DNA of 64,000 bases from Promethearchaeati archaeon SRVP18_Atabeyarchaeia-1. GTDB lineage: Archaea; Asgardarchaeota; Atabeyarchaeia; Atabeyarchaeales; Atabeyarchaeaceae. The stretch covers positions 2,744,652 through 2,808,651 of the forward strand of contig CP147779.1 in the NCBI GenBank assembly GCA_037308085.1, read 5' to 3'. Numbering within the stretch: position 1 is the stretch's first letter; each line of letters begins with the position of its first letter. The notes beneath the pieces were generated by a model. It ran no database searches. It saw nothing but the letters and a program-made list of their open reading frames with translations, and was not told the origin of the DNA. The position numbers were made by a program, and so were the translations under genes. Positions 1 through 64,000 of the stretch are shown here, in pieces.

Positions 1-33
1 GCTGGAAATCTGGATGTACTCATCGGAGAGTAA
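1..33 (+). CDS. 3' end of a gene running in from upstream (truncated by window)
   Basis: Open frame AGNLDVLIGE ending at TAA 31-33, just before the next start. Confidence 0.4.
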   Translation, partial: AGNLDVLIGE

Positions 34-39
34 TCCTTG

Positions 40-2460
40 ATGACAGATCTAACGTTACTTTACGTTTTCGGTCCCGCCGTACTGATATCATTGTTCTTCT
101 TGCTCTGGATCCGATCTCGGATCTATAAAGGAATTGCAAGAACGCTCCTGTTGGTAGTTTGGGTCAATGCATTCATGGTTTTGCTGTGGCTGGTCACAAG
201 CGGTGAGCTAGCTTGGTCCGGAAGCGCGCAGGGAGTTAATGAAGGAATCCTCCTGGCGCAACTATCATTATCAGCATTTCAATCCGGTGCCTACGTACTT
301 GAGCAGCTACTGCTCTGGGGCTTCGTCGCCTTCTTTGCCGTAATCATTGGATCAATATATCTTCTAATAACATGCATGCGCAAGAAGGGCGGCTCCCTCG
401 CAGAAAAAATGAGCCAAGTAAGCTTCAAGGGATCGGTCCAAAACCCGTTAACTAGTGGCTTTGACATCATGGGTCTTCAGAGCTACCTGATCATTGGACT
501 TGCGACAATGCCTTCGATGATCTCAATCCTGATGGGCATGGACATAGCCCAGGCAAATGGCAGTCTCTCCCTTTTCTCCTACAGCGTTGTGTACTACGTT
601 CTTCTCTTCTACAGATTCTCACTAATGGCGTATACTAGGATTGCGAAGAGAGCTGATCTCCACTACGGGAAGGAGGATCTTGGACAGAAGTACCAGCAGA
701 GGATATTCGGACGGTTCACAGTGCTAAACCTGCTGCTATCAGTAGTTCTCCTGGGGTATTCCGTAATCACCGCCCCAGGTGCACTCGGTTATCTTGCAGG
801 CGATCTCGTTGTTGAGCTGAGATCACTACTAGTCGCCATCTTGGTCTTGCCCTTTGTTGAAGGATTTGCCACGTTCTTCTTCATGCGGTTCTGGCATTTC
901 TGGTCCAAGCTTGGAACTAGAGTGCGTAGCATCAAGTGGAAGTCAGCACTATACTCGTTGACACGGGGGATCTTAGTCGGCGGTGCGTGTTTCGTTCTCT
1001 TTTATTCAATTCTATCCTTTGTGACGGCCGCAACAACCTTCTTCAACGGGCTCAGTAGCACCCCAGTCTTCAACAACCAGATCGGAGCCGTGGACATATA
1101 CAGCTTCATACAGGGCTTAGGATCAACCCTTGGAACACGCTATGACGTCCTCGTCTTACCAGCATTGTGGGGACTGATAGGCGTTTTCCTATTTCAATTC
1201 ATCAAGGTCCTTATCGGCGGATCCCTAACTCACCGAAAGGACACTGCGCCAGAGTACAGCATAGTTGTCGCTGGGATTACGATAGCAGTACTCATCTGGG
1301 TGATTATGCCTGCCACGAACTTCCTGCTGGGTGCCTTTCCTGCCAGTCTCACGACGGATGGCCAGACCTGGTCAACGCTAACAATGGCATTCGTTCCACA
1401 ACCCTTGCAGCAAGAATTCTTCACAATCTACTACGTCGTGCCAGCGCCTTCCGTCTTGCTCTATGCGGTATTCTTGGATTTCCCAATCTGGATTTTTGGA
1501 TCCCTGCTGCTAACGTATTTCTTCGTGTTCCGAAGACCACTAGTCCCCCAGAAGAAAGAAGAGGTTGACGTCTTCATATCGTCAGACTTCTTCAAGCTTT
1601 TCATATCCTTCTGTGCGGTCGCGGTTGCTTCAGTCGCCTCTCTCATGGCGATAAGTTCAGTGACGCCTTTCGGAGATGCGGTGCATGCGCTTCTGAGCAA
1701 GCTCTGGTTCCCGAATGCTAGAGACCTCTGGCTCTTCCAGACGGTCGGATCATCCTGGATCTTCTTCCATAATGTGATCCGATTTCTGCTCACTGTATTT
1801 ACGCCGCTAGTACTCTGGATCAGTTTGACGGGTATCTGGAAGTGGTTACGGAATGAGAAAGTCGAGGGTAAGCCCTGGTATCTCTTGGCGATTGCCCTGT
1901 TTGTGCTTGAGGGCGTCTTCTTCGTTGACAGATTCACGTACATTGCGGTCATAGCGATTCCTCTGGTCTTTGCAGCTATCTACCGTGGATTCTACCGCCT
2001 AGTGAAAAGGACTTCACCTAAGACAAGGTTCAGGACAACTTTTCTGAAGATATCATTCTACTCGTTGATTCTCTGCGAGATCTACTCTACTGCGATAGCT
2101 TTTGCTGACAGGTACATGTTTCCTATTCCCCCCGCAACCCAAAGCTTTGCTGCCGGAGGCAACCTGGGACTACTGTTCTACCTATTGATCCTCGTACCCC
2201 ATGGTCTGATTGAAATACCTGCTATCATGCTTGCTGGGATGATCGGACTCTACATTGCGCGGCGGATGACACCTGTGATCGACGCAGACGAGAAAAAACT
2301 AGGGAAGTTCATGACCGAAGGGAAGAACCTTCTCTTCTCCAAGAAGATCTGGTACCCCATATTGTTTGTGACAATATTCTTCGCTGTCGCCGCAGTCATT
2401 GAAATCTACGTATCTTATGGTCCAATGGAGCAGCTGGCAAATATGTTCGGATTCGCGTAA
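40..2460 (+). CDS. Large polytopic membrane protein with C-terminal SpoIIM-like domain
   Basis: About 20 hydrophobic segments; C-terminal 'VPHGLIEIPAIMLAG...AAVIE' is typical of SpoIIM; GGAG RBS before ATG 40. Confidence 0.7.
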   Translation: MTDLTLLYVFGPAVLISLFFLLWIRSRIYKGIARTLLLVVWVNAFMVLLWLVTSGELAWSGSAQGVNEGILLAQLSLSAFQSGAYVLEQLLLWGFVAFFAVIIGSIYLLITCMRKKGGSLAEKMSQVSFKGSVQNPLTSGFDIMGLQSYLIIGLATMPSMISILMGMDIAQANGSLSLFSYSVVYYVLLFYRFSLMAYTRIAKRADLHYGKEDLGQKYQQRIFGRFTVLNLLLSVVLLGYSVITAPGALGYLAGDLVVELRSLLVAILVLPFVEGFATFFFMRFWHFWSKLGTRVRSIKWKSALYSLTRGILVGGACFVLFYSILSFVTAATTFFNGLSSTPVFNNQIGAVDIYSFIQGLGSTLGTRYDVLVLPALWGLIGVFLFQFIKVLIGGSLTHRKDTAPEYSIVVAGITIAVLIWVIMPATNFLLGAFPASLTTDGQTWSTLTMAFVPQPLQQEFFTIYYVVPAPSVLLYAVFLDFPIWIFGSLLLTYFFVFRRPLVPQKKEEVDVFISSDFFKLFISFCAVAVASVASLMAISSVTPFGDAVHALLSKLWFPNARDLWLFQTVGSSWIFFHNVIRFLLTVFTPLVLWISLTGIWKWLRNEKVEGKPWYLLAIALFVLEGVFFVDRFTYIAVIAIPLVFAAIYRGFYRLVKRTSPKTRFRTTFLKISFYSLILCEIYSTAIAFADRYMFPIPPATQSFAAGGNLGLLFYLLILVPHGLIEIPAIMLAGMIGLYIARRMTPVIDADEKKLGKFMTEGKNLLFSKKIWYPILFVTIFFAVAAVIEIYVSYGPMEQLANMFGFA

Positions 2461-2471
2461 AACACCAACAC

Positions 2472-2490
2472 CTTTCTCTTTTTTTGCTTT
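2472..2490 (+). terminator. Oligo-T archaeal terminator
   Basis: CTTTCTCTTTTTTTGCTTT directly after the stop at 2460. Confidence 0.5.
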
Positions 2491-2645
2491 CTCAGGCACC
2501 CATACATAATAGCGCGAGCGAAATCAGTGGACGACAGAAAGAGGTAAAGCTATTAATGTGTCCATTGTCGGAATCTCATGTTATCTCGGGCTACGACGCC
2601 GTCTTTGTGCTATTGTGATTATACTCTGAAGAACTGTTTGCCCGG

Positions 2646-2671
2646 AAGTGTTACGCATAACACTTATTTAA
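2646..2671 (+). promoter_or_regulatory. Palindromic operator abutting a TATA-like box
   Basis: AAGTGTTA-CGCA-TAACACTT (perfect 8-4-8 inverted repeat) overlapping TTATTTAA, upstream of the ORF at 2783. Confidence 0.45.
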
Positions 2672-2782
2672 CGGCAGAGTTCATTATATTCTGGTGCAAC
2701 AGCCGTTAATCTAATCCTGCAATCTTCGCAATGAACTTGGCGCGTATGAAAAAACAACCGCAACTAAGGGGATGATGGATAA

Positions 2783-3118
2783 ATGATAAGCACGGTGACG
2801 ACTGAATCTTGGGAGCAATTCTTCGCTGTGGAACTTGACAGGCTAAGAAGATTCTATTCCATAGAACTGGGGAAGCAGGATTACAATGAGATCGAAGAAT
2901 GGCTAAAAGATCGACTTGGGCTGCGCTCAGGCGCCATGATTTCTGAACAGCTTAGGACTCTGCCGGAGTGCGACGTTCGACAGCTAAGGTATGAATTCAT
3001 TCAGCTTGTGAAGAGAAACAGAAGATTCAGGAAGCCCACGGCACACGGCAGAACGTTGCCTGAGGGAACAGCAGATGCGCTTGGCGAGAGAGAAGAACGA
3101 GATAGCAGAACTGAATGA
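2783..3118 (+). CDS. Hypothetical helical protein
   Basis: 111-aa ORF with protein-like composition, GGGGATGA upstream and a promoter-like region. Confidence 0.6.
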   Translation: MISTVTTESWEQFFAVELDRLRRFYSIELGKQDYNEIEEWLKDRLGLRSGAMISEQLRTLPECDVRQLRYEFIQLVKRNRRFRKPTAHGRTLPEGTADALGEREERDSRTE

Positions 3119-3189
3119 AAAAGCGAAAACAAGGTAGACAAGAAGCAATCCTGTCCAGCTTGTCCTTCTATTTTCTATGTGCCCTGAGT

Positions 3190-4341
3190 CTATTTTGACC
3201 AGAGCTTCGGTATCATCTCAAGTATCCTAGATCTAAGGAGGGGTATTCCTCGCTCAGCTCTGGCATGAGCCACAGGTTCACAGAATTGCACCTCGGTAGC
3301 CCCTGTGTCCGTGAATATCGGTTGAAACTTCCAGAGTTTTATCTTCTTTGCATTCTTGGACATCATGTTTGGCAATAGGTGGAAGGATAGAGCGGCGTAC
3401 TGTTTTCCAAACCACGAAAGCTCCGTCTCCATCCTGCAGGTCCATAGAAGCGCTCCTTCCTTACCCCAGATTGACGGAGGACCATTGACTGGAGGAGTCT
3501 TCAGCGGTATCTCTATCGATTCGCCTGGATCAATTTTCCCGCTCTCTTTGAGTATGAAGCCGGCAGAGAAGACTCTATCGCCGATCGAGGGGCTTGCGTT
3601 CCAGCATTCTACGACTCCCCTGAAGCCGTTCACTTTGCCGGGTTTGGGGGTGGGGTTCCAGACCTTCAGCAACAAGTCAAGCCCTTCGCCTTGCTTGGCG
3701 TATCTTGAGGGGGCCTTGAGTTCTCCTACCTGAGTAAACTTCGCGACAACAGATTCCCCAGTCGACACCTCTGCTGGAGCATAACTGATGGTAATCGGTT
3801 TGGACACACGTTCATACGAGGAGTCTTTGCCCAACGAGAAGCTATAAACGAAACCATTGCCTAACTGGGAAGCTTCAATCAGCTTAGCTTTGTCATCTTC
3901 CGCGAGCCCCATGTCCTCCCGGACGCTCTCAGGCATCTTCTCCATCAGCCAGGCCATCTCGCCAGATTCTCTGACGGGTTTTGAGAACACTGCGAAAATG
4001 TTCCATCCCCATGAGAGATCCACTCGCCCCTGTTTTCCCTTGGAGGCGAATGACGGCGGATAGGCAACGAGTTGCTCAGGATCTTTCGGTGTCTGGAATA
4101 CAATGTCGAAATAGCTCTTCTTAGCCAGTGGCTTGTTTTCAACCAGGGTGGCCCCCCAGTCATAGATGATGCGTTGTTGAACCTGCTTCTTACCATTCGC
4201 CAATACTGTGCTGTTCTCGACGCAAACTAAAGAGACTCTTAGATGCCCAGACTTCTTGAGGTCAGTGTCGACGGCGACTCTGCACCTTATGGGCTCACCC
4301 ATATTGTAGTCATCCTTTTCAGTGAAGATCTTAATGCCCAA
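3190..4341 (-). CDS. Arrestin/Vps26-fold (arrestin N+C-like) protein
   Basis: N-terminal 'IFTEKDDYNMGEPIRCRVAV' and two PPS motifs (YPPSFASK, GPPSIWGKEG) each followed by a beta-strand, as in tandem arrestin-type beta-sandwiches; TTG start. Confidence 0.6.
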   Translation of the reverse strand: MGIKIFTEKDDYNMGEPIRCRVAVDTDLKKSGHLRVSLVCVENSTVLANGKKQVQQRIIYDWGATLVENKPLAKKSYFDIVFQTPKDPEQLVAYPPSFASKGKQGRVDLSWGWNIFAVFSKPVRESGEMAWLMEKMPESVREDMGLAEDDKAKLIEASQLGNGFVYSFSLGKDSSYERVSKPITISYAPAEVSTGESVVAKFTQVGELKAPSRYAKQGEGLDLLLKVWNPTPKPGKVNGFRGVVECWNASPSIGDRVFSAGFILKESGKIDPGESIEIPLKTPPVNGPPSIWGKEGALLWTCRMETELSWFGKQYAALSFHLLPNMMSKNAKKIKLWKFQPIFTDTGATEVQFCEPVAHARAERGIPLLRSRILEMIPKLWSK

Positions 4342-4464
4342 ATTTCAACAACTCCTGCGGACTCCGCAAAATCATGTCACAGGGGCGGAGACTTTGGCTC
4401 CAATGAAGCAGAGGCGTATCATGTCTATTAATAAGTTATGCCTTTATGGCGGGTCTGCTCGATA

Positions 4465-4866
4465 TCACTTGAGAAGTTCGAGAATATCTGAAGGGATCTC
4501 AACTGCGCGAAAGCCTTCGTCAACGGCGACCACCTTGACTCTACCGTTAGCCGACACCCTGCCAGTAGTCTTGTTGAAGACCGAAAAAGCGTAGGTTATA
4601 CTACTCTTTCCTACGGCGGCGATGTTCAATTCTACTTCAAGTAGATCATCGAACTTGGCAGGGGATGAATACTGGCAGTATGCCTCCACTCGAGGCAGAC
4701 TGAATCTCTTGCTTTGCGAGGCCCTTGTCAAGTCTAGCTTGAGGACGTCCCGTAGCAGTTTCTGTTCAGCAATCTCGAAGTACACGAAGAAGTTCGTGAA
4801 ATGTACAATGCCTGCGGAGTCGGTTTCTCTCCACCTTACTCTAATTTCCTCTTTGATTGGTTTCAA
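4465..4866 (-). CDS. Acyl-CoA thioesterase (4HBT/YbgC hotdog fold)
   Basis: 'VRWRETDSAGIVHFTNFFVYFEIAE' signature. Confidence 0.9.
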   Translation of the reverse strand: MKPIKEEIRVRWRETDSAGIVHFTNFFVYFEIAEQKLLRDVLKLDLTRASQSKRFSLPRVEAYCQYSSPAKFDDLLEVELNIAAVGKSSITYAFSVFNKTTGRVSANGRVKVVAVDEGFRAVEIPSDILELLK

Positions 4867-5148
4867 GAGACTTCACCAGTCCGATTGTGATGAGCGGAAT
4901 CCAATTTGACGAGAAAACCGCGTCTGCATTTCTGAGAATGAGATCTCTTCACTGTTGCGGAGTTACTGCGATCTCCACAATGGAGCGGTGTAGATTTAAA
5001 AAGCTTTATGAACATAGGAATAGAATTAACTATTTAGGTAGCAAACGATCCTTTGACGGACGTATCTGCGTTCGTCCCGTTCGAGGGATGCTGGAATCCA
5101 GAGTCTCTTGCTCTTTGGCGACGATAAAAGTGGAGGAGTCAGATAGAG

Positions 5149-5748
5149 TTGCAAGTGTTCAAAGTGATAGCTGTCGGTGATGGCTCAGTCGGCAAAACCA
5201 GCATCACAATAAGGTTCTGTGAAGGGAAGTTCTCACAGGAGTACTTGATGACCATTGGAGCCAACTTCGGAGTCAAGCAACAGACCATCTCGTTCGGAGA
5301 AGATGCAAAGGACATCAAACTCCAGATCTGGGATACTGGAGGGCAAGAGAGGTTCAGCGCGATCCGGGAACTCTACTACAAAGGTGCTCTCGGCGCGCTC
5401 GTAGTCTTCGACGTTACAAATCGGGAGAGTTTTGAGCACGTCCCCACGTGGTTTTCCGAGGTCCGCAGGAACATCACGAACATACCGATCACGCTCATCG
5501 GCAATAAGATAGACTTGCCCAGCAGGGCCGTGACGTTAGAGGAAGGAGTAGCGATGTCAAAAAGGATGGCTACTCCATACAGGGAAACTTCTGCAAAGAC
5601 CGGTGAGAGAGTGTACGAAGTCTTTTCAGAACTGTCTTACAGGATTCTGTTGTCCCTCTACGGTCCTCCAATAGTAAACGGAGAGACTATAATAGGGATA
5701 CCCAAGGAGCTTCAAAGGCACTCCGCTTCGGTTGAGTCTGAAAAGTGA
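5149..5748 (+). CDS. Rab-like small GTPase
   Basis: G1 GDGSVGKT, G2 TIG, G3 WDTGGQE, G4 NKID, G5 ETSAK; 'IKLQIWD', 'YYKGA'; no C-terminal Cys prenylation motif. Confidence 0.95.
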   Translation: MQVFKVIAVGDGSVGKTSITIRFCEGKFSQEYLMTIGANFGVKQQTISFGEDAKDIKLQIWDTGGQERFSAIRELYYKGALGALVVFDVTNRESFEHVPTWFSEVRRNITNIPITLIGNKIDLPSRAVTLEEGVAMSKRMATPYRETSAKTGERVYEVFSELSYRILLSLYGPPIVNGETIIGIPKELQRHSASVESEK

Positions 5749-5832
5749 TGTTTTTGACGATAGATCTTGATCTGACCGCCAATGCCCTTCTTCCTTTGCC
5801 TTCTTGCTGAGCAGAACTGCTGTCTCCTCAGC

Positions 5833-6915
5833 TCATTGGCGGGACTCGGATTCGTTCAGGATTCGGCTTATTGCATCCAAGGGGCTTTCCATATCTCGCG
5901 TGAGCTCTTTCGCATTCACCCGGTATTTGTCCGGTTCGCGTAGTACAGCCAGAGCATGGCTTGTGACTTCATCCATATTCCTCGAGTAGAAAATTGGAAA
6001 TCCTTTTGCTGTCAAGTACTTCTCGACATCCATCTCCATTGGGAAATGAGATATGCTTGGAATTCCAAGAAGGGCGGATTCCCAGGTCATGGTCCCTCCG
6101 CCACTGACAGTCAGTGTTGAGTAAGCGAGTAGGCTCGGTCCATCTATCGCATGGCGTGGCACGACCACTTTTCCGTGGAACTCCTTTGTGATGGCTGCGC
6201 GCTGATCATCATACCGTGGCATCACAACAATTTGTGCGTTACGAAACTCTTTGAGAATCCTTTTCACTAGGGTAGCTGCCTGGAAGTTCTGGGCGCTGAT
6301 GCCTTTGAACTCTCTCAGATATGCTGCCTTTGCCTCTTCTGGTCTTATGATCACTATTGGTTCTGAGGCAGATAGCCCGAGCGTCTCAAGGACAGAAGAG
6401 TCTGGCCTTAGGTTAGGTATCCACGCTACTTCGTCGACGCCATCATATTGCACAATCCCATCTCTGCCCGCTCCCAAGGCTATCAGTTTCACAGGATCTA
6501 TGCAAGCTGGTGAGATAACGTACTTGGAGAATGGGAAAGTGAGTTTGCAGACAGCAGTTGAGTGTGGCGTATCATTGAGACACATGGCTTTTATTCCCAG
6601 ACCAAAGGCCACACGCGCAGCTTCTGGCGAACTAAAGTGCATTGAATAGTCGATCTCTCCCGCCATGGGAGAAACGTAGTCGATCAACTTCAGTATTCTC
6701 TCTGTGCTTGCCCTGAGCTTGCCCTCTAGTGTTTCCCCCCCATACTTACCTGCAACGTAGTGAGGGATCCCCTTCAATTTCAATAGATCAACAACAACAT
6801 CATGGATTCTAGTAGTGACAATTGCTTTGTGCCCTTTTGCCTCGAGACCCTTTTTTATGCTTTCGAATAGCCAAACCTGTTTTGGGGTCATTATGTCAAG
6901 CCAAAATGTCATCAT
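5833..6915 (-). CDS. DUF354 family GT-B-fold protein
   Basis: 'WLDIMTPKQV', 'SSPEAARVAFGLG', 'RPEE.KAAY', 'GGGTM..ESALLGIPSIS'; start probably ATG 6915 or 6912. Confidence 0.85.
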   Translation of the reverse strand: MMTFWLDIMTPKQVWLFESIKKGLEAKGHKAIVTTRIHDVVVDLLKLKGIPHYVAGKYGGETLEGKLRASTERILKLIDYVSPMAGEIDYSMHFSSPEAARVAFGLGIKAMCLNDTPHSTAVCKLTFPFSKYVISPACIDPVKLIALGAGRDGIVQYDGVDEVAWIPNLRPDSSVLETLGLSASEPIVIIRPEEAKAAYLREFKGISAQNFQAATLVKRILKEFRNAQIVVMPRYDDQRAAITKEFHGKVVVPRHAIDGPSLLAYSTLTVSGGGTMTWESALLGIPSISHFPMEMDVEKYLTAKGFPIFYSRNMDEVTSHALAVLREPDKYRVNAKELTRDMESPLDAISRILNESESRQ

Positions 6916-7021
6916 GCCGCTGAGACACACCCACCCAGGTGTTCGGTGATCAATGTTGATAACTAGTTGATAGGGATATCTCTATTAAAGCAATTGGATG
7001 CCGGTGACCGCAGAAATGAGT

Positions 7022-7370
7022 CTTCGGCTTGCTTACCATCGTTCTGTTCACCCTTTTGGTGACAGCTTTGAGTTGGGGACAAGCTGGTTTCAGGTATGCG
7101 TGGAGTTAAGGCTGCTAGGTTGAGCTATCCCCTGTCTCCCGAATTACTCAAGCCCTTAGACTAGTACAACAAGAGGGTGAACGATTGCGCAGCATGAGCA
7201 GAGGTTCAGGAAGAAAGATGCACTTTCCATTCTGCGATAGTCTCGTGGCAGAAGTGAGAATACAACATTGGGTATTTCTGGCGCAGGGGTTGGGGTCAGC
7301 CTGAAGCGTAGGCGGCAAGTGAAGTGACGAAGGGAGCCTCGAAAAAGCGATCCTTCGAGCAGATGCTCCT
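7022..7370 (+). ncRNA. Candidate structured non-coding RNA, family unassigned
   Basis: Many nested helices with G-U pairs on the + strand, e.g. 7046-7058/7170-7182, 7075-7081/7133-7139, 7027-7036/7308-7320; TATTAAAG at about 6982. Confidence 0.45.
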
Positions 7371-7404
7371 CAATTGAATTGCTGCCGGAAGAGTAAACAG
7401 GACC

Positions 7405-7920
7405 TTATCCATATCTGTCCACTAGCAGTCGCACTATGTTATCGAACAGTTTGCGGACGTTCTCTCCGGTTTTGGCTGAGGCTTCGAGAAAACTGGCTCC
7501 GATCTCTTTGGCCAATTTCTCACCTTCGTCTCTGCTTATGTTCCTGTTTGGCAAGTCAATCTTGTTACCAACCAAAATAAGGGGAATCGATGATGTTGAG
7601 CTTACAAGATCCTTAAGCCAGGCTCTCGTATTTGTAAGGCTCTTCTTTACAGTTATGTCGTACACCAGTACGGCCAGCGACGTACCCCCATAGTACTTGT
7701 CCCTGACCTGACTAAACATCTCTTGTCCGGCGATGTCCCAGATCAGAAGCGTGAGGATTTTGCCTTCGTGACTGTACTCTCTTGCCACAACGTTGGCGCC
7801 CAATGTGGGGAGATAGTCGGACTTGAACTGAGATGTAGCATAGCGCGAGACTAGACTGGTTTTTCCAACACCTTCGTCCCCGATGAAGATGATCTTGAAA
7901 ACTGATGATTTGCTGCTAAT
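7405..7920 (-). CDS. Rab-like small GTPase (probable ATT start)
   Basis: Frame extends upstream of the track ORF (7803) to include FKIIFIGDEGVGKTSLV; WDIAGQE, NKID, EASAK; in-frame TGA at 7935-7933. Confidence 0.9.
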   Translation of the reverse strand: MSSKSSVFKIIFIGDEGVGKTSLVSRYATSQFKSDYLPTLGANVVAREYSHEGKILTLLIWDIAGQEMFSQVRDKYYGGTSLAVLVYDITVKKSLTNTRAWLKDLVSSTSSIPLILVGNKIDLPNRNISRDEGEKLAKEIGASFLEASAKTGENVRKLFDNIVRLLVDRYG

Positions 7921-8234
7921 TGTCCCACACCCTCATTCGGGAGGTTAGGAAATCTGGATATTTCCTCCTTCTGTTAGCGGAACCTCCACTCGCCCAGTCT
8001 TCGCACATCAATTTATAGCTTGCTAGCACTACATCAATATAATGGATTTGGCTCTTCTCTTTTTGAATCTTACCGATCCATATTGTAGCCCGACATAACT
8101 GTGCTGCGATATCCGCAACATTTCAGCTAATTATGGCATATCTCTGCATGGTCATTTGTTATCTCGTAAAGTTCGCCAATCAGCTCATGAAGAAATGCTA
8201 ACTATATTGCGAAGATGATAGGTGGAAGGAAATA

Positions 8235-9827
8235 ATGAACCAAAAAAATGGAATTTCAACAAGATTTATGTTCATGGATCCAGACGGAAACAACCTTAAG
8301 CCGTTCAATGAAGCCGTAACGGCTTCCATTAGGTTGCTCGGTTTATGGTGGAAGGGCATTGATGGAGCGAGTCCACCTCTTCTTAGCGACGGCGATGTAA
8401 AGAACCTATCCTCATCTTTTGACGAACACCCCGAGCCCTCACTTCTCAAAGAACCATATACGAAACTTGGGCCTTGCATCAAAGCTCTGTTTGGAAGCGT
8501 CCGCTTCAATAAGCATAATATGATGAACGTTCACCCAACGCCTTTTCTACCAGCCGTTGTTGCCTCATTATTCACAATGCTTCAGAACCCAAACAATCTG
8601 TCCCCCGCGACCTCTCCTGCAACTACGCTTCTGGAAGAGGAGTGCATCAGCCAGTTAGCGGATCTCTTAGGATTCCACGAGGAGAATGGGGCAGTCAAAT
8701 GTGGAGGAAACATATTGTCCTGCGGAAGCCTATCAAACTTGACGGCTCTAATGGTAGCTAGAGAAAAGACGTACAGTAAGCACTATCGAGGACAGTCTTC
8801 AGAGGGACTGGGGTTGTTTGGTCTACCTAGAGGCATAATAGTGACCTCGAAGTCTGCACATTACTCAATTCAGAAAGCGGCCAGAATCCTTGGATTAGGG
8901 GAAGGCGGCGTACTTGAAGTACCCGTGGCTGACGAAAATGAAATTGCCGAATTCGAAAAATCAGGCACACCTCTCAAGTTGAAGCCCACCAAGGAGGCTT
9001 ACGCGGAGGCGTTTGAAAGAATAGAGAAAGGAACGCATGGTGCAAATTCCGAGGGTCAATTGATCATATCAGCTGTATCCACGCTCGGAACGATAAGCAC
9101 TGGCACTATAGAACCGGTTCAACGCTTGGTGGACCTGAGAAAGGAGTATGGATTCCATCTTCACGTCGACGCGGCGATTGGCGGTCTCGCACTGGGACTA
9201 AGCGAAGTCAAATGCAAGGCCGCAGGTGTTGAACAGGCTGACTCTGTCACGATGGATCCTCATAAACTCGGCTTCCTTCACTATCCGTGCAGCGCCGTCA
9301 TATTCCGCAAGAAGTCGGATCTTGACGTAATATCCACAGATGCGCCATATGTTGATTCTTCCGCTAGCACGATAGAAGGCTCTCGCCCGGGATCTGGCGT
9401 AGCGGGTCTGTGGGTCGCTCTGAAGACACTTGGAAGCGAGGGCTACAACAGGATAATAGGTGAGTGTATTGACTTGACAAGGAAACTGGCCAATCACCTA
9501 GTAGACGTGGGATTCCAAGTCTTACACGAGGTCGACCTAAACACCTTATGCTTCTCAATCGGTTATGACGGCAAAACCAGAAAGAAGCTGAATAGGATGA
9601 CGAGTGACTTGCATGCTAGGCTTGTCGCTGATGGAGAGTATCTCTTGGCGAAAGTTGAGGATCTGTCCGGAGTGATGGTTAGGGATAGACCATGGCATTC
9701 GAGCTCCGAGAGGGTGAAAGTCACGGGGATCAAAGCGTGGATCATGAATCCGTACACAACCGAGAGCGATCTGGAGTCGCTTGTAAATAGGCTTCATGAG
9801 AAAAAGAAGGAACTTTCTATCAGCTGA
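8235..9827 (+). CDS. Group II PLP-dependent decarboxylase (tyrosine/aspartate decarboxylase-like)
   Basis: 'AHYSIQKAA..LG', 'HVDAAIGG', PLP-lysine motif 'DPHK', 'EGSRPG'. Confidence 0.9.
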   Translation: MNQKNGISTRFMFMDPDGNNLKPFNEAVTASIRLLGLWWKGIDGASPPLLSDGDVKNLSSSFDEHPEPSLLKEPYTKLGPCIKALFGSVRFNKHNMMNVHPTPFLPAVVASLFTMLQNPNNLSPATSPATTLLEEECISQLADLLGFHEENGAVKCGGNILSCGSLSNLTALMVAREKTYSKHYRGQSSEGLGLFGLPRGIIVTSKSAHYSIQKAARILGLGEGGVLEVPVADENEIAEFEKSGTPLKLKPTKEAYAEAFERIEKGTHGANSEGQLIISAVSTLGTISTGTIEPVQRLVDLRKEYGFHLHVDAAIGGLALGLSEVKCKAAGVEQADSVTMDPHKLGFLHYPCSAVIFRKKSDLDVISTDAPYVDSSASTIEGSRPGSGVAGLWVALKTLGSEGYNRIIGECIDLTRKLANHLVDVGFQVLHEVDLNTLCFSIGYDGKTRKKLNRMTSDLHARLVADGEYLLAKVEDLSGVMVRDRPWHSSSERVKVTGIKAWIMNPYTTESDLESLVNRLHEKKKELSIS

Positions 9828-9941
9828 AGCGTTATTCTATCCTAGGAAAGCAGAAAGGGTAAGAGAATAGTAGCGTCTTATATAGACTGATGAGGCTACA
9901 CTCATTGAATCTAATTGGCCGGCATGTGGTGTGTTCCACCT

Positions 9942-11027
9942 ATGGATCCAGCGCGCAGATTGGAACTTGTCACAAGAGGAACGGAAGAAATCATAACTAG
10001 GGATGAACTCAAGACTCTTCTTGAGACGAAGAGTAGACCAAGAGCATACTGGGGTTTTGAACTGAGTGGTTTTCTCCACCTTGGAACTGGTCTTGTTTGC
10101 GGGAACAAGATCAAGGATTTCGTTGAAGCGGGCTTTGACTTCACAATACTCCTCGCTGACACGCACAGCTTCATAAACAAGAAGCTCGGCGGAAAATGGG
10201 AGAACATCTCGGTCGCGGCAGAGTACTTCAGGCATTGTTTCATTGCTTTGGGCATAGACCCGAAAAGGGTTAGATACCTCCGAGCATCCGAGATGATGAA
10301 CAGGTTTGAGTACTGGTTCAAAGCCCTACAAGTAGCAAGAAGCTCAACGATTAACAGGATGAGGCGAGCCCTTCCAATCATGGGACGCGAGATGACTGGG
10401 GATGACGTCGAAGCGGCCTTTCTATGGTACCCGGCTCTCCAGGCAGCTGACATATTCGATCTTGACCTCCATGTTGCGGCATCAGGGCTCGACCAGAGGA
10501 AGGCACATATGTTAGCTAGGGATGTTGCCGGCAAACTCGGGTGGCGTCCTCCAGTATGCGTGCATACCCCTTTGCTTCCAGGATTGACGGAGACCAAGCA
10601 GAGAATGGAGTACGATGAGGACGAAAAGATTGCGGCAAAGATTTCAGGCAAGATGTCAAAGAGCCTTCCACAAAGCACGATCACAGTCCATGATTCACCC
10701 GAGGTGTTGAAGGAAAAGGTGAAAGGAGCCTTTTGCCCTCCAAAACAGGTTGAGGGGAATCCAATCACGGAGATTGCACGCCTAATAATCTTTGGAGACG
10801 AGAAAGCTAAGTTCATGATAAATAGGCCGACGAAATATGGAGGTCCACTTGAGGTGCAAGATTACCCAGAGCTTGAGAAGGCATACCTCGAGGGGAAGCT
10901 GCACCCAACGGATCTGAAAGAGGCCGTTGCCGATACGCTAATAACTATGCTTAAACCCGTGAGAGACTATTTTGCAGAGAACCCTGAGCCTCTTGAAGCT
11001 ATGAAGAAGATTGCGGTAACTAGGTGA
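9942..11027 (+). CDS. tyrS: Tyrosine--tRNA ligase (archaeal type)
   Basis: 'AYWGFELSGFLHLG' HIGH-like motif, 'YPALQAAD', 'GLDQRKAH', KMSKS, 'LHPTDLK'. Confidence 0.95.
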   Translation: MDPARRLELVTRGTEEIITRDELKTLLETKSRPRAYWGFELSGFLHLGTGLVCGNKIKDFVEAGFDFTILLADTHSFINKKLGGKWENISVAAEYFRHCFIALGIDPKRVRYLRASEMMNRFEYWFKALQVARSSTINRMRRALPIMGREMTGDDVEAAFLWYPALQAADIFDLDLHVAASGLDQRKAHMLARDVAGKLGWRPPVCVHTPLLPGLTETKQRMEYDEDEKIAAKISGKMSKSLPQSTITVHDSPEVLKEKVKGAFCPPKQVEGNPITEIARLIIFGDEKAKFMINRPTKYGGPLEVQDYPELEKAYLEGKLHPTDLKEAVADTLITMLKPVRDYFAENPEPLEAMKKIAVTR

Positions 11028-11104
11028 GCCTTGCAGGAGAAGACAGTGCAAATCATTTCTCCGCCTCTACTTTTCATTTGCAGGGACCTGACACCAGTTG
11101 AGAA

Positions 11105-11250
11105 AACCAGCGACTTGCCAGCCTGACTTGATCCACGGCATCCCGCATTGGCGGAGGTACCTCCAGGGCCACGTATTGAAAACCATGCCAGATCGTGGGC
11201 ACCTAGATCCTTCATGGATCAGGGTTCTGGATCGGGGCTGCGGTCTGGGC
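11105..11250 (-). ncRNA. Candidate small structured RNA
   Basis: Minus-strand TATA-like ATATAAAA (11276-11269), closing helices, three internal hairpins, TTTTCT immediately after. Confidence 0.35.
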
Positions 11251-11428
11251 TGCACTTCAAACCGCACCTTTTATATCAATAAGGAAGAGTTAATTAGGTT
11301 TGCAGGGTGACTTGTGACGGGTTGTTCCAGCCGCCAGAATGGATGAGTGTTTGACCAGTATATAACATGATTTTAACTGTCTGACGCCGCAAGATGAATA
11401 CTGTTTACTAAGAAGGTGACTGCAGAAA

Positions 11429-11731
11429 ATGGTCAGCAAAGATGAAGTTATGAAGGTACTTCAGTCAGTTTATGATCCTGAGATCCCCGTGAGCATAGTG
11501 GATCTTGGACTAATCTATGAGGTCAATGTCGATAAGAGCAGCAATGTCCACATTAAGATGACCTGCACGACACCGTATTGCCCAATGAATGCCTCCATGC
11601 AGAAGGAAGTGAACAGCAAAACTAAAGCAATAAAGGGCGTAAAGGACGTGAAGGTAGACATGGTCTTTGATCCGCCGTGGACTCCAGATAGAATCGCACC
11701 AGAGGCCAGAAAAGAGCTGGGGATTAAGTAG
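11429..11731 (+). CDS. DUF59/SufT/MIP18 metal-sulfur cluster assembly factor
   Basis: 'VYDPEIPVSIVDLGLIY', 'TTPYCP', 'FDPPWTPDRI'. Confidence 0.93.
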   Translation: MVSKDEVMKVLQSVYDPEIPVSIVDLGLIYEVNVDKSSNVHIKMTCTTPYCPMNASMQKEVNSKTKAIKGVKDVKVDMVFDPPWTPDRIAPEARKELGIK

Positions 11732-11915
11732 GTTTTACCGAGTACTGGCCTAGTGTCGCTTCGTGGAGTTTCATTTCAGGCTGAATTCTCTGGGAATATC
11801 AATAATTGACCACGGGTTGTTCTCTTTCTTCTTTCCCTTTCTTTTTCTGACCAAGTCTAACCGTTGGGAAAATCTAAAATACAGAGGAGATCCCACGTTC
11901 CCCCGGTGTCCAAGT

Positions 11916-12065
11916 TTGGGTGAAAAGTGGTTCTCCAAGTGCCCAAGATGCGAGACCATAGCTGAGGTTGAATCTCACCGATATAACCCTCAATACCCGT
12001 GCCATGGAGTCTGCCCAAATTGTAAGGCGGAGTTCTGGAACTGGAGCGTTTGGACAGAGGTATAG
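11916..12065 (+). CDS. Small zinc-ribbon protein (49 aa)
   Basis: TTG start after GGTG; CPRC...CPNC; the longer track ORF runs through the upstream terminator. Confidence 0.55.
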   Translation: MGEKWFSKCPRCETIAEVESHRYNPQYPCHGVCPNCKAEFWNWSVWTEV

Positions 12066-12119
12066 AAATAAGAGTCCGTGGCTATTGCAGTACAAGGCTT
12101 AGGATTGAATTACGGAGAA

Positions 12120-12860
12120 ATGAGAATATTGATTAGTGATGCTCATGTGCATGTGGGCCCTTCAGCCCCTTGGGTTCCGGAAGTCAGCCCAGCGAGGAAT
12201 ATCGAGGAATACCTCAAGGTTATGGAGAAGTATGAAATCGAAAGGGCAATAATCTTCCCCAACCCTGGAGTAGGCGAAGGTTACGCGAAGCAGAATGATG
12301 TTATCGCTGAAGCCCAGAAGAAGTATCCCCATCGGATTATAGGCTTTGGTCGTACAGATCCTAGGCTGGGTGACGGGGCGATAAGAGAGGTCCAGAGGTT
12401 TATAAGTGAGCTCGGTTTGAAGGGAGTCAAGCTTCACCCAATAGTGGAGTGCTTCAGGCCGGACCACCCAGCTTTTGACCCGTTTTTCAAGGCGATTGAG
12501 GACCTGGGTGTTCCAATACTATTCCACTCTTCACCTGGATTCTTCGCGGAGCCCCACCTAATAGCCGTTGTCGCTGAGCGGCACCCCAAGCTCAGAATAT
12601 GCCTTGGGCACCTATATGGTTCAATGCTGCCAATAATAGAGAAGCACAAGAATCTGTGGGCTGAGACAAGCGGTGTATCCCTACCAGCAACAATAGGCAG
12701 CGCAGCAAAGATTGCCCCTGGTAGAATCATGTTCGGGTCTGACTGGCCTTATCTTAGCCCAAGGGTAGAACTAGTAAAGGTTGAAGAGGGAATCGAAGAC
12801 AAGATGATCCAGAAGAAGGTACTTTCGGAGAATTTCAAGAGTTTTGTCGAGAGTCTATGA
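12120..12860 (+). CDS. Amidohydrolase family protein (Amidohydro_2)
   Basis: 'DAHVH', 'GVKLHP', 'ILFHS', 'LGH', 'MFGSDWP'. Confidence 0.9.
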   Translation: MRILISDAHVHVGPSAPWVPEVSPARNIEEYLKVMEKYEIERAIIFPNPGVGEGYAKQNDVIAEAQKKYPHRIIGFGRTDPRLGDGAIREVQRFISELGLKGVKLHPIVECFRPDHPAFDPFFKAIEDLGVPILFHSSPGFFAEPHLIAVVAERHPKLRICLGHLYGSMLPIIEKHKNLWAETSGVSLPATIGSAAKIAPGRIMFGSDWPYLSPRVELVKVEEGIEDKMIQKKVLSENFKSFVESL

Positions 12861-14763
12861 CCGTTCGTCCGACCGGTCGTTTCAGGCTCCTGCTTCCTTT
12901 TTCGACACGGCTTAAAGCAGTGGCTACGATTGCTCCTACTGCAACTCCAGCGGCAAGTGCTGAGAAGATGATTGCCTGCAGAGGAATAGGCGGAAGATAC
13001 GGAGGCCCAGACGGAGACGGGTAGGATGCAAGCATGAAGTAGTATACGGCGTTGCCCGCAATGGTTGGCGCCAGTTGTACCACGATGGTGTTATTGCTGG
13101 TGTCCCTCTGCAGAGGCTGTAACCTAGCCCACAACTGTCCTTGTGAGTCCCACATGAATACGTTCAGGCTGTTCTCATCAGTGTTGGTTGAGTTTAGCTG
13201 CTGGTCAGTGTATCTAACTGAGAGAGTTAGGTTGGTAAGTGTCTGGCCGGAAAGTAGTGAGAAAGTATTGCTTACTAGTGACAACTTCTGTGCTGAACGC
13301 AGCCAAGAGGGCAAGAGCGTGTAGCTGCCAACTGCAATGTCTGAAGGTCCACCAAAGTTCCAAGTGAAATTCAGCTGATTGAATCTATCGTTGAATATGA
13401 TTGGTAGTTGAGATGCCGAGGTCGCTCTGATACTTGAATAAGTGTTGATTGCACAAACTTCTTCAAGCATCCCTAGGCCTCTTCTGCAGACTGGATCTAT
13501 CAATAGATTCGAAGGATTGAAGTAATCCCAAATCCCCCAGCAGATGTACCTGTCCCCGGATGGGCTAATATTGTAGTATTGGTACGCCGAGTAGTTCACA
13601 TACATTTCGCAAGTCATTGCTGGTATTCCTTTCGCTCCGTACATCCAGTCACAAAATTCGCCTGAACAGTTGTATCCGATACCCCCACTGCCAAGTGAGT
13701 AGTAGTAGCCGCTTGCCTGCTGAAAGGCTTCGCCAAACATGTTGAAGAGAGATAAGTTGGCCCCCAGAGAAACGACATCATTCGTGTACGACCACGGGCG
13801 CAGAAGCGTCTCTGAACCTGAGTGAAGGCTCATGGCGAAGATGAACCTATGCGATTCGACTAACCCTTTGATTGCCCGTGTCTCAGGTTCGGAGAACGGT
13901 GCTGGCCCCTTGTAGTCTTCGACTCTCGGGTTTGTTGAGTTGCTACTCATCTCAAACGTGTCATTGAAGTGGAAGTCATAGTTCCTGTTCAGATCGACTC
14001 CACCGGGATTATCACCCACGAAGTCCGGGATAACGCCGTTTCCGTTAGCGTCGATACCTTCGTACGCCTGGTCAGTGGTAACCCAGACAGGATTACTCGC
14101 CGTCCCGAGATTCGTGTCAATTTCGTAGCACTCCAGAAAGCCATCTCTGTTGGCGTCCGTTATGTTGTCTTCGTCGACCAACAAATCATGATCGTCGTCT
14201 ATGGGGTGCATGTTCTTGCGCTGGAATGGGTTGTAGGTCAAGGCGACTTGCATCCCGTCAGGGTTGAGGCAAGGTATGATGTAGATCTCCTTTGAGGCGA
14301 GTAGTTTCCTGATGTTTGCGTCGGTCTGAAGGTTCGCCAGAAGATACCATGTTAGGTAGAGTGCCGCTTCTTGGGTTATGACTTCCCTTGCATGGTGTTC
14401 AGCAACAATGAGTATCTGTTGCTTGGAGGAATTGGCGACGCTCTCGTTTGTTATTCTGATGCAGAGAATGTCTCTACCCTGCCACGTTTTGCCAATTGAG
14501 AAAACGTACGCGAAGCCGCGGTAGCTTTCATTGAAGGAGAGAAGAAGATTTCGAAGACTCGTATAGTCGTGGTAGGACCCCCAGTCTACTGGGACTGGAG
14601 CACTGGAGACATGCAATGGTGAAAGAACGCTGGGTCGACTACTTGCATTAGTGGTATTATCATCTGCAGGTAAGCTTATGGGTGTAGCAGCAACAGTTGC
14701 GAAACAAGGTACAAGTAAGATTGTGACGATCACCACTAGGGAGAGATTGGAGACAGCACCCAT
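12835..14763 (-). CDS. Secreted, membrane-anchored M14 zinc carboxypeptidase
   Basis: Signal peptide, 'HHARE', 'NPDG', 'GVDLNRNY', 'PFSEPET', 'SLHS', acidic DxDxDG-like loops, C-terminal TM helix. Confidence 0.9.
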   Translation of the reverse strand: MGAVSNLSLVVIVTILLVPCFATVAATPISLPADDNTTNASSRPSVLSPLHVSSAPVPVDWGSYHDYTSLRNLLLSFNESYRGFAYVFSIGKTWQGRDILCIRITNESVANSSKQQILIVAEHHAREVITQEAALYLTWYLLANLQTDANIRKLLASKEIYIIPCLNPDGMQVALTYNPFQRKNMHPIDDDHDLLVDEDNITDANRDGFLECYEIDTNLGTASNPVWVTTDQAYEGIDANGNGVIPDFVGDNPGGVDLNRNYDFHFNDTFEMSSNSTNPRVEDYKGPAPFSEPETRAIKGLVESHRFIFAMSLHSGSETLLRPWSYTNDVVSLGANLSLFNMFGEAFQQASGYYYSLGSGGIGYNCSGEFCDWMYGAKGIPAMTCEMYVNYSAYQYYNISPSGDRYICWGIWDYFNPSNLLIDPVCRRGLGMLEEVCAINTYSSIRATSASQLPIIFNDRFNQLNFTWNFGGPSDIAVGSYTLLPSWLRSAQKLSLVSNTFSLLSGQTLTNLTLSVRYTDQQLNSTNTDENSLNVFMWDSQGQLWARLQPLQRDTSNNTIVVQLAPTIAGNAVYYFMLASYPSPSGPPYLPPIPLQAIIFSALAAGVAVGAIVATALSRVEKGSRSLKRPVGRTVIDSRQNS

Positions 14764-14859
14764 TCCGAGTTGCCCACTCCTCGGATGATCACGGCAGCTA
14801 CGTTGCCTATATTTCTTTCTTCTGGGCAGTCTCGGGAGATCAACCTTCTAGTTGATTCT

Positions 14860-15936
14860 TCATGTTATTGAGTCGACCTTGACTGGCTTCCCAACCCTAG
14901 CCGATTCGTGAACTGCTACCACGAACTGAAGGACTTTCTTTCCCTGTTCTCCTGAGAGTATGGGTTCCTTGTCTTCGAGAATGCTGTTGATGAAGTGCCG
15001 ACCAGAGTCTCTGAATGATGCGTCCCATTCGCACTCGATGTTGTTGAAGTGGACTGCGCTGCCGTCAGGTTTGTAGAGTATTAGCGGCGCCTGATCGAGG
15101 AGCTGCCCAGTGCACCGAGTAACAAAAATGTAGCCTTTGTCCCCTGTTATCTCAACTCGATCTTCGTCTCCGTAGAACCGACTTGTGACCGCGCATCCCG
15201 GAGACCAAGTTGTTATGAATGTTCCGAAGGAGCCCTTTGCCTTGTACTTCCATTCGACAAGGGCAGGGCAATCAATCTTCAGCCCTGCTAGGTCGGTGCA
15301 GCCTATCATCGAGAAGACTTCGTCTATTTCGCCCAACAGATACATGGCTAAGGAGAAAACGTGGTAGCCATGATCCCACACTATTGGGCCTCCACCACAG
15401 AGCTTGGGGTTGAACCTCCAAGCCCACGTATCTCCTGGAATCTCCCACCCTCCGACGCCGCAGTTCCCCACCCGGATTACGACCATGCTGGGGTTTCCGA
15501 TCTCTTTCCTTTCGAGTAGCTGCTTCGCCTTTATGTGAGGGGGGTAGAACACGAAGTTCTCATAAACTTTGAACTTGACGGAGGCTTTCTTGGCTGCCGA
15601 GATCATTTCATCTGCCTCTGCGAGGTTCATGGCCATGGGTTTCTGGACTGATACGTGTTTACCTGCCTCTGCGGCTGCAATGGTTACGTCGTGGTGAAGG
15701 TGGTGTGGCAAAAGCACTTCCACTACATCCACCTTCGGATCTTTTAGTAGCTTGCTGTAGTCAGCATAGTGATTTTCAGCGCCCCATGCCCTGGCTTTCT
15801 CCTTTGCCTTGGCTTCAATTGAGTCACATGTCGCGACGATTCTAGCTTTCTTGAAATCCTTGTACGCCAGTGCGTGTAAGTCGGAGATCCTTCCACAACC
15901 TATGATCCCGACACCGAGAACTTTGCCATCTGTCAA
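14860..15936 (-). CDS. Gfo/Idh/MocA family oxidoreductase
   Basis: 'GIIGCGRI', 'GKHVSVQKPMA', 'GGG...DHGYH'; TTG start after GGAGG. Confidence 0.9.
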   Translation of the reverse strand: MTDGKVLGVGIIGCGRISDLHALAYKDFKKARIVATCDSIEAKAKEKARAWGAENHYADYSKLLKDPKVDVVEVLLPHHLHHDVTIAAAEAGKHVSVQKPMAMNLAEADEMISAAKKASVKFKVYENFVFYPPHIKAKQLLERKEIGNPSMVVIRVGNCGVGGWEIPGDTWAWRFNPKLCGGGPIVWDHGYHVFSLAMYLLGEIDEVFSMIGCTDLAGLKIDCPALVEWKYKAKGSFGTFITTWSPGCAVTSRFYGDEDRVEITGDKGYIFVTRCTGQLLDQAPLILYKPDGSAVHFNNIECEWDASFRDSGRHFINSILEDKEPILSGEQGKKVLQFVVAVHESARVGKPVKVDSIT

Positions 15937-16188
15937 CGAAAGACAGCCTCCACTGATCAGCCTACGCAATAAGACTCTTTGCCGAAGTCATGGTCTATGA
16001 AACGTGCTATTATAGTTTGCCTCAAGAATGGGCAAGGATACTTGCCAGAAGCGGCAGTTGAAGTAGGTCGGTTTTTCCTGATCTCCTCAAGAACTCCTCT
16101 CGTCGCGTCGAGTGACCTCTGCTCCTGAACCGTTAACCTCTTTGAAGGCGCGATTATTCCTGCCACCACCTTCTCTAAGACTAGTTCT

Positions 16189-17862
16189 TCACTTATCTGG
16201 GGTTCTCAGTATTGCTCCCTCACTTGCTGAAGTTGCGAGAGCAAGGTATCTTCCGAGATACCCCTTGATCTTCTTGTTAGGCGGACTCCACTTCTGAAGG
16301 CGTTTCTTCAATTCCCGACTCGGGATCAGTAAGTCGATTCTTCTTGTAGGTATGCTATATGATATTCTGTCGCCGCTCTCTACTGCAGCTATCGGCCCTC
16401 CTTCGAAAGCTTCCGGCGAGACGTAGCCTATGGCCGGACCTCTCGTTGATCCGGAGAAGCGACCATCTGTGACGAGTGCGACGCTGGAGTCGAGCTGCAT
16501 GCCGACCAGCATTGATGTGATTGCGTGCATCTCCCGCATTCCAGGCCCTCCTTTTGGTCCCTCATAACGGATTACTATGACTGAGCTCCGCTCTAGGTTA
16601 CCATCAGCCACTGCTCTGGTGGCGTCTTCCATCGAGTCGAACACAATTGCAGGACCCTCGTGTTCGAGCATCGAGGAGTTGACGGCCACCTGTTTTACTA
16701 GCGCTCCCTTTGGTGCGAGGCTACCTTTCAGAACCGCCACGCCCCCTTCCTTGTGCACGGGGCTATCTACAGGCCTTATCACTTCAGGTCTGCTGGTCCG
16801 CTCAACACCTTCAATGTACGACTTCAATGGTTCTCCTGTAACCGTCATTGCTTCCCAGTTTATTGAACTGGAGAGTTCCTTCATTAGAGCAGGTATCCCT
16901 CCAGCTTCATCTAGGTCGTCAAGTGTGTATTCCCCGGAGGGAACAATGGGACATAGGTGTGGAGTGTTTCTGCCAGCTCTGTCGATGTCTTCGAAAGTCA
17001 GTTTGATGCCTAGCTCGTTTGCTATAGCTGGGATATGCAGGCACGCGTTCAGGGACCCTCCGATCGCCATGTCAACAGTGAGGGCATTGGCAAATGCTGC
17101 CTTCGTCATAATCTTTGAAGGAGTGAGGTTCTTTGAAAGTAGATCCATTATGCTTCTTCCGCTTTCCTTGGCGAGGCTCAGCTTTCTCGCGCCCGTTGCA
17201 TGAGCAGTCGCGCACCCCGGCAGGGACATTCCGAGAGCCTCGGTGATGCACGCCATGGTGTTAGCGGTTCCCATCATGGCGCAGGAACCGGGTCCCGGGC
17301 ATGCGGAATCCTCGATGCATTGGAGCTCCTCCATGCTTAGTTCTCCTCTTCTTGCTTTCCCAGAGTACTCACGAATGTGGGTAGTAGTGATCTTCTTCCC
17401 GTGGTACGTGCCCGGTAGCATCGGTCCGCCAGTCACAATTACAGTCGGGATGTCGGTTCTCGCAGCCGCCATGAGATGCCCTGGAACTATCTTGTCGCAA
17501 GATGAGATCATAACCATTGCGTCGAACTGTTGCCCTTGGATCATTACCTCAACCGTGTCTGCTACTAGATCCCGGCTTGGAAGAGAGTACTTCATACCCT
17601 CTGTTCCTTGGCATATTCCATCGCACATGCCAATAGTGTTGAACTCGAAGGGTGTTCCGCCAGCGCTCTTGATTCCAGCCTTGACGGCTTCAGCGAGGGT
17701 ATTGAGGTGTACGTGCCCCGGCACGATCTCGCTGTAGGAGTTTACTACGGCGATCCAGGGTCTCGCAATATCATTTCCAGTAAGTCCAAGAGACTTTAGA
17801 AGAGCTCTCTGGGCGGTTCTATCTATTCCGGTTTTCATCACATCGCTTCTCAAGGCTTTCAA
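16189..17862 (-). CDS. ilvD: Dihydroxy-acid dehydratase (IlvD/Edd family)
   Basis: 'PGHVHL', 'CDG', 'CDKIVPG', '[12 protein letters not shown]', '[13 protein letters not shown]', 'TDGRFSG'; substrate could instead be a sugar acid. Confidence 0.85.
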
Positions 17863-18027
17863 ACACTCCTAGCTGAGTTTCAAGAGGCGGGTAGCTTGGG
17901 CGAAATAGGGACAAGATAGTACACTTGATCTTCGTGGACCCGGATAAGGATGTGAAGCACCACCAATAAAAAACCTCCTTAGAGTAAGCCAGAGTATCAT
18001 ACGCAAATGTGGCTACAGAACAAAAAC

Positions 18028-18495
18028 CTACTTTGTGTCTGGCTGGTGCGCTCCACAGAAATCGCACTCCTCAGAAGCTATTGGAATATCCTTTCCACAT
18101 CTGACACAGCTCTTGAGGAATGACTTTGGAGTTGGTTTGTAAATGCTTGGGGAGTAGGGTATCTCGAAGTCGGCGTTTAGATTACTGGTTCTTAGTCCAT
18201 TTTTCCTTGCAAAGTCTTCGATGAATTCTCGGATATCCCCTACCATCCACCTTCCAAATCCCTCGGTAACACCCAAGTTCACCTTGCACGAATCATTGTC
18301 CTCGAACTCAAATACGAGGATCGCCGATGGGTGCGAGCGACTCCACATTGAGTCCTCCTCAGCAAGGAGAATCTGTATGTCCCCAGTTATGGAACGATAC
18401 CTGTAGGCTAGGAGCTTTTCTGCGATTGCATCAATAAGGGATCGTATTGGTCCCCCTTCAACTCTGATAGCGTCTCTGTTCATGATGGAAAACAT
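18028..18495 (-). CDS. Hypothetical protein with C-terminal zinc ribbon
   Basis: 'CVRCGKDIP...CDFCGAHQ'. Confidence 0.65.
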   Translation of the reverse strand: MFSIMNRDAIRVEGGPIRSLIDAIAEKLLAYRYRSITGDIQILLAEEDSMWSRSHPSAILVFEFEDNDSCKVNLGVTEGFGRWMVGDIREFIEDFARKNGLRTSNLNADFEIPYSPSIYKPTPKSFLKSCVRCGKDIPIASEECDFCGAHQPDTK

Positions 18496-18725
18496 CTCGA
18501 TAATAGCTCAGAACTGTATTGGATTGACGGAGCGATCTGGAACGGAGATTTGCATGCAGTCCCAGCTCAGTATTCGTGAGCTGGTAAGATGAATTGTCTT
18601 TAGGCTTTGTCTCTTTTCCGGGCAGGCTCGAAGATTACCTGAGCGAATCGCCGTAACAGCAATGGTCTCTCAGCTACGTTTGATCCTCTGTATGATCGCG
18701 CCATAATAATCTAGCAGAGTCGCCA

Positions 18726-19691
18726 CTACTGCTCCGCTTTGATGGGGTTTCTGAGTACCCCTATTGACTCAACCTCAGCTTCCACCACATCTCCCGGTTC
18801 GAGCAGTCTGGGCTTTGGCTTCGCGTAGATGCCTACCCCTGAAGGGGTACCAGTAGATATGACGTCTCCCGGCTCAAGCGTGATAGCGTCCGAGATGAAG
18901 TTGATGATGAAGGGGATCTTGAAGATCATGCTCTTCGTGGAGCCATTCTGTCGTACTTCTCCGTTAACTCTCAACTGGATCTTCAGGTTCTGCGGGTCCG
19001 GTATTTGGTCCTTTGTGACCAAGTATGGCCCCATGGGTGCGAAGGTGTCGAAGCTCTTCGCCCTGAAGAACTGCCTGTCATTGAATTGCATTTCTCTCTC
19101 AGATATGTCATTGAGAACAGTATACCCCGCGATGTAGCTGTATGCTTCTTTCTCTGGGATCTTTCTACCCTTCTTGCCTATTACAACTGCGAGTTCGGCT
19201 TCGTAGTCCAGCTTGGTTGCCGTCTTGGGGTAGATGATTTCGTCCTCGGTGCCCACTATGGCGGTCCAAGGTTTGGTGAAGAGGACTGGGTTTTTAGGCG
19301 GCTCTCGGCCGCCCTCCTTTGCGTGGTCGGGGTAGTTCACGGCGAGGCAGATGATGTTCTTTGGGGGCTTGGTGATAGGGGCGCACAACTTGACATCGCC
19401 AAGTCTGTATGCGATTGCCTCCTCCCCCCTTTTCATCTCGAAGACTCCGTCAGCGATTTCTCGCTCGATTCTATGAATCAGATCGCCGACCTTCCTTATC
19501 GAAGAGTCGCCGAACGAAAGGAGTCTCACAAGATCTGCGGGAATCTCTTCAACGGCTTCAGCCTCGCTCAGACCATTACAGGAGGCGTTCGCCAGGCCTA
19601 TGTCAACTAAGATGCTGCCCTGCTTGACCAGCGCACCTAGGCGCTGTTCACTGCTTGTCGTTCTCTTGAAGGTTGCTAGCTTCAAATCCAC
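18726..19691 (-). CDS. Fumarylacetoacetate hydrolase family protein
   Basis: 'NYPDHAKE', 'LDYEAELAVVIG', 'NDISER', 'KSFDTFAPMGP', 'TGTPSGVG'. Confidence 0.93.
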   Translation of the reverse strand: MDLKLATFKRTTSSEQRLGALVKQGSILVDIGLANASCNGLSEAEAVEEIPADLVRLLSFGDSSIRKVGDLIHRIEREIADGVFEMKRGEEAIAYRLGDVKLCAPITKPPKNIICLAVNYPDHAKEGGREPPKNPVLFTKPWTAIVGTEDEIIYPKTATKLDYEAELAVVIGKKGRKIPEKEAYSYIAGYTVLNDISEREMQFNDRQFFRAKSFDTFAPMGPYLVTKDQIPDPQNLKIQLRVNGEVRQNGSTKSMIFKIPFIINFISDAITLEPGDVISTGTPSGVGIYAKPKPRLLEPGDVVEAEVESIGVLRNPIKAEQ

Positions 19692-19701
19692 GAGCCTCTT
19701 C

Positions 19702-20526
19702 TTATTTCAGCCCGATTATCTTTCTAGCTTCGCTTGGGTCAGCAACCTCCCGACCCATGTCCTTGGCCAACTTAACCAAGTTCTCGACTAGCTGAGCAGT
19801 GTTCTTGGCTGGAACGCCCTTCTTAACGTATGGGTAATCTTCCGTCCCGACGCGTACATGTCCGCCCTCAGACAGCGATAGAACTGCTATCTTCAGCTGC
19901 TCGGCTCCCATCACGCTGATCGCGTAGACCGAGTTCGGCCGGAGGTACTTCACTCTGTAGTAGAACTCCTCGGCAGTCGGAGGGCTCCATGTGCCACCTG
20001 GCCATCCGAAGAATAGCGTCTGGTAGTGTGGCGGATCCAGTAGCTTCTTTCTGATAAGGTAGTCGAGGTTCCATAACGAGCCCGTGTTCCAGACCTCCCA
20101 CTCGGGCTTTATCTTGGTGGCTTTGCATTTCTTGCAGTACTCTTCGAGCTCCTCGCGCGGGTGCAGTCTATGGAAGTCCTTCCCAGTGAATGCTTCGTCA
20201 TGATGGTTCAGAATTATTGAGATCATGTCAGGCTTGTTCTCGAATATCTCCTTGCGCTCCTCAATTGATTGGCTTGACATGCCTGCTTGAATAATGATGT
20301 CGCACTTTTCGCGGATCCCGCCTATCGTTTCTTTCCAGCCGCCAACCCCGTGTATGTGTGCAATGCTTGCTCCTGCCTCGTAGCATTTGACTGCTTCATC
20401 AATTATCTCGTCCGCTGTTTTCGGATAGTTGGTCAGTTCGGGGTTAATCCATGAGAAATTCGCCGTTGCGGTTACAATAAGCTTCTCAATCTCATTCTTC
20501 TTGGATGCCACTTCTAGATTCACCAT
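19702..20526 (-). CDS. Beta-keto acid cleavage enzyme (BKACE/Kce family)
   Basis: 'P.TADEIIDEAVKCYEAGASIAHIH', 'GGHVRVGTED', 'GREVADPSEARKI'. Confidence 0.88.
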   Translation of the reverse strand: MVNLEVASKKNEIEKLIVTATANFSWINPELTNYPKTADEIIDEAVKCYEAGASIAHIHGVGGWKETIGGIREKCDIIIQAGMSSQSIEERKEIFENKPDMISIILNHHDEAFTGKDFHRLHPREELEEYCKKCKATKIKPEWEVWNTGSLWNLDYLIRKKLLDPPHYQTLFFGWPGGTWSPPTAEEFYYRVKYLRPNSVYAISVMGAEQLKIAVLSLSEGGHVRVGTEDYPYVKKGVPAKNTAQLVENLVKLAKDMGREVADPSEARKIIGLK

Positions 20527-20557
20527 CTATTGAAATTAGATTGCAGTTACCACGTGC

Positions 20558-21334
20558 TTATCGTGCTGCCCATCCGCCATCTATCAGGATATCGGCTCCC
20601 GTCATATACGAGGACTCGTCACTAGCTAGGAACAGTATTCCAGCTGCCACTTCTTCTGGTTTAGCCCATCTACCTAGGACTCCCTGCGCTTCGAATTCCT
20701 TCTTGAGGTCTTCTGGATCCATGTTGCGCTGTTTGGCCTGCTTCGCCACATCGCTTCTGAGCATTGGGGTGTCTGTGGCGCCCGGACTTATGCTGTTAAC
20801 CCTGATATGATGGGGTGCGAGATCCAGCGCCAGGGCCCGAGTGATCGCGAGTGCACCAGCCTTCGAGGCACAGTACAATGAGTGATTGACTTGTCCAACA
20901 TGAGCTGCAATAGAGGCCAAGTTGACTATTGCTCCTGACTCCTGCTTAATCAGGTGAGGAACTACATATTTGCAACAGAGGAACACTCCCTTGACGTTGA
21001 CTCTGAAAAGAAGATCGAAGTCGTCTTCAGTATAATCGTCTAGTGAACCGACTCTGACGACTCCTGCATTGTTGATGAGTATGTCTATCTTGCCATATTT
21101 CTCGATTGTTCTGTAGACCATGTTCCGTACTTCAGCAGCCTTTGAGACGTCTGCTTTGACGAGGAGCGCATCAAGGCGCTCTTTCTTGATTAGGTTCAGC
21201 GTCTCCTCTCCGCCTTTCAAGTCGGTATCTGCAATTACAACGTTAGCGCCCTCCTTGGCAAAGAGGACTGCAGTGGCGCGTCCTATTCCCGAAGATCCTC
21301 CGGTGATAATAGCCACCTTATTCTTCAGCTTCAT
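20558..21334 (-). CDS. Short-chain dehydrogenase/reductase
   Basis: TGGSSGIG, NNAG, YCASK, IRVNSISPG, DGG. Confidence 0.93.
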   Translation of the reverse strand: MKLKNKVAIITGGSSGIGRATAVLFAKEGANVVIADTDLKGGEETLNLIKKERLDALLVKADVSKAAEVRNMVYRTIEKYGKIDILINNAGVVRVGSLDDYTEDDFDLLFRVNVKGVFLCCKYVVPHLIKQESGAIVNLASIAAHVGQVNHSLYCASKAGALAITRALALDLAPHHIRVNSISPGATDTPMLRSDVAKQAKQRNMDPEDLKKEFEAQGVLGRWAKPEEVAAGILFLASDESSYMTGADILIDGGWAAR

Positions 21335-21359
21335 CTCGCTTCGCCCTTCCTTTCAGCTC

Positions 21360-22493
21360 TTAGGAGACACAATATATTTTTCTTTCAAGTGAGGATATTC
21401 TTTCTGTACCCTTCGCCGTGACCATGTAAGTGTCTTCAATGCCCAACAAACCTTGGCTGGCCGAGAGCGTCCAAATTTCGATGTCAAGGACATTATTCCT
21501 TGTGAATGGTAGTGGCGAGACGCCTTTCATAGGGTCGTAGAAGTGGAATTCCTCGGTTAGTATCCCGACGCTATGGAATGTGACGAAGAAAGGCATTTCC
21601 TTTCCAGACTTCTTGTGTGCTGCCTCAGCGGCCATGTAGGCCTGCTCTGGTTTGACTCCAGGCTTGATTGCATCTACACACACTTGCTGGAGCTCAATCA
21701 TGAAGTCGCTTGCCTCTTGTATGTCCTCAGGGGGGCTCCCTATTGACGCGTGGCGACTCACATCAGAGCTATATCCTCCATAAATTGCTCCAATATCGAA
21801 CCTAGCAAGGTCGCCTCTTTTCATTCTCACGCCAGTGCCGGGGTACTCTGGGTCGCTACCGCCAATACCAAGTGTGACATGGTCGACACCCCATCCGCCC
21901 TCCTCAATAATCTTCGCCTTGGCTACTTTGATCAACTCGTTGTCCGAGACGCCCTCCTTAACGGAGTCTATCATTGCTTCTATGGCGCTCTCCGCTATTC
22001 TTGTTGATTCCTTCATTCTTCTAATCTCTTCCTCGGACTTCTCGAGCCGCATCTCCAAGAAGATGTCGTCCGACATTCTAAACTTGGCACTTGGGAACTC
22101 GTTGGCCAATCTCTCATACTGGTAATATGGCATCTTGGATTCGATTCCAATCGTCCCTCTGTCAGGCATTCCTGATTCTCTAACAATCGAGGCAAGACTC
22201 TCCAAAGCAGCGCCGACAGACACGATGCCAGTGACATCTTTGATCCAAGTAGCCTTGTCTGTGCTAGTGAAAAGCTGCCAGGATATGAGTGACTCTTCTC
22301 CGTCTTTCTTGATGGCTACTATCGTTGGGTACTGGTTGGCCAAGACGTAGAGGATCGGGTTGTTCTCGACATGCCTAACTGGCATGCCGCTTGCATAGAA
22401 GACATTCTCGGGCGAAGATGCTACGAGGACATCAACACCCTTACTCTGCATAAGCTTGGAAGCTTTCTTCTTGTTATAACCTATGGGCTCCAT
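21360..22493 (-). CDS. M24 Xaa-Pro peptidase/creatinase-fold hydrolase
   Basis: Creatinase_N-like start, 'RLEKSEEEI', metal ligands D-D-H-E-E (FDIG, SDVSR, FHSVG, DIEI, IEDT). Confidence 0.88.
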   Translation of the reverse strand: MEPIGYNKKKASKLMQSKGVDVLVASSPENVFYASGMPVRHVENNPILYVLANQYPTIVAIKKDGEESLISWQLFTSTDKATWIKDVTGIVSVGAALESLASIVRESGMPDRGTIGIESKMPYYQYERLANEFPSAKFRMSDDIFLEMRLEKSEEEIRRMKESTRIAESAIEAMIDSVKEGVSDNELIKVAKAKIIEEGGWGVDHVTLGIGGSDPEYPGTGVRMKRGDLARFDIGAIYGGYSSDVSRHASIGSPPEDIQEASDFMIELQQVCVDAIKPGVKPEQAYMAAEAAHKKSGKEMPFFVTFHSVGILTEEFHFYDPMKGVSPLPFTRNNVLDIEIWTLSASQGLLGIEDTYMVTAKGTERISSLERKIYCVS

Positions 22494-22705
22494 ACATTAA
22501 CCCACTCCAAAAAAGCATAGACACGCCTTCACATTTTTCCAAATCGAGAGCATATACTAGCTGATTAACCCTTTTGAATTCTGCGGTATGCCAAGTCCAA
22601 CCTCGGCAGGACTAGACCATGAGGTTTTATCTGTGTTTACGTCACTTTTCCATTGACTGATTCAATGAGTCTATAATGCTACCTTGATCGGAGGGATTAT
22701 TCTTA

Positions 22706-23779
22706 ATGGATGCAATTCGTACTGGGCTGATTGGTGCGGGAAGCGCCGGTCTTCTTCATGCGCTGTCGTATAGTCAAATCCCTGGGAAGGCTAAGCTTGT
22801 AGCCGTCTGCGATGCCAACGAGACTACTGCCAAGGGTATCGCAAAAACCTACAAAGCCGAGAAGACGTTCACCGACTACAGGAAAATGCTTGAGCTGAAA
22901 GACATCGACGCCGTCTCAATTTGTCTGCCTCACTCCTTGCACGCGGACGTCGCCGAAGCTGCCGCCAAGGCCGGCAAACACATTCTCTGTGAGAAGCCGA
23001 TGGCGACGACTCTTGGAGACTGCGACAGGATGATTGGTGCTGCAAAGAAAGCTGGAGTCAAACTAATGATTGCTGAGAACCATAGGTGGACTCCAGCTCA
23101 TATAGCGATGAAGGAGGCTTTGGACCAAGGGAAGATCGGGGATATCATTTTGGCACGAACATACGAAGTCGTTGATGAGCGTTCCAACATGAGTAATCCT
23201 AACCTATGGAAGGGGACCGCCGATAGAGCTGGCGGAGGTTCCCTGATGGATCAGGGTGTCCACAAGGCAGCCATGCTAAGATGGTTTTGCGGTGATGTGA
23301 AAAGCGTTTACTGCTGGACTAGCCAGCAGATGATGAAGCTGCCCAACAAGGCTGAAGATACCGCAATGATGTTTCTGAAGTTTGAGAAAGGCGCGGTAGG
23401 AGACTTGTTCCTCAGCTTCGCGCCCATAGCCTACTACAACAACGCGTTTGAGCTTTATGGAACACATGGAACGATACTTGAAGATCACTCGTGGAGTGAC
23501 CCTGTAAGGGTCTACTCGACCAAACCTGGCAAGGACAGCTACAGGTGGGTAACGCCAAAGGTGGAGCATCAACCTTATCCGGGATACTACAAGATCTCGT
23601 TTAAACTGGAAGCTGAACACTTCGTGGACTGCATACTACAGGACAGGCAACCAGAGCCAAGTGGAGAAGATGGTAAGGCAGCAGTTGAAGTAGCCCTCCT
23701 TGGATACCTGTCTGCTAAGACGGGTAAAGAGATCAGAAGAGGAGAAGTCAGTTACGCACCGCTGAAGCTTGCGGGCTAG
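22706..23779 (+). CDS. Gfo/Idh/MocA family oxidoreductase
   Basis: 'GLIGAG', 'GKHILCEKPMA', 'GGGSLMDQGVH'. Confidence 0.92.
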   Translation: MDAIRTGLIGAGSAGLLHALSYSQIPGKAKLVAVCDANETTAKGIAKTYKAEKTFTDYRKMLELKDIDAVSICLPHSLHADVAEAAAKAGKHILCEKPMATTLGDCDRMIGAAKKAGVKLMIAENHRWTPAHIAMKEALDQGKIGDIILARTYEVVDERSNMSNPNLWKGTADRAGGGSLMDQGVHKAAMLRWFCGDVKSVYCWTSQQMMKLPNKAEDTAMMFLKFEKGAVGDLFLSFAPIAYYNNAFELYGTHGTILEDHSWSDPVRVYSTKPGKDSYRWVTPKVEHQPYPGYYKISFKLEAEHFVDCILQDRQPEPSGEDGKAAVEVALLGYLSAKTGKEIRRGEVSYAPLKLAG

Positions 23780-24300
23780 AAACTCGGGGTTGTGTATGGT
23801 GCGACCTTTCAAACCCTTCACCTTGTCAGACGCGCCTACTGACGGAGGCATGGCTTCTTACTCTATTTCAGTAGGTCTTCATCTTTCTTTGATACTGTAG
23901 CGCGCTAGGGACGAGAGTCTGCAAGCGGCGCGCCTGAAGTAAGTAGTAGCCAACCCGGTTCGCCTTGCTCGTGTACCCGCAGTGGGGGCACATCTGAGAC
24001 TTGTAACTGGGATCAACCTCAACCAAGAGTACACGCTGCCTCCAGCCACCTTCTTTCATGGATCAGCGTTCCAGTCGCTTTCACGTCGCGTATGGTTCTA
24101 CCTAATGCCCCTGAGTATTGCGCTTTTGGTTGCCTGCATGATGAAGACCGCGTCCCGCATAGCTTTCGAGGCATCTTCTTTACTGTAACTCCTTTCCACC
24201 TAGAAAGTTGGAGCTCTCGCCTCCGCAAGCAATTTCGAGCTTGTTCAATCCTCGCCAAAGTGAGTATCATCTGGGAAAACCGCTCCTTTTTCCTTGACTC
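23780..24300 (-). pseudogene. Degraded IS200/IS605-type TnpB remnant
   Basis: 'VEVDPSYKSQMCPHCGYTSKANR' zinc-ribbon segment of TnpB, with frameshifts and stops on both sides. Confidence 0.7.
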
Positions 24301-24526
24301 CCTTCCAGAGAATCATGCCCAGGTCATGCACCTTAGGGAAATCTGTGCCAATCACCTTCAACCGAAACCATGTTCTCCGCGAATAGTACCCTTCCTGAAC
24401 GCGGCAACATTGACTTCTATTCACTCTTTGAGAAAGCGGTCAAAAGGGACATACCAATTCTCAAAAGAAAACTGACATGCCTCGCGAAAAATACGAGTAG
24501 ACCATGAAGCTTGTTAACGTTCTCTT

Positions 24527-24973
24527 CTACAAATAGTCGCTTAGGACGATGACATTCAGTTCTTTTATCCGCTTGAGTTTCTTATCATTAGTGACAAATG
24601 CATCAGCTCCAATCCCAATAGCCGCCGAAATCTGAACGGCGTCAACCGTCCTGAGGTCGGGGTACTGCCCTCTGAGTCTCCCAGCCCTTTCCGCCACATC
24701 GACAGAGATCTCAATCAGACCAAGATTTTTCCCATACTTCAGAAACTCTGCAAACTTCCTTGCGAGATTCTCGTCTCCTGCTTCAATCGGCTTGGATAGA
24801 ACTTCAGTAAGAGTCAAAACAGAAGAAAACGCAACTGCGCCATCTGACTGAAATAAGTCAACAATCTCTTTGACAAGAGGACCAAACTGCGGATGCGCCT
24901 CGATGTAATAGATAACCGGAGGCGTATCAATGAATAACCTGTTCACTCGTGAGAGTTCCTTAGATAGCGTCAT
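24527..24973 (-). CDS. vapC: PIN-domain toxin (VapC-like)
   Basis: 'FIDTPPVIY', 'SVLTLTEVL', 'LRTVDAVQ', 'FVTND'. Confidence 0.9.
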   Translation of the reverse strand: MTLSKELSRVNRLFIDTPPVIYYIEAHPQFGPLVKEIVDLFQSDGAVAFSSVLTLTEVLSKPIEAGDENLARKFAEFLKYGKNLGLIEISVDVAERAGRLRGQYPDLRTVDAVQISAAIGIGADAFVTNDKKLKRIKELNVIVLSDYL

Positions 24974-25185
24974 ACCCGATCCTCTCTTAGCCTACCAACG
25001 TAGGTTTGAGCATCTTCATCCTTCCATAATCCCTTTCCAAGCCCATAGAGTTCAATCCAATCAAGTTCCTTCCTTCGAGGAATGCCATTTCTTCTCAGTT
25101 GGCGAGCAAGCTTTTCAACCAGTTCTAATTGCTCCTCGGGTGATAGCTTCCTTATTTCTTTCTCAATCTTCTCCAGTGTGACCAC
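24970..25185 (-). CDS. Putative antitoxin (VapB-like)
   Basis: 71-aa charged protein ('LSPEEQLEL', 'LYGLGKGLW..EDAQ.YV..LR') overlapping the PIN gene by ATGA. Confidence 0.8.
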   Translation of the reverse strand: MVTLEKIEKEIRKLSPEEQLELVEKLARQLRRNGIPRRKELDWIELYGLGKGLWKDEDAQTYVGRLREDRV

Positions 25186-25932
25186 CTTCCATATCTATGG
25201 GTCGCTCACTAACCATTTAGCTGCGATCACATTAAAACGTATCTTCTCCAAATGGCTATAAATCTTGACCGAATGCTCACACCGAAAATTCAATTCCGAA
25301 CGACTAGACCAATGTCGAAAGCTGTATTTAATGTGGCGCCGTAACGTTGGACACCCTTCTTTGTTTCTTTGCAGTCCTGTTAGACCTGTCTGAAGTGTTC
25401 ACTGAGAACATATAGAGAAATCAGAAAAAGAGGGTTCGGAGAAAAGAGAAAGCGTGAAATGGAGCGTTCAAGCAAAAGAGATTTCATGGTGAGTGATCCG
25501 AGGACATTCCTCAAGGAACTGATCCCTGTCCTAGTTTATGTTTAGGGATATTCGGTTGCATGTTGCACATAATTCGGCTAATGATGACTTTATCTTCCAT
25601 CTTATGAGGATTCAGGCTCCTTTATTTGAGCCTCAAGCTTTCGAGCTTTCTTCAATGATCTCGTCTTACTCCTTTTCTTCTTCGATAAACGGATCAAACG
25701 ATCCCTATTAATAGTCGGCGGAGGAACTTGATCGATTCCCATTGCACCACCGCTTATTTTCATCAGCCTTTGCCTACTAATTTAGTAATTGTTAGCACAT
25801 CCTGACGGAGTTATGACTGCTTACTGTACATCATTAGGTTTCTTATGAATTGGGAGAGACAAGTTAGGCTAGACTCTGGGCAGACTTGTTTTGGAGGGTA
25901 AAGGGCGGGGCAGAGAGCAGGAGCTGGAGATT

Positions 25933-26120
25933 ATGGCTAATAGATGGCGTGATCTGACACCAAAGGTCAGAGAGATTGGAGACGGGAGCATTGGCATTAC
26001 ACTTGCCTAGTTTCGGGTGTATTATGAATGATAATTAGATGGTTCATGTTGAGGGGCATCTAATCTCTCTATGCCTGACGGTCATCTGATCTTGGTCGTA
26101 GATCAAGGTCGAAGCTGCAC
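25933..26120 (+). pseudogene. Possible AbrB/MazE-like regulator remnant
   Basis: GGAG RBS, then MANRWRDLTPKVREIGDGSIGITLA and a premature TAG at 26008-26010; 'KV..IG.S.GITL' resembles the AbrB N-terminus. Confidence 0.4.
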
Positions 26121-26311
26121 AACACAGTCTCCACCCTTCGATTCTCCGAACTTGTCCTACTTCTGACTCCGATCAGGTACCAAGAACTCAGCACAAGAGA
26201 AGTAAATCGCAGAGCAAGGTTTATATGCCGCTCTCCCATATGAGAGCGAGGTGGCAGGAGCTCATCAACTCCTGCCGCGCTCTAACTGTAACAGGAGGAC
26301 TGAATAACAAA

Positions 26312-26644
26312 ATGGCAGAGACAAAACCACTTTTTGGAATGTTGCTGAGCCTAATCGGTGGACTAATAATACTCATCGCCAGCGTTTTAGCAGCTGTTAA
26401 CATTACAATCATCTTTGGCAGCTTGAACCTAATACCATACTCAGGTGTCTTCGGTGCGATTTGGGGAATTCTGATCATAGTCTTCTCCCTCTTGATGTAC
26501 ATGAAGCCAAAGAGTAAGATGATCTTCGGACTATTGATCATCGTCTTCGCGATCGTGAACATTCTGGCTGGCTACGACATTGTCTTAATCGGCTCGATAC
26601 TTGCGTTAATAGGCGGATTAGTCGGTTGGTTCATGGGCAAGTAG
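26312..26644 (+). CDS. Small 4-TM membrane protein
   Basis: GGAGG RBS; Gly-rich hydrophobic helices ('LSLIGG', 'GSILALIGG'); T8 run after the stop. Confidence 0.8.
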   Translation: MAETKPLFGMLLSLIGGLIILIASVLAAVNITIIFGSLNLIPYSGVFGAIWGILIIVFSLLMYMKPKSKMIFGLLIIVFAIVNILAGYDIVLIGSILALIGGLVGWFMGK

Positions 26645-26674
26645 ACCCTGATGCTGAGCCGATCTAACCTAGCC

Positions 26675-26687
26675 CTTCCTTTTTTTT
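26675..26687 (+). terminator. Oligo-T terminator
   Basis: CTTCCTTTTTTTT after the stop at 26644. Confidence 0.5.
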
Positions 26688-27176
26688 CGAAAAAGGTGGA
26701 TCTCCTTCTGCGGCGCTTCTGTGTTTACTACCTTGTCAGTTACCCACCGCCAAAGCTTGTGGGCTTGCAACTCGGGTTTTACTTAGAAGTCTGCGGGGAT
26801 GAGCGGTATAATTACTCCTGCCGTGAAAACATCTGCAAGGAAAATAAGGAACCTGTGAACTTTGCACAAGTTTACAAAGAAGGGACAAGTGTAAGAAATA
26901 TCTAGAAATGCAGATCAAGGAAACCCGTGGCAAGCGATCAGAGATCATTGAAGGTTTGAAGTGAACTGTGCGAGACAAGACACGCTAACGGGCGCGGCAG
27001 AAGTGAAGAGGTTTTTCGATGCCGAAATGTCTATTAGAGACCAAACCCTTTTTCAGGGCAGATAGAGACGGATTAGGTAAGAGATGGTTTGTGCTGTGTT
27101 TTCTCTGAATAAGACTGGCACTCCACTTTCCTATTAGTCTCTAATCTCTTATCTACGTAGATTCTATCTGTCTTAG

Positions 27177-28997
27177 TTACTTTCTGGGTTTGTGCAGGTA
27201 CTCGGGTACCGGAACGTCCCACCAGCCGCTGCTGAGACCTTCGGAGTATGGGTGCTCGACTGCAACCATGGCTTCTATCACTGATGGCTTACCTGACTCC
27301 ACGGAGTTCCTGAGTGCATCTTTTAGCTCTCCCGGCTTCTCCACTCTTTCCGCATGGCATCCGTATGCCTCACTTATTTTCATGAAGTCAGGCGTGTATC
27401 GTTTGCCTGATTTGTCAATGAATTCCGTCGCATAATCTCTTCCTTTGCCATACTTGTCTATTTGTAAGTCTCGGATGGAGCCGAACATTTGGTTGTTAAT
27501 TAGGCAATGGATTACCGATATTTCGTTCTGAACGGCTGTTGCTAGTTCGTGACCGCACATGAAGAAGTCTCCGTCCCCGCCGATGCTTACGACTGTGCGG
27601 TCTGGCTTCGCAAGTTTGGCGCCAAGCGCTGCCGGTATGCACCATCCCATCGTTGAGAATCCACCTGACGACAGGTGCGTCCTTGGCTCATAAACTGGGA
27701 ACTCCTGAAATAGCTGGGCCTGGGAGTGACCTGCTGAGCCAACTAGGATGGTTTTCCGGTCAAGCAATTCGCGGAGTTCCTTCAAGAAAAGTGAGAGCGT
27801 TATTTTTCCACCAACAACTTTCTGGAGTCCCTTGATCTTCGCTAGCCAGTCCTCTTTCCCCTTTGCCAATTCCTTGAAATAAGGCGAAGTTTGGTATTCT
27901 CTCCGTTTAGCTAACTTAATAATTGCCACAAGCAGATCGGCTAGAGCGGTTCTCGCGTCGCTTACTATCCCTATCTCCGTGGGATAGTTCTTTCCTATCT
28001 CACCTGGATCGATATCTATGTGGATCAGCTTTGTGGGTGGAATCGAGTAGGTAATTCCTGGCTTGTATGAACTCGTGGACTGATCTGAGAACCTGCATCC
28101 AACCGCCACTATCACGTCAGCTTCCCGCGTGACCTTGTTCCCGATATCTGAGCCCTTTGCGCCGCCATAGTATGCCGCTAGAGGATGATCCTCAGGGATA
28201 GCACCTTTTCCCATTAATGTGGTGATAACCGGCGAACCGATGTACTCCGCGAGGCTAACGAGCTCCTTTGAGGCGTCTGCAAGAATCACTCCTCCACCTG
28301 CAACTATGACTGGGCGCTCCGATTTCATGATAAGCTTGCCAGCTTCAAGTATTCTCTCGGGGTCTGCTCTAATTCTTCCAAAAGGTCTCTTTTGAACTGG
28401 ATCAGGTATCTCAGTCTCAATTGATTCGGCTTGAACGTCCATTGGCAGAGTCATATGCACCGGACCAGGTCTTCCGCTCAGCGCCCAGCGAAATGCATCA
28501 GGCAGAACCCTTGGCAACTGGTCTACTCTACTGATATTCCAGGTACGCTTGACTATGGGGCGCATTACGCCATAGAAGTCCGCCCAGACTTGTCTATCTA
28601 TTTCTTGGAAGATGCCCCTCCCATACGAATACGTATGGGTTTCCCCTGTGAATATGACCATCGCGGTGGAATCAACATATGCCGTGGCAGCGCCTATCGC
28701 AAGATTAGCCGCACCAGGTCCAATAGATGTGAATACGGCAAGTGGTTTCCCGCTAGCCCTAAAGTATCCATCAGCTATGTGGGCAGCTGACTGCTCATGT
28801 CGAACCTGTATAACCGATATCTTGTCGCTTCTATCCCTTAGGGCGTCGACCAGCGCAAGATTTCCGTGACCCGGGATGCCAACGATGTAGGGAACGCGCT
28901 CTTTGATTAAGTATTCAGCTACTATCTCTCCACCAGTCCAGCCTCTGATATTGCTACTCTCACTGGAGTTCTCCTTCTTGCCTTGCCTTCTAACCAT
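27177..28997 (-). CDS. TPP-dependent enzyme (acetolactate synthase-like family)
   Basis: 'GIPGHG', 'RHEQSAAHIADGY', 'GPGAAN', 'GRPGPV', 'GGDGDF...NN' TPP motif. Confidence 0.92.
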   Translation of the reverse strand: MVRRQGKKENSSESSNIRGWTGGEIVAEYLIKERVPYIVGIPGHGNLALVDALRDRSDKISVIQVRHEQSAAHIADGYFRASGKPLAVFTSIGPGAANLAIGAATAYVDSTAMVIFTGETHTYSYGRGIFQEIDRQVWADFYGVMRPIVKRTWNISRVDQLPRVLPDAFRWALSGRPGPVHMTLPMDVQAESIETEIPDPVQKRPFGRIRADPERILEAGKLIMKSERPVIVAGGGVILADASKELVSLAEYIGSPVITTLMGKGAIPEDHPLAAYYGGAKGSDIGNKVTREADVIVAVGCRFSDQSTSSYKPGITYSIPPTKLIHIDIDPGEIGKNYPTEIGIVSDARTALADLLVAIIKLAKRREYQTSPYFKELAKGKEDWLAKIKGLQKVVGGKITLSLFLKELRELLDRKTILVGSAGHSQAQLFQEFPVYEPRTHLSSGGFSTMGWCIPAALGAKLAKPDRTVVSIGGDGDFFMCGHELATAVQNEISVIHCLINNQMFGSIRDLQIDKYGKGRDYATEFIDKSGKRYTPDFMKISEAYGCHAERVEKPGELKDALRNSVESGKPSVIEAMVAVEHPYSEGLSSGWWDVPVPEYLHKPRK

Positions 28998-29292
28998 ACG
29001 TTCTCGGCGCCTCCTTCTCATTTGAGAGCACAGTTAGCTAGAATTGCGATGATCAAGTAAATATCGTTAACGCCAGGGATGCCGCTTTCGGCCTAGGTTC
29101 TGCAATGGGTCATGGAATTGGATGCGGCCTATACCATATTGGCAAGTCAATTGGCGCAGTAGGTTATGAGGTGCCGGCTCTTTTCGCGGTTGCTCTAGCA
29201 ACATGCGGGCGATGTGGTTCGCCAGTGGAGCCCAGCAAAGATAAAGGGAGGTTGAAACAAGAGAATAATTGATACAGAAAGGGGTTTTCATC

Positions 29293-29817
29293 TTGAGAAT
29301 CTTGGTGACCTACCACTCTGATACCGGAAACACAGAGAAAGTCGCGAAGGCGATCCATGAGGAAGCCTCAAAAAAGGGCAAAGCAGATTTGAAGAAGCTC
29401 AAAGAAACTAAGGCGGAAGACCTTGACCAGTACGATCTGGTTTTCCTAGGCTCACCTTGTCATGCATTTGACTTGTCAAGCCCAGTCAAGAGAATGTTGG
29501 CTGCGATTCCTAAGGCGCCCAAGTACAAGCTTGCAGGCTTCATAACCCACATGTCGCCGGTAGCAGAAAAGCATGAGGGACACGAAAGATGTTTCTCCAC
29601 ATTTGAAAAAGCGATTAAGGAGAAGCAAATCGACTTCAAAGGTATCTATGATTGCCAAGGGGTTCCCGCCCTGCAAATCCGGGAGTTTGTCAAAAAGGGT
29701 TTGAATGTTCCCGATGCTGAATGGGAGAAGCATTTACGGGAAATGGAGAAGCACCCCAGCGTCGAAGACTTGCAGAAGGCTAAGGAATTTGCCAGACGCG
29801 TGATGTCTGGAATCTAG
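29293..29817 (+). CDS. Flavodoxin family protein
   Basis: 'YHSDTGNTEKVAKAI', 'YDLVFLGSP', 'HPS.EDLQKAKEFA'. Confidence 0.9.
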   Translation: MRILVTYHSDTGNTEKVAKAIHEEASKKGKADLKKLKETKAEDLDQYDLVFLGSPCHAFDLSSPVKRMLAAIPKAPKYKLAGFITHMSPVAEKHEGHERCFSTFEKAIKEKQIDFKGIYDCQGVPALQIREFVKKGLNVPDAEWEKHLREMEKHPSVEDLQKAKEFARRVMSGI

Positions 29818-29854
29818 CCCTCTCGTCTTCTCTGAGTCTGGAACAGATCTAGGG

Positions 29855-30325
29855 TTAGGCGGCGATCTCCGTTACTTGAAGTCTTCCTTTTTCTATGATT
29901 CTTCGTCTGGCTTCGAAAAGTTCGATAAGATTTCCCAATGAATTCAGAGCCATGACGACTGATATCACAAGGGCGAATAGGCTGATGTCAAAGAAGATTA
30001 TAACTGTTTGACCTCCTACGAGAATGGTGTATGAGGCAGGGGTACCCAGAAGGAAGTATAGATAGGCTGCGGAGAAGAGTGACCATCCTATTCCGGCAAG
30101 CGCCCAGATGACCGAATGCCTCGGAAACGCACCTCTGCAGAAGGCGACGATTGCAACCAAGACTCCAGTTGCAGTGACGGTTACGGTTCTATTCTCACCC
30201 AGCGACAAGCCTGGGATTGCTTGTTGCAGTACCTGGAAGAGCGCACTTGGCAACAACACGAAGAGTATAACAGTCATTATCGCGTTAGTCACGCCACTTG
30301 CGAAGCTGAATCTCGCCTTGCTCAT
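29855..30325 (-). CDS. Hypothetical membrane protein
   Basis: Four hydrophobic segments; GGTGG RBS. Confidence 0.7.
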   Translation of the reverse strand: MSKARFSFASGVTNAIMTVILFVLLPSALFQVLQQAIPGLSLGENRTVTVTATGVLVAIVAFCRGAFPRHSVIWALAGIGWSLFSAAYLYFLLGTPASYTILVGGQTVIIFFDISLFALVISVVMALNSLGNLIELFEARRRIIEKGRLQVTEIAA

Positions 30326-30399
30326 TTGCCAGCAACCACCTTCGATCCTTCAAATCCGGGTATCCGTCGCTTGCTCTCGTCCCAGACCTAGTCGGCTTG

Positions 30400-30840
30400 T
30401 TACAGGGGAACTACCTGAGGTGACTGTACTGAGAATTTTATCAGCCCATAGGCGAACTCGCTGTGGATTGTAAATACGATATTGTAGTTGCCGGGATTGG
30501 CACTGACGTATGTCAGGTTTAGATCGAGGCTTACAGTCCCACTCTGGGAATAGCCCCTCTGTATTGATACGGGAACTGTCTGTGTTGAGTTGACAAAGTT
30601 GCTATAAGGATCATTCGCTGTTATGCTCACGTAGAAGTTGTCTATCTCGTAGAATCCGTTGTTTGTCACCGTATAGCTTACCGTGACAACATAGGCTGAA
30701 GGTTTGGAAGTCACTGTGGCTGACGATATTCCTACGTTGTACGCAGGCGGGATAGCGGAATAGACTGCCGTGAAAATCAACGCAATGAATACTAGATTCG
30801 TTACTCCAAGAAGTATTCTTCCTGCCTTGGTTTTTCTCAC
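30400..30840 (-). CDS. Membrane-anchored Ig-like (LEA_2-like) protein
   Basis: GTG start after GGAGGT; N-terminal TM then a beta-rich domain ('TVTNNGFY.IDN'). Confidence 0.65.
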   Translation of the reverse strand: MRKTKAGRILLGVTNLVFIALIFTAVYSAIPPAYNVGISSATVTSKPSAYVVTVSYTVTNNGFYEIDNFYVSITANDPYSNFVNSTQTVPVSIQRGYSQSGTVSLDLNLTYVSANPGNYNIVFTIHSEFAYGLIKFSVQSPQVVPL

Positions 30841-31092
30841 CCTGCGGTAGACCTCCGTAGAACCCTGTGTAGAGAGCTTAGTATCACTACTATTGTCTGA
30901 ACTTGTCTGCATAGAGATCTGGCGAGCATGACTTAATATACTTGGCGAAGTCATTGCGAATAATGCAGCCAGAGCGGGCAAAACCTAGCTTTAGATACGC
31001 CGGTAATGTGAAGCTGTAATTACCATCACCACAGAAATCCCTATCCATGAATCACCGTGAAAAGCTACGCAATCAATGGAGGTGCATGCGTC

Positions 31093-32088
31093 TTGGGAAC
31101 CCTTATACAAGGCGCGAGGAACGCGGTTCAGACTTGCATGAATGTCAAGATGGGTGAGCATGTGCTCATCGTGACAGACAGGCCACGGCTCGAAATAGGA
31201 GAGGCACTGAGAAAAGAGGCGGAGTTCCTCAGCCCAGGAAACACAAAGTTGTTTGTCTTGGAGGACTTCGTGTCAAGACCGATGAAGGATCTGCCTCAAC
31301 AGATTTTCAAAGAGTTACCGTCAGCGAATGTAACGTTCTGGGCGACGGATTCCATGAAGGGAGAAGTCACAAGCAGAATGAAGTTTCTCAGAGAGGTCCT
31401 GAAATATGCTAGGCACGGGCACATGCCAAACATAACTAGGCAAGTCATGGAAGATGGCATGTGCAGCGATTACAATGAGATATACAGAATTACGACAAAG
31501 GTCCATGAAGTTGTGAAGAAAGCTAGGAAGTTCAGAGTGACGAACCCCGCTGGAACAGATCTGGAAGTCGAGCTGAACCCGAGTTGGCGATGGAAGCTCG
31601 CTCATGGCTTGTACCACGAGAAGGGTGAGTGGGGAAACCTTCCTGAGGGTGAGATCTTCACTGCCGCTTACAGAGCAAACGGAACGATGGTCATCGACTT
31701 GCTGGGAGACTTCTTCGATAAGAAATACGGGATAATGACGGACTCGCCACTGCGGATCAAAGTGAAGAATTCGAGGGCAGATGTGGAGAGCATTGAAACG
31801 AAGAATCAAGAACTTAAGAAAGAACTGCAGGCGTACCTGAAGACTGACGGAAACAGTGATCGGCTCGGAGAGTTTGCACTCGGAACAAACATGTCTCTAA
31901 AGAAACTAATAGGGAACCTTCTGCAGGATGAGAAGTTCCCGACAGTTCACTGTGCCTTTGGCGATCCATATTCCGATGAAACAGGAGCAGATTGGAAATC
32001 TAAGACGCATGTAGATGGAATCATGATCGACTGTACCGTGACAGCTGACAACAAGAAGATCATGGAAAAAAGCCAATACCTGCTTTGA
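31093..32088 (+). CDS. M29 family aminopeptidase
   Basis: 'GNLPEGEIFTA', 'LGEFALGTN', 'DEK..TVHCAFG', 'HVDGI'. Confidence 0.9.
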   Translation: MGTLIQGARNAVQTCMNVKMGEHVLIVTDRPRLEIGEALRKEAEFLSPGNTKLFVLEDFVSRPMKDLPQQIFKELPSANVTFWATDSMKGEVTSRMKFLREVLKYARHGHMPNITRQVMEDGMCSDYNEIYRITTKVHEVVKKARKFRVTNPAGTDLEVELNPSWRWKLAHGLYHEKGEWGNLPEGEIFTAAYRANGTMVIDLLGDFFDKKYGIMTDSPLRIKVKNSRADVESIETKNQELKKELQAYLKTDGNSDRLGEFALGTNMSLKKLIGNLLQDEKFPTVHCAFGDPYSDETGADWKSKTHVDGIMIDCTVTADNKKIMEKSQYLL

Positions 32089-32192
32089 TCTCAAAGAGAA
32101 TCGAACAAAGGTATAGCGCGGATTCTCACCTATGCCGTGGATGGGTACTGAAACCAGATGTTCGCCCTACTTGGTTCTGCGTAGGCGTTCTC

Positions 32193-32441
32193 TCACGAAG
32201 TTACGTTGGCTATCTTTATGTCCCAGTAGTCTTCGACCTTGAGGACTATGGCTGTGTGGAACCTTCTGTGCGTCTTCGGGCAGACGAGGATCGCACCTAG
32301 TTGTCTGTTCCTGTCTTGGGAGAACTGTGGACTAAAATCCTTACCCACCATTGATGACGGCCTTTCAAGCAGCATATTCACAGTATGCTTGCCCTTGCAT
32401 CTGGGGCAAGGCACGCTAATGCTCTTTTCTTGTTTCTCCAA
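32193..32441 (-). CDS. Small putative zinc-binding protein
   Basis: CPRC..H ... CPKT; TTG start after a purine-rich RBS. Confidence 0.6.
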   Translation of the reverse strand: MEKQEKSISVPCPRCKGKHTVNMLLERPSSMVGKDFSPQFSQDRNRQLGAILVCPKTHRRFHTAIVLKVEDYWDIKIANVTS

Positions 32442-32697
32442 GGTTCCTTCCCGTCTCCCGTAGAGACTATCTACGTATTACCTTTTATTGCTTGCCATTA
32501 TTTCGCTGGGTGAAATGCCAGAGTCATCCACAGCCAAGGAGAACTCCCTGATACGGTTGTTCCACATTCGGGGAGGCTTTCATAGGAGATCAGCTACCCC
32601 CAGAGCACTGTTTCTTGCTTCGAAGTTCGCAATGCAGAAAAAAAGCATATGTGCTTGTGGTGCCAATAGTATCTCTGACTCTCGTAAGGGGATCTTA

Positions 32698-33261
32698 ATG
32701 ACAGAAAACCTTCAGCGTTACTCGTTCAAGGTAGTCGTGCTCGGAGACTGGGCTGTTGGAAAGACCAGCCTTATCAGGCGACATGCCAAAGGCAAGTTTG
32801 AGCATGATACCAAACCGACAATCGGCGTCGATATTACCACAAAGCCCTATAGGATTCAGGGAGGAGCCGCGATAGAACTCTCTATATGGGATATTGCCGG
32901 TCAGGAGTTCTCAAGTTCTGTAAGGCACCAGTATTATGCGGGAACATCTGCTGCCATCCTGGTTTTCGATCTGACGAGACCTGAGACTTTCTGGCATGTC
33001 AAGACGTGGTACGTTGATCTTAGAGACCATTTGCATCAGAAAGTTCCAGTTGTTCTTATGGGCAATAAGAAGGACCTTGCCGATCAGAAAGCAGTAACTG
33101 ACAGCGAGATCAGGGAACTTGCTGATGGCTATGGCTTTAAGTATTTTGACACTTCGGCTTCAACTGGTGAAAATGTTGACAAGGCTTTCTACACACTTCT
33201 CGCTCAAATAGTGCTACAGAAGAAGGTCCATCTGGACTTGTTTGGCATAAGAGAAACCTGA
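32698..33261 (+). CDS. Rab-like small GTPase
   Basis: GDWAVGKT, PTIG, WDIAGQE, NKKD, DTSAS; ATG 32698 is the likely start. Confidence 0.93.
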   Translation: MTENLQRYSFKVVVLGDWAVGKTSLIRRHAKGKFEHDTKPTIGVDITTKPYRIQGGAAIELSIWDIAGQEFSSSVRHQYYAGTSAAILVFDLTRPETFWHVKTWYVDLRDHLHQKVPVVLMGNKKDLADQKAVTDSEIRELADGYGFKYFDTSASTGENVDKAFYTLLAQIVLQKKVHLDLFGIRET

Positions 33262-33368
33262 AATGCTTGCCACTCAAGGCCTAAACGTGCCTTGTCTTCA
33301 TGGTCGCGTTGCCAAGGATAGAAGAAGAAACCTTATGGCGAGAAGCATCCCAGATTGATTCATTCTGC

Positions 33369-34115
33369 TCAGGTCGTCATTCCCCCATCGACAGATAGAT
33401 TGGTGCCCGTGCAGAAATCATTCAGCGCTAGGAACAGAACGCCGTCGGCAATTTCCTCGGGTTTGCCTAAGCGTTTCATGGGCTGTCGCGAAATGAGCTG
33501 TTTCAGCGCTTGCTCGGGGTCCTCTGCTGCTGCTACCCTTTGTCTGAAAGACGGCGTTTCTGTCGTACCTGGAAGGATACTATTCACGCGAATGTGGTCA
33601 TCCATATAGTCCATCGCCATGGCGCGGGTCAACGACAACACTGCGCCTTTCGACGCGGTGTAGGCGGCTCTATCCTTGACTCCCTTTAATGCGACAGATG
33701 ATGATGTATTGATTATCGTCCCCCTTGTCTTCTTGAGGTGTGGTATGGCATACTTAGAAAGAAGGAAGATGCCGCGTACGTTGACCCCCATTGTCTTGTC
33801 CCAGTCCTCGACGGACGTGTTATCGACCCTTCCTGACACAACAATGCCGGCGTTGTTAAATAGGATGTCGATTCTTCCATAAGTTGCGACCGCTTCGTCG
33901 ACGATCTTCTTCGCATCTTCTGCCCTAGAGACGTCGCCCTGGATGAACTGCGCTCTCCCACCTGAGTCCTTGATCTTTTGTGCTATCTTGGAAGCGGATT
34001 CGGCTATGTCGACACAGCACACGGACGCTCCCTCTCTGGCAAAAAGTATGGCAGTCACCTCTCCAATACCTGCGCCCGCACCAGTCACGATCGCTACTTT
34101 ACCCTTCAACCTCAT
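33369..34115 (-). CDS. Short-chain dehydrogenase/reductase
   Basis: TGAGAGIG, NNAG, YTASK, IRVN, DGG. Confidence 0.93.
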   Translation of the reverse strand: MRLKGKVAIVTGAGAGIGEVTAILFAREGASVCCVDIAESASKIAQKIKDSGGRAQFIQGDVSRAEDAKKIVDEAVATYGRIDILFNNAGIVVSGRVDNTSVEDWDKTMGVNVRGIFLLSKYAIPHLKKTRGTIINTSSSVALKGVKDRAAYTASKGAVLSLTRAMAMDYMDDHIRVNSILPGTTETPSFRQRVAAAEDPEQALKQLISRQPMKRLGKPEEIADGVLFLALNDFCTGTNLSVDGGMTT

Positions 34116-34147
34116 TATCCTCATCTCTTGATAATGACAGCTAATCA

Positions 34148-34450
34148 TTACTTGCCATTGCTAATTATCCTTTGTTGTCCTAAACCTGTCAAGTGCCACA
34201 CCCTAGGTCTTCCACTTCTACGCGACACTATCTTCTCGTTCTCCATCAAGTGAAGGTGGTAGTTAACAACCTTGTAGGAGAGGCCAGCTTCCTTGGATAC
34301 CTTCGAGGCGGACTTCCAATCCGCCCTCAGTGCCCTGATAACTCTAGTTCTGCTCATTACTCCAGGAAGAACGTTTTGTATCGTCCGAAGGTAGGCCCTT
34401 GGTTCAGTTTCAAGTTTCTCCATCTTCCGTAACCGCCTCTTCACAGTCAT
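34148..34450 (-). CDS. Winged-helix (ArsR-like) regulator
   Basis: 'SRTRVIRAL...SASKVSKEAGLSYKVVNYHLHLMENEKIV'. Confidence 0.8.
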   Translation of the reverse strand: MTVKRRLRKMEKLETEPRAYLRTIQNVLPGVMSRTRVIRALRADWKSASKVSKEAGLSYKVVNYHLHLMENEKIVSRRSGRPRVWHLTGLGQQRIISNGK

Positions 34451-34861
34451 GAAGCCTCCTGCAGGGACTTCTTAGACATCACATTACGGACTGCTCATAT
34501 ATTGCGGTAATGAGACATCTCTCAATATCTGGAACTTGAGACCGAGTCTGAAGACCTGGTAGCCGCATATTCAACCTATGAAGCCCTGCAATTTGAAAGT
34601 TTCCCCATTGACCTCCCTTGCGTTTCCAGGAATTGGAGGAATCTGAATGCAGTTCTGGCCGAAAACACGGACAGCCTCCGAACAAACCTTACTTTCCTGA
34701 ATCTGAAGGGTAGTATCAAAGAGAGAAAGGCTCTCCGGAACCGGAGTCAAGGGAACTATAAAGCGGTTGTTGCCCAGTCAGGCTTGCCAAAAGGATCTAT
34801 GTCTGCATCCCGACGGACAACGAAAAGAAAAAAGTGACGGCGCACTGCTTCGAGGCACGAT

Positions 34862-35575
34862 TCATCTACGACCCTTAGTGACTGCAATCGCAACGACAGC
34901 GACTAATAATATTACAGCCCCGCCACCCAGAACCAGCGCTGTGGTCAGGTCGGCGCCCTGAGTCATGCTATTTGCCGTGAAGGAGGTCATGGTCCAGTTG
35001 AACCATCCTTGCCAGCCAGGAAAGCTGAGCCCAGTACACCAGTACACATCGGCTTTCACCGTTATTCCAGTAGCCCTGTCCCAGTACATCTCATATCCGA
35101 ATATATACGGAAGATCCATTATCTCCGCGTTGTAGTAGATGGTCAGAAACTGCCTATAGTTGACAAGTCTCTGCGAACCGGCAACGTCCATCACAATGGT
35201 CTTGTTGATCATCCTGGGATAGCCGTCATACTCCGCAATCTGATCCCCTGCCAATAGATCTCCCGCAATGATATAAGGCTCAATGAAGCCATGATAACGC
35301 TGCACGTCCGAGACGTAATGTATCGTGTAAGCTGCCGCTCCGTTTGAGTAGAAGAAGATCACGTCGTACGACACGCTAGTTCCGCTGATATTGGTGATAG
35401 ATATTGTTAGCCTGTCCCACTCTGGGACAGCCGAACAGACAAGGCTGTAGCTTGCCGTGTCTCCTACGTGAACGCCAGGATACCGGCTGACCGCAGCCCT
35501 GGAGCCATTTATTGTCGCCGAGACTGCCACGAGAACTAGAAGAGCAATGATAGCAAAACCACACTTCTTACTTAT
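34862..35575 (-). CDS. Secreted/surface protein with C-terminal TM anchor (probable ATA start)
   Basis: Extending to ATA 35575 gives the signal peptide (M)SKKCGFAIIALLVLVAVSA; 'GVHVGD...Y', 'YWDRATGI'; C-terminal TM plus basic tail. Confidence 0.75.
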   Translation of the reverse strand: MSKKCGFAIIALLVLVAVSATINGSRAAVSRYPGVHVGDTASYSLVCSAVPEWDRLTISITNISGTSVSYDVIFFYSNGAAAYTIHYVSDVQRYHGFIEPYIIAGDLLAGDQIAEYDGYPRMINKTIVMDVAGSQRLVNYRQFLTIYYNAEIMDLPYIFGYEMYWDRATGITVKADVYWCTGLSFPGWQGWFNWTMTSFTANSMTQGADLTTALVLGGGAVILLVAVVAIAVTKGRR

Positions 35576-35753
35576 ATGCTCCTCACCCCTAAACGGTCCC
35601 TACTCAGTACTATGATCTATGACACCCGGAGTATTGAACCTAGCGCTAAGCCTTGAAACGCAAAATTGCTTGCCCAGTGACCGACTGGCAACGTAGCAAC
35701 CTTTAGATGAAATGACAAGTTTAATTTAGGTTGTACATTACTCTTCAAATTGG

Positions 35754-37142
35754 TTGATGTCTATGGGTGTAACCGACTTTCTAAGAAGCTTGAAGCAGTG
35801 GCATGATAGGGGGGTTCTGTTTAACTACAACTTGCTGCCTGAGACCATTCCTACAACGATGCCGAGTAGGGTTCACATATGGGATGAGACTCTCAGAGAT
35901 GGCGAACAGACCCCGGGTGTCTCTTTGAATGTGAATGAGAAGATTCAGCTCGCTAAGCTACTCGATGAGATCGGCGTCGACATAATCGTCGTCGGTTATC
36001 CTGCAGTCTCAAAGCACGAGGCTGAGGTTGTGAAGACGATACGCAAGGAGCGCTTCTCTCACGCAAGCATTGGGGCTCCAGCTAGGGCCCTGAAAAAGGA
36101 CATCGATGCATGCATAGAATGCGAGGTTGATGAGGTCCCGATTTTCCTAGCAACCTCCGACCTTCGAATAAAATACGACTACAGGTTTAAGGGCGGTCGA
36201 GATGAGGTAGTAAAGCGGGCAGTTGAATCGGTTGAGTATGTTCGTCAGCACGGGATGAAGGCGGACTTCGTGGCAGAGGACTCAACCAGAAGTGATGTTG
36301 ATTTTGTTGCGAAGGTATTCAAGAGCGTAGCCGAAGCTGGTGCAGAAAGGGTTGTGGTCGCCGACACCGTGGGATTCATGCGACCCGGTTCGATGAAGGT
36401 CTATATGAAACGCCTCATGGACAAACTCCATGAGCAGAAGGTCAATGTGCCCGTCTCTGTTCACTGCCATAATGACCTGGGATTAGCAACCGCAAATACT
36501 CTAACCGCGATAGAGGAAGGAGCGGACTATCCACACGTGTGCGTAAATGGGTATGGTGAGAGAGCCGGGAATGCGCCACTTGAGGAAGTTGTACTAGCCC
36601 TCGAGATTCTATATGATAGAAGGACAGGCCTGAAAGTTGACAAACTATTCGAGCTCTCATTGCTTGCAGAGAAGGTCTTCTGCATCCCTATCCCTGTTCA
36701 TAAGGCGATCGTTGGGGGAAACGCCTTCACACATGAATCTGGGATTCATGTGAAAGGCATGCTGTTCCACCCGCTAGCGTATGAGCCAATAGATCCCAAA
36801 GTTGTCGGCAGAGAGAGACAGATAAGCTTCGGGAAGATGAGTGGAGCAGCAGGCGTCAAGGCGGTGCTACAGAGGGAGCTGAAAGGGGTCGAGCTGAGTG
36901 ACGAGGAAGTGGGGAGGGTGCTCCAAGCCATCAAGAGCCGGATTGAGCACCAAGGGGAAGAAGAGAAAGACAGCATAACCTCGGAATTCCAGGAGAAAGT
37001 CAAGAAGACCATGACCAAGATTCTTGCCGGAGTTAGATACAAGGAATTCTGGGAAATAGCTGGGAAGGAATTGAGGATCCCTAAGAAGACGCTTAATGAG
37101 ATCATTGGACGCAAGGCGGAGGATGAATGGATAAGCCTCTAG
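35754..37142 (+). CDS. Homocitrate/isopropylmalate synthase family (DRE-TIM) enzyme without the LeuA regulatory domain
   Basis: 'DETLRDGEQTPG', 'HCHNDLG', 'GERAGNA', 'HESGIH'. Confidence 0.88.
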   Translation: MMSMGVTDFLRSLKQWHDRGVLFNYNLLPETIPTTMPSRVHIWDETLRDGEQTPGVSLNVNEKIQLAKLLDEIGVDIIVVGYPAVSKHEAEVVKTIRKERFSHASIGAPARALKKDIDACIECEVDEVPIFLATSDLRIKYDYRFKGGRDEVVKRAVESVEYVRQHGMKADFVAEDSTRSDVDFVAKVFKSVAEAGAERVVVADTVGFMRPGSMKVYMKRLMDKLHEQKVNVPVSVHCHNDLGLATANTLTAIEEGADYPHVCVNGYGERAGNAPLEEVVLALEILYDRRTGLKVDKLFELSLLAEKVFCIPIPVHKAIVGGNAFTHESGIHVKGMLFHPLAYEPIDPKVVGRERQISFGKMSGAAGVKAVLQRELKGVELSDEEVGRVLQAIKSRIEHQGEEEKDSITSEFQEKVKKTMTKILAGVRYKEFWEIAGKELRIPKKTLNEIIGRKAEDEWISL

Positions 37143-37264
37143 TAGAAAGACCTATCAAGCCTGTACTCTGTCTGGGGTTCTTGTGATGCACGATAAAAGT
37201 CTTTAAGTAGAGAGAGCCTTCCAAAGAACATGGCTCGGAATATTCTGCTTCCAATTTCTGGCAG

Positions 37265-38710
37265 TTGGTGATTTACTTGGAGGGGCGCCACATCGAGGAC
37301 ATAGCCGAACTAGTTTTGGAAAAGGCGTCAAAGCTGGGAGCATCTTATTGTGAGGCAAGGACTGAGGCTCTGACAAATGAGACCATAAATGTTGAAGGTA
37401 GTCTTCTGAAATCAAGCTACAATTACTTTGCCACCGGCACAGGAATCAGGGTAATTGCCGGAGGAGCTTGGGGCTTCTCTTCTGCGACAAGTCTTGATGC
37501 CCCCAGTGTCGAAGATGCCGTTACTGCTGCTGTTCGAATAGGGAAAGCAGCAGGTAGCCGACGGAAGAAACCAGTAATGTTGCGCAAAGTCAAACCAGTA
37601 CGAGAAGATGTAGCAACCAATGTCGAAGAAGAATTCGGAAACATAAGCTTGAAGGAGAAGGTGGAATCACTCGTCGAGTGCAATAAGAGACTCAAGGCTT
37701 CAGACGATGTGATGAAGACGGTAGCGACTTTGGTATTGGTTCAGAGCCAGAAGTTCATCGCGACATCCGAAGGATCGAAAGTCAGATTCAAGCACTCCAT
37801 GGCCTTTGGAAGCATGTCGGCCTTCGCCTCAAGCTCAGGCGTATCAGAGGCGGCAAGTGTAGAGTTTGGCGGATCTGGTGGCTACGAGATGGTTGAGCCT
37901 AGCTGCCTCATCGAATTATCACAGGACGTTGGGCAAAGGGTTACGCGTCTACTCAAGGCGAAAGCATGCCCGAACATGGGGAGAACACAGGTAATCATGG
38001 ATCCAACGTACGTCGCTCTCCTCGTTCATGAGATCATCGGGCATCCCTCTGAAGCCGACAGGGTCTTAGGCTGGGAGAATGCGTGGGGCGGTGGTGCATG
38101 GTGGCAAGGAATGCTCGGGCAGCAGGTTGGATCCAGGGTTCTCAACGCTGTCGATGAGGGCAGTGTCAAAGGAGCGCTTGGATACACGCCTTATGATGAT
38201 GAAGCTGTTAGGTGTGACAGGAACTACTTGATCAAAGAAGGCAAGCTAGTCGGGCATATTCAGTCAAGGCAGACTGCCGAGGAATTCGGTACCGATGCGA
38301 AAGGAGGGGTAAGATCCTTCTCTTTCTGTAATGCACCGCTCATCAGAATGACAAACACATATATCCTTGGGGGAGACTGGAGCGAAGAAGAGATACTAGA
38401 GGAGACTAAGAGCGGGATACTTGTGCAACACTACGTCGCGCCCTCAATAGATGATAGGCGCTATAGGTGGGCAGTTACCCCACAGGAAGCATTTTTGGTG
38501 GAGAACGGCGAGGTTACCGAGTCGTATAGAGGAGCAGTTGTCATGGGAGTCGCACCTGAATTTTTCAAATCAATTGATGCAGTGGGTCGCGATGTGAGCA
38601 TACTTCCATTGGCAGGATGCGGGAAAGGCGACCCTGAACAACTTATATGTGTCGGCAACGGAGGCCCAACTCTGCGCGGTACGGCTAGTGTGGTTGGGAG
38701 GGGTGAATAA
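37265..38710 (+). CDS. tldD: TldD metalloprotease
   Basis: HEIIGH..EAD, 'RMTNTY', C-terminal 'CGKG..Q...VG.GGP'. Confidence 0.9.
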   Translation: MVIYLEGRHIEDIAELVLEKASKLGASYCEARTEALTNETINVEGSLLKSSYNYFATGTGIRVIAGGAWGFSSATSLDAPSVEDAVTAAVRIGKAAGSRRKKPVMLRKVKPVREDVATNVEEEFGNISLKEKVESLVECNKRLKASDDVMKTVATLVLVQSQKFIATSEGSKVRFKHSMAFGSMSAFASSSGVSEAASVEFGGSGGYEMVEPSCLIELSQDVGQRVTRLLKAKACPNMGRTQVIMDPTYVALLVHEIIGHPSEADRVLGWENAWGGGAWWQGMLGQQVGSRVLNAVDEGSVKGALGYTPYDDEAVRCDRNYLIKEGKLVGHIQSRQTAEEFGTDAKGGVRSFSFCNAPLIRMTNTYILGGDWSEEEILEETKSGILVQHYVAPSIDDRRYRWAVTPQEAFLVENGEVTESYRGAVVMGVAPEFFKSIDAVGRDVSILPLAGCGKGDPEQLICVGNGGPTLRGTASVVGRGE

Positions 38711-38716
38711 AGGGAA

Positions 38717-40135
38717 TTGAGCCCAAGTACTAGTCTGCATGATTTCGCGGAGAGGGCTTTCGCCGACCTATCAAGAAGCAGCGAAGCTGACCAGCTTGAG
38801 GTCTACTGTTCGTCGAACAAGATAGCAGGACTTCGAATTGTGAACAACGAGCTACATGAGTCGAAGCTAGTTGTGGATTCGGGCCTGGGTGTACGAGTCG
38901 TCAAGAATGGCTTCATAGGATATGCCTCGCTGGCCACCTTGTCTATCAATGGCGCCAGAGAAGCCTACGAGTGGGCGCTCAAAGTCGCTAAGATGGGAAT
39001 GGGTGAAAGAGAGAACGTAGACTTCGCAAAGCCTTCGGTTGGTGGCAAAATGACTTCGACAAGCTTCCTGGATGGAAAACTTGAGGGATTACAGGGTGAA
39101 GAGCTGGCAGAGCTTGGAAAGAGAATGACTTCCCCAGCCTTGTCTCATGATAACCGCATCTATGATTGCTCGGGCTCGATAACTATAGTGAGTTACGAAT
39201 TCAGCGTGATGAACTCGAATGGCATAAACGCGAGCGACAAGGGAGGGTACGCCTACGCCACCCTCACCTCGATGTCCAAAGACGGTGAGCACTCATCCCA
39301 AGGCTTCGACACACTCGTCACTAAGAAGTATTCTAGCTTGGTGGACGGGGTGGGAAAGACTGGGGAGAATTCTGCCGACATGAGTGTTAGAAGCTTGGGA
39401 TCGAGGCAGCCATCATCGGGGGGATACGACATGATTTTCACGCCCAGCTGCCTGGCTTCAACCATGAGGAATCTCGGTTTGATGGCTAATGGGCACAGAG
39501 TTCGAGACGGGTTATCCATGTTTACGGAGTCGCTGGGAAAGGAAGTCGCCTCTGAAGTGGTAAACATAGTCGAAGACGGGAGATTGGAGGAAGGAATGCA
39601 CACCTGCTCAGTGGATGATGAAGGACTCCCAACAAGACGAACCGCAATAATTGAAAGAGGCGTGCTAAAGTCATTCATCCATGACTCGTATACTGCCAGC
39701 AAGTTCGGTGTTCAGAGTACGGGAAATGGACTTCGAGTCTGGACCCAAGTCGGCGGCAGCACACTCGAAGGCAGGAGATATGATTTTCCACCCACCTGTT
39801 CCTCCGCTAACTTCATGATCCTGGCAGGAGACTGTGGTGAAGACGAGCTAGTCGAAGATACAAAACGCGGTATCCTGGTGGGCTGGACGAGATATGAGCG
39901 GCTGCTAAATGGCAAAACTGGAGTCTTCACTGCGAACGCTAGGAGTGGTAACTTCATGATAGAGAATGGGGAACTCAAGTATCCGGTCCACGGTTTCAGG
40001 ATCTATGACACCTATATGAATCTCCTCAAGTCGATGGATCGAATAGCAAACAGAATTGAGCAAAAAGGGCACTGGGGAATGGCAGCAATCTCCCCGAGTT
40101 TCAGGACCAGGGGAATCCAGATAGTCTCGACATGA
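38717..40135 (+). CDS. pmbA: PmbA/TldE partner protein
   Basis: Follows tldD; 'DDEG.PT', 'STGNG', no HExxxH. Confidence 0.85.
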   Translation: MSPSTSLHDFAERAFADLSRSSEADQLEVYCSSNKIAGLRIVNNELHESKLVVDSGLGVRVVKNGFIGYASLATLSINGAREAYEWALKVAKMGMGERENVDFAKPSVGGKMTSTSFLDGKLEGLQGEELAELGKRMTSPALSHDNRIYDCSGSITIVSYEFSVMNSNGINASDKGGYAYATLTSMSKDGEHSSQGFDTLVTKKYSSLVDGVGKTGENSADMSVRSLGSRQPSSGGYDMIFTPSCLASTMRNLGLMANGHRVRDGLSMFTESLGKEVASEVVNIVEDGRLEEGMHTCSVDDEGLPTRRTAIIERGVLKSFIHDSYTASKFGVQSTGNGLRVWTQVGGSTLEGRRYDFPPTCSSANFMILAGDCGEDELVEDTKRGILVGWTRYERLLNGKTGVFTANARSGNFMIENGELKYPVHGFRIYDTYMNLLKSMDRIANRIEQKGHWGMAAISPSFRTRGIQIVST

Positions 40136-40255
40136 CAAGTAACGGAAAGGATGCTTGAGGCGTGCACCCGGACGGTTTGCCCGTGCACCGAAATTCAACT
40201 AGTGAATTCTCCCTATTTTGCACGCTATGCAGTCCTGATGATCCGCCAGATTCCT

Positions 40256-41335
40256 TTACTCTGCGGATTTGAATAGGACTATCTCATGGAGTGTTGAGCC
40301 ACTCTCTTTGTGTTTGGTACCTTTTTGGTTTACTTCAAGCTCGAAATCAGACTGTAACCTGAAGTATCCCGGCTTCATCCTCAGAAAGTGTCTCGCTAGG
40401 AAGCGGAGCACTGCCCCAAAGCGATCCAGCATGTCCTCAGCCTCAAGAACTTTCTCAACTTTAAGTCTGACCTCCATTTCACCTGGTACTCTGATTCTCA
40501 GGCTCTTTGGGTAGCTGTGCTTGGCCCGGGAATCGTATTCGAAGTTCTCCTTGCGGAAATCGAACTCGCCGGTGCTTAGAATGGGGCTTTCTCCCTTAGC
40601 AAGCATCAGAACCTTAATGGCATGCCGATCCACCTTCTCGTTGCACTGGATGAAGGCGTAGCAGGCTGTATAGCTTTTCGAATATATTCTTCCCCACATC
40701 CAATATTCGATTATTTTTTGGAACGAGAAGTCCAGCCAGTTGTGGTCATGATATCCAATACCTTTCACCGATAGCTTGTGCCCGCCGTCGCGAATGGTGC
40801 CTTTGACGGAAGCTCTCGCGAACGGGACAACCCACGCGAAGTAACCCATTTCGCCGAAGTGTGAAAACCCATTACCAGGTTTCCAGCCCTTCACTTCGGC
40901 TGAGTAAGTTAAATCAAACCCGATCTCCTTTTCGTCCAAGTGGACTACGTAAACTGGGAGACCTCCTTTTGAATGGTCGATTCTCAAGTAGTTGTGACCG
41001 ACTTTGACATCTGCTTTCTCTCGGGATGCGCGGAACTCCGACTTCTGGTACGGAATAAACTTTTGTGTCTTCTTTCCGTCTGGTCTTAGAAGGACAAGCT
41101 CCACGCCTGCTTTGCCTGCAGTTGGCCCTGGGTTTGGGTTTGATGCGTAAAAGAATGCGACAATGGTGTGCCCGGACTCCAAATGGGCATCGAAGTACCA
41201 CCATTCATACATATTCTTCTTTGTCATGTCGATGTGAAGTGCATCGTCTTCAGGCGTTAGCGGGGCTATTACGCTATCCCGCCTTCCAGGACCTGACCAA
41301 CCTTCTTTCACTCTCTTGCTGATTGCCTCTTTCAT
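40256..41335 (-). CDS. CrtC/AttH/tocopherol-cyclase-like beta-barrel protein
   Basis: 'YEWWYFDA', 'GIGYHDHNW', 'WMWGR'. Confidence 0.75.
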   Translation of the reverse strand: MKEAISKRVKEGWSGPGRRDSVIAPLTPEDDALHIDMTKKNMYEWWYFDAHLESGHTIVAFFYASNPNPGPTAGKAGVELVLLRPDGKKTQKFIPYQKSEFRASREKADVKVGHNYLRIDHSKGGLPVYVVHLDEKEIGFDLTYSAEVKGWKPGNGFSHFGEMGYFAWVVPFARASVKGTIRDGGHKLSVKGIGYHDHNWLDFSFQKIIEYWMWGRIYSKSYTACYAFIQCNEKVDRHAIKVLMLAKGESPILSTGEFDFRKENFEYDSRAKHSYPKSLRIRVPGEMEVRLKVEKVLEAEDMLDRFGAVLRFLARHFLRMKPGYFRLQSDFELEVNQKGTKHKESGSTLHEIVLFKSAE

Positions 41336-42915
41336 TTGTTCCTCGTCTCTCCTGTGACGTAGTAGCCTGCATCAGAAGCGCCTTTGGGATCGAAGGCGCG
41401 CTTGATCTTCCTCAGCCAATCAGGGTAGTTCATGGTGCGACTAGCATAATAGTCGTGCACATCATCACCGACGATAAAGAATGGCATGCCTAGAGCCTGT
41501 TCGAGATCCATCTTGTTGCTTTCATCCTGGTATTCTGTGTACCCCGAACATGATTCCGCTGAGGTCGCCTCGTAGATAGTAGGGGCTTCAAGGTGAGCCA
41601 TGTGTCCTCCCTCGTACCCTGTCATCCAGATTCCCTCTCCCTTGTCGTCTCCAATCACATGTTTCTTGATGTACTTTTGTTTGAGTGGCTTGTTCAACTG
41701 CGCAATTCTTACTGCCAACGATATCGAGTCCATGCCACCGTGAGTGCTCTGGAAACAGTTGGAGAAACGGAAGGCGTGAGCCCCGAGCATGTTCCTTACA
41801 GTCTCACCGTAGTGCATGGGTCTCGGAGAGATTATACCTGCCTCTACCAAGTCTTTACCGCCGTACTTCGCTGTGATAAACTTGAGGAGCTGATTGCGAA
41901 ACTCGAACTCCCGTGATGTGTGGGCTGCCACCAGCACAACGATGTACTTCTTTATCTTGGTCAAGAGACCTCCGAAGATCGCATTGATCGCTTCTGTCTT
42001 GGTATTGGTGAACAGAACTGCAAGACCTTCTGGGGCCGAGGTGGTCGCGACCATGGCCAACTCGCGGTCATTAATCTCATAGTAGGCCTTCTCGTAGGCC
42101 TCCCAATTCTCAAAGTTTAGAACGTATATTTTCCAGTACTGGGGGATTTCCCATTCGTAGTTTGGAATGGTTCCTCCAGTTCGCCACTTCCACTCCTTCT
42201 GTGCTGGCCACGAGTACAGCCTAATGGCGCACTTGGTGAATACCCCTAGACCTCCATAGGCTCCGAGCCATCCTCTCATTATCCCTCTCAAACTGGGGCC
42301 CGGTCCGTCACCGGAAAACCACTTGCCGTTGTGATCGAAAGAACCTAGTCTCAGGATGTCACCATCGGGGAGCACCCACTCCACGCCAAGGACGTTTCTG
42401 GCACTGAAGCCAGTGTAGGGAGATGTGAAGCCTGGACCTACGAAGGACGTGTGACTCGCCAAGGGAGATGTCTGCGGACCCGCGCCCTGCGCGTGGTGCA
42501 TTAACCCGTACTTGAAGAGTTCGGACTGAAGTTCCGCGTTGGTGACGTACGGCTCGATTACGGCGTACATGTTGTTCTTATCGATCTCCAAGATCCGGTT
42601 CATTCTTCTGAGATCGATCTGAATGGCACGTGGGTCGCTGACGCCGGCCCAACGACCAAGTCCGGTGCTCAGAGCTTTGAACTTCAAGTCATGTTCATTG
42701 CATAGCCGGACGATCGCCTGTACTTCCTCCGTTGACGCCGGGAGCACGACAGCCAGCGGCCGTTGCCCGAATCTTGAAGGTTTCTTGCCGGGTTGGACGT
42801 TATGGAGTTCTACGCCCCACTGAAATGCGTATGTATCAAGTATTCCAGGGTCTCTTGAGATGTTCTCCTCACCGACTATCTTCTTGAGGGCGTCGTAAAC
42901 TGCATCTTCCAGCAT
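41332..42915 (-). CDS. FAD-binding oxidoreductase (VAO/GlcD family)
   Basis: 'VVLPASTEEVQAIV', 'DLRRMNRILEID', 'LGVEWVLPDG', 'IKRAFDP'. Confidence 0.88.
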   Translation of the reverse strand: MLEDAVYDALKKIVGEENISRDPGILDTYAFQWGVELHNVQPGKKPSRFGQRPLAVVLPASTEEVQAIVRLCNEHDLKFKALSTGLGRWAGVSDPRAIQIDLRRMNRILEIDKNNMYAVIEPYVTNAELQSELFKYGLMHHAQGAGPQTSPLASHTSFVGPGFTSPYTGFSARNVLGVEWVLPDGDILRLGSFDHNGKWFSGDGPGPSLRGIMRGWLGAYGGLGVFTKCAIRLYSWPAQKEWKWRTGGTIPNYEWEIPQYWKIYVLNFENWEAYEKAYYEINDRELAMVATTSAPEGLAVLFTNTKTEAINAIFGGLLTKIKKYIVVLVAAHTSREFEFRNQLLKFITAKYGGKDLVEAGIISPRPMHYGETVRNMLGAHAFRFSNCFQSTHGGMDSISLAVRIAQLNKPLKQKYIKKHVIGDDKGEGIWMTGYEGGHMAHLEAPTIYEATSAESCSGYTEYQDESNKMDLEQALGMPFFIVGDDVHDYYASRTMNYPDWLRKIKRAFDPKGASDAGYYVTGETRNK

Positions 42916-44187
42916 CTACTCGCCACCTCCAATGCTTTTTGCGACAAGCTCTGTGAGATCATAATACTCCATCGAGGAGCCACGAGACTTAAGGCCATCC
43001 CTAAAGTTTGTCCCACAGAAGGGGCAGCTTGAGACGAGAGCTTGTGCGCCCGTTGACTCCGCCTCTTCAAGTCGTTGATTCGCAGTCCAGAGAGCAAAGT
43101 CTGGGTATGCTGCCTTGACGCCTGCACCAGCCCCGCAGCAGTATGCGTATTCACGGATTCTTTCCATCTCGACGAGCTCGACGCCGGGTATCTGTTTGAG
43201 AACATTCCTCGGAGCATCATACACGCCGCCGGCTCCTCGGCGCTCGGGTTTCGGTGGATTGTAAATGTATACGAGGGTAAGTACCTCAACCTTCTGTCCA
43301 TGCCATGGTAGATATGGCTCAGCCATTCTGCCTAGATGGCAAGGATCATGGTATGTGACCTTGAGAGGTATTTTTCTGTTAAGTTTGAGTCGCTGCGCTT
43401 TGAGAAGACTCTCGGTTAACTGCGAAATATGTAGGACCTCGAAATCATGTTTGACGAAGCGCGGGTATTCAACTTTGAGCATGTTGTAGCAGCCTGCGCA
43501 ACTTGTTATAATGCGCTTGATCCCTGCTTCCCTGAACTTTGCCACGTTGTCTTCCATTATCTTGATGGCTCGTTTCCTGTCCCCTACTCTGTAGACAGGG
43601 CTTCCACAGCAGAACTCATCGGAGCCCATGAGCCTGAAGCCTTCTTTCGCGGCATTGAGGATCTTTGCAGTGGCCAATGCGATCTCCTCTCGTCTGTACG
43701 CTGCCGTGCAGCCCACAAAAAACAGGGTTGAGGAGGACTTGTCCACAACGATGTCGTCAGTGAGCCAAGCTGGTCTCTTTTCAGTGGGCTCACCGTAAGG
43801 GTTGTGGTATCGTTCAACCAAGTTTATGTACTCCTGGTGTTTTGGCATTGGTCCCGCGCCTGACTCGACAGCCGCGACTCTGAACTCATGAATCGCCTCA
43901 TTTGGCTCGAGGTCGTAAACCCACTTGCAGGAGACCTCGCAGGCACCACAATTGGTGCATCTGTAGAGCGCATTGAGCGTCTCGGGAGTGAGCTGTACTC
44001 GGCCTTTGTGGTAGGCATCCGCCATTATCATTCGGCCTCCACCCGAATATGCGTGGAAGTTGTATTTCTCAATCGAAGGGCAGATGTGAGAAAACCTTTT
44101 ACTCTTGATTTGTAGTTGAGGCAAGAACTTGCAGTTCGAACATCTGACGCAGTTATCCATCATTTCTTCTAGACTTGCGAGTGTCAT
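42916..44187 (-). CDS. Fe-S oxidoreductase with CCG domains (HdrD/GlcF/GlpC-like)
   Basis: CxxCxxC ferredoxin motifs, 'CCG' twice, 'YHDPCHLGR', 'SCPFC'; ATG 44187 is coupled (ATGA) to the upstream gene. Confidence 0.9.
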   Translation of the reverse strand: MTLASLEEMMDNCVRCSNCKFLPQLQIKSKRFSHICPSIEKYNFHAYSGGGRMIMADAYHKGRVQLTPETLNALYRCTNCGACEVSCKWVYDLEPNEAIHEFRVAAVESGAGPMPKHQEYINLVERYHNPYGEPTEKRPAWLTDDIVVDKSSSTLFFVGCTAAYRREEIALATAKILNAAKEGFRLMGSDEFCCGSPVYRVGDRKRAIKIMEDNVAKFREAGIKRIITSCAGCYNMLKVEYPRFVKHDFEVLHISQLTESLLKAQRLKLNRKIPLKVTYHDPCHLGRMAEPYLPWHGQKVEVLTLVYIYNPPKPERRGAGGVYDAPRNVLKQIPGVELVEMERIREYAYCCGAGAGVKAAYPDFALWTANQRLEEAESTGAQALVSSCPFCGTNFRDGLKSRGSSMEYYDLTELVAKSIGGGE

Positions 44188-45680
44188 CGTTGCACCTCCT
44201 TGAAGCATAGCCGACCTGGATTCATGATCCCTTTGGGATCGAATATCTCTTTGACCCGCCGCATGGCCGATATCGTTTCGCGTGAGCACCGCTGAAAGAC
44301 AGAACCACTGAACTGGCCGTAGGGTCGGCTGAAGTAGGCTCCAGATTTGAGCAGTGCTTGGCTCCCTTCTAGGTAGAGAGTCTTAGCTCTTTGGACATCT
44401 GCTTGGCTAGCCGGATCGTAGAAGATATCACATTCAAAATGGGCGTTAGCGCCTTGGCTTGTTGGCTGGATGTATGCGCCGATATGTTCAGCGGGGTAAC
44501 CTTTTTTGGTTGATACGCTTCTGAAATCTGCCCAGAGCGCGGGAGTAGCGTCCAGGGTTGTAAGGGCAAAAACCTCTTGGCATCCTCCCGAAAACCTTAG
44601 CTTCCAATAGGGATTCTCACTCGTGACTCCGACAAGCCCTGAAACATCCTTCTTGGTTATCTTGCTGATTCTTTCCTGGAGCTTGATCCCCGAACTGGCT
44701 GCAATGTCACCGGTATCAGCAATCCGGTAGTCCAGCTCCTCCTTCGCCATGTCACCATGCCCGGATAGAGTAATAATAAGGTTCCAAGGTAGAAGCGTCT
44801 TTCGAAGGGCATCAATTTCTCTGTGAGTTTTCCTTAGGGCACAAGAAAGGCTCATTGAATTCAAGATGAAGAGGTCATCAGAGAGCTTTCTCCTGAGCAA
44901 GGCATAGACTAAACCTGTGAGGTCCTCGATCTGTCTGGATTGCACGAACAGGATCTTCTGCACACTTGGTGCTATTTCACATTTCACTGATGCCCAAGTA
45001 ACGATTCCTATTGAGCCCTGCGAACCTTGGATGAGTCTGAACGGATCAAACTGGGAGGGCCCCAATGGGTTCTTTTGAGCTTGGCCAGAAGCCCACTGCT
45101 CCTCTAGGCTGCCTGGTCCAGCTGCGGAACCCGTCCTGAAGAGATCTCCGCTTCCGAACACAACTTCAGTGCACAACAGTGGATCTGATGAGTCCCAATG
45201 ATACCGAGGCGCGGTGATGGGCTCTCTGTCCAAGCATCCAGCGACAACGGATTTTGAGCGTCTCGGTAGTAATGGGAGGAGAGGCCTCAGCCCATGCTTC
45301 GAAAGCTCTTTCACAAACTCAGCGTAGGTGACCCCCGCTTCAACCATCGCCACCTTGTTAGCCCGGTCAACCCGAAGGATCCTATTCATTTTGGACAGAT
45401 TCACGATAACTGAATTCCCTGACTGTGGTATCGTATCGCCGCGAAGTCTAGGGCCTCCTGAGCTTACCGGCACTATTGGAACCGACTTCGCATTAGCGAG
45501 TTCCACAACCCGCTTCACCTGGTCCACCGTCCGCGGCCAGACGACGCATGTGGGTATTCTGGTCTCGCTAAGGGTTTTCGCTCCTGAGTACTCCTTCAAA
45601 TCGCGAGGATCGGTGCTTACATTTTCGCCGCCGACGATCGCCATGAATGTTCTTGCAAGACTTTCTGCCAACCTAGTCAT
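44184..45680 (-). CDS. FAD-binding oxidoreductase (VAO/GlcD family)
   Basis: 'VVWPRTVDQV', 'MNRILRVD', 'GSQGSIGIVT', 'FDPKGIMNPG'. Confidence 0.88.
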   Translation of the reverse strand: MTRLAESLARTFMAIVGGENVSTDPRDLKEYSGAKTLSETRIPTCVVWPRTVDQVKRVVELANAKSVPIVPVSSGGPRLRGDTIPQSGNSVIVNLSKMNRILRVDRANKVAMVEAGVTYAEFVKELSKHGLRPLLPLLPRRSKSVVAGCLDREPITAPRYHWDSSDPLLCTEVVFGSGDLFRTGSAAGPGSLEEQWASGQAQKNPLGPSQFDPFRLIQGSQGSIGIVTWASVKCEIAPSVQKILFVQSRQIEDLTGLVYALLRRKLSDDLFILNSMSLSCALRKTHREIDALRKTLLPWNLIITLSGHGDMAKEELDYRIADTGDIAASSGIKLQERISKITKKDVSGLVGVTSENPYWKLRFSGGCQEVFALTTLDATPALWADFRSVSTKKGYPAEHIGAYIQPTSQGANAHFECDIFYDPASQADVQRAKTLYLEGSQALLKSGAYFSRPYGQFSGSVFQRCSRETISAMRRVKEIFDPKGIMNPGRLCFKEVQR

Positions 45681-46258
45681 CCCTTCTCCAATAGGATTGC
45701 ATTTGTCCTGAGAAGCTACTTAAGCCTAGCCGTGCGCGCCTCAGACAATTCGGGACAGGCTTAGCCCTCTCTGGCGGGGGATCTGGTACTGCGGACCCTT
45801 CTGTACTATCACGTAGCTTCCTTGGTCTAATCATTCTCCATGCATTCTCCGCGGCGAAAAGTTGACTCTGAAAAGACCAGAAGCCTAAACGCGCCTCAAC
45901 GGCACCCGACACGCCGAGGCTAGCTCGGTCCATGAACCAGGAAGCCAACACCCTTCAAGGGGTTGGTAGCTCGCAAAGTGGCAGTGCAGCTTAAGAGGGG
46001 TCAGCACATGACTCTGTAGGATATAAAGCAATAAGGACATGGGACCAAGAAGCCGAGGAAGTTCCACGGCCAGAGCACAGCCTTTCTTTTCGCTGTCATC
46101 GAAGAAACGATATTCCATGAGAATAAATCGCATGAGATTGATGCCTATCGGCACCTCCAAATGCAGCTTCTTTCGGATGCCTTGTCCCTCTCCGATCTCT
46201 TTCTACAGCCATGCCTCTGCCCAGCACTCCCTCTTGAAACGGTAGAAACAGAGAAGAG

Positions 46259-46487
46259 TGGTCCCGGCGGCAGGAGTCTCACCGATGATCTATGATCGTC
46301 AGCTTTGAACCTGCGACCATTGCCGGATGCGGGTTATTTCCCGTACCAGACGGTGTCCGAGCGGGAGCTAACAACTTCCTTGCGAGATACATCACGTATC
46401 ATCTGCATCCCACTACAGCCGCCCGCTCTGGAGTGCAGACTGAGCCAAGATTCTTTAACCAAGTCTGTACCACTGAGCTACGCCGGG
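46259..46487 (-). tRNA. tRNA-Tyr(GUA) with four introns (20/21, 37/38, about 43/44, 59/60), CCA encoded
   Basis: Exons 46487-46469, 46429-46413, 46354-46349, 46319-46304 and 46275-46259 join to CCCGGCG TA GCTC AGTGGTA GAGC G GGCGG CTGTAGA CCGTC TGGTC GCAGG TTCAAAT CCTGC CGCCGGG A CCA (75 nt; C1-G72 and A73 are archaeal Tyr identity elements). BHB or relaxed BHB motifs at the junctions. Confidence 0.9.
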
Positions 46488-46516
46488 ACCCTGTGTTGTG
46501 TTTCAAAGAAGGAAGG

Positions 46517-46532
46517 TATATTAAGGGTTTTG
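46517..46532 (-). promoter_or_regulatory. BRE/TATA promoter of tRNA-Tyr
   Basis: AAAACCC-TTAATATA about 30 nt upstream of tRNA position 1. Confidence 0.6.
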
Positions 46533-46597
46533 GTTTGGAGGGGCTCCATCCTGAATTGAGGGGTTTCGAAGCATTTGCTGCCCAATATGATGGCAGA

Positions 46598-48547
46598 CTA
46601 GACTTGGTCATCTGTTTGAACGACCTTCCTCAATTTCGTCGAGACTGATGGGTACTTGTTGAGATTCTTGTGTGGAAGTAATATTGAGGCTACGAACTCT
46701 CTTCTGAAGCCCTCTTCAGCCATCAGCTCAACGTACTTGATTTGCCGCGATAATCTGTCTGCAAGTCCTCTGGTGCTTCTTGATGTCAGCGCCATTTTCG
46801 CTCCTGCGAGCGCCGTGTTTCCTGCAAACGTGATTTTCCTGGTTGGGATATCTGGTATCAAACCTATTGTTTTCGCATTTTCTGGGTTCAGGTAGTTACC
46901 GAAAGCTCCTGCGATGTATACGTGGCCAATGTCTTCTTCTCTTATTCGTTTCTTCTGCATCAGAATTTCGCATCCAGTGTGTAGCGCTGACTTGGCGAGC
47001 TGTATTTCACTGATGTCTTTGGCTGAAACTGTGATGTCCCTGTTTATTGCGGTCTGGTCTCTCTTGGCGACTATGAATGACATTCCGCTGCCTTCTCCAT
47101 CTTGCTCTACAACCAGTCTGTCTGTCGTGATAGTTTCTTTGTTGAATCTTCCCCTTGTTGAAATGATTCCACTCTTCAGTAGCTCGGCGACGACGTCGAC
47201 CATTGCTGATCCGCATATTCCTATCGGTTTCTGGTCTCCTATGGTTTCATACTCAACCTCGAATGTCTTCGGTTTGATCCTGACTTTTTCGATGGCTCCG
47301 GCTACTGCTTTCATGCCGTACTTGATTTGGGTTCCTTCGAATGCGGGTCCCGCCGCACATGAGCATGCGAGGAGTTCCTGCTTGTTTCCCAAAAAGACTT
47401 CGCCGTTGGTTCCGACATCGACGAGGAGGCTCATCTCATCCTTATCGTGTATTGCGGTGGCTATTACGTCTGCCACTGCGTCTGCCCCGACAAATCCTGC
47501 AACACAGGGCAACACATGCACATTCCCTTCTGGACATATCTTTAAGCCGATTCTTCTTGCCTCAACGTCGATGGCGCTCTTCACGGCAGGCACGTATGGC
47601 GCCAGGGAGAGGAACTTCGGTTCGATGCCCAGGAAAAGGTGGGTCATCACTGTATTCCCAACAACCGTGACCTCGTGTATCCTGCCAATTTGGGCTTTCC
47701 CTGCATCTTTGCAGGCTGACTCAATTACGGTATCTATTCCATCTACAACCAGTTTCATTATCGCCTGCCGGTTTTCTGGATTTTGCGTGGCGTAGCAGAT
47801 CCGGCTTAGAATGTCCTCCCCGTGTTGTATTTGTGGGTTTTCCATCATGCCGGCGGAGGTGATCTCTCCTGTGTTCAGGTTAACTAGGTAGCAGACGATC
47901 TTGGAGGTTCCAATGTCTACTGCTGCGCCATAGTTATCCCCGGTTGTATCACCTGGCTCGATATCGATGATTTCCTTTTCATTCCATGTTGTCGCGGTCA
48001 CATTCCAATTGGCCGCACGTACGACATTCGCGAGGTCTTTTGAAACTTCGAACCTAATCTTGAGTCCTCGTGCGCCTGTGGCAGCTTCTAGCCTTGACAA
48101 GAGTCCTTCATCATCAGCGACTGGATTGGAGATGGTGGGTTTCTGCAGTGTCAGGTAGGTTTTTCGAATTGCGGGTTCTAATGGGACGGGCTGCTCCATT
48201 CCCTTTACCTGAATCCTCCTGAAGCCCAGCCTGCTTTCGCTCGGCACGAAGACTGCGACTGCTCCCGCAGCGTTGGGGTCTCGGAGATTGATCCTTGCGG
48301 CACATGCTAGGCGGTACCCATCTTGAATCTCCTGTCGAGTTAGCAGCTCTTTCTCCTGAGGTGTGGCATCATTAAGTAGGCTTGAGCCCGAGACGACTTT
48401 GATTCTACACTTTCCGCAGGTGGTCTCTTTGCCGCACTCGGATCTTATTCCGACTCCGAGTTCCTCTGCGGCGTCAAGGATGCGTGTTCCGGTCTTAAAG
48501 CGACCCCGCTTCCCCGTTGGCTCAAATATTACCGTTATCGTCTCCAA
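46598..48547 (-). CDS. ASKHA-domain corrinoid reactivation protein (RACo/AcsV-like) with N-terminal 2Fe-2S domain
   Basis: 'ECGKETTCGKC...RLAC', 'VDIGTS', 'GFVGADAVA', 'DVGTNGE', 'AAGPAFEG', 'AGAFG'. Confidence 0.92.
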   Translation of the reverse strand: METITVIFEPTGKRGRFKTGTRILDAAEELGVGIRSECGKETTCGKCRIKVVSGSSLLNDATPQEKELLTRQEIQDGYRLACAARINLRDPNAAGAVAVFVPSESRLGFRRIQVKGMEQPVPLEPAIRKTYLTLQKPTISNPVADDEGLLSRLEAATGARGLKIRFEVSKDLANVVRAANWNVTATTWNEKEIIDIEPGDTTGDNYGAAVDIGTSKIVCYLVNLNTGEITSAGMMENPQIQHGEDILSRICYATQNPENRQAIMKLVVDGIDTVIESACKDAGKAQIGRIHEVTVVGNTVMTHLFLGIEPKFLSLAPYVPAVKSAIDVEARRIGLKICPEGNVHVLPCVAGFVGADAVADVIATAIHDKDEMSLLVDVGTNGEVFLGNKQELLACSCAAGPAFEGTQIKYGMKAVAGAIEKVRIKPKTFEVEYETIGDQKPIGICGSAMVDVVAELLKSGIISTRGRFNKETITTDRLVVEQDGEGSGMSFIVAKRDQTAINRDITVSAKDISEIQLAKSALHTGCEILMQKKRIREEDIGHVYIAGAFGNYLNPENAKTIGLIPDIPTRKITFAGNTALAGAKMALTSRSTRGLADRLSRQIKYVELMAEEGFRREFVASILLPHKNLNKYPSVSTKLRKVVQTDDQV

Positions 48548-48658
48548 GACCTATACCCTTCCAGAGATTCGGTGACCGAGACAAGTATACTCCGCCTCTA
48601 GCATCACGCATCAATGGATGTGTGAGCCAATATTGAGCTCATTACAGAAAGCCGACTG

Positions 48659-49723
48659 CTACAATCCTATGTAGGTGTTGTCCCCTATGACGAGCCTACA
48701 TCCGGATGGCTTGGCTGAGTTGGTTGTGATCTTTGCGTCTCTTCCTATAAGACTGTCAACTATCCTCTTGTCGCAGCTGATTGACACTCCATCCATGATG
48801 ATGGAGTTCTCAACTTCTCCGCCTGAGATGGACACGTTGTTGCCGATGGATGTGTAAGGCCCGACATAGGTGTCAGGTCCGATCTTGCAGTTCTCCCCGA
48901 TTATGGCTGGACCCCTTACACACGTATTCTTCCTCAAGGTGGAGTTCTTGCCTATCACCACGTTCCCTAGCACATTGACGCCTTCTTCCAGAATTCCCTC
49001 GTTGTTGGGTTTGATGTCTGAGAGTATTAGGTGGTTCGCTTCGAGCAAATCCTCAGGCTTGCCCGTGTCTTTCCACCACCCGTCAACCATCCTATAGCCG
49101 ACGGTACGACCTTCATCCAGTAGCATCTGAATAGCGTCCGTTATCTCCAGCTCGCCTCTCCATGAGGGCTTAAGCCTCCTAACTACACCGAAGATAGAGG
49201 AGGTGAACATGTAGATGCCGGTGATTGCGAGGTCGCTTTTTGGCTGTTTTGGTTTCTCAGCTACCCGCAGGAGTCTCCCCTTGTCAACCTCTGCTACACC
49301 GAAAAGCCTTGGGTCCTTGACCTTTGTTAAGACAACCATGGCGTCGTACTTCGAGTTCTTGAAGTCGTCGACTAGGTACTTTATCCCCTTTCTTAGGAGG
49401 TTGTCTCCAAGGTACATCACAAAGGGTTCTTCTCCGATGAAGCCCTCTGCGGCTAGGACTGCATGAGCAAGCCCCTTTGGGTCTGGTTGATCGATGTAGG
49501 ACACTTTCACGCCGAATTTGGTGCCGTCTCCGATAGATTCCCTTATGGTTTCATTCATTGGTCCTACGATTATTCCTATCTCCTTTACTCCAGCATCCCT
49601 TATGCTCTCCAAGCCGTAGAACAGAATTGGTTTGTTGGCCACAGGTAGCATATGCTTGTTGCCTGTGTGAGTGAGCGGTCTTAATCTAGTGCCAAATCCT
49701 CCTGCGAGCAACAATCCTTTCAT
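48659..49723 (-). CDS. rmlA: Glucose-1-phosphate thymidylyltransferase (long form)
   Basis: 'LAGGFGTRLRPLT', 'GLAHA', 'EKP', 'RGELEITDA', 'WKDTG', hexapeptide-repeat tail. Confidence 0.92.
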   Translation of the reverse strand: MKGLLLAGGFGTRLRPLTHTGNKHMLPVANKPILFYGLESIRDAGVKEIGIIVGPMNETIRESIGDGTKFGVKVSYIDQPDPKGLAHAVLAAEGFIGEEPFVMYLGDNLLRKGIKYLVDDFKNSKYDAMVVLTKVKDPRLFGVAEVDKGRLLRVAEKPKQPKSDLAITGIYMFTSSIFGVVRRLKPSWRGELEITDAIQMLLDEGRTVGYRMVDGWWKDTGKPEDLLEANHLILSDIKPNNEGILEEGVNVLGNVVIGKNSTLRKNTCVRGPAIIGENCKIGPDTYVGPYTSIGNNVSISGGEVENSIIMDGVSISCDKRIVDSLIGRDAKITTNSAKPSGCRLVIGDNTYIGL

Positions 49724-49742
49724 TTCGTCGACCCACCTTTGC

Positions 49743-50642
49743 TTAATAGGAATTTCTTTCTCTCTTTAAAGTTTTCAGTGCCTCGTCAATTGATACTGGC
49801 TTGATGGTAAATAATCTTTGAGCTTTGCCGATTTTTAGGGAAGAGTCTCGAGGTCTCTTTGCTCTGAGGTTGATTTCGGCTGACTTGACTGGTTGCATGA
49901 GTTTCTTGTTGAGGTCAAAGACCTTGCATATCTTGTTGGCGAAATCCAGTCTACTTATTCTCGTTGTTCCTGCGAGGTTTAGAATGCCTTGAGGCTTTTT
50001 CTGTGCGGTTTCAATGATCATTTCAGCTAGGCTAGTGTTTAGAGTCGGTGAATTGTATTGATCCATTGCCACCTTGATTCGTTCTTTCTTTTCAAGGCTG
50101 TTTATGACCCACATCGCGAAGTTTGGTCGGTATGGTCTTTCCCATCCAAAGACGACGTCGGTTCTGACTATGGAATAGCTGCAACCGCTAGCGCTGACGA
50201 ATTCCTCTCCTTTGAGTTTCGTGTATCCATAGTAGTTGATTGGGTTTGGTGTCGCTTCCTCATCATATTGCCCCTTCACTCCGTCGAAGACGTAGCTTGT
50301 CGATAGTTGTATCAAATAAGAGCCGATTCTCGAACATGCCTCAGCCACGTTCCTGGCGCCTTCAGCATTCGCCTTCCAAGCCTTTTCCTTTTCGACTTCG
50401 CACAGGTCCGTGTCGAGCATTGCGGCAGCATTCATAACTATTTCTGGGCTGAGTTCGGCTATCATGGATGCTGTTGACTCGGCGTCGGCTATGTCGAGTC
50501 TGAGGAAAACTTGTTTGTCTACGAAATCCTGGGATGGCGGATGAGTCAGATAGGTAGCATATACTTCTAGTCCTTTTCTCGAGCAGAAATCCACAAGCTT
50601 TGAACCAAGTAACCCGGTTCCGCCGACGACCAATACACTCAT
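49743..50642 (-). CDS. rmlD: dTDP-4-dehydrorhamnose reductase
   Basis: GGTGLLG, 'STSYVFDG', 'PINYYG.TKL.GE', 'DQ..SPT', 'AKRPRDSSL'. Confidence 0.9.
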   Translation of the reverse strand: MSVLVVGGTGLLGSKLVDFCSRKGLEVYATYLTHPPSQDFVDKQVFLRLDIADAESTASMIAELSPEIVMNAAAMLDTDLCEVEKEKAWKANAEGARNVAEACSRIGSYLIQLSTSYVFDGVKGQYDEEATPNPINYYGYTKLKGEEFVSASGCSYSIVRTDVVFGWERPYRPNFAMWVINSLEKKERIKVAMDQYNSPTLNTSLAEMIIETAQKKPQGILNLAGTTRISRLDFANKICKVFDLNKKLMQPVKSAEINLRAKRPRDSSLKIGKAQRLFTIKPVSIDEALKTLKRERNSY

Positions 50643-50647
50643 GTCCC

Positions 50648-52780
50648 CTACCATCCTAGTTTCCATGGCGTAGGATTAAGTATGTCATCGGTAGCTAGAG
50701 GCTTCCACCACCATTCGTTGTCGACGTACCATTGCACAGTCTGCCTAAGAGCTTCCTTGAACTCGAATTCCGACTTCCACCCGAGTTCGGCTCTTATCCT
50801 CGATGAGTCTAAGCTATACCTAATGTCGTGTCCTGGTCTGTCCTCAACATGAGTGATCAATTCTTCGGGCTTTCCTAGTATCCCGAGTATCGTCTTCACC
50901 GTTTCCATGTTCGGTGTCTCCGTGCCAGAAGAGATGTTGTATATCCCGCCAGCTTTGCCTTTCTCCATAGCGAGCCTTATCGCTTCGCAGTGATCAATCA
51001 CATAGAGCCAATCCCGAACCTGGTTCCCAGAGCCGTACAGCGGAATCGGCAAATCGCGGAGCGCCCTTATTATCGTCTTGGGAATCAATTTTTCTGGAAA
51101 CTGATATTGACCGAAATTGTTTGAGCACCTGGTTATCAGCGTGTCCATGCCGTAGGTAACATTGTAAGCTTTGACATAGAGATCCGCTGCCGCTTTCCCT
51201 GCTGAATAGGGACTCGATGGCCTCAGGATGTCATCCTCTGCCGACGACTCAGATCCTTCCGCGACGCCATATACTTCGTCAGTATTGCCAGAGAAGCAGA
51301 GTCTACCATTTCGCTCTACGACGAAGTTCTTATTATCCCTGACCTTTAAACACCAAATCACTCCATCATATTCTTCTTCATGAATCTGATTTGGTACGAC
51401 CGATTTAATCTCATGTCCTAATACCACGTAGTATTCATGAGCTGATGCTCTTATTGCATGATCTCGGTAGTAGCTGGACTTGGAATGCCTAATACCAAAG
51501 GTCGGTTCAAATCCTAGTTTGATGGCTAGTTCACAGAGGTTTGCGACCAATCTCTCTGATGCCGTGAAGTATATTGGGGTCGACCTCCCTTCCAGGCATC
51601 CATCAGAATCTATTAGCCCCTGGAACAAGTATCGTAGGTGTTTCGTAGAATACTCTAGAGCCCAAGATGGTATACGTTTGTTCTTTGCACCCATGCCACA
51701 TTCTTTGAATAGTTCAAGAAAGTGCTTGGAGGTTACATAGATGTGTTCTCCAGCTTTGCCTTTCCGCAAATGTGGCTTCAATCCCAGTTTGGATAGAGTT
51801 TCCACAACTCTTTTACAACAAGAATCTGATGTCGGAACATCAAAGAAAATCCTGTAGCTGTGGGACGTACAGCTTTGCTCAGTTAGCTTCGCGACCCGGA
51901 AGAATCTACCTGTACCTAAGTTCCTTGCGACTTGCAGCCATTGCTTCCTGTGCATACCTGATTTTGTTGAGGCCTCTTTTTCCTGGTACGAAATAAATCC
52001 GTCTCCAATGAAAATGCCGAGAATGTAGAGCAGGTCATCCGTTGATACTCGGCCATAATCTTTGATCTCTGTGAATTCCGAGTTTTTGCCTTCCCAGCAC
52101 CCCTTAGGCAGATATGAAATAGATTTTTGAGAAGCCTCTTCAGCAGGTAATACTCTCAGGTCTTTCTTGGCGCTATTGAGAAGAAGCATCCTATGATTTG
52201 GCGTTACAAGTAAGTCTATTCGTTTGGTCTTGAAATGAATCATTTTTCCCTTGTAGCGTTGTACGATTACTTTTTCCACAGGTTTTGCTTCGATAGACAT
52301 CGTGAGCGGGTTGAGAGACAAAACCAAATCTCCCTGCCTCATCTCATCGTACCTCTTGAAGCCGTCTGAAGTCAACGCCCTGCTCTTTTCATCATAACAA
52401 CTGACTTGAATGAATCGTTTATGCCCGCTGCTCTTTCTTACTGCCTCCAAGAGAGAGAAGGTGCCGTATGCATTGTTTTTGAAGAAGGAGAAAGGATTCG
52501 ATATACTTCTGTCAACATGAGTTTCAGCCGCGAAGTTCACGACAATGTCAGCGTCTCCAATTATATCCTGCATGCCATTCGAGTCCGTTATGTCGAGTTT
52601 CACGAAGGTGTAGTTGGTACTGTTCTCGATATCCTTCAGGTTGGCCATGTTGGAGCCGTAGCTTAGGTTATCAACGTTGATTATCTCTATCTTATTGTCG
52701 CCCGTTGAGTAGCGGGTGAGGAGATGCCTGACGAAGTTGCTTCCGATGAATCCTGCGCCGCCCGTGATCATTATCTTCAT
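50648..52780 (-). CDS. rmlB: dTDP-glucose 4,6-dehydratase containing an intein
   Basis: TGGAGFIGSNF, AAETHVDRSI, S|TDEVYG split by an insert, PSSPYSA.K, PEKLIP, DRPGHD.RY. Confidence 0.95.
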   Translation of the reverse strand: MKIMITGGAGFIGSNFVRHLLTRYSTGDNKIEIINVDNLSYGSNMANLKDIENSTNYTFVKLDITDSNGMQDIIGDADIVVNFAAETHVDRSISNPFSFFKNNAYGTFSLLEAVRKSSGHKRFIQVSCYDEKSRALTSDGFKRYDEMRQGDLVLSLNPLTMSIEAKPVEKVIVQRYKGKMIHFKTKRIDLLVTPNHRMLLLNSAKKDLRVLPAEEASQKSISYLPKGCWEGKNSEFTEIKDYGRVSTDDLLYILGIFIGDGFISYQEKEASTKSGMHRKQWLQVARNLGTGRFFRVAKLTEQSCTSHSYRIFFDVPTSDSCCKRVVETLSKLGLKPHLRKGKAGEHIYVTSKHFLELFKECGMGAKNKRIPSWALEYSTKHLRYLFQGLIDSDGCLEGRSTPIYFTASERLVANLCELAIKLGFEPTFGIRHSKSSYYRDHAIRASAHEYYVVLGHEIKSVVPNQIHEEEYDGVIWCLKVRDNKNFVVERNGRLCFSGNTDEVYGVAEGSESSAEDDILRPSSPYSAGKAAADLYVKAYNVTYGMDTLITRCSNNFGQYQFPEKLIPKTIIRALRDLPIPLYGSGNQVRDWLYVIDHCEAIRLAMEKGKAGGIYNISSGTETPNMETVKTILGILGKPEELITHVEDRPGHDIRYSLDSSRIRAELGWKSEFEFKEALRQTVQWYVDNEWWWKPLATDDILNPTPWKLGW
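51284..52399 (-). mobile_element. Intein (372 aa) with LAGLIDADG homing endonuclease
   Basis: Begins Cys (CYDEKSRALT), block B 'VTPNH', LGIFIGDG and FQGLIDSDG motifs, block F 'VIWCLKV..NKNFVV', ends SGN followed by Thr. Confidence 0.92.
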
Positions 52781-53094
52781 ACTCTCTTCACATCCTAAGA
52801 ATGACTAAACTAGCTGCGCAGAGCGCTCTAAGCCTAGCAGTTTTTCGCTGTTCGTTCACTGCTGTAGTGTAGGCTAGATGAGTTATTTATATGATGCTGG
52901 GTGCCTTCATTTGAAGAACAGCCCTTTGACACTGATTTATATGCATTCTGCGTGTGCAAATTGTGCTTCTTTCGGATTTCGCCCAGCTGAGCTGAGAAGT
53001 AGCTGACTGCCGGTTCGATCTGATTGCAGTGTTTCAGAAAGTGTATAAAGAAAAAAGGTCGAGGGTGGTTCAAGTTCCTCAACCGAATTTAGTG

Positions 53095-53433
53095 CTACAG
53101 CTCCGCTATCAAGTACACTATTGCCGACAAGATCAGCAACAAAGCGCCAAGGTCTCCGCCGAGTATGTATGCGACTATGCCAATGATCAGTATCATGAGC
53201 CAGCTGACCTTGAACTTCAGCGAGATGTCCACGAAACCGTAGCTGGCGAATACCACAAGGCTCAGGATTATCAGCAGGATTCCTAAGATGATGCTTGTGA
53301 GCCCAGGAATGACGTAGAACTGTGCAAAATGCGGGGCTACGCTTACGATATCTAGTATTCCCCATATTAGGCAGACAAGGGCGCCAAGAAGTGCTAGTAT
53401 TCTCCCTATGTTCTTGATCTCCTTCTTCTTCAA
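53095..53433 (-). CDS. Small 4-TM membrane protein
   Basis: GAGAGG RBS, TTG start, four hydrophobic helices. Confidence 0.75.
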   Translation of the reverse strand: MKKKEIKNIGRILALLGALVCLIWGILDIVSVAPHFAQFYVIPGLTSIILGILLIILSLVVFASYGFVDISLKFKVSWLMILIIGIVAYILGGDLGALLLILSAIVYLIAEL

Positions 53434-53565
53434 ACCTCTCTAATCTCCATTTACCTGATTTCATAAGCTAGAGCAAATATCTGTCGCCTTGGATATTTAT
53501 GGATTTTGCCGTAACACGGATGGCCGAGGCCCCATGAGGAGAAAGAACTGGCAGTAATCAGCGAG

Positions 53566-56340
53566 CTATGTTGTGCTTGATAGGAGGCTTGCTTTGAGTC
53601 TCTGTATACTCTCTTCAACCTTCTTTCCTTCATCTGGTCCCAGGGAGTTTCCTATTCTTATTAGGAGTTCAAAGCTTTTCCCATATTTCTCCTGAAAGAT
53701 ATGGGAGAACTGCTGGTCAAGCACTTTCTGGAGAGAATTCTGCTCTGCTACTGGTAGTTCCGGATGCATCATTCTCAATATCCAATCATCGCCTTTCTTG
53801 TTCCATTCGATGCCTGCGGGTTTGCCGATGTAGGCAGCTGGATCTGGTACGTATTCTGAACGCACCAAGGCCACCGTAACTGTCTCGGTGCCGATGCTAG
53901 CTATGTAGCGTTCATCGATGTGGCGAGATGCAAATGAAAAGGCGTTCTCAGTGAATATCCGCACATACTCAGATAAGTGCATGGAAACAAGTTCATCGAG
54001 GTTTGATTCCTTCACTTTTAGAAGTGGCTTCAGTATCGGCGATATCTGCTTTTTCTCTTTTAGCTGTGATGCCGCTCGCCTGACCATGTAGTCGGGAACC
54101 CTTAACCCCAGAACGGCGGTGGAGTATGCTTGTAGAATCTCCTTGTATCCGCCTTGGAAGAAGGCCTCAACTGGTGGCGGTCTGTATGATTTCGCGGCAG
54201 AAATAGGGTCCTCGAGTTCACCTCCGGCATGCTTCAAGAACGGCGGACCCGCTTTGAAGCAGGGCGCTACCTTCTCTCTGGAGAGTGCTACCTCATGGTC
54301 AACCCGCTTGAGGGATTTGTCTAGTGCTGCATCAATCTGTATCCTCAGATTCTCTTCGGGGGAGAGAAGGTAGTCTCTCTGTATCTTCTCCAGTGTGTAA
54401 ACCACTCGCTTCGCGAGCGCGACTCTTCGTCCACCCTCCGCCTTCGATATCTCCTCGGTAGTCGAGTTGATGAATGCGACAGTCTTTTCGAAGAAGTTTC
54501 CTATCAAGTCGTAGAGTCTCTCTGAATCCTCTCGAATAGGCTCATAGATGTTTCTATCGACTTCAGGTCTCTCAAGTTTCAGTGCGGGAAGCGCATTACC
54601 ACTGCCTGCGCTTCTGGCGAAGTCGCCAAACTTCTCAAGGTTACCCTTAACTGCCTGCGAGTATGTCTGTAGGAAGAGCTGAAGTGGCACATAGAAATCG
54701 TTCTTGAGTATGCTTGTCATTTTCTCTTTGAGAGCTGTGCTGAGAATTGGCCAGTTGCTCCAGAGCCTCTTCATTAGCAGTATGTCCTTGTGCATTAGAG
54801 TCTCTGGATGTTTTTCTCCATCGATCGTTAGTGTGGTGTCTTCTTTCTTGACAATTTGGCTACTTAGCCCAGTTGAAAGCAGGTCCGAGTAGGTCGGAAT
54901 TTGTATCCGTGTATTTGTAATCCTCCAGTTGTGTTCGCCAAGGGCGTTTATGGCAGTGATGATCTGATAGGTGAAGAGGACGCCCGAGAGGTAGTCTCTC
55001 ACGGCTTTGGCCTTCTCAACAAATAGATCTCCGCCAATGAGTATTTCTTCAAGGATCTCGGCGTAGGTTTCCGCTATGATCCTGTAGACTTTGTCCTTGA
55101 GTGTGACCCAGTCGCTTGAATCCTTTGGTGACAATCCTTTCGATAGGGTTTCGATGAGTGATGTCTCGAAGGATTTTGCCAGGGGGTCTGTCTGGGCTAG
55201 GGCTGCGAGAGCATCCTTTAAGTTCTGGGCTCCTGCCAAGATTGCGAATAAACAGGCGGCAGATTCATTAAATGAAGGCCCACATTTTTCCACGATCCTC
55301 GTCAGGATTCTGGTTAAAGCGGGATCTGAGTTGAAGTTCGATAGGAGCTTCTTCATCATGCCATAAGGTCCGTTCTCGATGAGGAAGGTCTCTATGAACT
55401 CGGAAACCATCTCCCGTAGGCCTTTAGAGTCACCTACGCTGCCCATGGTGGGGTGGGCCAGTATCAAGTGGGGGGCTCGCTTGCTCATTCTACGGTAGAC
55501 GGCTCGTATGATTTCATTTGTCCATACTTCTTTTCTTTCCGAAATTCTGAAGAAGGCCGTTTCACCGTTTATTGAGCCTGCAATCGCTTGGACAAAGTTA
55601 TTTTTGACCTCTTCGAAAGTCTTCTGGGCCTCGGCCAGGGCTTGGGGTTTCATTCCCCTTAGCTCAATGGCCACAGCTAGAGCTGTCTTCATCTGGTCAT
55701 CCTTCGCGTTTAGCGCCAAGAAGAGTTCCTGATCGGAGGTGAGGATTATTATTTCCTTGCCGACAATCGCCAGAAGATCATCATCGCTGAGCGATAGGCC
55801 CGGGTTTGAGACTGACTCCAAGAAGGGCTCTGATAGTTTTACAGACTTTCCAAGAACTGATAAGGTGCTCCTGACAACGTCCCTAAACTCGATCTGAACC
55901 AGAGGGCGCATCCTTGTAGATGCTCTCCAGCGCCTCAGAGTTTCAAGATATATCTCGGCCTTCTGGGCGTAGAGTGACGAGAAGCTACCCTTTGATATTT
56001 CTCTCCAATCTTTTATGGATAGCAGAACTTCTCCGAGGCTGCGTCCGAACTCACTTAGCAGTGACAGTATACTTTCGCCGACCACGCCACGGACAATGAC
56101 ACTCACGAGAACCTCGCGTCCACTGAGAGTACTTCGCCTAAGTACAAGTTTGCCCCCTCCGGGAACGTCGATCTTCAGCCCGTCAGCAGGGGTTTTTCTC
56201 AGATCTATTTCACGGGTGAATGTATACAATGCACTCGTGAGTCCTCCGGCTAGCGCCGGATCATGCCCCCGTGTCCCGAAGGAGAGCATGGGTCTGCCAT
56301 CAGGCAGTAACGCAACGGTCTCCAGAGTTGTGGTCTCCAA
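53566..56340 (-). CDS. Large protein with N-terminal longin-like domain and long helical body
   Basis: 'LLPDGRPML...DPALAGGLTSALYTFTREI' followed by three beta strands; TTG 56340 is the likely start. Confidence 0.6.
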   Translation of the reverse strand: METTTLETVALLPDGRPMLSFGTRGHDPALAGGLTSALYTFTREIDLRKTPADGLKIDVPGGGKLVLRRSTLSGREVLVSVIVRGVVGESILSLLSEFGRSLGEVLLSIKDWREISKGSFSSLYAQKAEIYLETLRRWRASTRMRPLVQIEFRDVVRSTLSVLGKSVKLSEPFLESVSNPGLSLSDDDLLAIVGKEIIILTSDQELFLALNAKDDQMKTALAVAIELRGMKPQALAEAQKTFEEVKNNFVQAIAGSINGETAFFRISERKEVWTNEIIRAVYRRMSKRAPHLILAHPTMGSVGDSKGLREMVSEFIETFLIENGPYGMMKKLLSNFNSDPALTRILTRIVEKCGPSFNESAACLFAILAGAQNLKDALAALAQTDPLAKSFETSLIETLSKGLSPKDSSDWVTLKDKVYRIIAETYAEILEEILIGGDLFVEKAKAVRDYLSGVLFTYQIITAINALGEHNWRITNTRIQIPTYSDLLSTGLSSQIVKKEDTTLTIDGEKHPETLMHKDILLMKRLWSNWPILSTALKEKMTSILKNDFYVPLQLFLQTYSQAVKGNLEKFGDFARSAGSGNALPALKLERPEVDRNIYEPIREDSERLYDLIGNFFEKTVAFINSTTEEISKAEGGRRVALAKRVVYTLEKIQRDYLLSPEENLRIQIDAALDKSLKRVDHEVALSREKVAPCFKAGPPFLKHAGGELEDPISAAKSYRPPPVEAFFQGGYKEILQAYSTAVLGLRVPDYMVRRAASQLKEKKQISPILKPLLKVKESNLDELVSMHLSEYVRIFTENAFSFASRHIDERYIASIGTETVTVALVRSEYVPDPAAYIGKPAGIEWNKKGDDWILRMMHPELPVAEQNSLQKVLDQQFSHIFQEKYGKSFELLIRIGNSLGPDEGKKVEESIQRLKASLLSSTT

Positions 56341-56538
56341 CGGGAGCTTCACTTCTAGTACTTTTGAGAATGCGGGGGAACACTTAAACATTGTCTCGAA
56401 GTTGAGAACATCGCAAGTCATAAGTGAACAAATAACGCTCAGCCCAGACCTACACGGTCGTCTTCGTTGCCTCTGTTTACAGTCACAGGGTAAACATAAA
56501 AAGCAAGTTCAAGAGAAGGTAGTGTGGTCAGGCTCAAT

Positions 56539-57138
56539 ATGCTCTCTTTCTCTGTCTTCGCGTTCACATTTCTACTGATTGCTCTCGCCGAGTTTGGCGA
56601 CAAAACCCAATTTGTAGTGATAGCGGTTGCAATGCGGACAAGAAGGATGGGTTTGGTTGCGGCCGGCGCGACGCTGGGAATCACATTGGTGATAATCTTT
56701 GGGGTATCTATAGGAACTTTCTTGGACGTATTTATTCCAATGGAGTACGTAAGCCTAGGCGGGGCAATCGCCTTCTTAGCCCTTGGACTTATCTCGCTTA
56801 TCCAAACTGTCAGGCATTCGGGACAAGAGGATCAGGGCATTTCCGACTCGGGCAAGGAAATAGGGCGGAAGGGGAAGAGCATATTTCTAGGATCGGCGGC
56901 TGGCATCGGCCTCATGGAATTTGGCGACAAGACTCAAGTAGCGACTATAACTTTGGCTGCGACCTATGATTCGCCTTTCTCTGTTGCTTTGGGCGCGATC
57001 CTTGCGGAAGCCACATTAATGGCGGTTGGGGCTTTTGTTGGATGCAAGTTACTAGCGAGGCTACGCAAAGATGTTGTTGATTACTTCTCATCTGCCTTAT
57101 TCATCATTGTAGGGCTCTGGATGATTCTCCTACTTTGA
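56539..57138 (+). CDS. TMEM165/GDT1 (UPF0016) Ca2+/Mn2+ transporter
   Basis: EFGDKTQ motif twice, 3+3 TM helices. Confidence 0.95.
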   Translation: MLSFSVFAFTFLLIALAEFGDKTQFVVIAVAMRTRRMGLVAAGATLGITLVIIFGVSIGTFLDVFIPMEYVSLGGAIAFLALGLISLIQTVRHSGQEDQGISDSGKEIGRKGKSIFLGSAAGIGLMEFGDKTQVATITLAATYDSPFSVALGAILAEATLMAVGAFVGCKLLARLRKDVVDYFSSALFIIVGLWMILLL

Positions 57139-57244
57139 CGTCCAGAAGGGTAACTTCAGTCAGGTAGGTCCTTTTCAAGGGAATCAGGGGCCATCCTGAT
57201 GCTGTTCTTCGTCGAGTGCCTCGAGTCCGCCTATGATTCTGCCA

Positions 57245-58747
57245 TTAAGAAATGGGGGGATTCTTGGATATCGCCTTATCTTGTATCCCTTTGCGATTTC
57301 CTGATCGCATATGGGATTGCCTGGCTAACGCCGGCGAATCCGCACACTCCTCACTCGGTGGACGCATTGGAATTGGAATGTGGGTGCAGGAACACTGCCC
57401 ACTCAGAAAGTGATTCAGGTAATCGAGTGTCTCGTCTATTATAGGTTCAACTGTTTGCCTTGCTATTCTGGTTTCATCCTTGCTCGCGTCATGCCCTTTG
57501 TTGATTCTGTCTTTGAGCATAGAGAGGGATCTGATGTCCTCAAGTTTCATGCTTGGAATGGTCCTTCTTAGCAGCGGGACCCATTCGGTGGTCTGCCTGC
57601 CTTGCGTCTCGACTCCTACTGACAGCAGGGTCGCAATCATAAGGGAACGGATTGCCTTGTCAATCGATAATACAACTTCTGAATAGAACCCCTCGGACTC
57701 GAGCTTAGTTATCTTCCCAAGAAGCTCTTTCGCTCTCTTAGTGAGCTCAACGATCCGCTTATTGTTCAACTCCTTCTTGAATTTCGATAACTCCTTTCCG
57801 CCATACCTTGTATACATGTAGGATAGTTCATCTGGCGTGAAGTCTGTCTCATGGGCTACAACTTGTTCGGGGGTGATCCTCATTGAAGCTGAGCTCCTCA
57901 ATGTGGCGTCCCCATCCAGCTCACGGTAGCTTTTGAGAAGTCTCCATCCCCCGACCAGCTCAACCATGGCTGCCGGCAAAGACATGAAAACAGTCACAAA
58001 GGTAGCGGACTCAAGACCGAGTGCGAAGGTGAAGAAACTAAGAAGCAACATTAGAGATACCGCGGAAGTCAGCGCTCTGAAAACTCTGAGGGCTCGAGGA
58101 AAGCTTGCCGGTTCCTCTTTTGCGTCCAACGAATCTTTTGCTAATGACCTTAACTCCTTATCCCTGAAGTCCAGATATGAAGCGAGATTGCCGACATGGA
58201 CAGCATCAAGGTCATTCTCCTTGGAGTTGCCTAAGGCGGGGATCCATGCTTTCTCTTCGCCCAGTTCATTCTCCAATGGGAAAGAGGTCAGGAATATGGA
58301 ACTGATCCAGAACCCCACGTTCTTACCTTTGAACCTACTATAAGTGACTTTGCGTAACAGCAGGTTTACCGAGTAAGTTTCTAGACCGTTGATCATGGAG
58401 GAAATGCGAAGAGTATGATAACTCTGCGAAGCAATTCCAGCTTCTGGGATTTCTGAACTAATCCTCTGTGTTTCCTCCAAGAATTCCCCGCAATAGTCAC
58501 TCAGATCGTCCTCGCGCCCGACGACTAGCCGAGGAATACCATTCCGTCCACCAGCTTCCTTAGCGTCATCTCCGTCGTAGAACTTCAGCAGCAGCATATC
58601 AATCATACATAAGTGGGAAGTGACTTCGACTGGCCTACAGGCTACCATGTCGATGCATCCGATCGGGTTCAGGTTGGCTCGGTAACCCTTTGACCTGATA
58701 AGCTCGACGGCGCCTTCGAGTGCTCTGGCTCCGTGATCTCTGTTCAG
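57245..58747 (-). CDS. Membrane protein: PD-(D/E)XK-like N-terminus, 2 TM, HEPN-like C-terminus (probable CTG start)
   Basis: GGAGGTGG 7 nt before CTG 58747; 'LEGAVELIRSKGY...IDMVAC'; C-terminal 'RAKELL...EGFYSEVVLSIDKAIRSLMIA...LSMLKDRINKGH...ETRIARQTVE'. Confidence 0.6.
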   Translation of the reverse strand: MNRDHGARALEGAVELIRSKGYRANLNPIGCIDMVACRPVEVTSHLCMIDMLLLKFYDGDDAKEAGGRNGIPRLVVGREDDLSDYCGEFLEETQRISSEIPEAGIASQSYHTLRISSMINGLETYSVNLLLRKVTYSRFKGKNVGFWISSIFLTSFPLENELGEEKAWIPALGNSKENDLDAVHVGNLASYLDFRDKELRSLAKDSLDAKEEPASFPRALRVFRALTSAVSLMLLLSFFTFALGLESATFVTVFMSLPAAMVELVGGWRLLKSYRELDGDATLRSSASMRITPEQVVAHETDFTPDELSYMYTRYGGKELSKFKKELNNKRIVELTKRAKELLGKITKLESEGFYSEVVLSIDKAIRSLMIATLLSVGVETQGRQTTEWVPLLRRTIPSMKLEDIRSLSMLKDRINKGHDASKDETRIARQTVEPIIDETLDYLNHFLSGQCSCTHIPIPMRPPSEECADSPALARQSHMRSGNRKGIQDKAISKNPPIS

Positions 58748-58813
58748 TTGAGTTCCACCTCCATCTGTGAAAGGATCATTTCTCTTTGTATGCCTCCATT
58801 TTCCAAGTCTTTG

Positions 58814-59614
58814 TCAGCGAGTTTGGCGTTTCACGTAAAGTGCTATTCTAAGAAAGATGTAGGCTACTAGTACTAGCATGAAATCGAAAGCGAGTCCGAT
58901 AACCGATAGGAGCACGCGCCCAGTAAGCATCAGGAGCAGACCTGAACCCCCGATCACCCCGAAGAGTGAACATGCGATCATTGATAAGATCACGAAAGTC
59001 AAGCCAATCAAACGGGGCATTCTCTTCTCCCTGTAGTTGAGAATCGCCCTAGCCAATAGAAGTTTCGTGACGAATTCTGGTTCGACATCTCCAAATTCCC
59101 TATAGCGGGAGAATGGGATTTCCATAAGATCAGATGAGTGGACCTGGGGTGAGCGGAGAGTCGTCGTTCCTCCTGCCCAGAACTTAGAGTCCGACGTATT
59201 CCCTCCGTTGAGAGACTTGAATCGGAGAGACTGAGAATCGCGTGCGCCTTTTGCTGATTCCTGATGTTCGCTGATCCTAGAGATGGACTCCTCTGCTATC
59301 GAGATGGCTTCCTCCACCTCTGTCATCGTCAGGCCTTCTTCCTCGCTTCGCCCAGCCTTTTCCCTTATCTTGCTCAGCCGTATCAACTTGGCCGCTGGTA
59401 GCTTTATACCCCTCTTTCCGAGGACCCGTATTGCTTCCTCGCGATTCGTCGGTTTTGGAACGCCTAGTCTGTCAAAAGCGTTCTTCAACTGTACCTCGAT
59501 GGCTTCATCGGCCGCAGTCACAGCCTCTTCTTGGAGACCAAGGTGACGCCAATTCTCAGCTTTGCTCATTAAAGCCCAAGGCTCAGAGGTTTTTTCCTGA
59601 CTGACATCATTCAA
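58814..59614 (-). CDS. HEPN-like domain plus 2 C-terminal TM helices
   Basis: 'LMSKAENWRHLG..EEAVTAADEAIEVQLK...LIRLSKIREKA...TEVEEAISIAEE' follows the HEPN helical pattern. Confidence 0.6.
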   Translation of the reverse strand: MNDVSQEKTSEPWALMSKAENWRHLGLQEEAVTAADEAIEVQLKNAFDRLGVPKPTNREEAIRVLGKRGIKLPAAKLIRLSKIREKAGRSEEEGLTMTEVEEAISIAEESISRISEHQESAKGARDSQSLRFKSLNGGNTSDSKFWAGGTTTLRSPQVHSSDLMEIPFSRYREFGDVEPEFVTKLLLARAILNYREKRMPRLIGLTFVILSMIACSLFGVIGGSGLLLMLTGRVLLSVIGLAFDFMLVLVAYIFLRIALYVKRQTR

Positions 59615-59644
59615 TGGCGGTTTCTCCTCCTTTCACTCGCGATG

Positions 59645-59902
59645 CTAGTCAGAACGTTCACTGGAATGTTCATCTTCTTCTGTTGAGTCTCTTGACTTGG
59701 GAATCGATTCGATCCTCTCGGATTCCAACAGTTCTCCAAGCAAGAGAAGTTGGAGTAGCTCCTCCTTCTTGTCCACCTTGACTGATCTACTTAGCGGTAG
59801 ATGAAGAATGAAGATGATCAACTTTGACGATAGGTAAACTAGAACGCCAAGGGCAGCTAAGATCAGCGCCACAGAAGACAATTCACTGATACCGGGAACC
59901 AT
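59645..59902 (-). CDS. Small single-pass membrane protein
   Basis: GAGGAGA RBS, one TM, acidic tail; downstream of a TTATAAAG promoter. Confidence 0.65.
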   Translation of the reverse strand: MVPGISELSSVALILAALGVLVYLSSKLIIFILHLPLSRSVKVDKKEELLQLLLLGELLESERIESIPKSRDSTEEDEHSSERSD

Positions 59903-59967
59903 GCTTAGCTCTCCTCTGTTTCAGTTGAGGTATCTTAAGACAGCCGATAAGGTATCAGCTAGTCATC

Positions 59968-59975
59968 CTTTATAA
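59968..59975 (-). promoter_or_regulatory. TATA box of the 59902-57245 operon
   Basis: TTATAAAG about 70 nt upstream of ATG 59902. Confidence 0.45.
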
Positions 59976-60048
59976 GACAAAAAAGATGGCTCGTCTAACA
60001 GAAGCAGAAAAGTGATGTTTCTCCGGAGAATGCTCAGTGTTCGAGTTC

Positions 60049-60360
60049 TTACTCGCCTATGAATCTCAGTTCCCGTTTTGGCTTTGATTCGCGAGACCGA
60101 GGAAAAGAGAAGTCAACAGGGCCAACGTTCGGGAGGAATACGATCACAGGTACCGACTCTGAAGGTTTAAGAGGTGCCGCCCCGTTCCTCGAGGGCTTGC
60201 GTGCATGCATGATCTCCTCGATGCTGAGAGAGGCCTTTATGACTCGAATCAACTCACTCATGTCCTTGTTGTTGCCAACTGGCTCCTCTGAAGACATTTC
60301 TGCCAGCTCGCGAACCCTCTCGCTGCCGAGTCTCGCCAGAATCTTATCCTTCCTCCCCAA
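60049..60360 (-). CDS. Small protein with possible HeH/Rho_N-like domain
   Basis: 'LARLGSERVRELAE...NKDMSELIRVI'; GAGGAGG RBS, TTG start. Confidence 0.5.
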   Translation of the reverse strand: MGRKDKILARLGSERVRELAEMSSEEPVGNNKDMSELIRVIKASLSIEEIMHARKPSRNGAAPLKPSESVPVIVFLPNVGPVDFSFPRSRESKPKRELRFIGE

Positions 60361-60425
60361 GCGAGGTTACGTCCTCCTCTCTCTGATAGTTCTGCCCTGA
60401 CTAGAATGAAGGCGCTGTCCGTCTA

Positions 60426-63400
60426 TTATGATTTTCTAGCGCGCATTCGTTCCCCGCTTTGCTGTTTCAGAAGGTTAGCCACTAGATCTATTGAACTCTG
60501 AGCCAAGTACCTCATATTGGACTCTGCAAAGTCGTTTCTGTTGAACCGCCCAAGCCTCGCGTATTTCTTATAGGTTTCTTCGAGTGTGTGTAGGGCCGTT
60601 TCGCACGGGACTGAGATTCGCTTCTGCGTTAATTGCTTCATGATTCCCGTTAGAATGCTATCACTGCGACCCTTGGTAGCAGGAGCTTTCCCAGGGTTTT
60701 TTGCGAGGCTTGTATCTTCCACCGCCATGAGGAGGTCCGACATCATATTTACGGCTATCATATATGCCGCGGGGACGACTTCTCGGTAGGATCCCATTCG
60801 GTATAGTTCTCTCAGTCTGCCTATATCTTCAATTCCTGATTCCGGTGATTCATGATCTGAGACAGATGCCGTGGCACAGGCAGGATTATCATCACAGGTT
60901 AAGGTCTCTTTCTCTGTATCCTGAGAGATGAACCAATCATAACCCTTTGGGAGAGGGAGGTCATAGATGTGCTTCATGGTCATCGTTCCGACGTAACCCC
61001 CAAGGACCATCATAGTTAGGGGAACCACCATGAACATTGATTGATATAGTACCAAACCGACTGCAAAAAACGCGTAACCGCCTAACAGCGTGCCTGAAGC
61101 TGCAAGTTGAGCCTTGATTCTCCTCGATCTCTCGATGAAGATGGCTACTGGCAATACTGCCGGCAGAAGGTATCCCAAAGCTAAGTTTGTAGCACCCAGA
61201 GAAACATATACCGCGGCGGGTTGCGACTCGACTATGACGGAACCATTTCTGATTAATGCGACTCTAATCTCACCTTCACCCCATGTGTAGGGAGATGAAG
61301 AAGTCTCTTCAACCTGCAAGGTGACTTGCTTCGTTTCTCCGGGGGAGATTGCCATGGTGACTTCTCCTACCAGCATCGCTCCGTGGCTGTCAATTCTCAG
61401 AGAGCAATTGACGACTATTGACCGGTAGCTTTTGACCTGGACATGCAGTTGAACCGATGAGAGCTGGTCTATCCTACTAGGTGCCTCTATGATGATCACC
61501 TCGTAAGCGGGGGCAATGCGGATTCTGATGAATTGGCTACATGCCACGTACTCCATTGTCGCTGGCATGGCTGTGAAGGTAAGGTTGTACTCTCCCACTC
61601 GAATTGTTTCTTTTGCCGTGATCGCCAAGGTCACATTGTTATATCCATGTCTTAGGGTTGCCACCATGCTTACTACTGATGAGATAGGCTCTCCGGTTAC
61701 GCCAAGGATCAGCATGTCTGGCTGCGTTGGCAAGAATGTCAGATTGAGTTCTATTCTGAGTGATTCACCTTGCGGCACAGTGATCTGGTCGTTCCCTTGG
61801 GCCACCCTGATTCTGGGACTCGATGTGAAAAGAGTAACAATTCTGGTCACCCCTTGACTTCCAAGATCAGTCGTCAAGATCATTCGGTGTTCCCCAATTT
61901 CCTTGACTAGTAGGCTGCTCGACTCAGAAACACCATTCTCATCAGTTACGCGGGTCTCGTTCAGAATGAGCCATCCACCAGGGGAAAACACTTTTAGGTC
62001 TACCGGGGTCGAGGAATCTCCTTCCCAGGTCAGAGAGTCTCTGACGGAGACTGAAATCTTCACGGAGTCCCCTACTAGCGGACTTCTCTCTGATAGTCTT
62101 GTTACCGTGACTGTTCTTGAGCCATTGATCAGCCAGACAACCGTGTTCTCTACTATGCTTCTGGCTACGCTCGTCATGCTCGATCCATTCTCTACTCCGA
62201 CCAGAGAAATGGGACCGCAGCTCCACTTGTCATCGTGCAGCAGGGCGAGCCAACCCCAGAGTTTGGAGAGGAGTGGAGTGTAGCCCAGCATTAGAAGCCC
62301 TGAGTAAGTATTCGACTCGTTTCTGACAAGGTAGTAGGAATTATCGACCGATTGTCCATCGAGAATTGTGTAGCTTAGGTGCGTGGAGTTCTCGATGGCG
62401 AGGCTGACGTTATTGGGTGAGTTGTAGACGGGATGAGAATCCAGGTCAGTTAATGAACTGCCGACGTATGCGATTAGGTCGTTATTCGATGAGTTCCCCT
62501 CGATGATTTCAACGTCCCTGAGGTTAAGGACTCTCAGTAGGTCGAGGCCAGTTTTGCCAAGTGAAACTATAGGTAATCTCCTTCCCTGTGTGTTGCACAG
62601 CGAGATTACTTGGAGAAGAAGGTCTGCAGGTGCCCCGCCTATTGAGGGATCTAAAACAATTAGATCGAAGTTGCTCACGATATTTGGGTTGAAGTTGATG
62701 GTAATGTAATTGTATTCCTTGAGTTCAAATCTCCCGTCAAAGTCGATGACTGAACTCCAGTCTCGTGAGTAGATCCTTTCACATTCGGGCATAACGCCAC
62801 TCGTAAGGAAAATGTAGGAAATGACAACCTTTGTGAAGTTGCATGCCACGTCAAAGTCTAGCTGCGACAAGGTGTCGAGACTAGTGTGCGTAGATGGATT
62901 CGGATAGTGACTTGACAGCGTGGCAACCGCAATTTTGGCTACGTCGAATACATCTTCGGTTCTGCAACGGATAGTCTTGACGTATGAATCACTTCTTGGT
63001 TCCCGCTCATCGTTCGCTGGAATTCCTAGAAGCGAGGCTACAGACGATATGTTAGAGGCGACGTTTGAGCCGCTACTGTGATGATATATCCCGATTGGGC
63101 CCCCATTCTTGTATGCCACTCCGTCCAAGTCAACAACTGCTACTATGTCTCTTAGCTCGGTTACGCCGGGATGTCCTGACGAGACCCAGTGCTTTGAACC
63201 TTGGCACATGAAATCCGGGTCGAGAGTCTTGTTACCCTCCTCGGCAGCAAATGCGATAAACACCAGATTGTACCTCAGACGATCCCTGAAAATGGAAAGA
63301 ATTCGAGCAGTCTCCAGCATGGCTCCGATTCCAGATGCATCATCATCGGCGCCTCTTGCTCCGATACTGTAGATGTTGAATGGATACTGGTAACCTATGG

Positions 63401-63932
63401 TGTCGTGGTGAGCGGTCAGAAGTATAGTCTCTGCTGTTTGATGAGTTGAGTTGATCCTCGCTATGATGCTAACTGCTCTTAGCAGCACCCCCTGATCGTT
63501 GAACGTGAAATTGTCGAATAACACGTCCTGGATGGAGCAGTTGATTCTGAAGAACTTCTGAATATAGGAGATTGCGCCAAGACTGCCTTGAGAGCCGGTG
63601 TACCTGTTGTCGAAGCCTGACAAGTAGCTCACGATCGACTCTATGGTGTTAGGATCGACTAGTTTCGCCATATGCTCGGCAATTGATAGAGGCGTGGTTA
63701 TGTTTGACAAATACAGTATTCGCGACTGGTCTAAAGTTGCTCCCAACCCAGTGGAATAATACGCCGTGGATCCTGGAAGGGTGCTTGTATCCAATGCTTT
63801 GGAAGTAGTGACTTGGTCGCGCAGGGAACCTCCGCTGGGTAGAACCTGCATCTGACTAGGCGTGGAGAAGGCTAGCATTGCGATGGTCATCAGTGATGCG
63901 AGGATGTAGAATGCCCTGCGCTTTCCTACCAA
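60426..63932 (-). CDS. Surface M28 metallopeptidase with Ig-like stalk, 3 TM and a cytoplasmic HEPN/DUF4129-like tail
   Basis: Signal anchor; 'AHHDT', 'GADDDASG', 'AEE', 'DLDGVA', 'HTSLDT'; beta-rich middle; 3 TM; tail 'GSYREVV..AY...ALHTLEETYKKYARLG'. Confidence 0.8.
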   Translation of the reverse strand: MVGKRRAFYILASLMTIAMLAFSTPSQMQVLPSGGSLRDQVTTSKALDTSTLPGSTAYYSTGLGATLDQSRILYLSNITTPLSIAEHMAKLVDPNTIESIVSYLSGFDNRYTGSQGSLGAISYIQKFFRINCSIQDVLFDNFTFNDQGVLLRAVSIIARINSTHQTAETILLTAHHDTIGYQYPFNIYSIGARGADDDASGIGAMLETARILSIFRDRLRYNLVFIAFAAEEGNKTLDPDFMCQGSKHWVSSGHPGVTELRDIVAVVDLDGVAYKNGGPIGIYHHSSGSNVASNISSVASLLGIPANDEREPRSDSYVKTIRCRTEDVFDVAKIAVATLSSHYPNPSTHTSLDTLSQLDFDVACNFTKVVISYIFLTSGVMPECERIYSRDWSSVIDFDGRFELKEYNYITINFNPNIVSNFDLIVLDPSIGGAPADLLLQVISLCNTQGRRLPIVSLGKTGLDLLRVLNLRDVEIIEGNSSNNDLIAYVGSSLTDLDSHPVYNSPNNVSLAIENSTHLSYTILDGQSVDNSYYLVRNESNTYSGLLMLGYTPLLSKLWGWLALLHDDKWSCGPISLVGVENGSSMTSVARSIVENTVVWLINGSRTVTVTRLSERSPLVGDSVKISVSVRDSLTWEGDSSTPVDLKVFSPGGWLILNETRVTDENGVSESSSLLVKEIGEHRMILTTDLGSQGVTRIVTLFTSSPRIRVAQGNDQITVPQGESLRIELNLTFLPTQPDMLILGVTGEPISSVVSMVATLRHGYNNVTLAITAKETIRVGEYNLTFTAMPATMEYVACSQFIRIRIAPAYEVIIIEAPSRIDQLSSVQLHVQVKSYRSIVVNCSLRIDSHGAMLVGEVTMAISPGETKQVTLQVEETSSSPYTWGEGEIRVALIRNGSVIVESQPAAVYVSLGATNLALGYLLPAVLPVAIFIERSRRIKAQLAASGTLLGGYAFFAVGLVLYQSMFMVVPLTMMVLGGYVGTMTMKHIYDLPLPKGYDWFISQDTEKETLTCDDNPACATASVSDHESPESGIEDIGRLRELYRMGSYREVVPAAYMIAVNMMSDLLMAVEDTSLAKNPGKAPATKGRSDSILTGIMKQLTQKRISVPCETALHTLEETYKKYARLGRFNRNDFAESNMRYLAQSSIDLVANLLKQQSGERMRARKS

Positions 63933-64000
63933 ACTAGTTCGCGCCCCTGAATCCAGCCCAGAGTTTCATTCCTAGAGTGCTGACATTGGTCGTGCGAGGG

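Follow-up and report, generated by a model that had tools for sequence, protein, structure and literature searches.

A tRNA-Tyr gene of the Asgard archaeon Atabeyarchaeia-1 with four apparent introns, one of them absent from its closest relatives

tRNA genes carrying several introns have been described in Thermoproteales (Sugahara et al. 2008; reviewed by Fujishima and Kanai 2014, PMC4033280), for which a maximum of three introns per tRNA is stated. The original prediction for the gene described here, made from the DNA sequence, gave the same maximum; the figure is confirmed for that group, but it is outdated for archaea overall. In the Asgard genomes reported by Valentin-Alvarado et al. (2024, Nat Commun 15:6384, PMC11291895), 92-95% of the tRNA genes are interrupted, many of the introns being non-canonical, and tRNAs with four introns confirmed by R2DT are tabulated for Atabeyarchaeia-2 (Trp-CCA) and for Freyarchaeia (Arg-TCT, Ile2-CAT and Leu-GAG). 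Moreover, a recent preprint (Goswami et al. 2026, 10.64898/2026.10.13.758758) puts the number of intervening sequences in these families at 2.2 per gene, with a maximum of five, and states that tRNAscan-SE misses about 30% of the introns and that most of the reconstructed gains are terminal.

For Atabeyarchaeia-1 (Ca. Atabeyarchaeum deiterrae, 2.81 Mb), the published table holds 40 tRNAs, one of them Tyr (PMC11291895). This is tRNA #26 of Supplementary Data 4 (PMC11291895), Tyr GTA, at 2791138-2790910 of 'SRVP_Atabeyarchaeota_1_curated.FINAL', with an intron at 2791063-2791006, an Infernal score of 40.9, one tRNAscan intron and three introns observed (R2DT). The genome is a single contig of 2,808,651 bp with 49.6% G+C, and the window, that is, the whole stretch of 64,000 nucleotides analyzed here, is its last 64 kb. 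With the window offset of 2,744,651, the published ends correspond to 46487-46259 and the published intron to intron 2 of Table 1, which means that the gene had already been annotated, with three introns rather than four. Other published tRNA coordinates also match the genome exactly, e.g., Arg-CCG at 231487-231577 (PMC11291895). The locus occupies 229 nt of the minus strand, 46259-46487, and its layout is given in Table 1. The original prediction of four inserts (39, 58, 29 and 28 nt) separating five exons proved exact in all its coordinates when checked against the sequence, as did its estimate that two-thirds of the gene is intron (154 of 229 nt, 67%).

Table 1. Features of the tRNA-Tyr locus, in window coordinates.
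Feature	Position	Strand	Length (nt)	Description
TATA-box-like element	46517..46524	-		TTAATATA; ~30-37 nt upstream of the mature 5' end; read from the sequence
Exon 1	46469..46487	-	19	acceptor 5' strand, U8, A9, D-stem 5' strand, D-loop to position 20
Intron 1	46430..46468	-	39	D-loop 20/21; strict hBHBh' motif
Exon 2	46413..46429	-	17	A21, D-stem 3' strand, G26, anticodon-stem 5' strand, anticodon loop to G37; anticodon GTA
Intron 2	46355..46412	-	58	canonical 37/38; relaxed BHB
Exon 3	46349..46354	-	6	ACCGTC: A38 and anticodon-stem 3' strand; 3' limit set by intron 3 register
Intron 3	46320..46348	-	29	variable region, ~43/44; weak BHB; this genome only
Exon 4	46304..46319	-	16	variable loop TGGTC, T-stem 5' strand, T-loop to A59
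Intron 4	46276..46303	-	28	T-loop 59/60; strict hBHBh' motif
Exon 5	46259..46275	-	17	U60, T-stem 3' strand, acceptor 3' strand, A73, encoded CCA

Removal of the four inserts leaves a 75-nt sequence that ARAGORN calls as tRNA-Tyr(gta), bearing out the predicted canonical tRNA-Tyr(GUA) with C1-G72, A73 and CCA. Its acceptor stem has 7 bp (CCCGGCG/CGCCGGG, then ACCA, so that CCA is encoded), its D-stem 4 bp, and its anticodon stem 5 bp, including one G.U pair, closing a 7-nt loop, CUGUAGA, with U33; the T-loop reads TTCAAAT and the variable loop, given the 29-nt register of intron 3, is UGGUC (5 nt). Among the tertiary and conserved nucleotides, U8, A14, G15-C48, G18-G19, U33, T54-T55-C56 and A58 are all present. 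C1-G72 and A73 are identity elements for archaeal and eukaryal TyrRS, and archaeal tRNA-Tyr belongs to class I. The unspliced locus received no call from ARAGORN and matched no Rfam model at the gathering threshold, and for these two programs the expectation that standard finders would miss the gene was correct; it failed for tRNAscan-SE -A, which found the gene at 40.9 bits, although with the canonical intron only. Two other calls overlapping the locus were set aside: the whole-genome ARAGORN run with introns allowed gave a 'tRNA-Arg(tct)' (window 45764-47432) whose 1,569-nt intron spans the Tyr locus, a false positive, and an antisense ORF at 46292-46648, which has no Pfam match, was taken as spurious.

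The locus was then compared with its relatives. A DNA search of 40 related genomes placed it in both other genomes of the family, namely the same-genus MAG LC30 (G001; contig JAHPYV010000107, orthologue at L002:1502-1705) and Atabeyarchaeia-2 (G002; CP147780.1), from the other genus. A metagenome scan with exon 5 added two loci, the orthologue L115 (Ga0315308_1004471) and L083, a Tyr gene that is more distant; the matches listed were mostly bacterial tRNAs, and these two alone among them were useful. In the four-way alignment (A3), the exons are identical to those of the three orthologues (G001, G002 and L115) at 75/75, 74/75 and 74/74 positions, whereas the introns are 54-76% identical. Exon 1 is identical and exon 5 invariant in all of them, and exon 2 is likewise invariant except for a 1-nt insertion in G001. 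This extra T (AGTAGC vs. AGAGC) would be expected to disturb the D-stem by a bulge or a C.U mismatch, and it may be an assembly error, the contig coverage being about 5x. The contrast between nearly identical exons and drifting introns, together with a precursor fold of z = -3.7 relative to shuffled sequences, indicates a layout beyond chance.

The four closely related versions of the gene have two, three, three and four introns, and most of the proposed exon junctions could be read directly in nature. L115 lacks introns 1 and 3, and its junction 1 is continuous (GCTCAGTGGT followed by AGAGC, read-through GCTCAGTGGTAGAGC). At the site of intron 3, exactly 29 nt are missing from G001, G002 and L115, in which ACCGTC leads directly into TGGTCGCAGG (contiguous ACCGTCTGGTCGCAGG). 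Intron 4 is present in these three, and it is L083 that has an uninterrupted T-loop, GGTTCAAATCCTGC, within the T-arm GCAGGTTCAAATCCTGC. Junctions 1, 3 and 4 thus occur as contiguous natural sequence, in L115, in G001, G002 and L115, and in L083, respectively. Homologues of intron 2 occupy position 37/38 in all three orthologues, and an intron-less counterpart is absent from the comparison set; the boundaries of this intron therefore rest on its canonical position, its BHB motif and the tRNAscan-SE call. Together with the motif scoring, these relatives uphold the predicted intron sites (20/21, 37/38, about 43/44 and 59/60), the one at 37/38 through occupied sites only.

The same comparison bears on the most skeptical reading of the locus, according to which it is not a tRNA gene and the tRNA is an artefact of four freely chosen removals. 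Relaxed BHB motifs often arise by chance, and in-silico splicing is indeed permissive: when another 247-nt locus was freely spliced under BHB guidance, ARAGORN accepted 2,970 of the 240,978 combinations as tRNAs, with many different anticodons. It is because motif-guided splicing is so permissive that the junction evidence matters, the comparison being independent of how the motifs are drawn. An artefact is contradicted by these comparative data, as three of the four junctions are uninterrupted in natural orthologues and the exons are invariant while the introns drift; in addition, tRNAscan-SE calls the locus independently, and a promoter-like element and CCA are in place. We consider that this reading has a practically negligible probability.

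Splicing motifs were assessed against a BHB criterion comprising a 4-bp central helix, two 3-nt bulges on opposite strands, a cut after the second bulge nucleotide (marked ↓ below) and at least one flanking helix. By this criterion, introns 1 and 4 have strict hBHBh' motifs and intron 2 a relaxed one. In intron 1, the central helix AGTG/CACT pairs at 4/4 positions between bulges GT↓A and CC↓A, with an outer helix of 4 bp provided by the D-stem (GCTC/GAGC) and an inner helix of 6 bp, CAGACT/AGTCTG, which shows a compensatory change with respect to G001 (GAGACT/AGTCTC). Intron 4 pairs at 4/4 positions in the central helix TTCA/TGAG, which is flanked by bulges AA↓G and AC↓T, and has an outer helix of 5 bp (T-stem) and an inner helix of 8 pairs, one mismatch allowed; the inner helices of G001, G002 and L115 differ in sequence and yet keep their pairing. 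The strict motif foreseen for intron 1 and the BHB fit foreseen for intron 4 were both found. For intron 2, the central helix CTGT/TCGG pairs at 3/4 positions, the outer helix is the anticodon stem (7 bp) and the inner helix is offset by 2 nt. The T.T mismatch of its central helix recurs in all orthologues, a G-to-A change in it retains the pair with T33, and the inner helix covaries among the orthologues (GGGA/TCCC, GGGG/CCCC and AGGG/CCCT). A layout of 1 nt, the inner hairpin, 4 nt and 2 nt uses up every nucleotide of introns 1, 3 and 4. As to the view that introns 2 and 3 have relaxed motifs, each central helix pairs at 3/4 positions, the motif of intron 2 being relaxed and that of intron 3 weak.

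Outside the family, two Thermoproteota MAG loci (L009:7345-7487 and L016:309-451, minus strand; one labelled Kor1) hold a tRNA-Tyr whose 19-nt exon 1 is identical to that of Atabeyarchaeia-1. They have strict BHB introns of 15 nt at 20/21 and of 12 nt at 59/60, both sites being shared with Atabeyarchaeia-1, and a third insert of about 41 nt near 37/38, for which the BHB central helix scores 2/4 using guessed boundaries. The shared sites may be either BHB hot spots or the places of very old introns.

Intron 3 is the element whose boundaries require most care. The duplication of TGGT at its edges allows five registers, an ambiguity that had been noted beforehand, and only the first of them gives a BHB; the other four, with 1-2/4 pairs in the central helix, were rejected. 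In the first register, the excised segment is 29 nt long, the central helix ACCG/CGGC pairs at 3/4 positions (A.C mismatch), the bulges are TC↓T and AA↓T, and the inner helix GGTACGGG/CCCGCATC pairs at 7/8 positions, while the outer helix, of 1 bp, is essentially none. We favor this register because it brings back UGGUC, the loop shared without change by all orthologues, and because its 3-nt bulges are clean and its inner helix abuts them. It is probably the correct one and the most likely of those considered, even though sequence alone does not settle the cut sites, and the 6-nt micro-exon of Table 1 depends on it. Regarding the 104-nt intermediate that retains intron 3 alone, the BHB fold has a predicted energy of -36.9 kcal/mol, 4-9 kcal/mol above its competitors, which are a cloverleaf with the insert hairpin (-40.8 to -44.4 kcal/mol) and the minimum-energy fold (-46.0 kcal/mol).

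That minimum-energy fold points to a different excision, of 23 nt (CGGG...GGCA), guided by a CTGG/CCGG helix, which would lengthen exon 3 to 11 nt and produce an 81-nt tRNA-Tyr with an 11-nt variable loop, UGGUAAUGGUC. Its central helix pairs at 4/4 positions at cut 144/167, and it recurs in the most stable fold predicted for the full precursor as well as for the intron-3-only intermediate (-46.0 vs. -36.9 kcal/mol for the 29-nt register). Its surroundings fit less well, since the 5' bulge lies in a 2x3 internal loop, the 3' bulge has 2 nt unless a U-A pair opens, and neither flanking helix is in register (outer 0, inner 1). The product would depart from the 5-nt UGGUC loop that is invariant in the three orthologues and we know of no class I tRNA whose variable loop has 11 unpaired nucleotides, which also counts against this excision. 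Altogether, we regard the 23-nt cut as improbable.

It can also be argued that the insert is not removed at all, and that the mature tRNA-Tyr carries it as a long extra arm in the variable region, or that the gene is crippled. The insert does make its own 8-bp hairpin, GGTACGGG/CCCGCATC, with one mismatch, and the cloverleaf with this hairpin is more stable than the BHB fold; furthermore, the published curation has three introns, and the variable-region insert may there have been seen as an enlarged loop. Nevertheless, archaeal tRNA-Tyr is class I and the orthologues hold a 5-nt loop, and the insert is built exactly as a BHB intron would be, from 1 nt, a hairpin, 4 nt and 2 nt. Retention would give a 34-nt variable region with 11 unpaired nucleotides after the arm, and we know of no class II arm of that size, which is a further point against it. 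Nor can the gene be dead, since the complete genome yielded no tRNA-Tyr gene besides this one. Retention, with or without function, thus seems very improbable to us. Taking the 23-nt cut and an uncut insert together, there is a small chance that the sole tRNA-Tyr of this organism works with an enlarged variable region; if so, a freshly inserted and poorly spliceable element would have been caught before its improvement or loss. Under the preferred 29-nt register, the central helix of intron 3 takes up nucleotides 38-41 of the anticodon stem and so excludes the intron 2 motif, or the mature fold, at the same time. This incompatibility implies either refolding of the precursor or stepwise splicing.

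As G001 of the same genus, G002 of the other genus and L115 all lack intron 3, this intron is most simply explained as a single recent gain on the terminal branch, specific to this genome. Such a gain would fit the finding of the preprint that gains are mostly terminal (10.64898/2026.10.13.758758). A blastn-short search of the genome with each of the four introns returned no copies elsewhere below E = 0.02. The TGGT direct repeat at the insertion site was considered as a general insertion signature by scoring boundary microhomology over 37 aligned tRNA pairs of Atabeyarchaeia-1 and Atabeyarchaeia-2, plus the Tyr pair from alignment A3, in which 15 insertions were clean. Microhomology summed to 18 where the null gave 10.5 +/- 4.0 (p = 0.05); without the Tyr case that had prompted the analysis, p was 0.18, so that a general signature is unsupported. 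The comparison of the two genomes over these 37 pairs and Tyr (loci L139-L178) contains at least 15 clean events of intron presence or absence. For instance, Gln-CTG has two introns in Atabeyarchaeia-1 and none in Atabeyarchaeia-2, and the six bases that open its T-loop intron, TCTCCC, match those of the downstream exon.

Whether the genome has another tRNA-Tyr gene, a point raised with the original prediction, was also evaluated. Over the whole genome, blastn-short with the spliced tRNA recovered only the exons of the gene itself, and neither ARAGORN nor Rfam gave a second tRNA-Tyr; likewise, a scan for acceptor pairs (7 bp, then NCCA), which is blind to genes without an encoded CCA, found no other tRNA-like locus with C1-G72 and A73, in line with the single Tyr of the published table. 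Standard tools (ARAGORN and Rfam) recover just 15-22 tRNAs genome-wide, which suggests that most of the tRNA genes are disrupted. As for the enzymes that such genes require, the genome encodes two EndA paralogues (PF01974, 104.5 and 65.5 bits) and RtcB from one gene (583.5 bits). The first EndA paralogue (209 aa; L137:1474-2103, minus strand) has its best match in the catalytic subunit of the Aeropyrum pernix heterotetramer (3p1z_B, E = 5e-46), with which it aligns throughout; the alignment spans what we take to be the region of the crenarchaeal loop linked to broad specificity, and the His of its GIDH motif is presumably the catalytic one. In the second paralogue (241 aa; L138:1084-1809, plus strand; 32% identical to the first), this His is replaced by Lys. 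Judging from these sequences, the pair may form an alpha/beta enzyme, a type for which cleavage of relaxed motifs is known.

Overall, we consider it likely that the locus is a functional tRNA-Tyr(GUA) gene, no second one having been found in Atabeyarchaeia-1, and that splicing removes four introns from its precursor to give a 75-nt tRNA. This proposal starts from a sequence, an architecture, a set of comparative junctions and enzyme genes that are directly established; from them we infer transcription, cleavage sites and an order of splicing, as follows. Transcription from the TATA-like promoter would yield a precursor of about 230 nt with four intervening sequences. The D-stem for intron 1, the T-stem for intron 4 and the anticodon stem for intron 2 would serve as outer helices for cleavage, introns 2 and 3 would call for refolding or stepwise splicing, and RtcB would ligate the exons into a canonical class I tRNA of 75 nt, its encoded CCA included. 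By analogy, TTAATATA would act as an archaeal promoter, and the orthologues carry similar upstream elements (CTTTAATAT / CTTAATAA); a scan for sigma-70 promoters and intrinsic terminators found nothing, as expected in an archaeon. The gene sits in the intergenic gap between two genes of the same strand, one for a RACo-like activator of corrinoid proteins (46598-48547; Fer2 and RACo domains) and one for an FAD-linked oxidase (44184-45680), neither of which has an evident tie to tRNA.

Further tRNA loci of the genome were seen in the course of the analysis. One of them, G000:C1:36840-37086, lies outside the window and is the 247-nt locus mentioned above; it has a perfect acceptor pair, the start of a D-arm, a T-arm and CCA, and it aligns with Ile-TAT of Atabeyarchaeia-2 (35441-35652) while being missing from the 40 published tRNAs of Atabeyarchaeia-1. 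This locus probably represents a tRNA-Ile(UAU) gene with a heavy load of interruptions, and brute-force splicing of it was uninformative precisely because so many 'tRNAs' with so many anticodons were accepted by ARAGORN. In the case of Lys-TTT (G000:C1:519373-519589), removal of the four published tRNAscan-SE introns leaves an 84-nt product that ARAGORN rejects, whereas extending the T-loop intron by 7 nt gives, after four removals, a valid 77-nt tRNA-Lys(ttt). The published boundary of that T-loop intron thus looks 7 nt short.

With regard to significance, neither this gene and its identity nor the lineage's extreme load of introns is new: the gene was listed in 2024, four-intron tRNAs were tabulated in the same work, and the load was surveyed further in the 2026 preprint, which reports up to five introns per gene. 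The novelty once hoped for in a tRNA with four introns is therefore gone, although, as the original prediction had itself allowed, such earlier reports take away the novelty and not the call. What may be new is that the curated count of three introns for this tRNA-Tyr appears, from the sequence comparison, to be one too low and should be four, and the gene may also serve as a neat case of a marginal splicing signal in a recently gained intron. As a discovery, the finding is of little weight. Its value is that of a worked example, in which four versions of a gene give the exact boundaries of intron presence and absence without recourse to a splicing motif, and in which a weak intron 3 motif competing with the anticodon stem provides a handy natural substrate for studying splicing order and the tolerance of an Asgard endonuclease.

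In comparison with known systems, the closest is the published entry for the same gene, which records three intervening sequences, while the orthologue alignment gives four. The tRNA-Tyr(GTA) of Atabeyarchaeia-2 (CP147780.1, 2741998-2741795), published with three introns, is next: its exons are identical at 74/75 positions, and its introns lie at 20/21, 37/38 and 59/60 with the same BHB layout, being 59-69% identical to those of Atabeyarchaeia-1, but it is without the 29-nt intron 3. The extra intron of Atabeyarchaeia-1 with respect to the three-intron orthologues is therefore its variable-region insert. The multi-intron tRNAs of Asgard archaea reported in the 2024 paper and the 2026 preprint share both the phenomenon and the lineage with this gene, which is a further instance of them, with no difference in kind. 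The Thermoproteales genes resemble it in their non-canonical BHB introns and in D- and T-loop sites with the arm stems as outer helices, and their introns are cut by a heteromeric EndA of broad specificity. They belong to another phylum, however, and their introns recur as related families, unlike the Tyr introns of Atabeyarchaeia-1, which are without copies elsewhere in the genome. Finally, the nuclear tRNA-Ile(UAU) of the red alga Cyanidioschyzon merolae has three introns, at D-arm, 37/38 and T-loop sites (Soma et al. 2013, PMC3728597), and RT-PCR showed that they are removed in order, the outer ones before the canonical one (PMC3728597). This is a eukaryotic gene with three introns whose splicing has been shown experimentally, whereas the Atabeyarchaeia-1 gene is known from its sequence; by analogy, the ordered removal in C. 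merolae may serve as a model for the stepwise splicing that the Atabeyarchaeia-1 tRNA-Tyr precursor would undergo.
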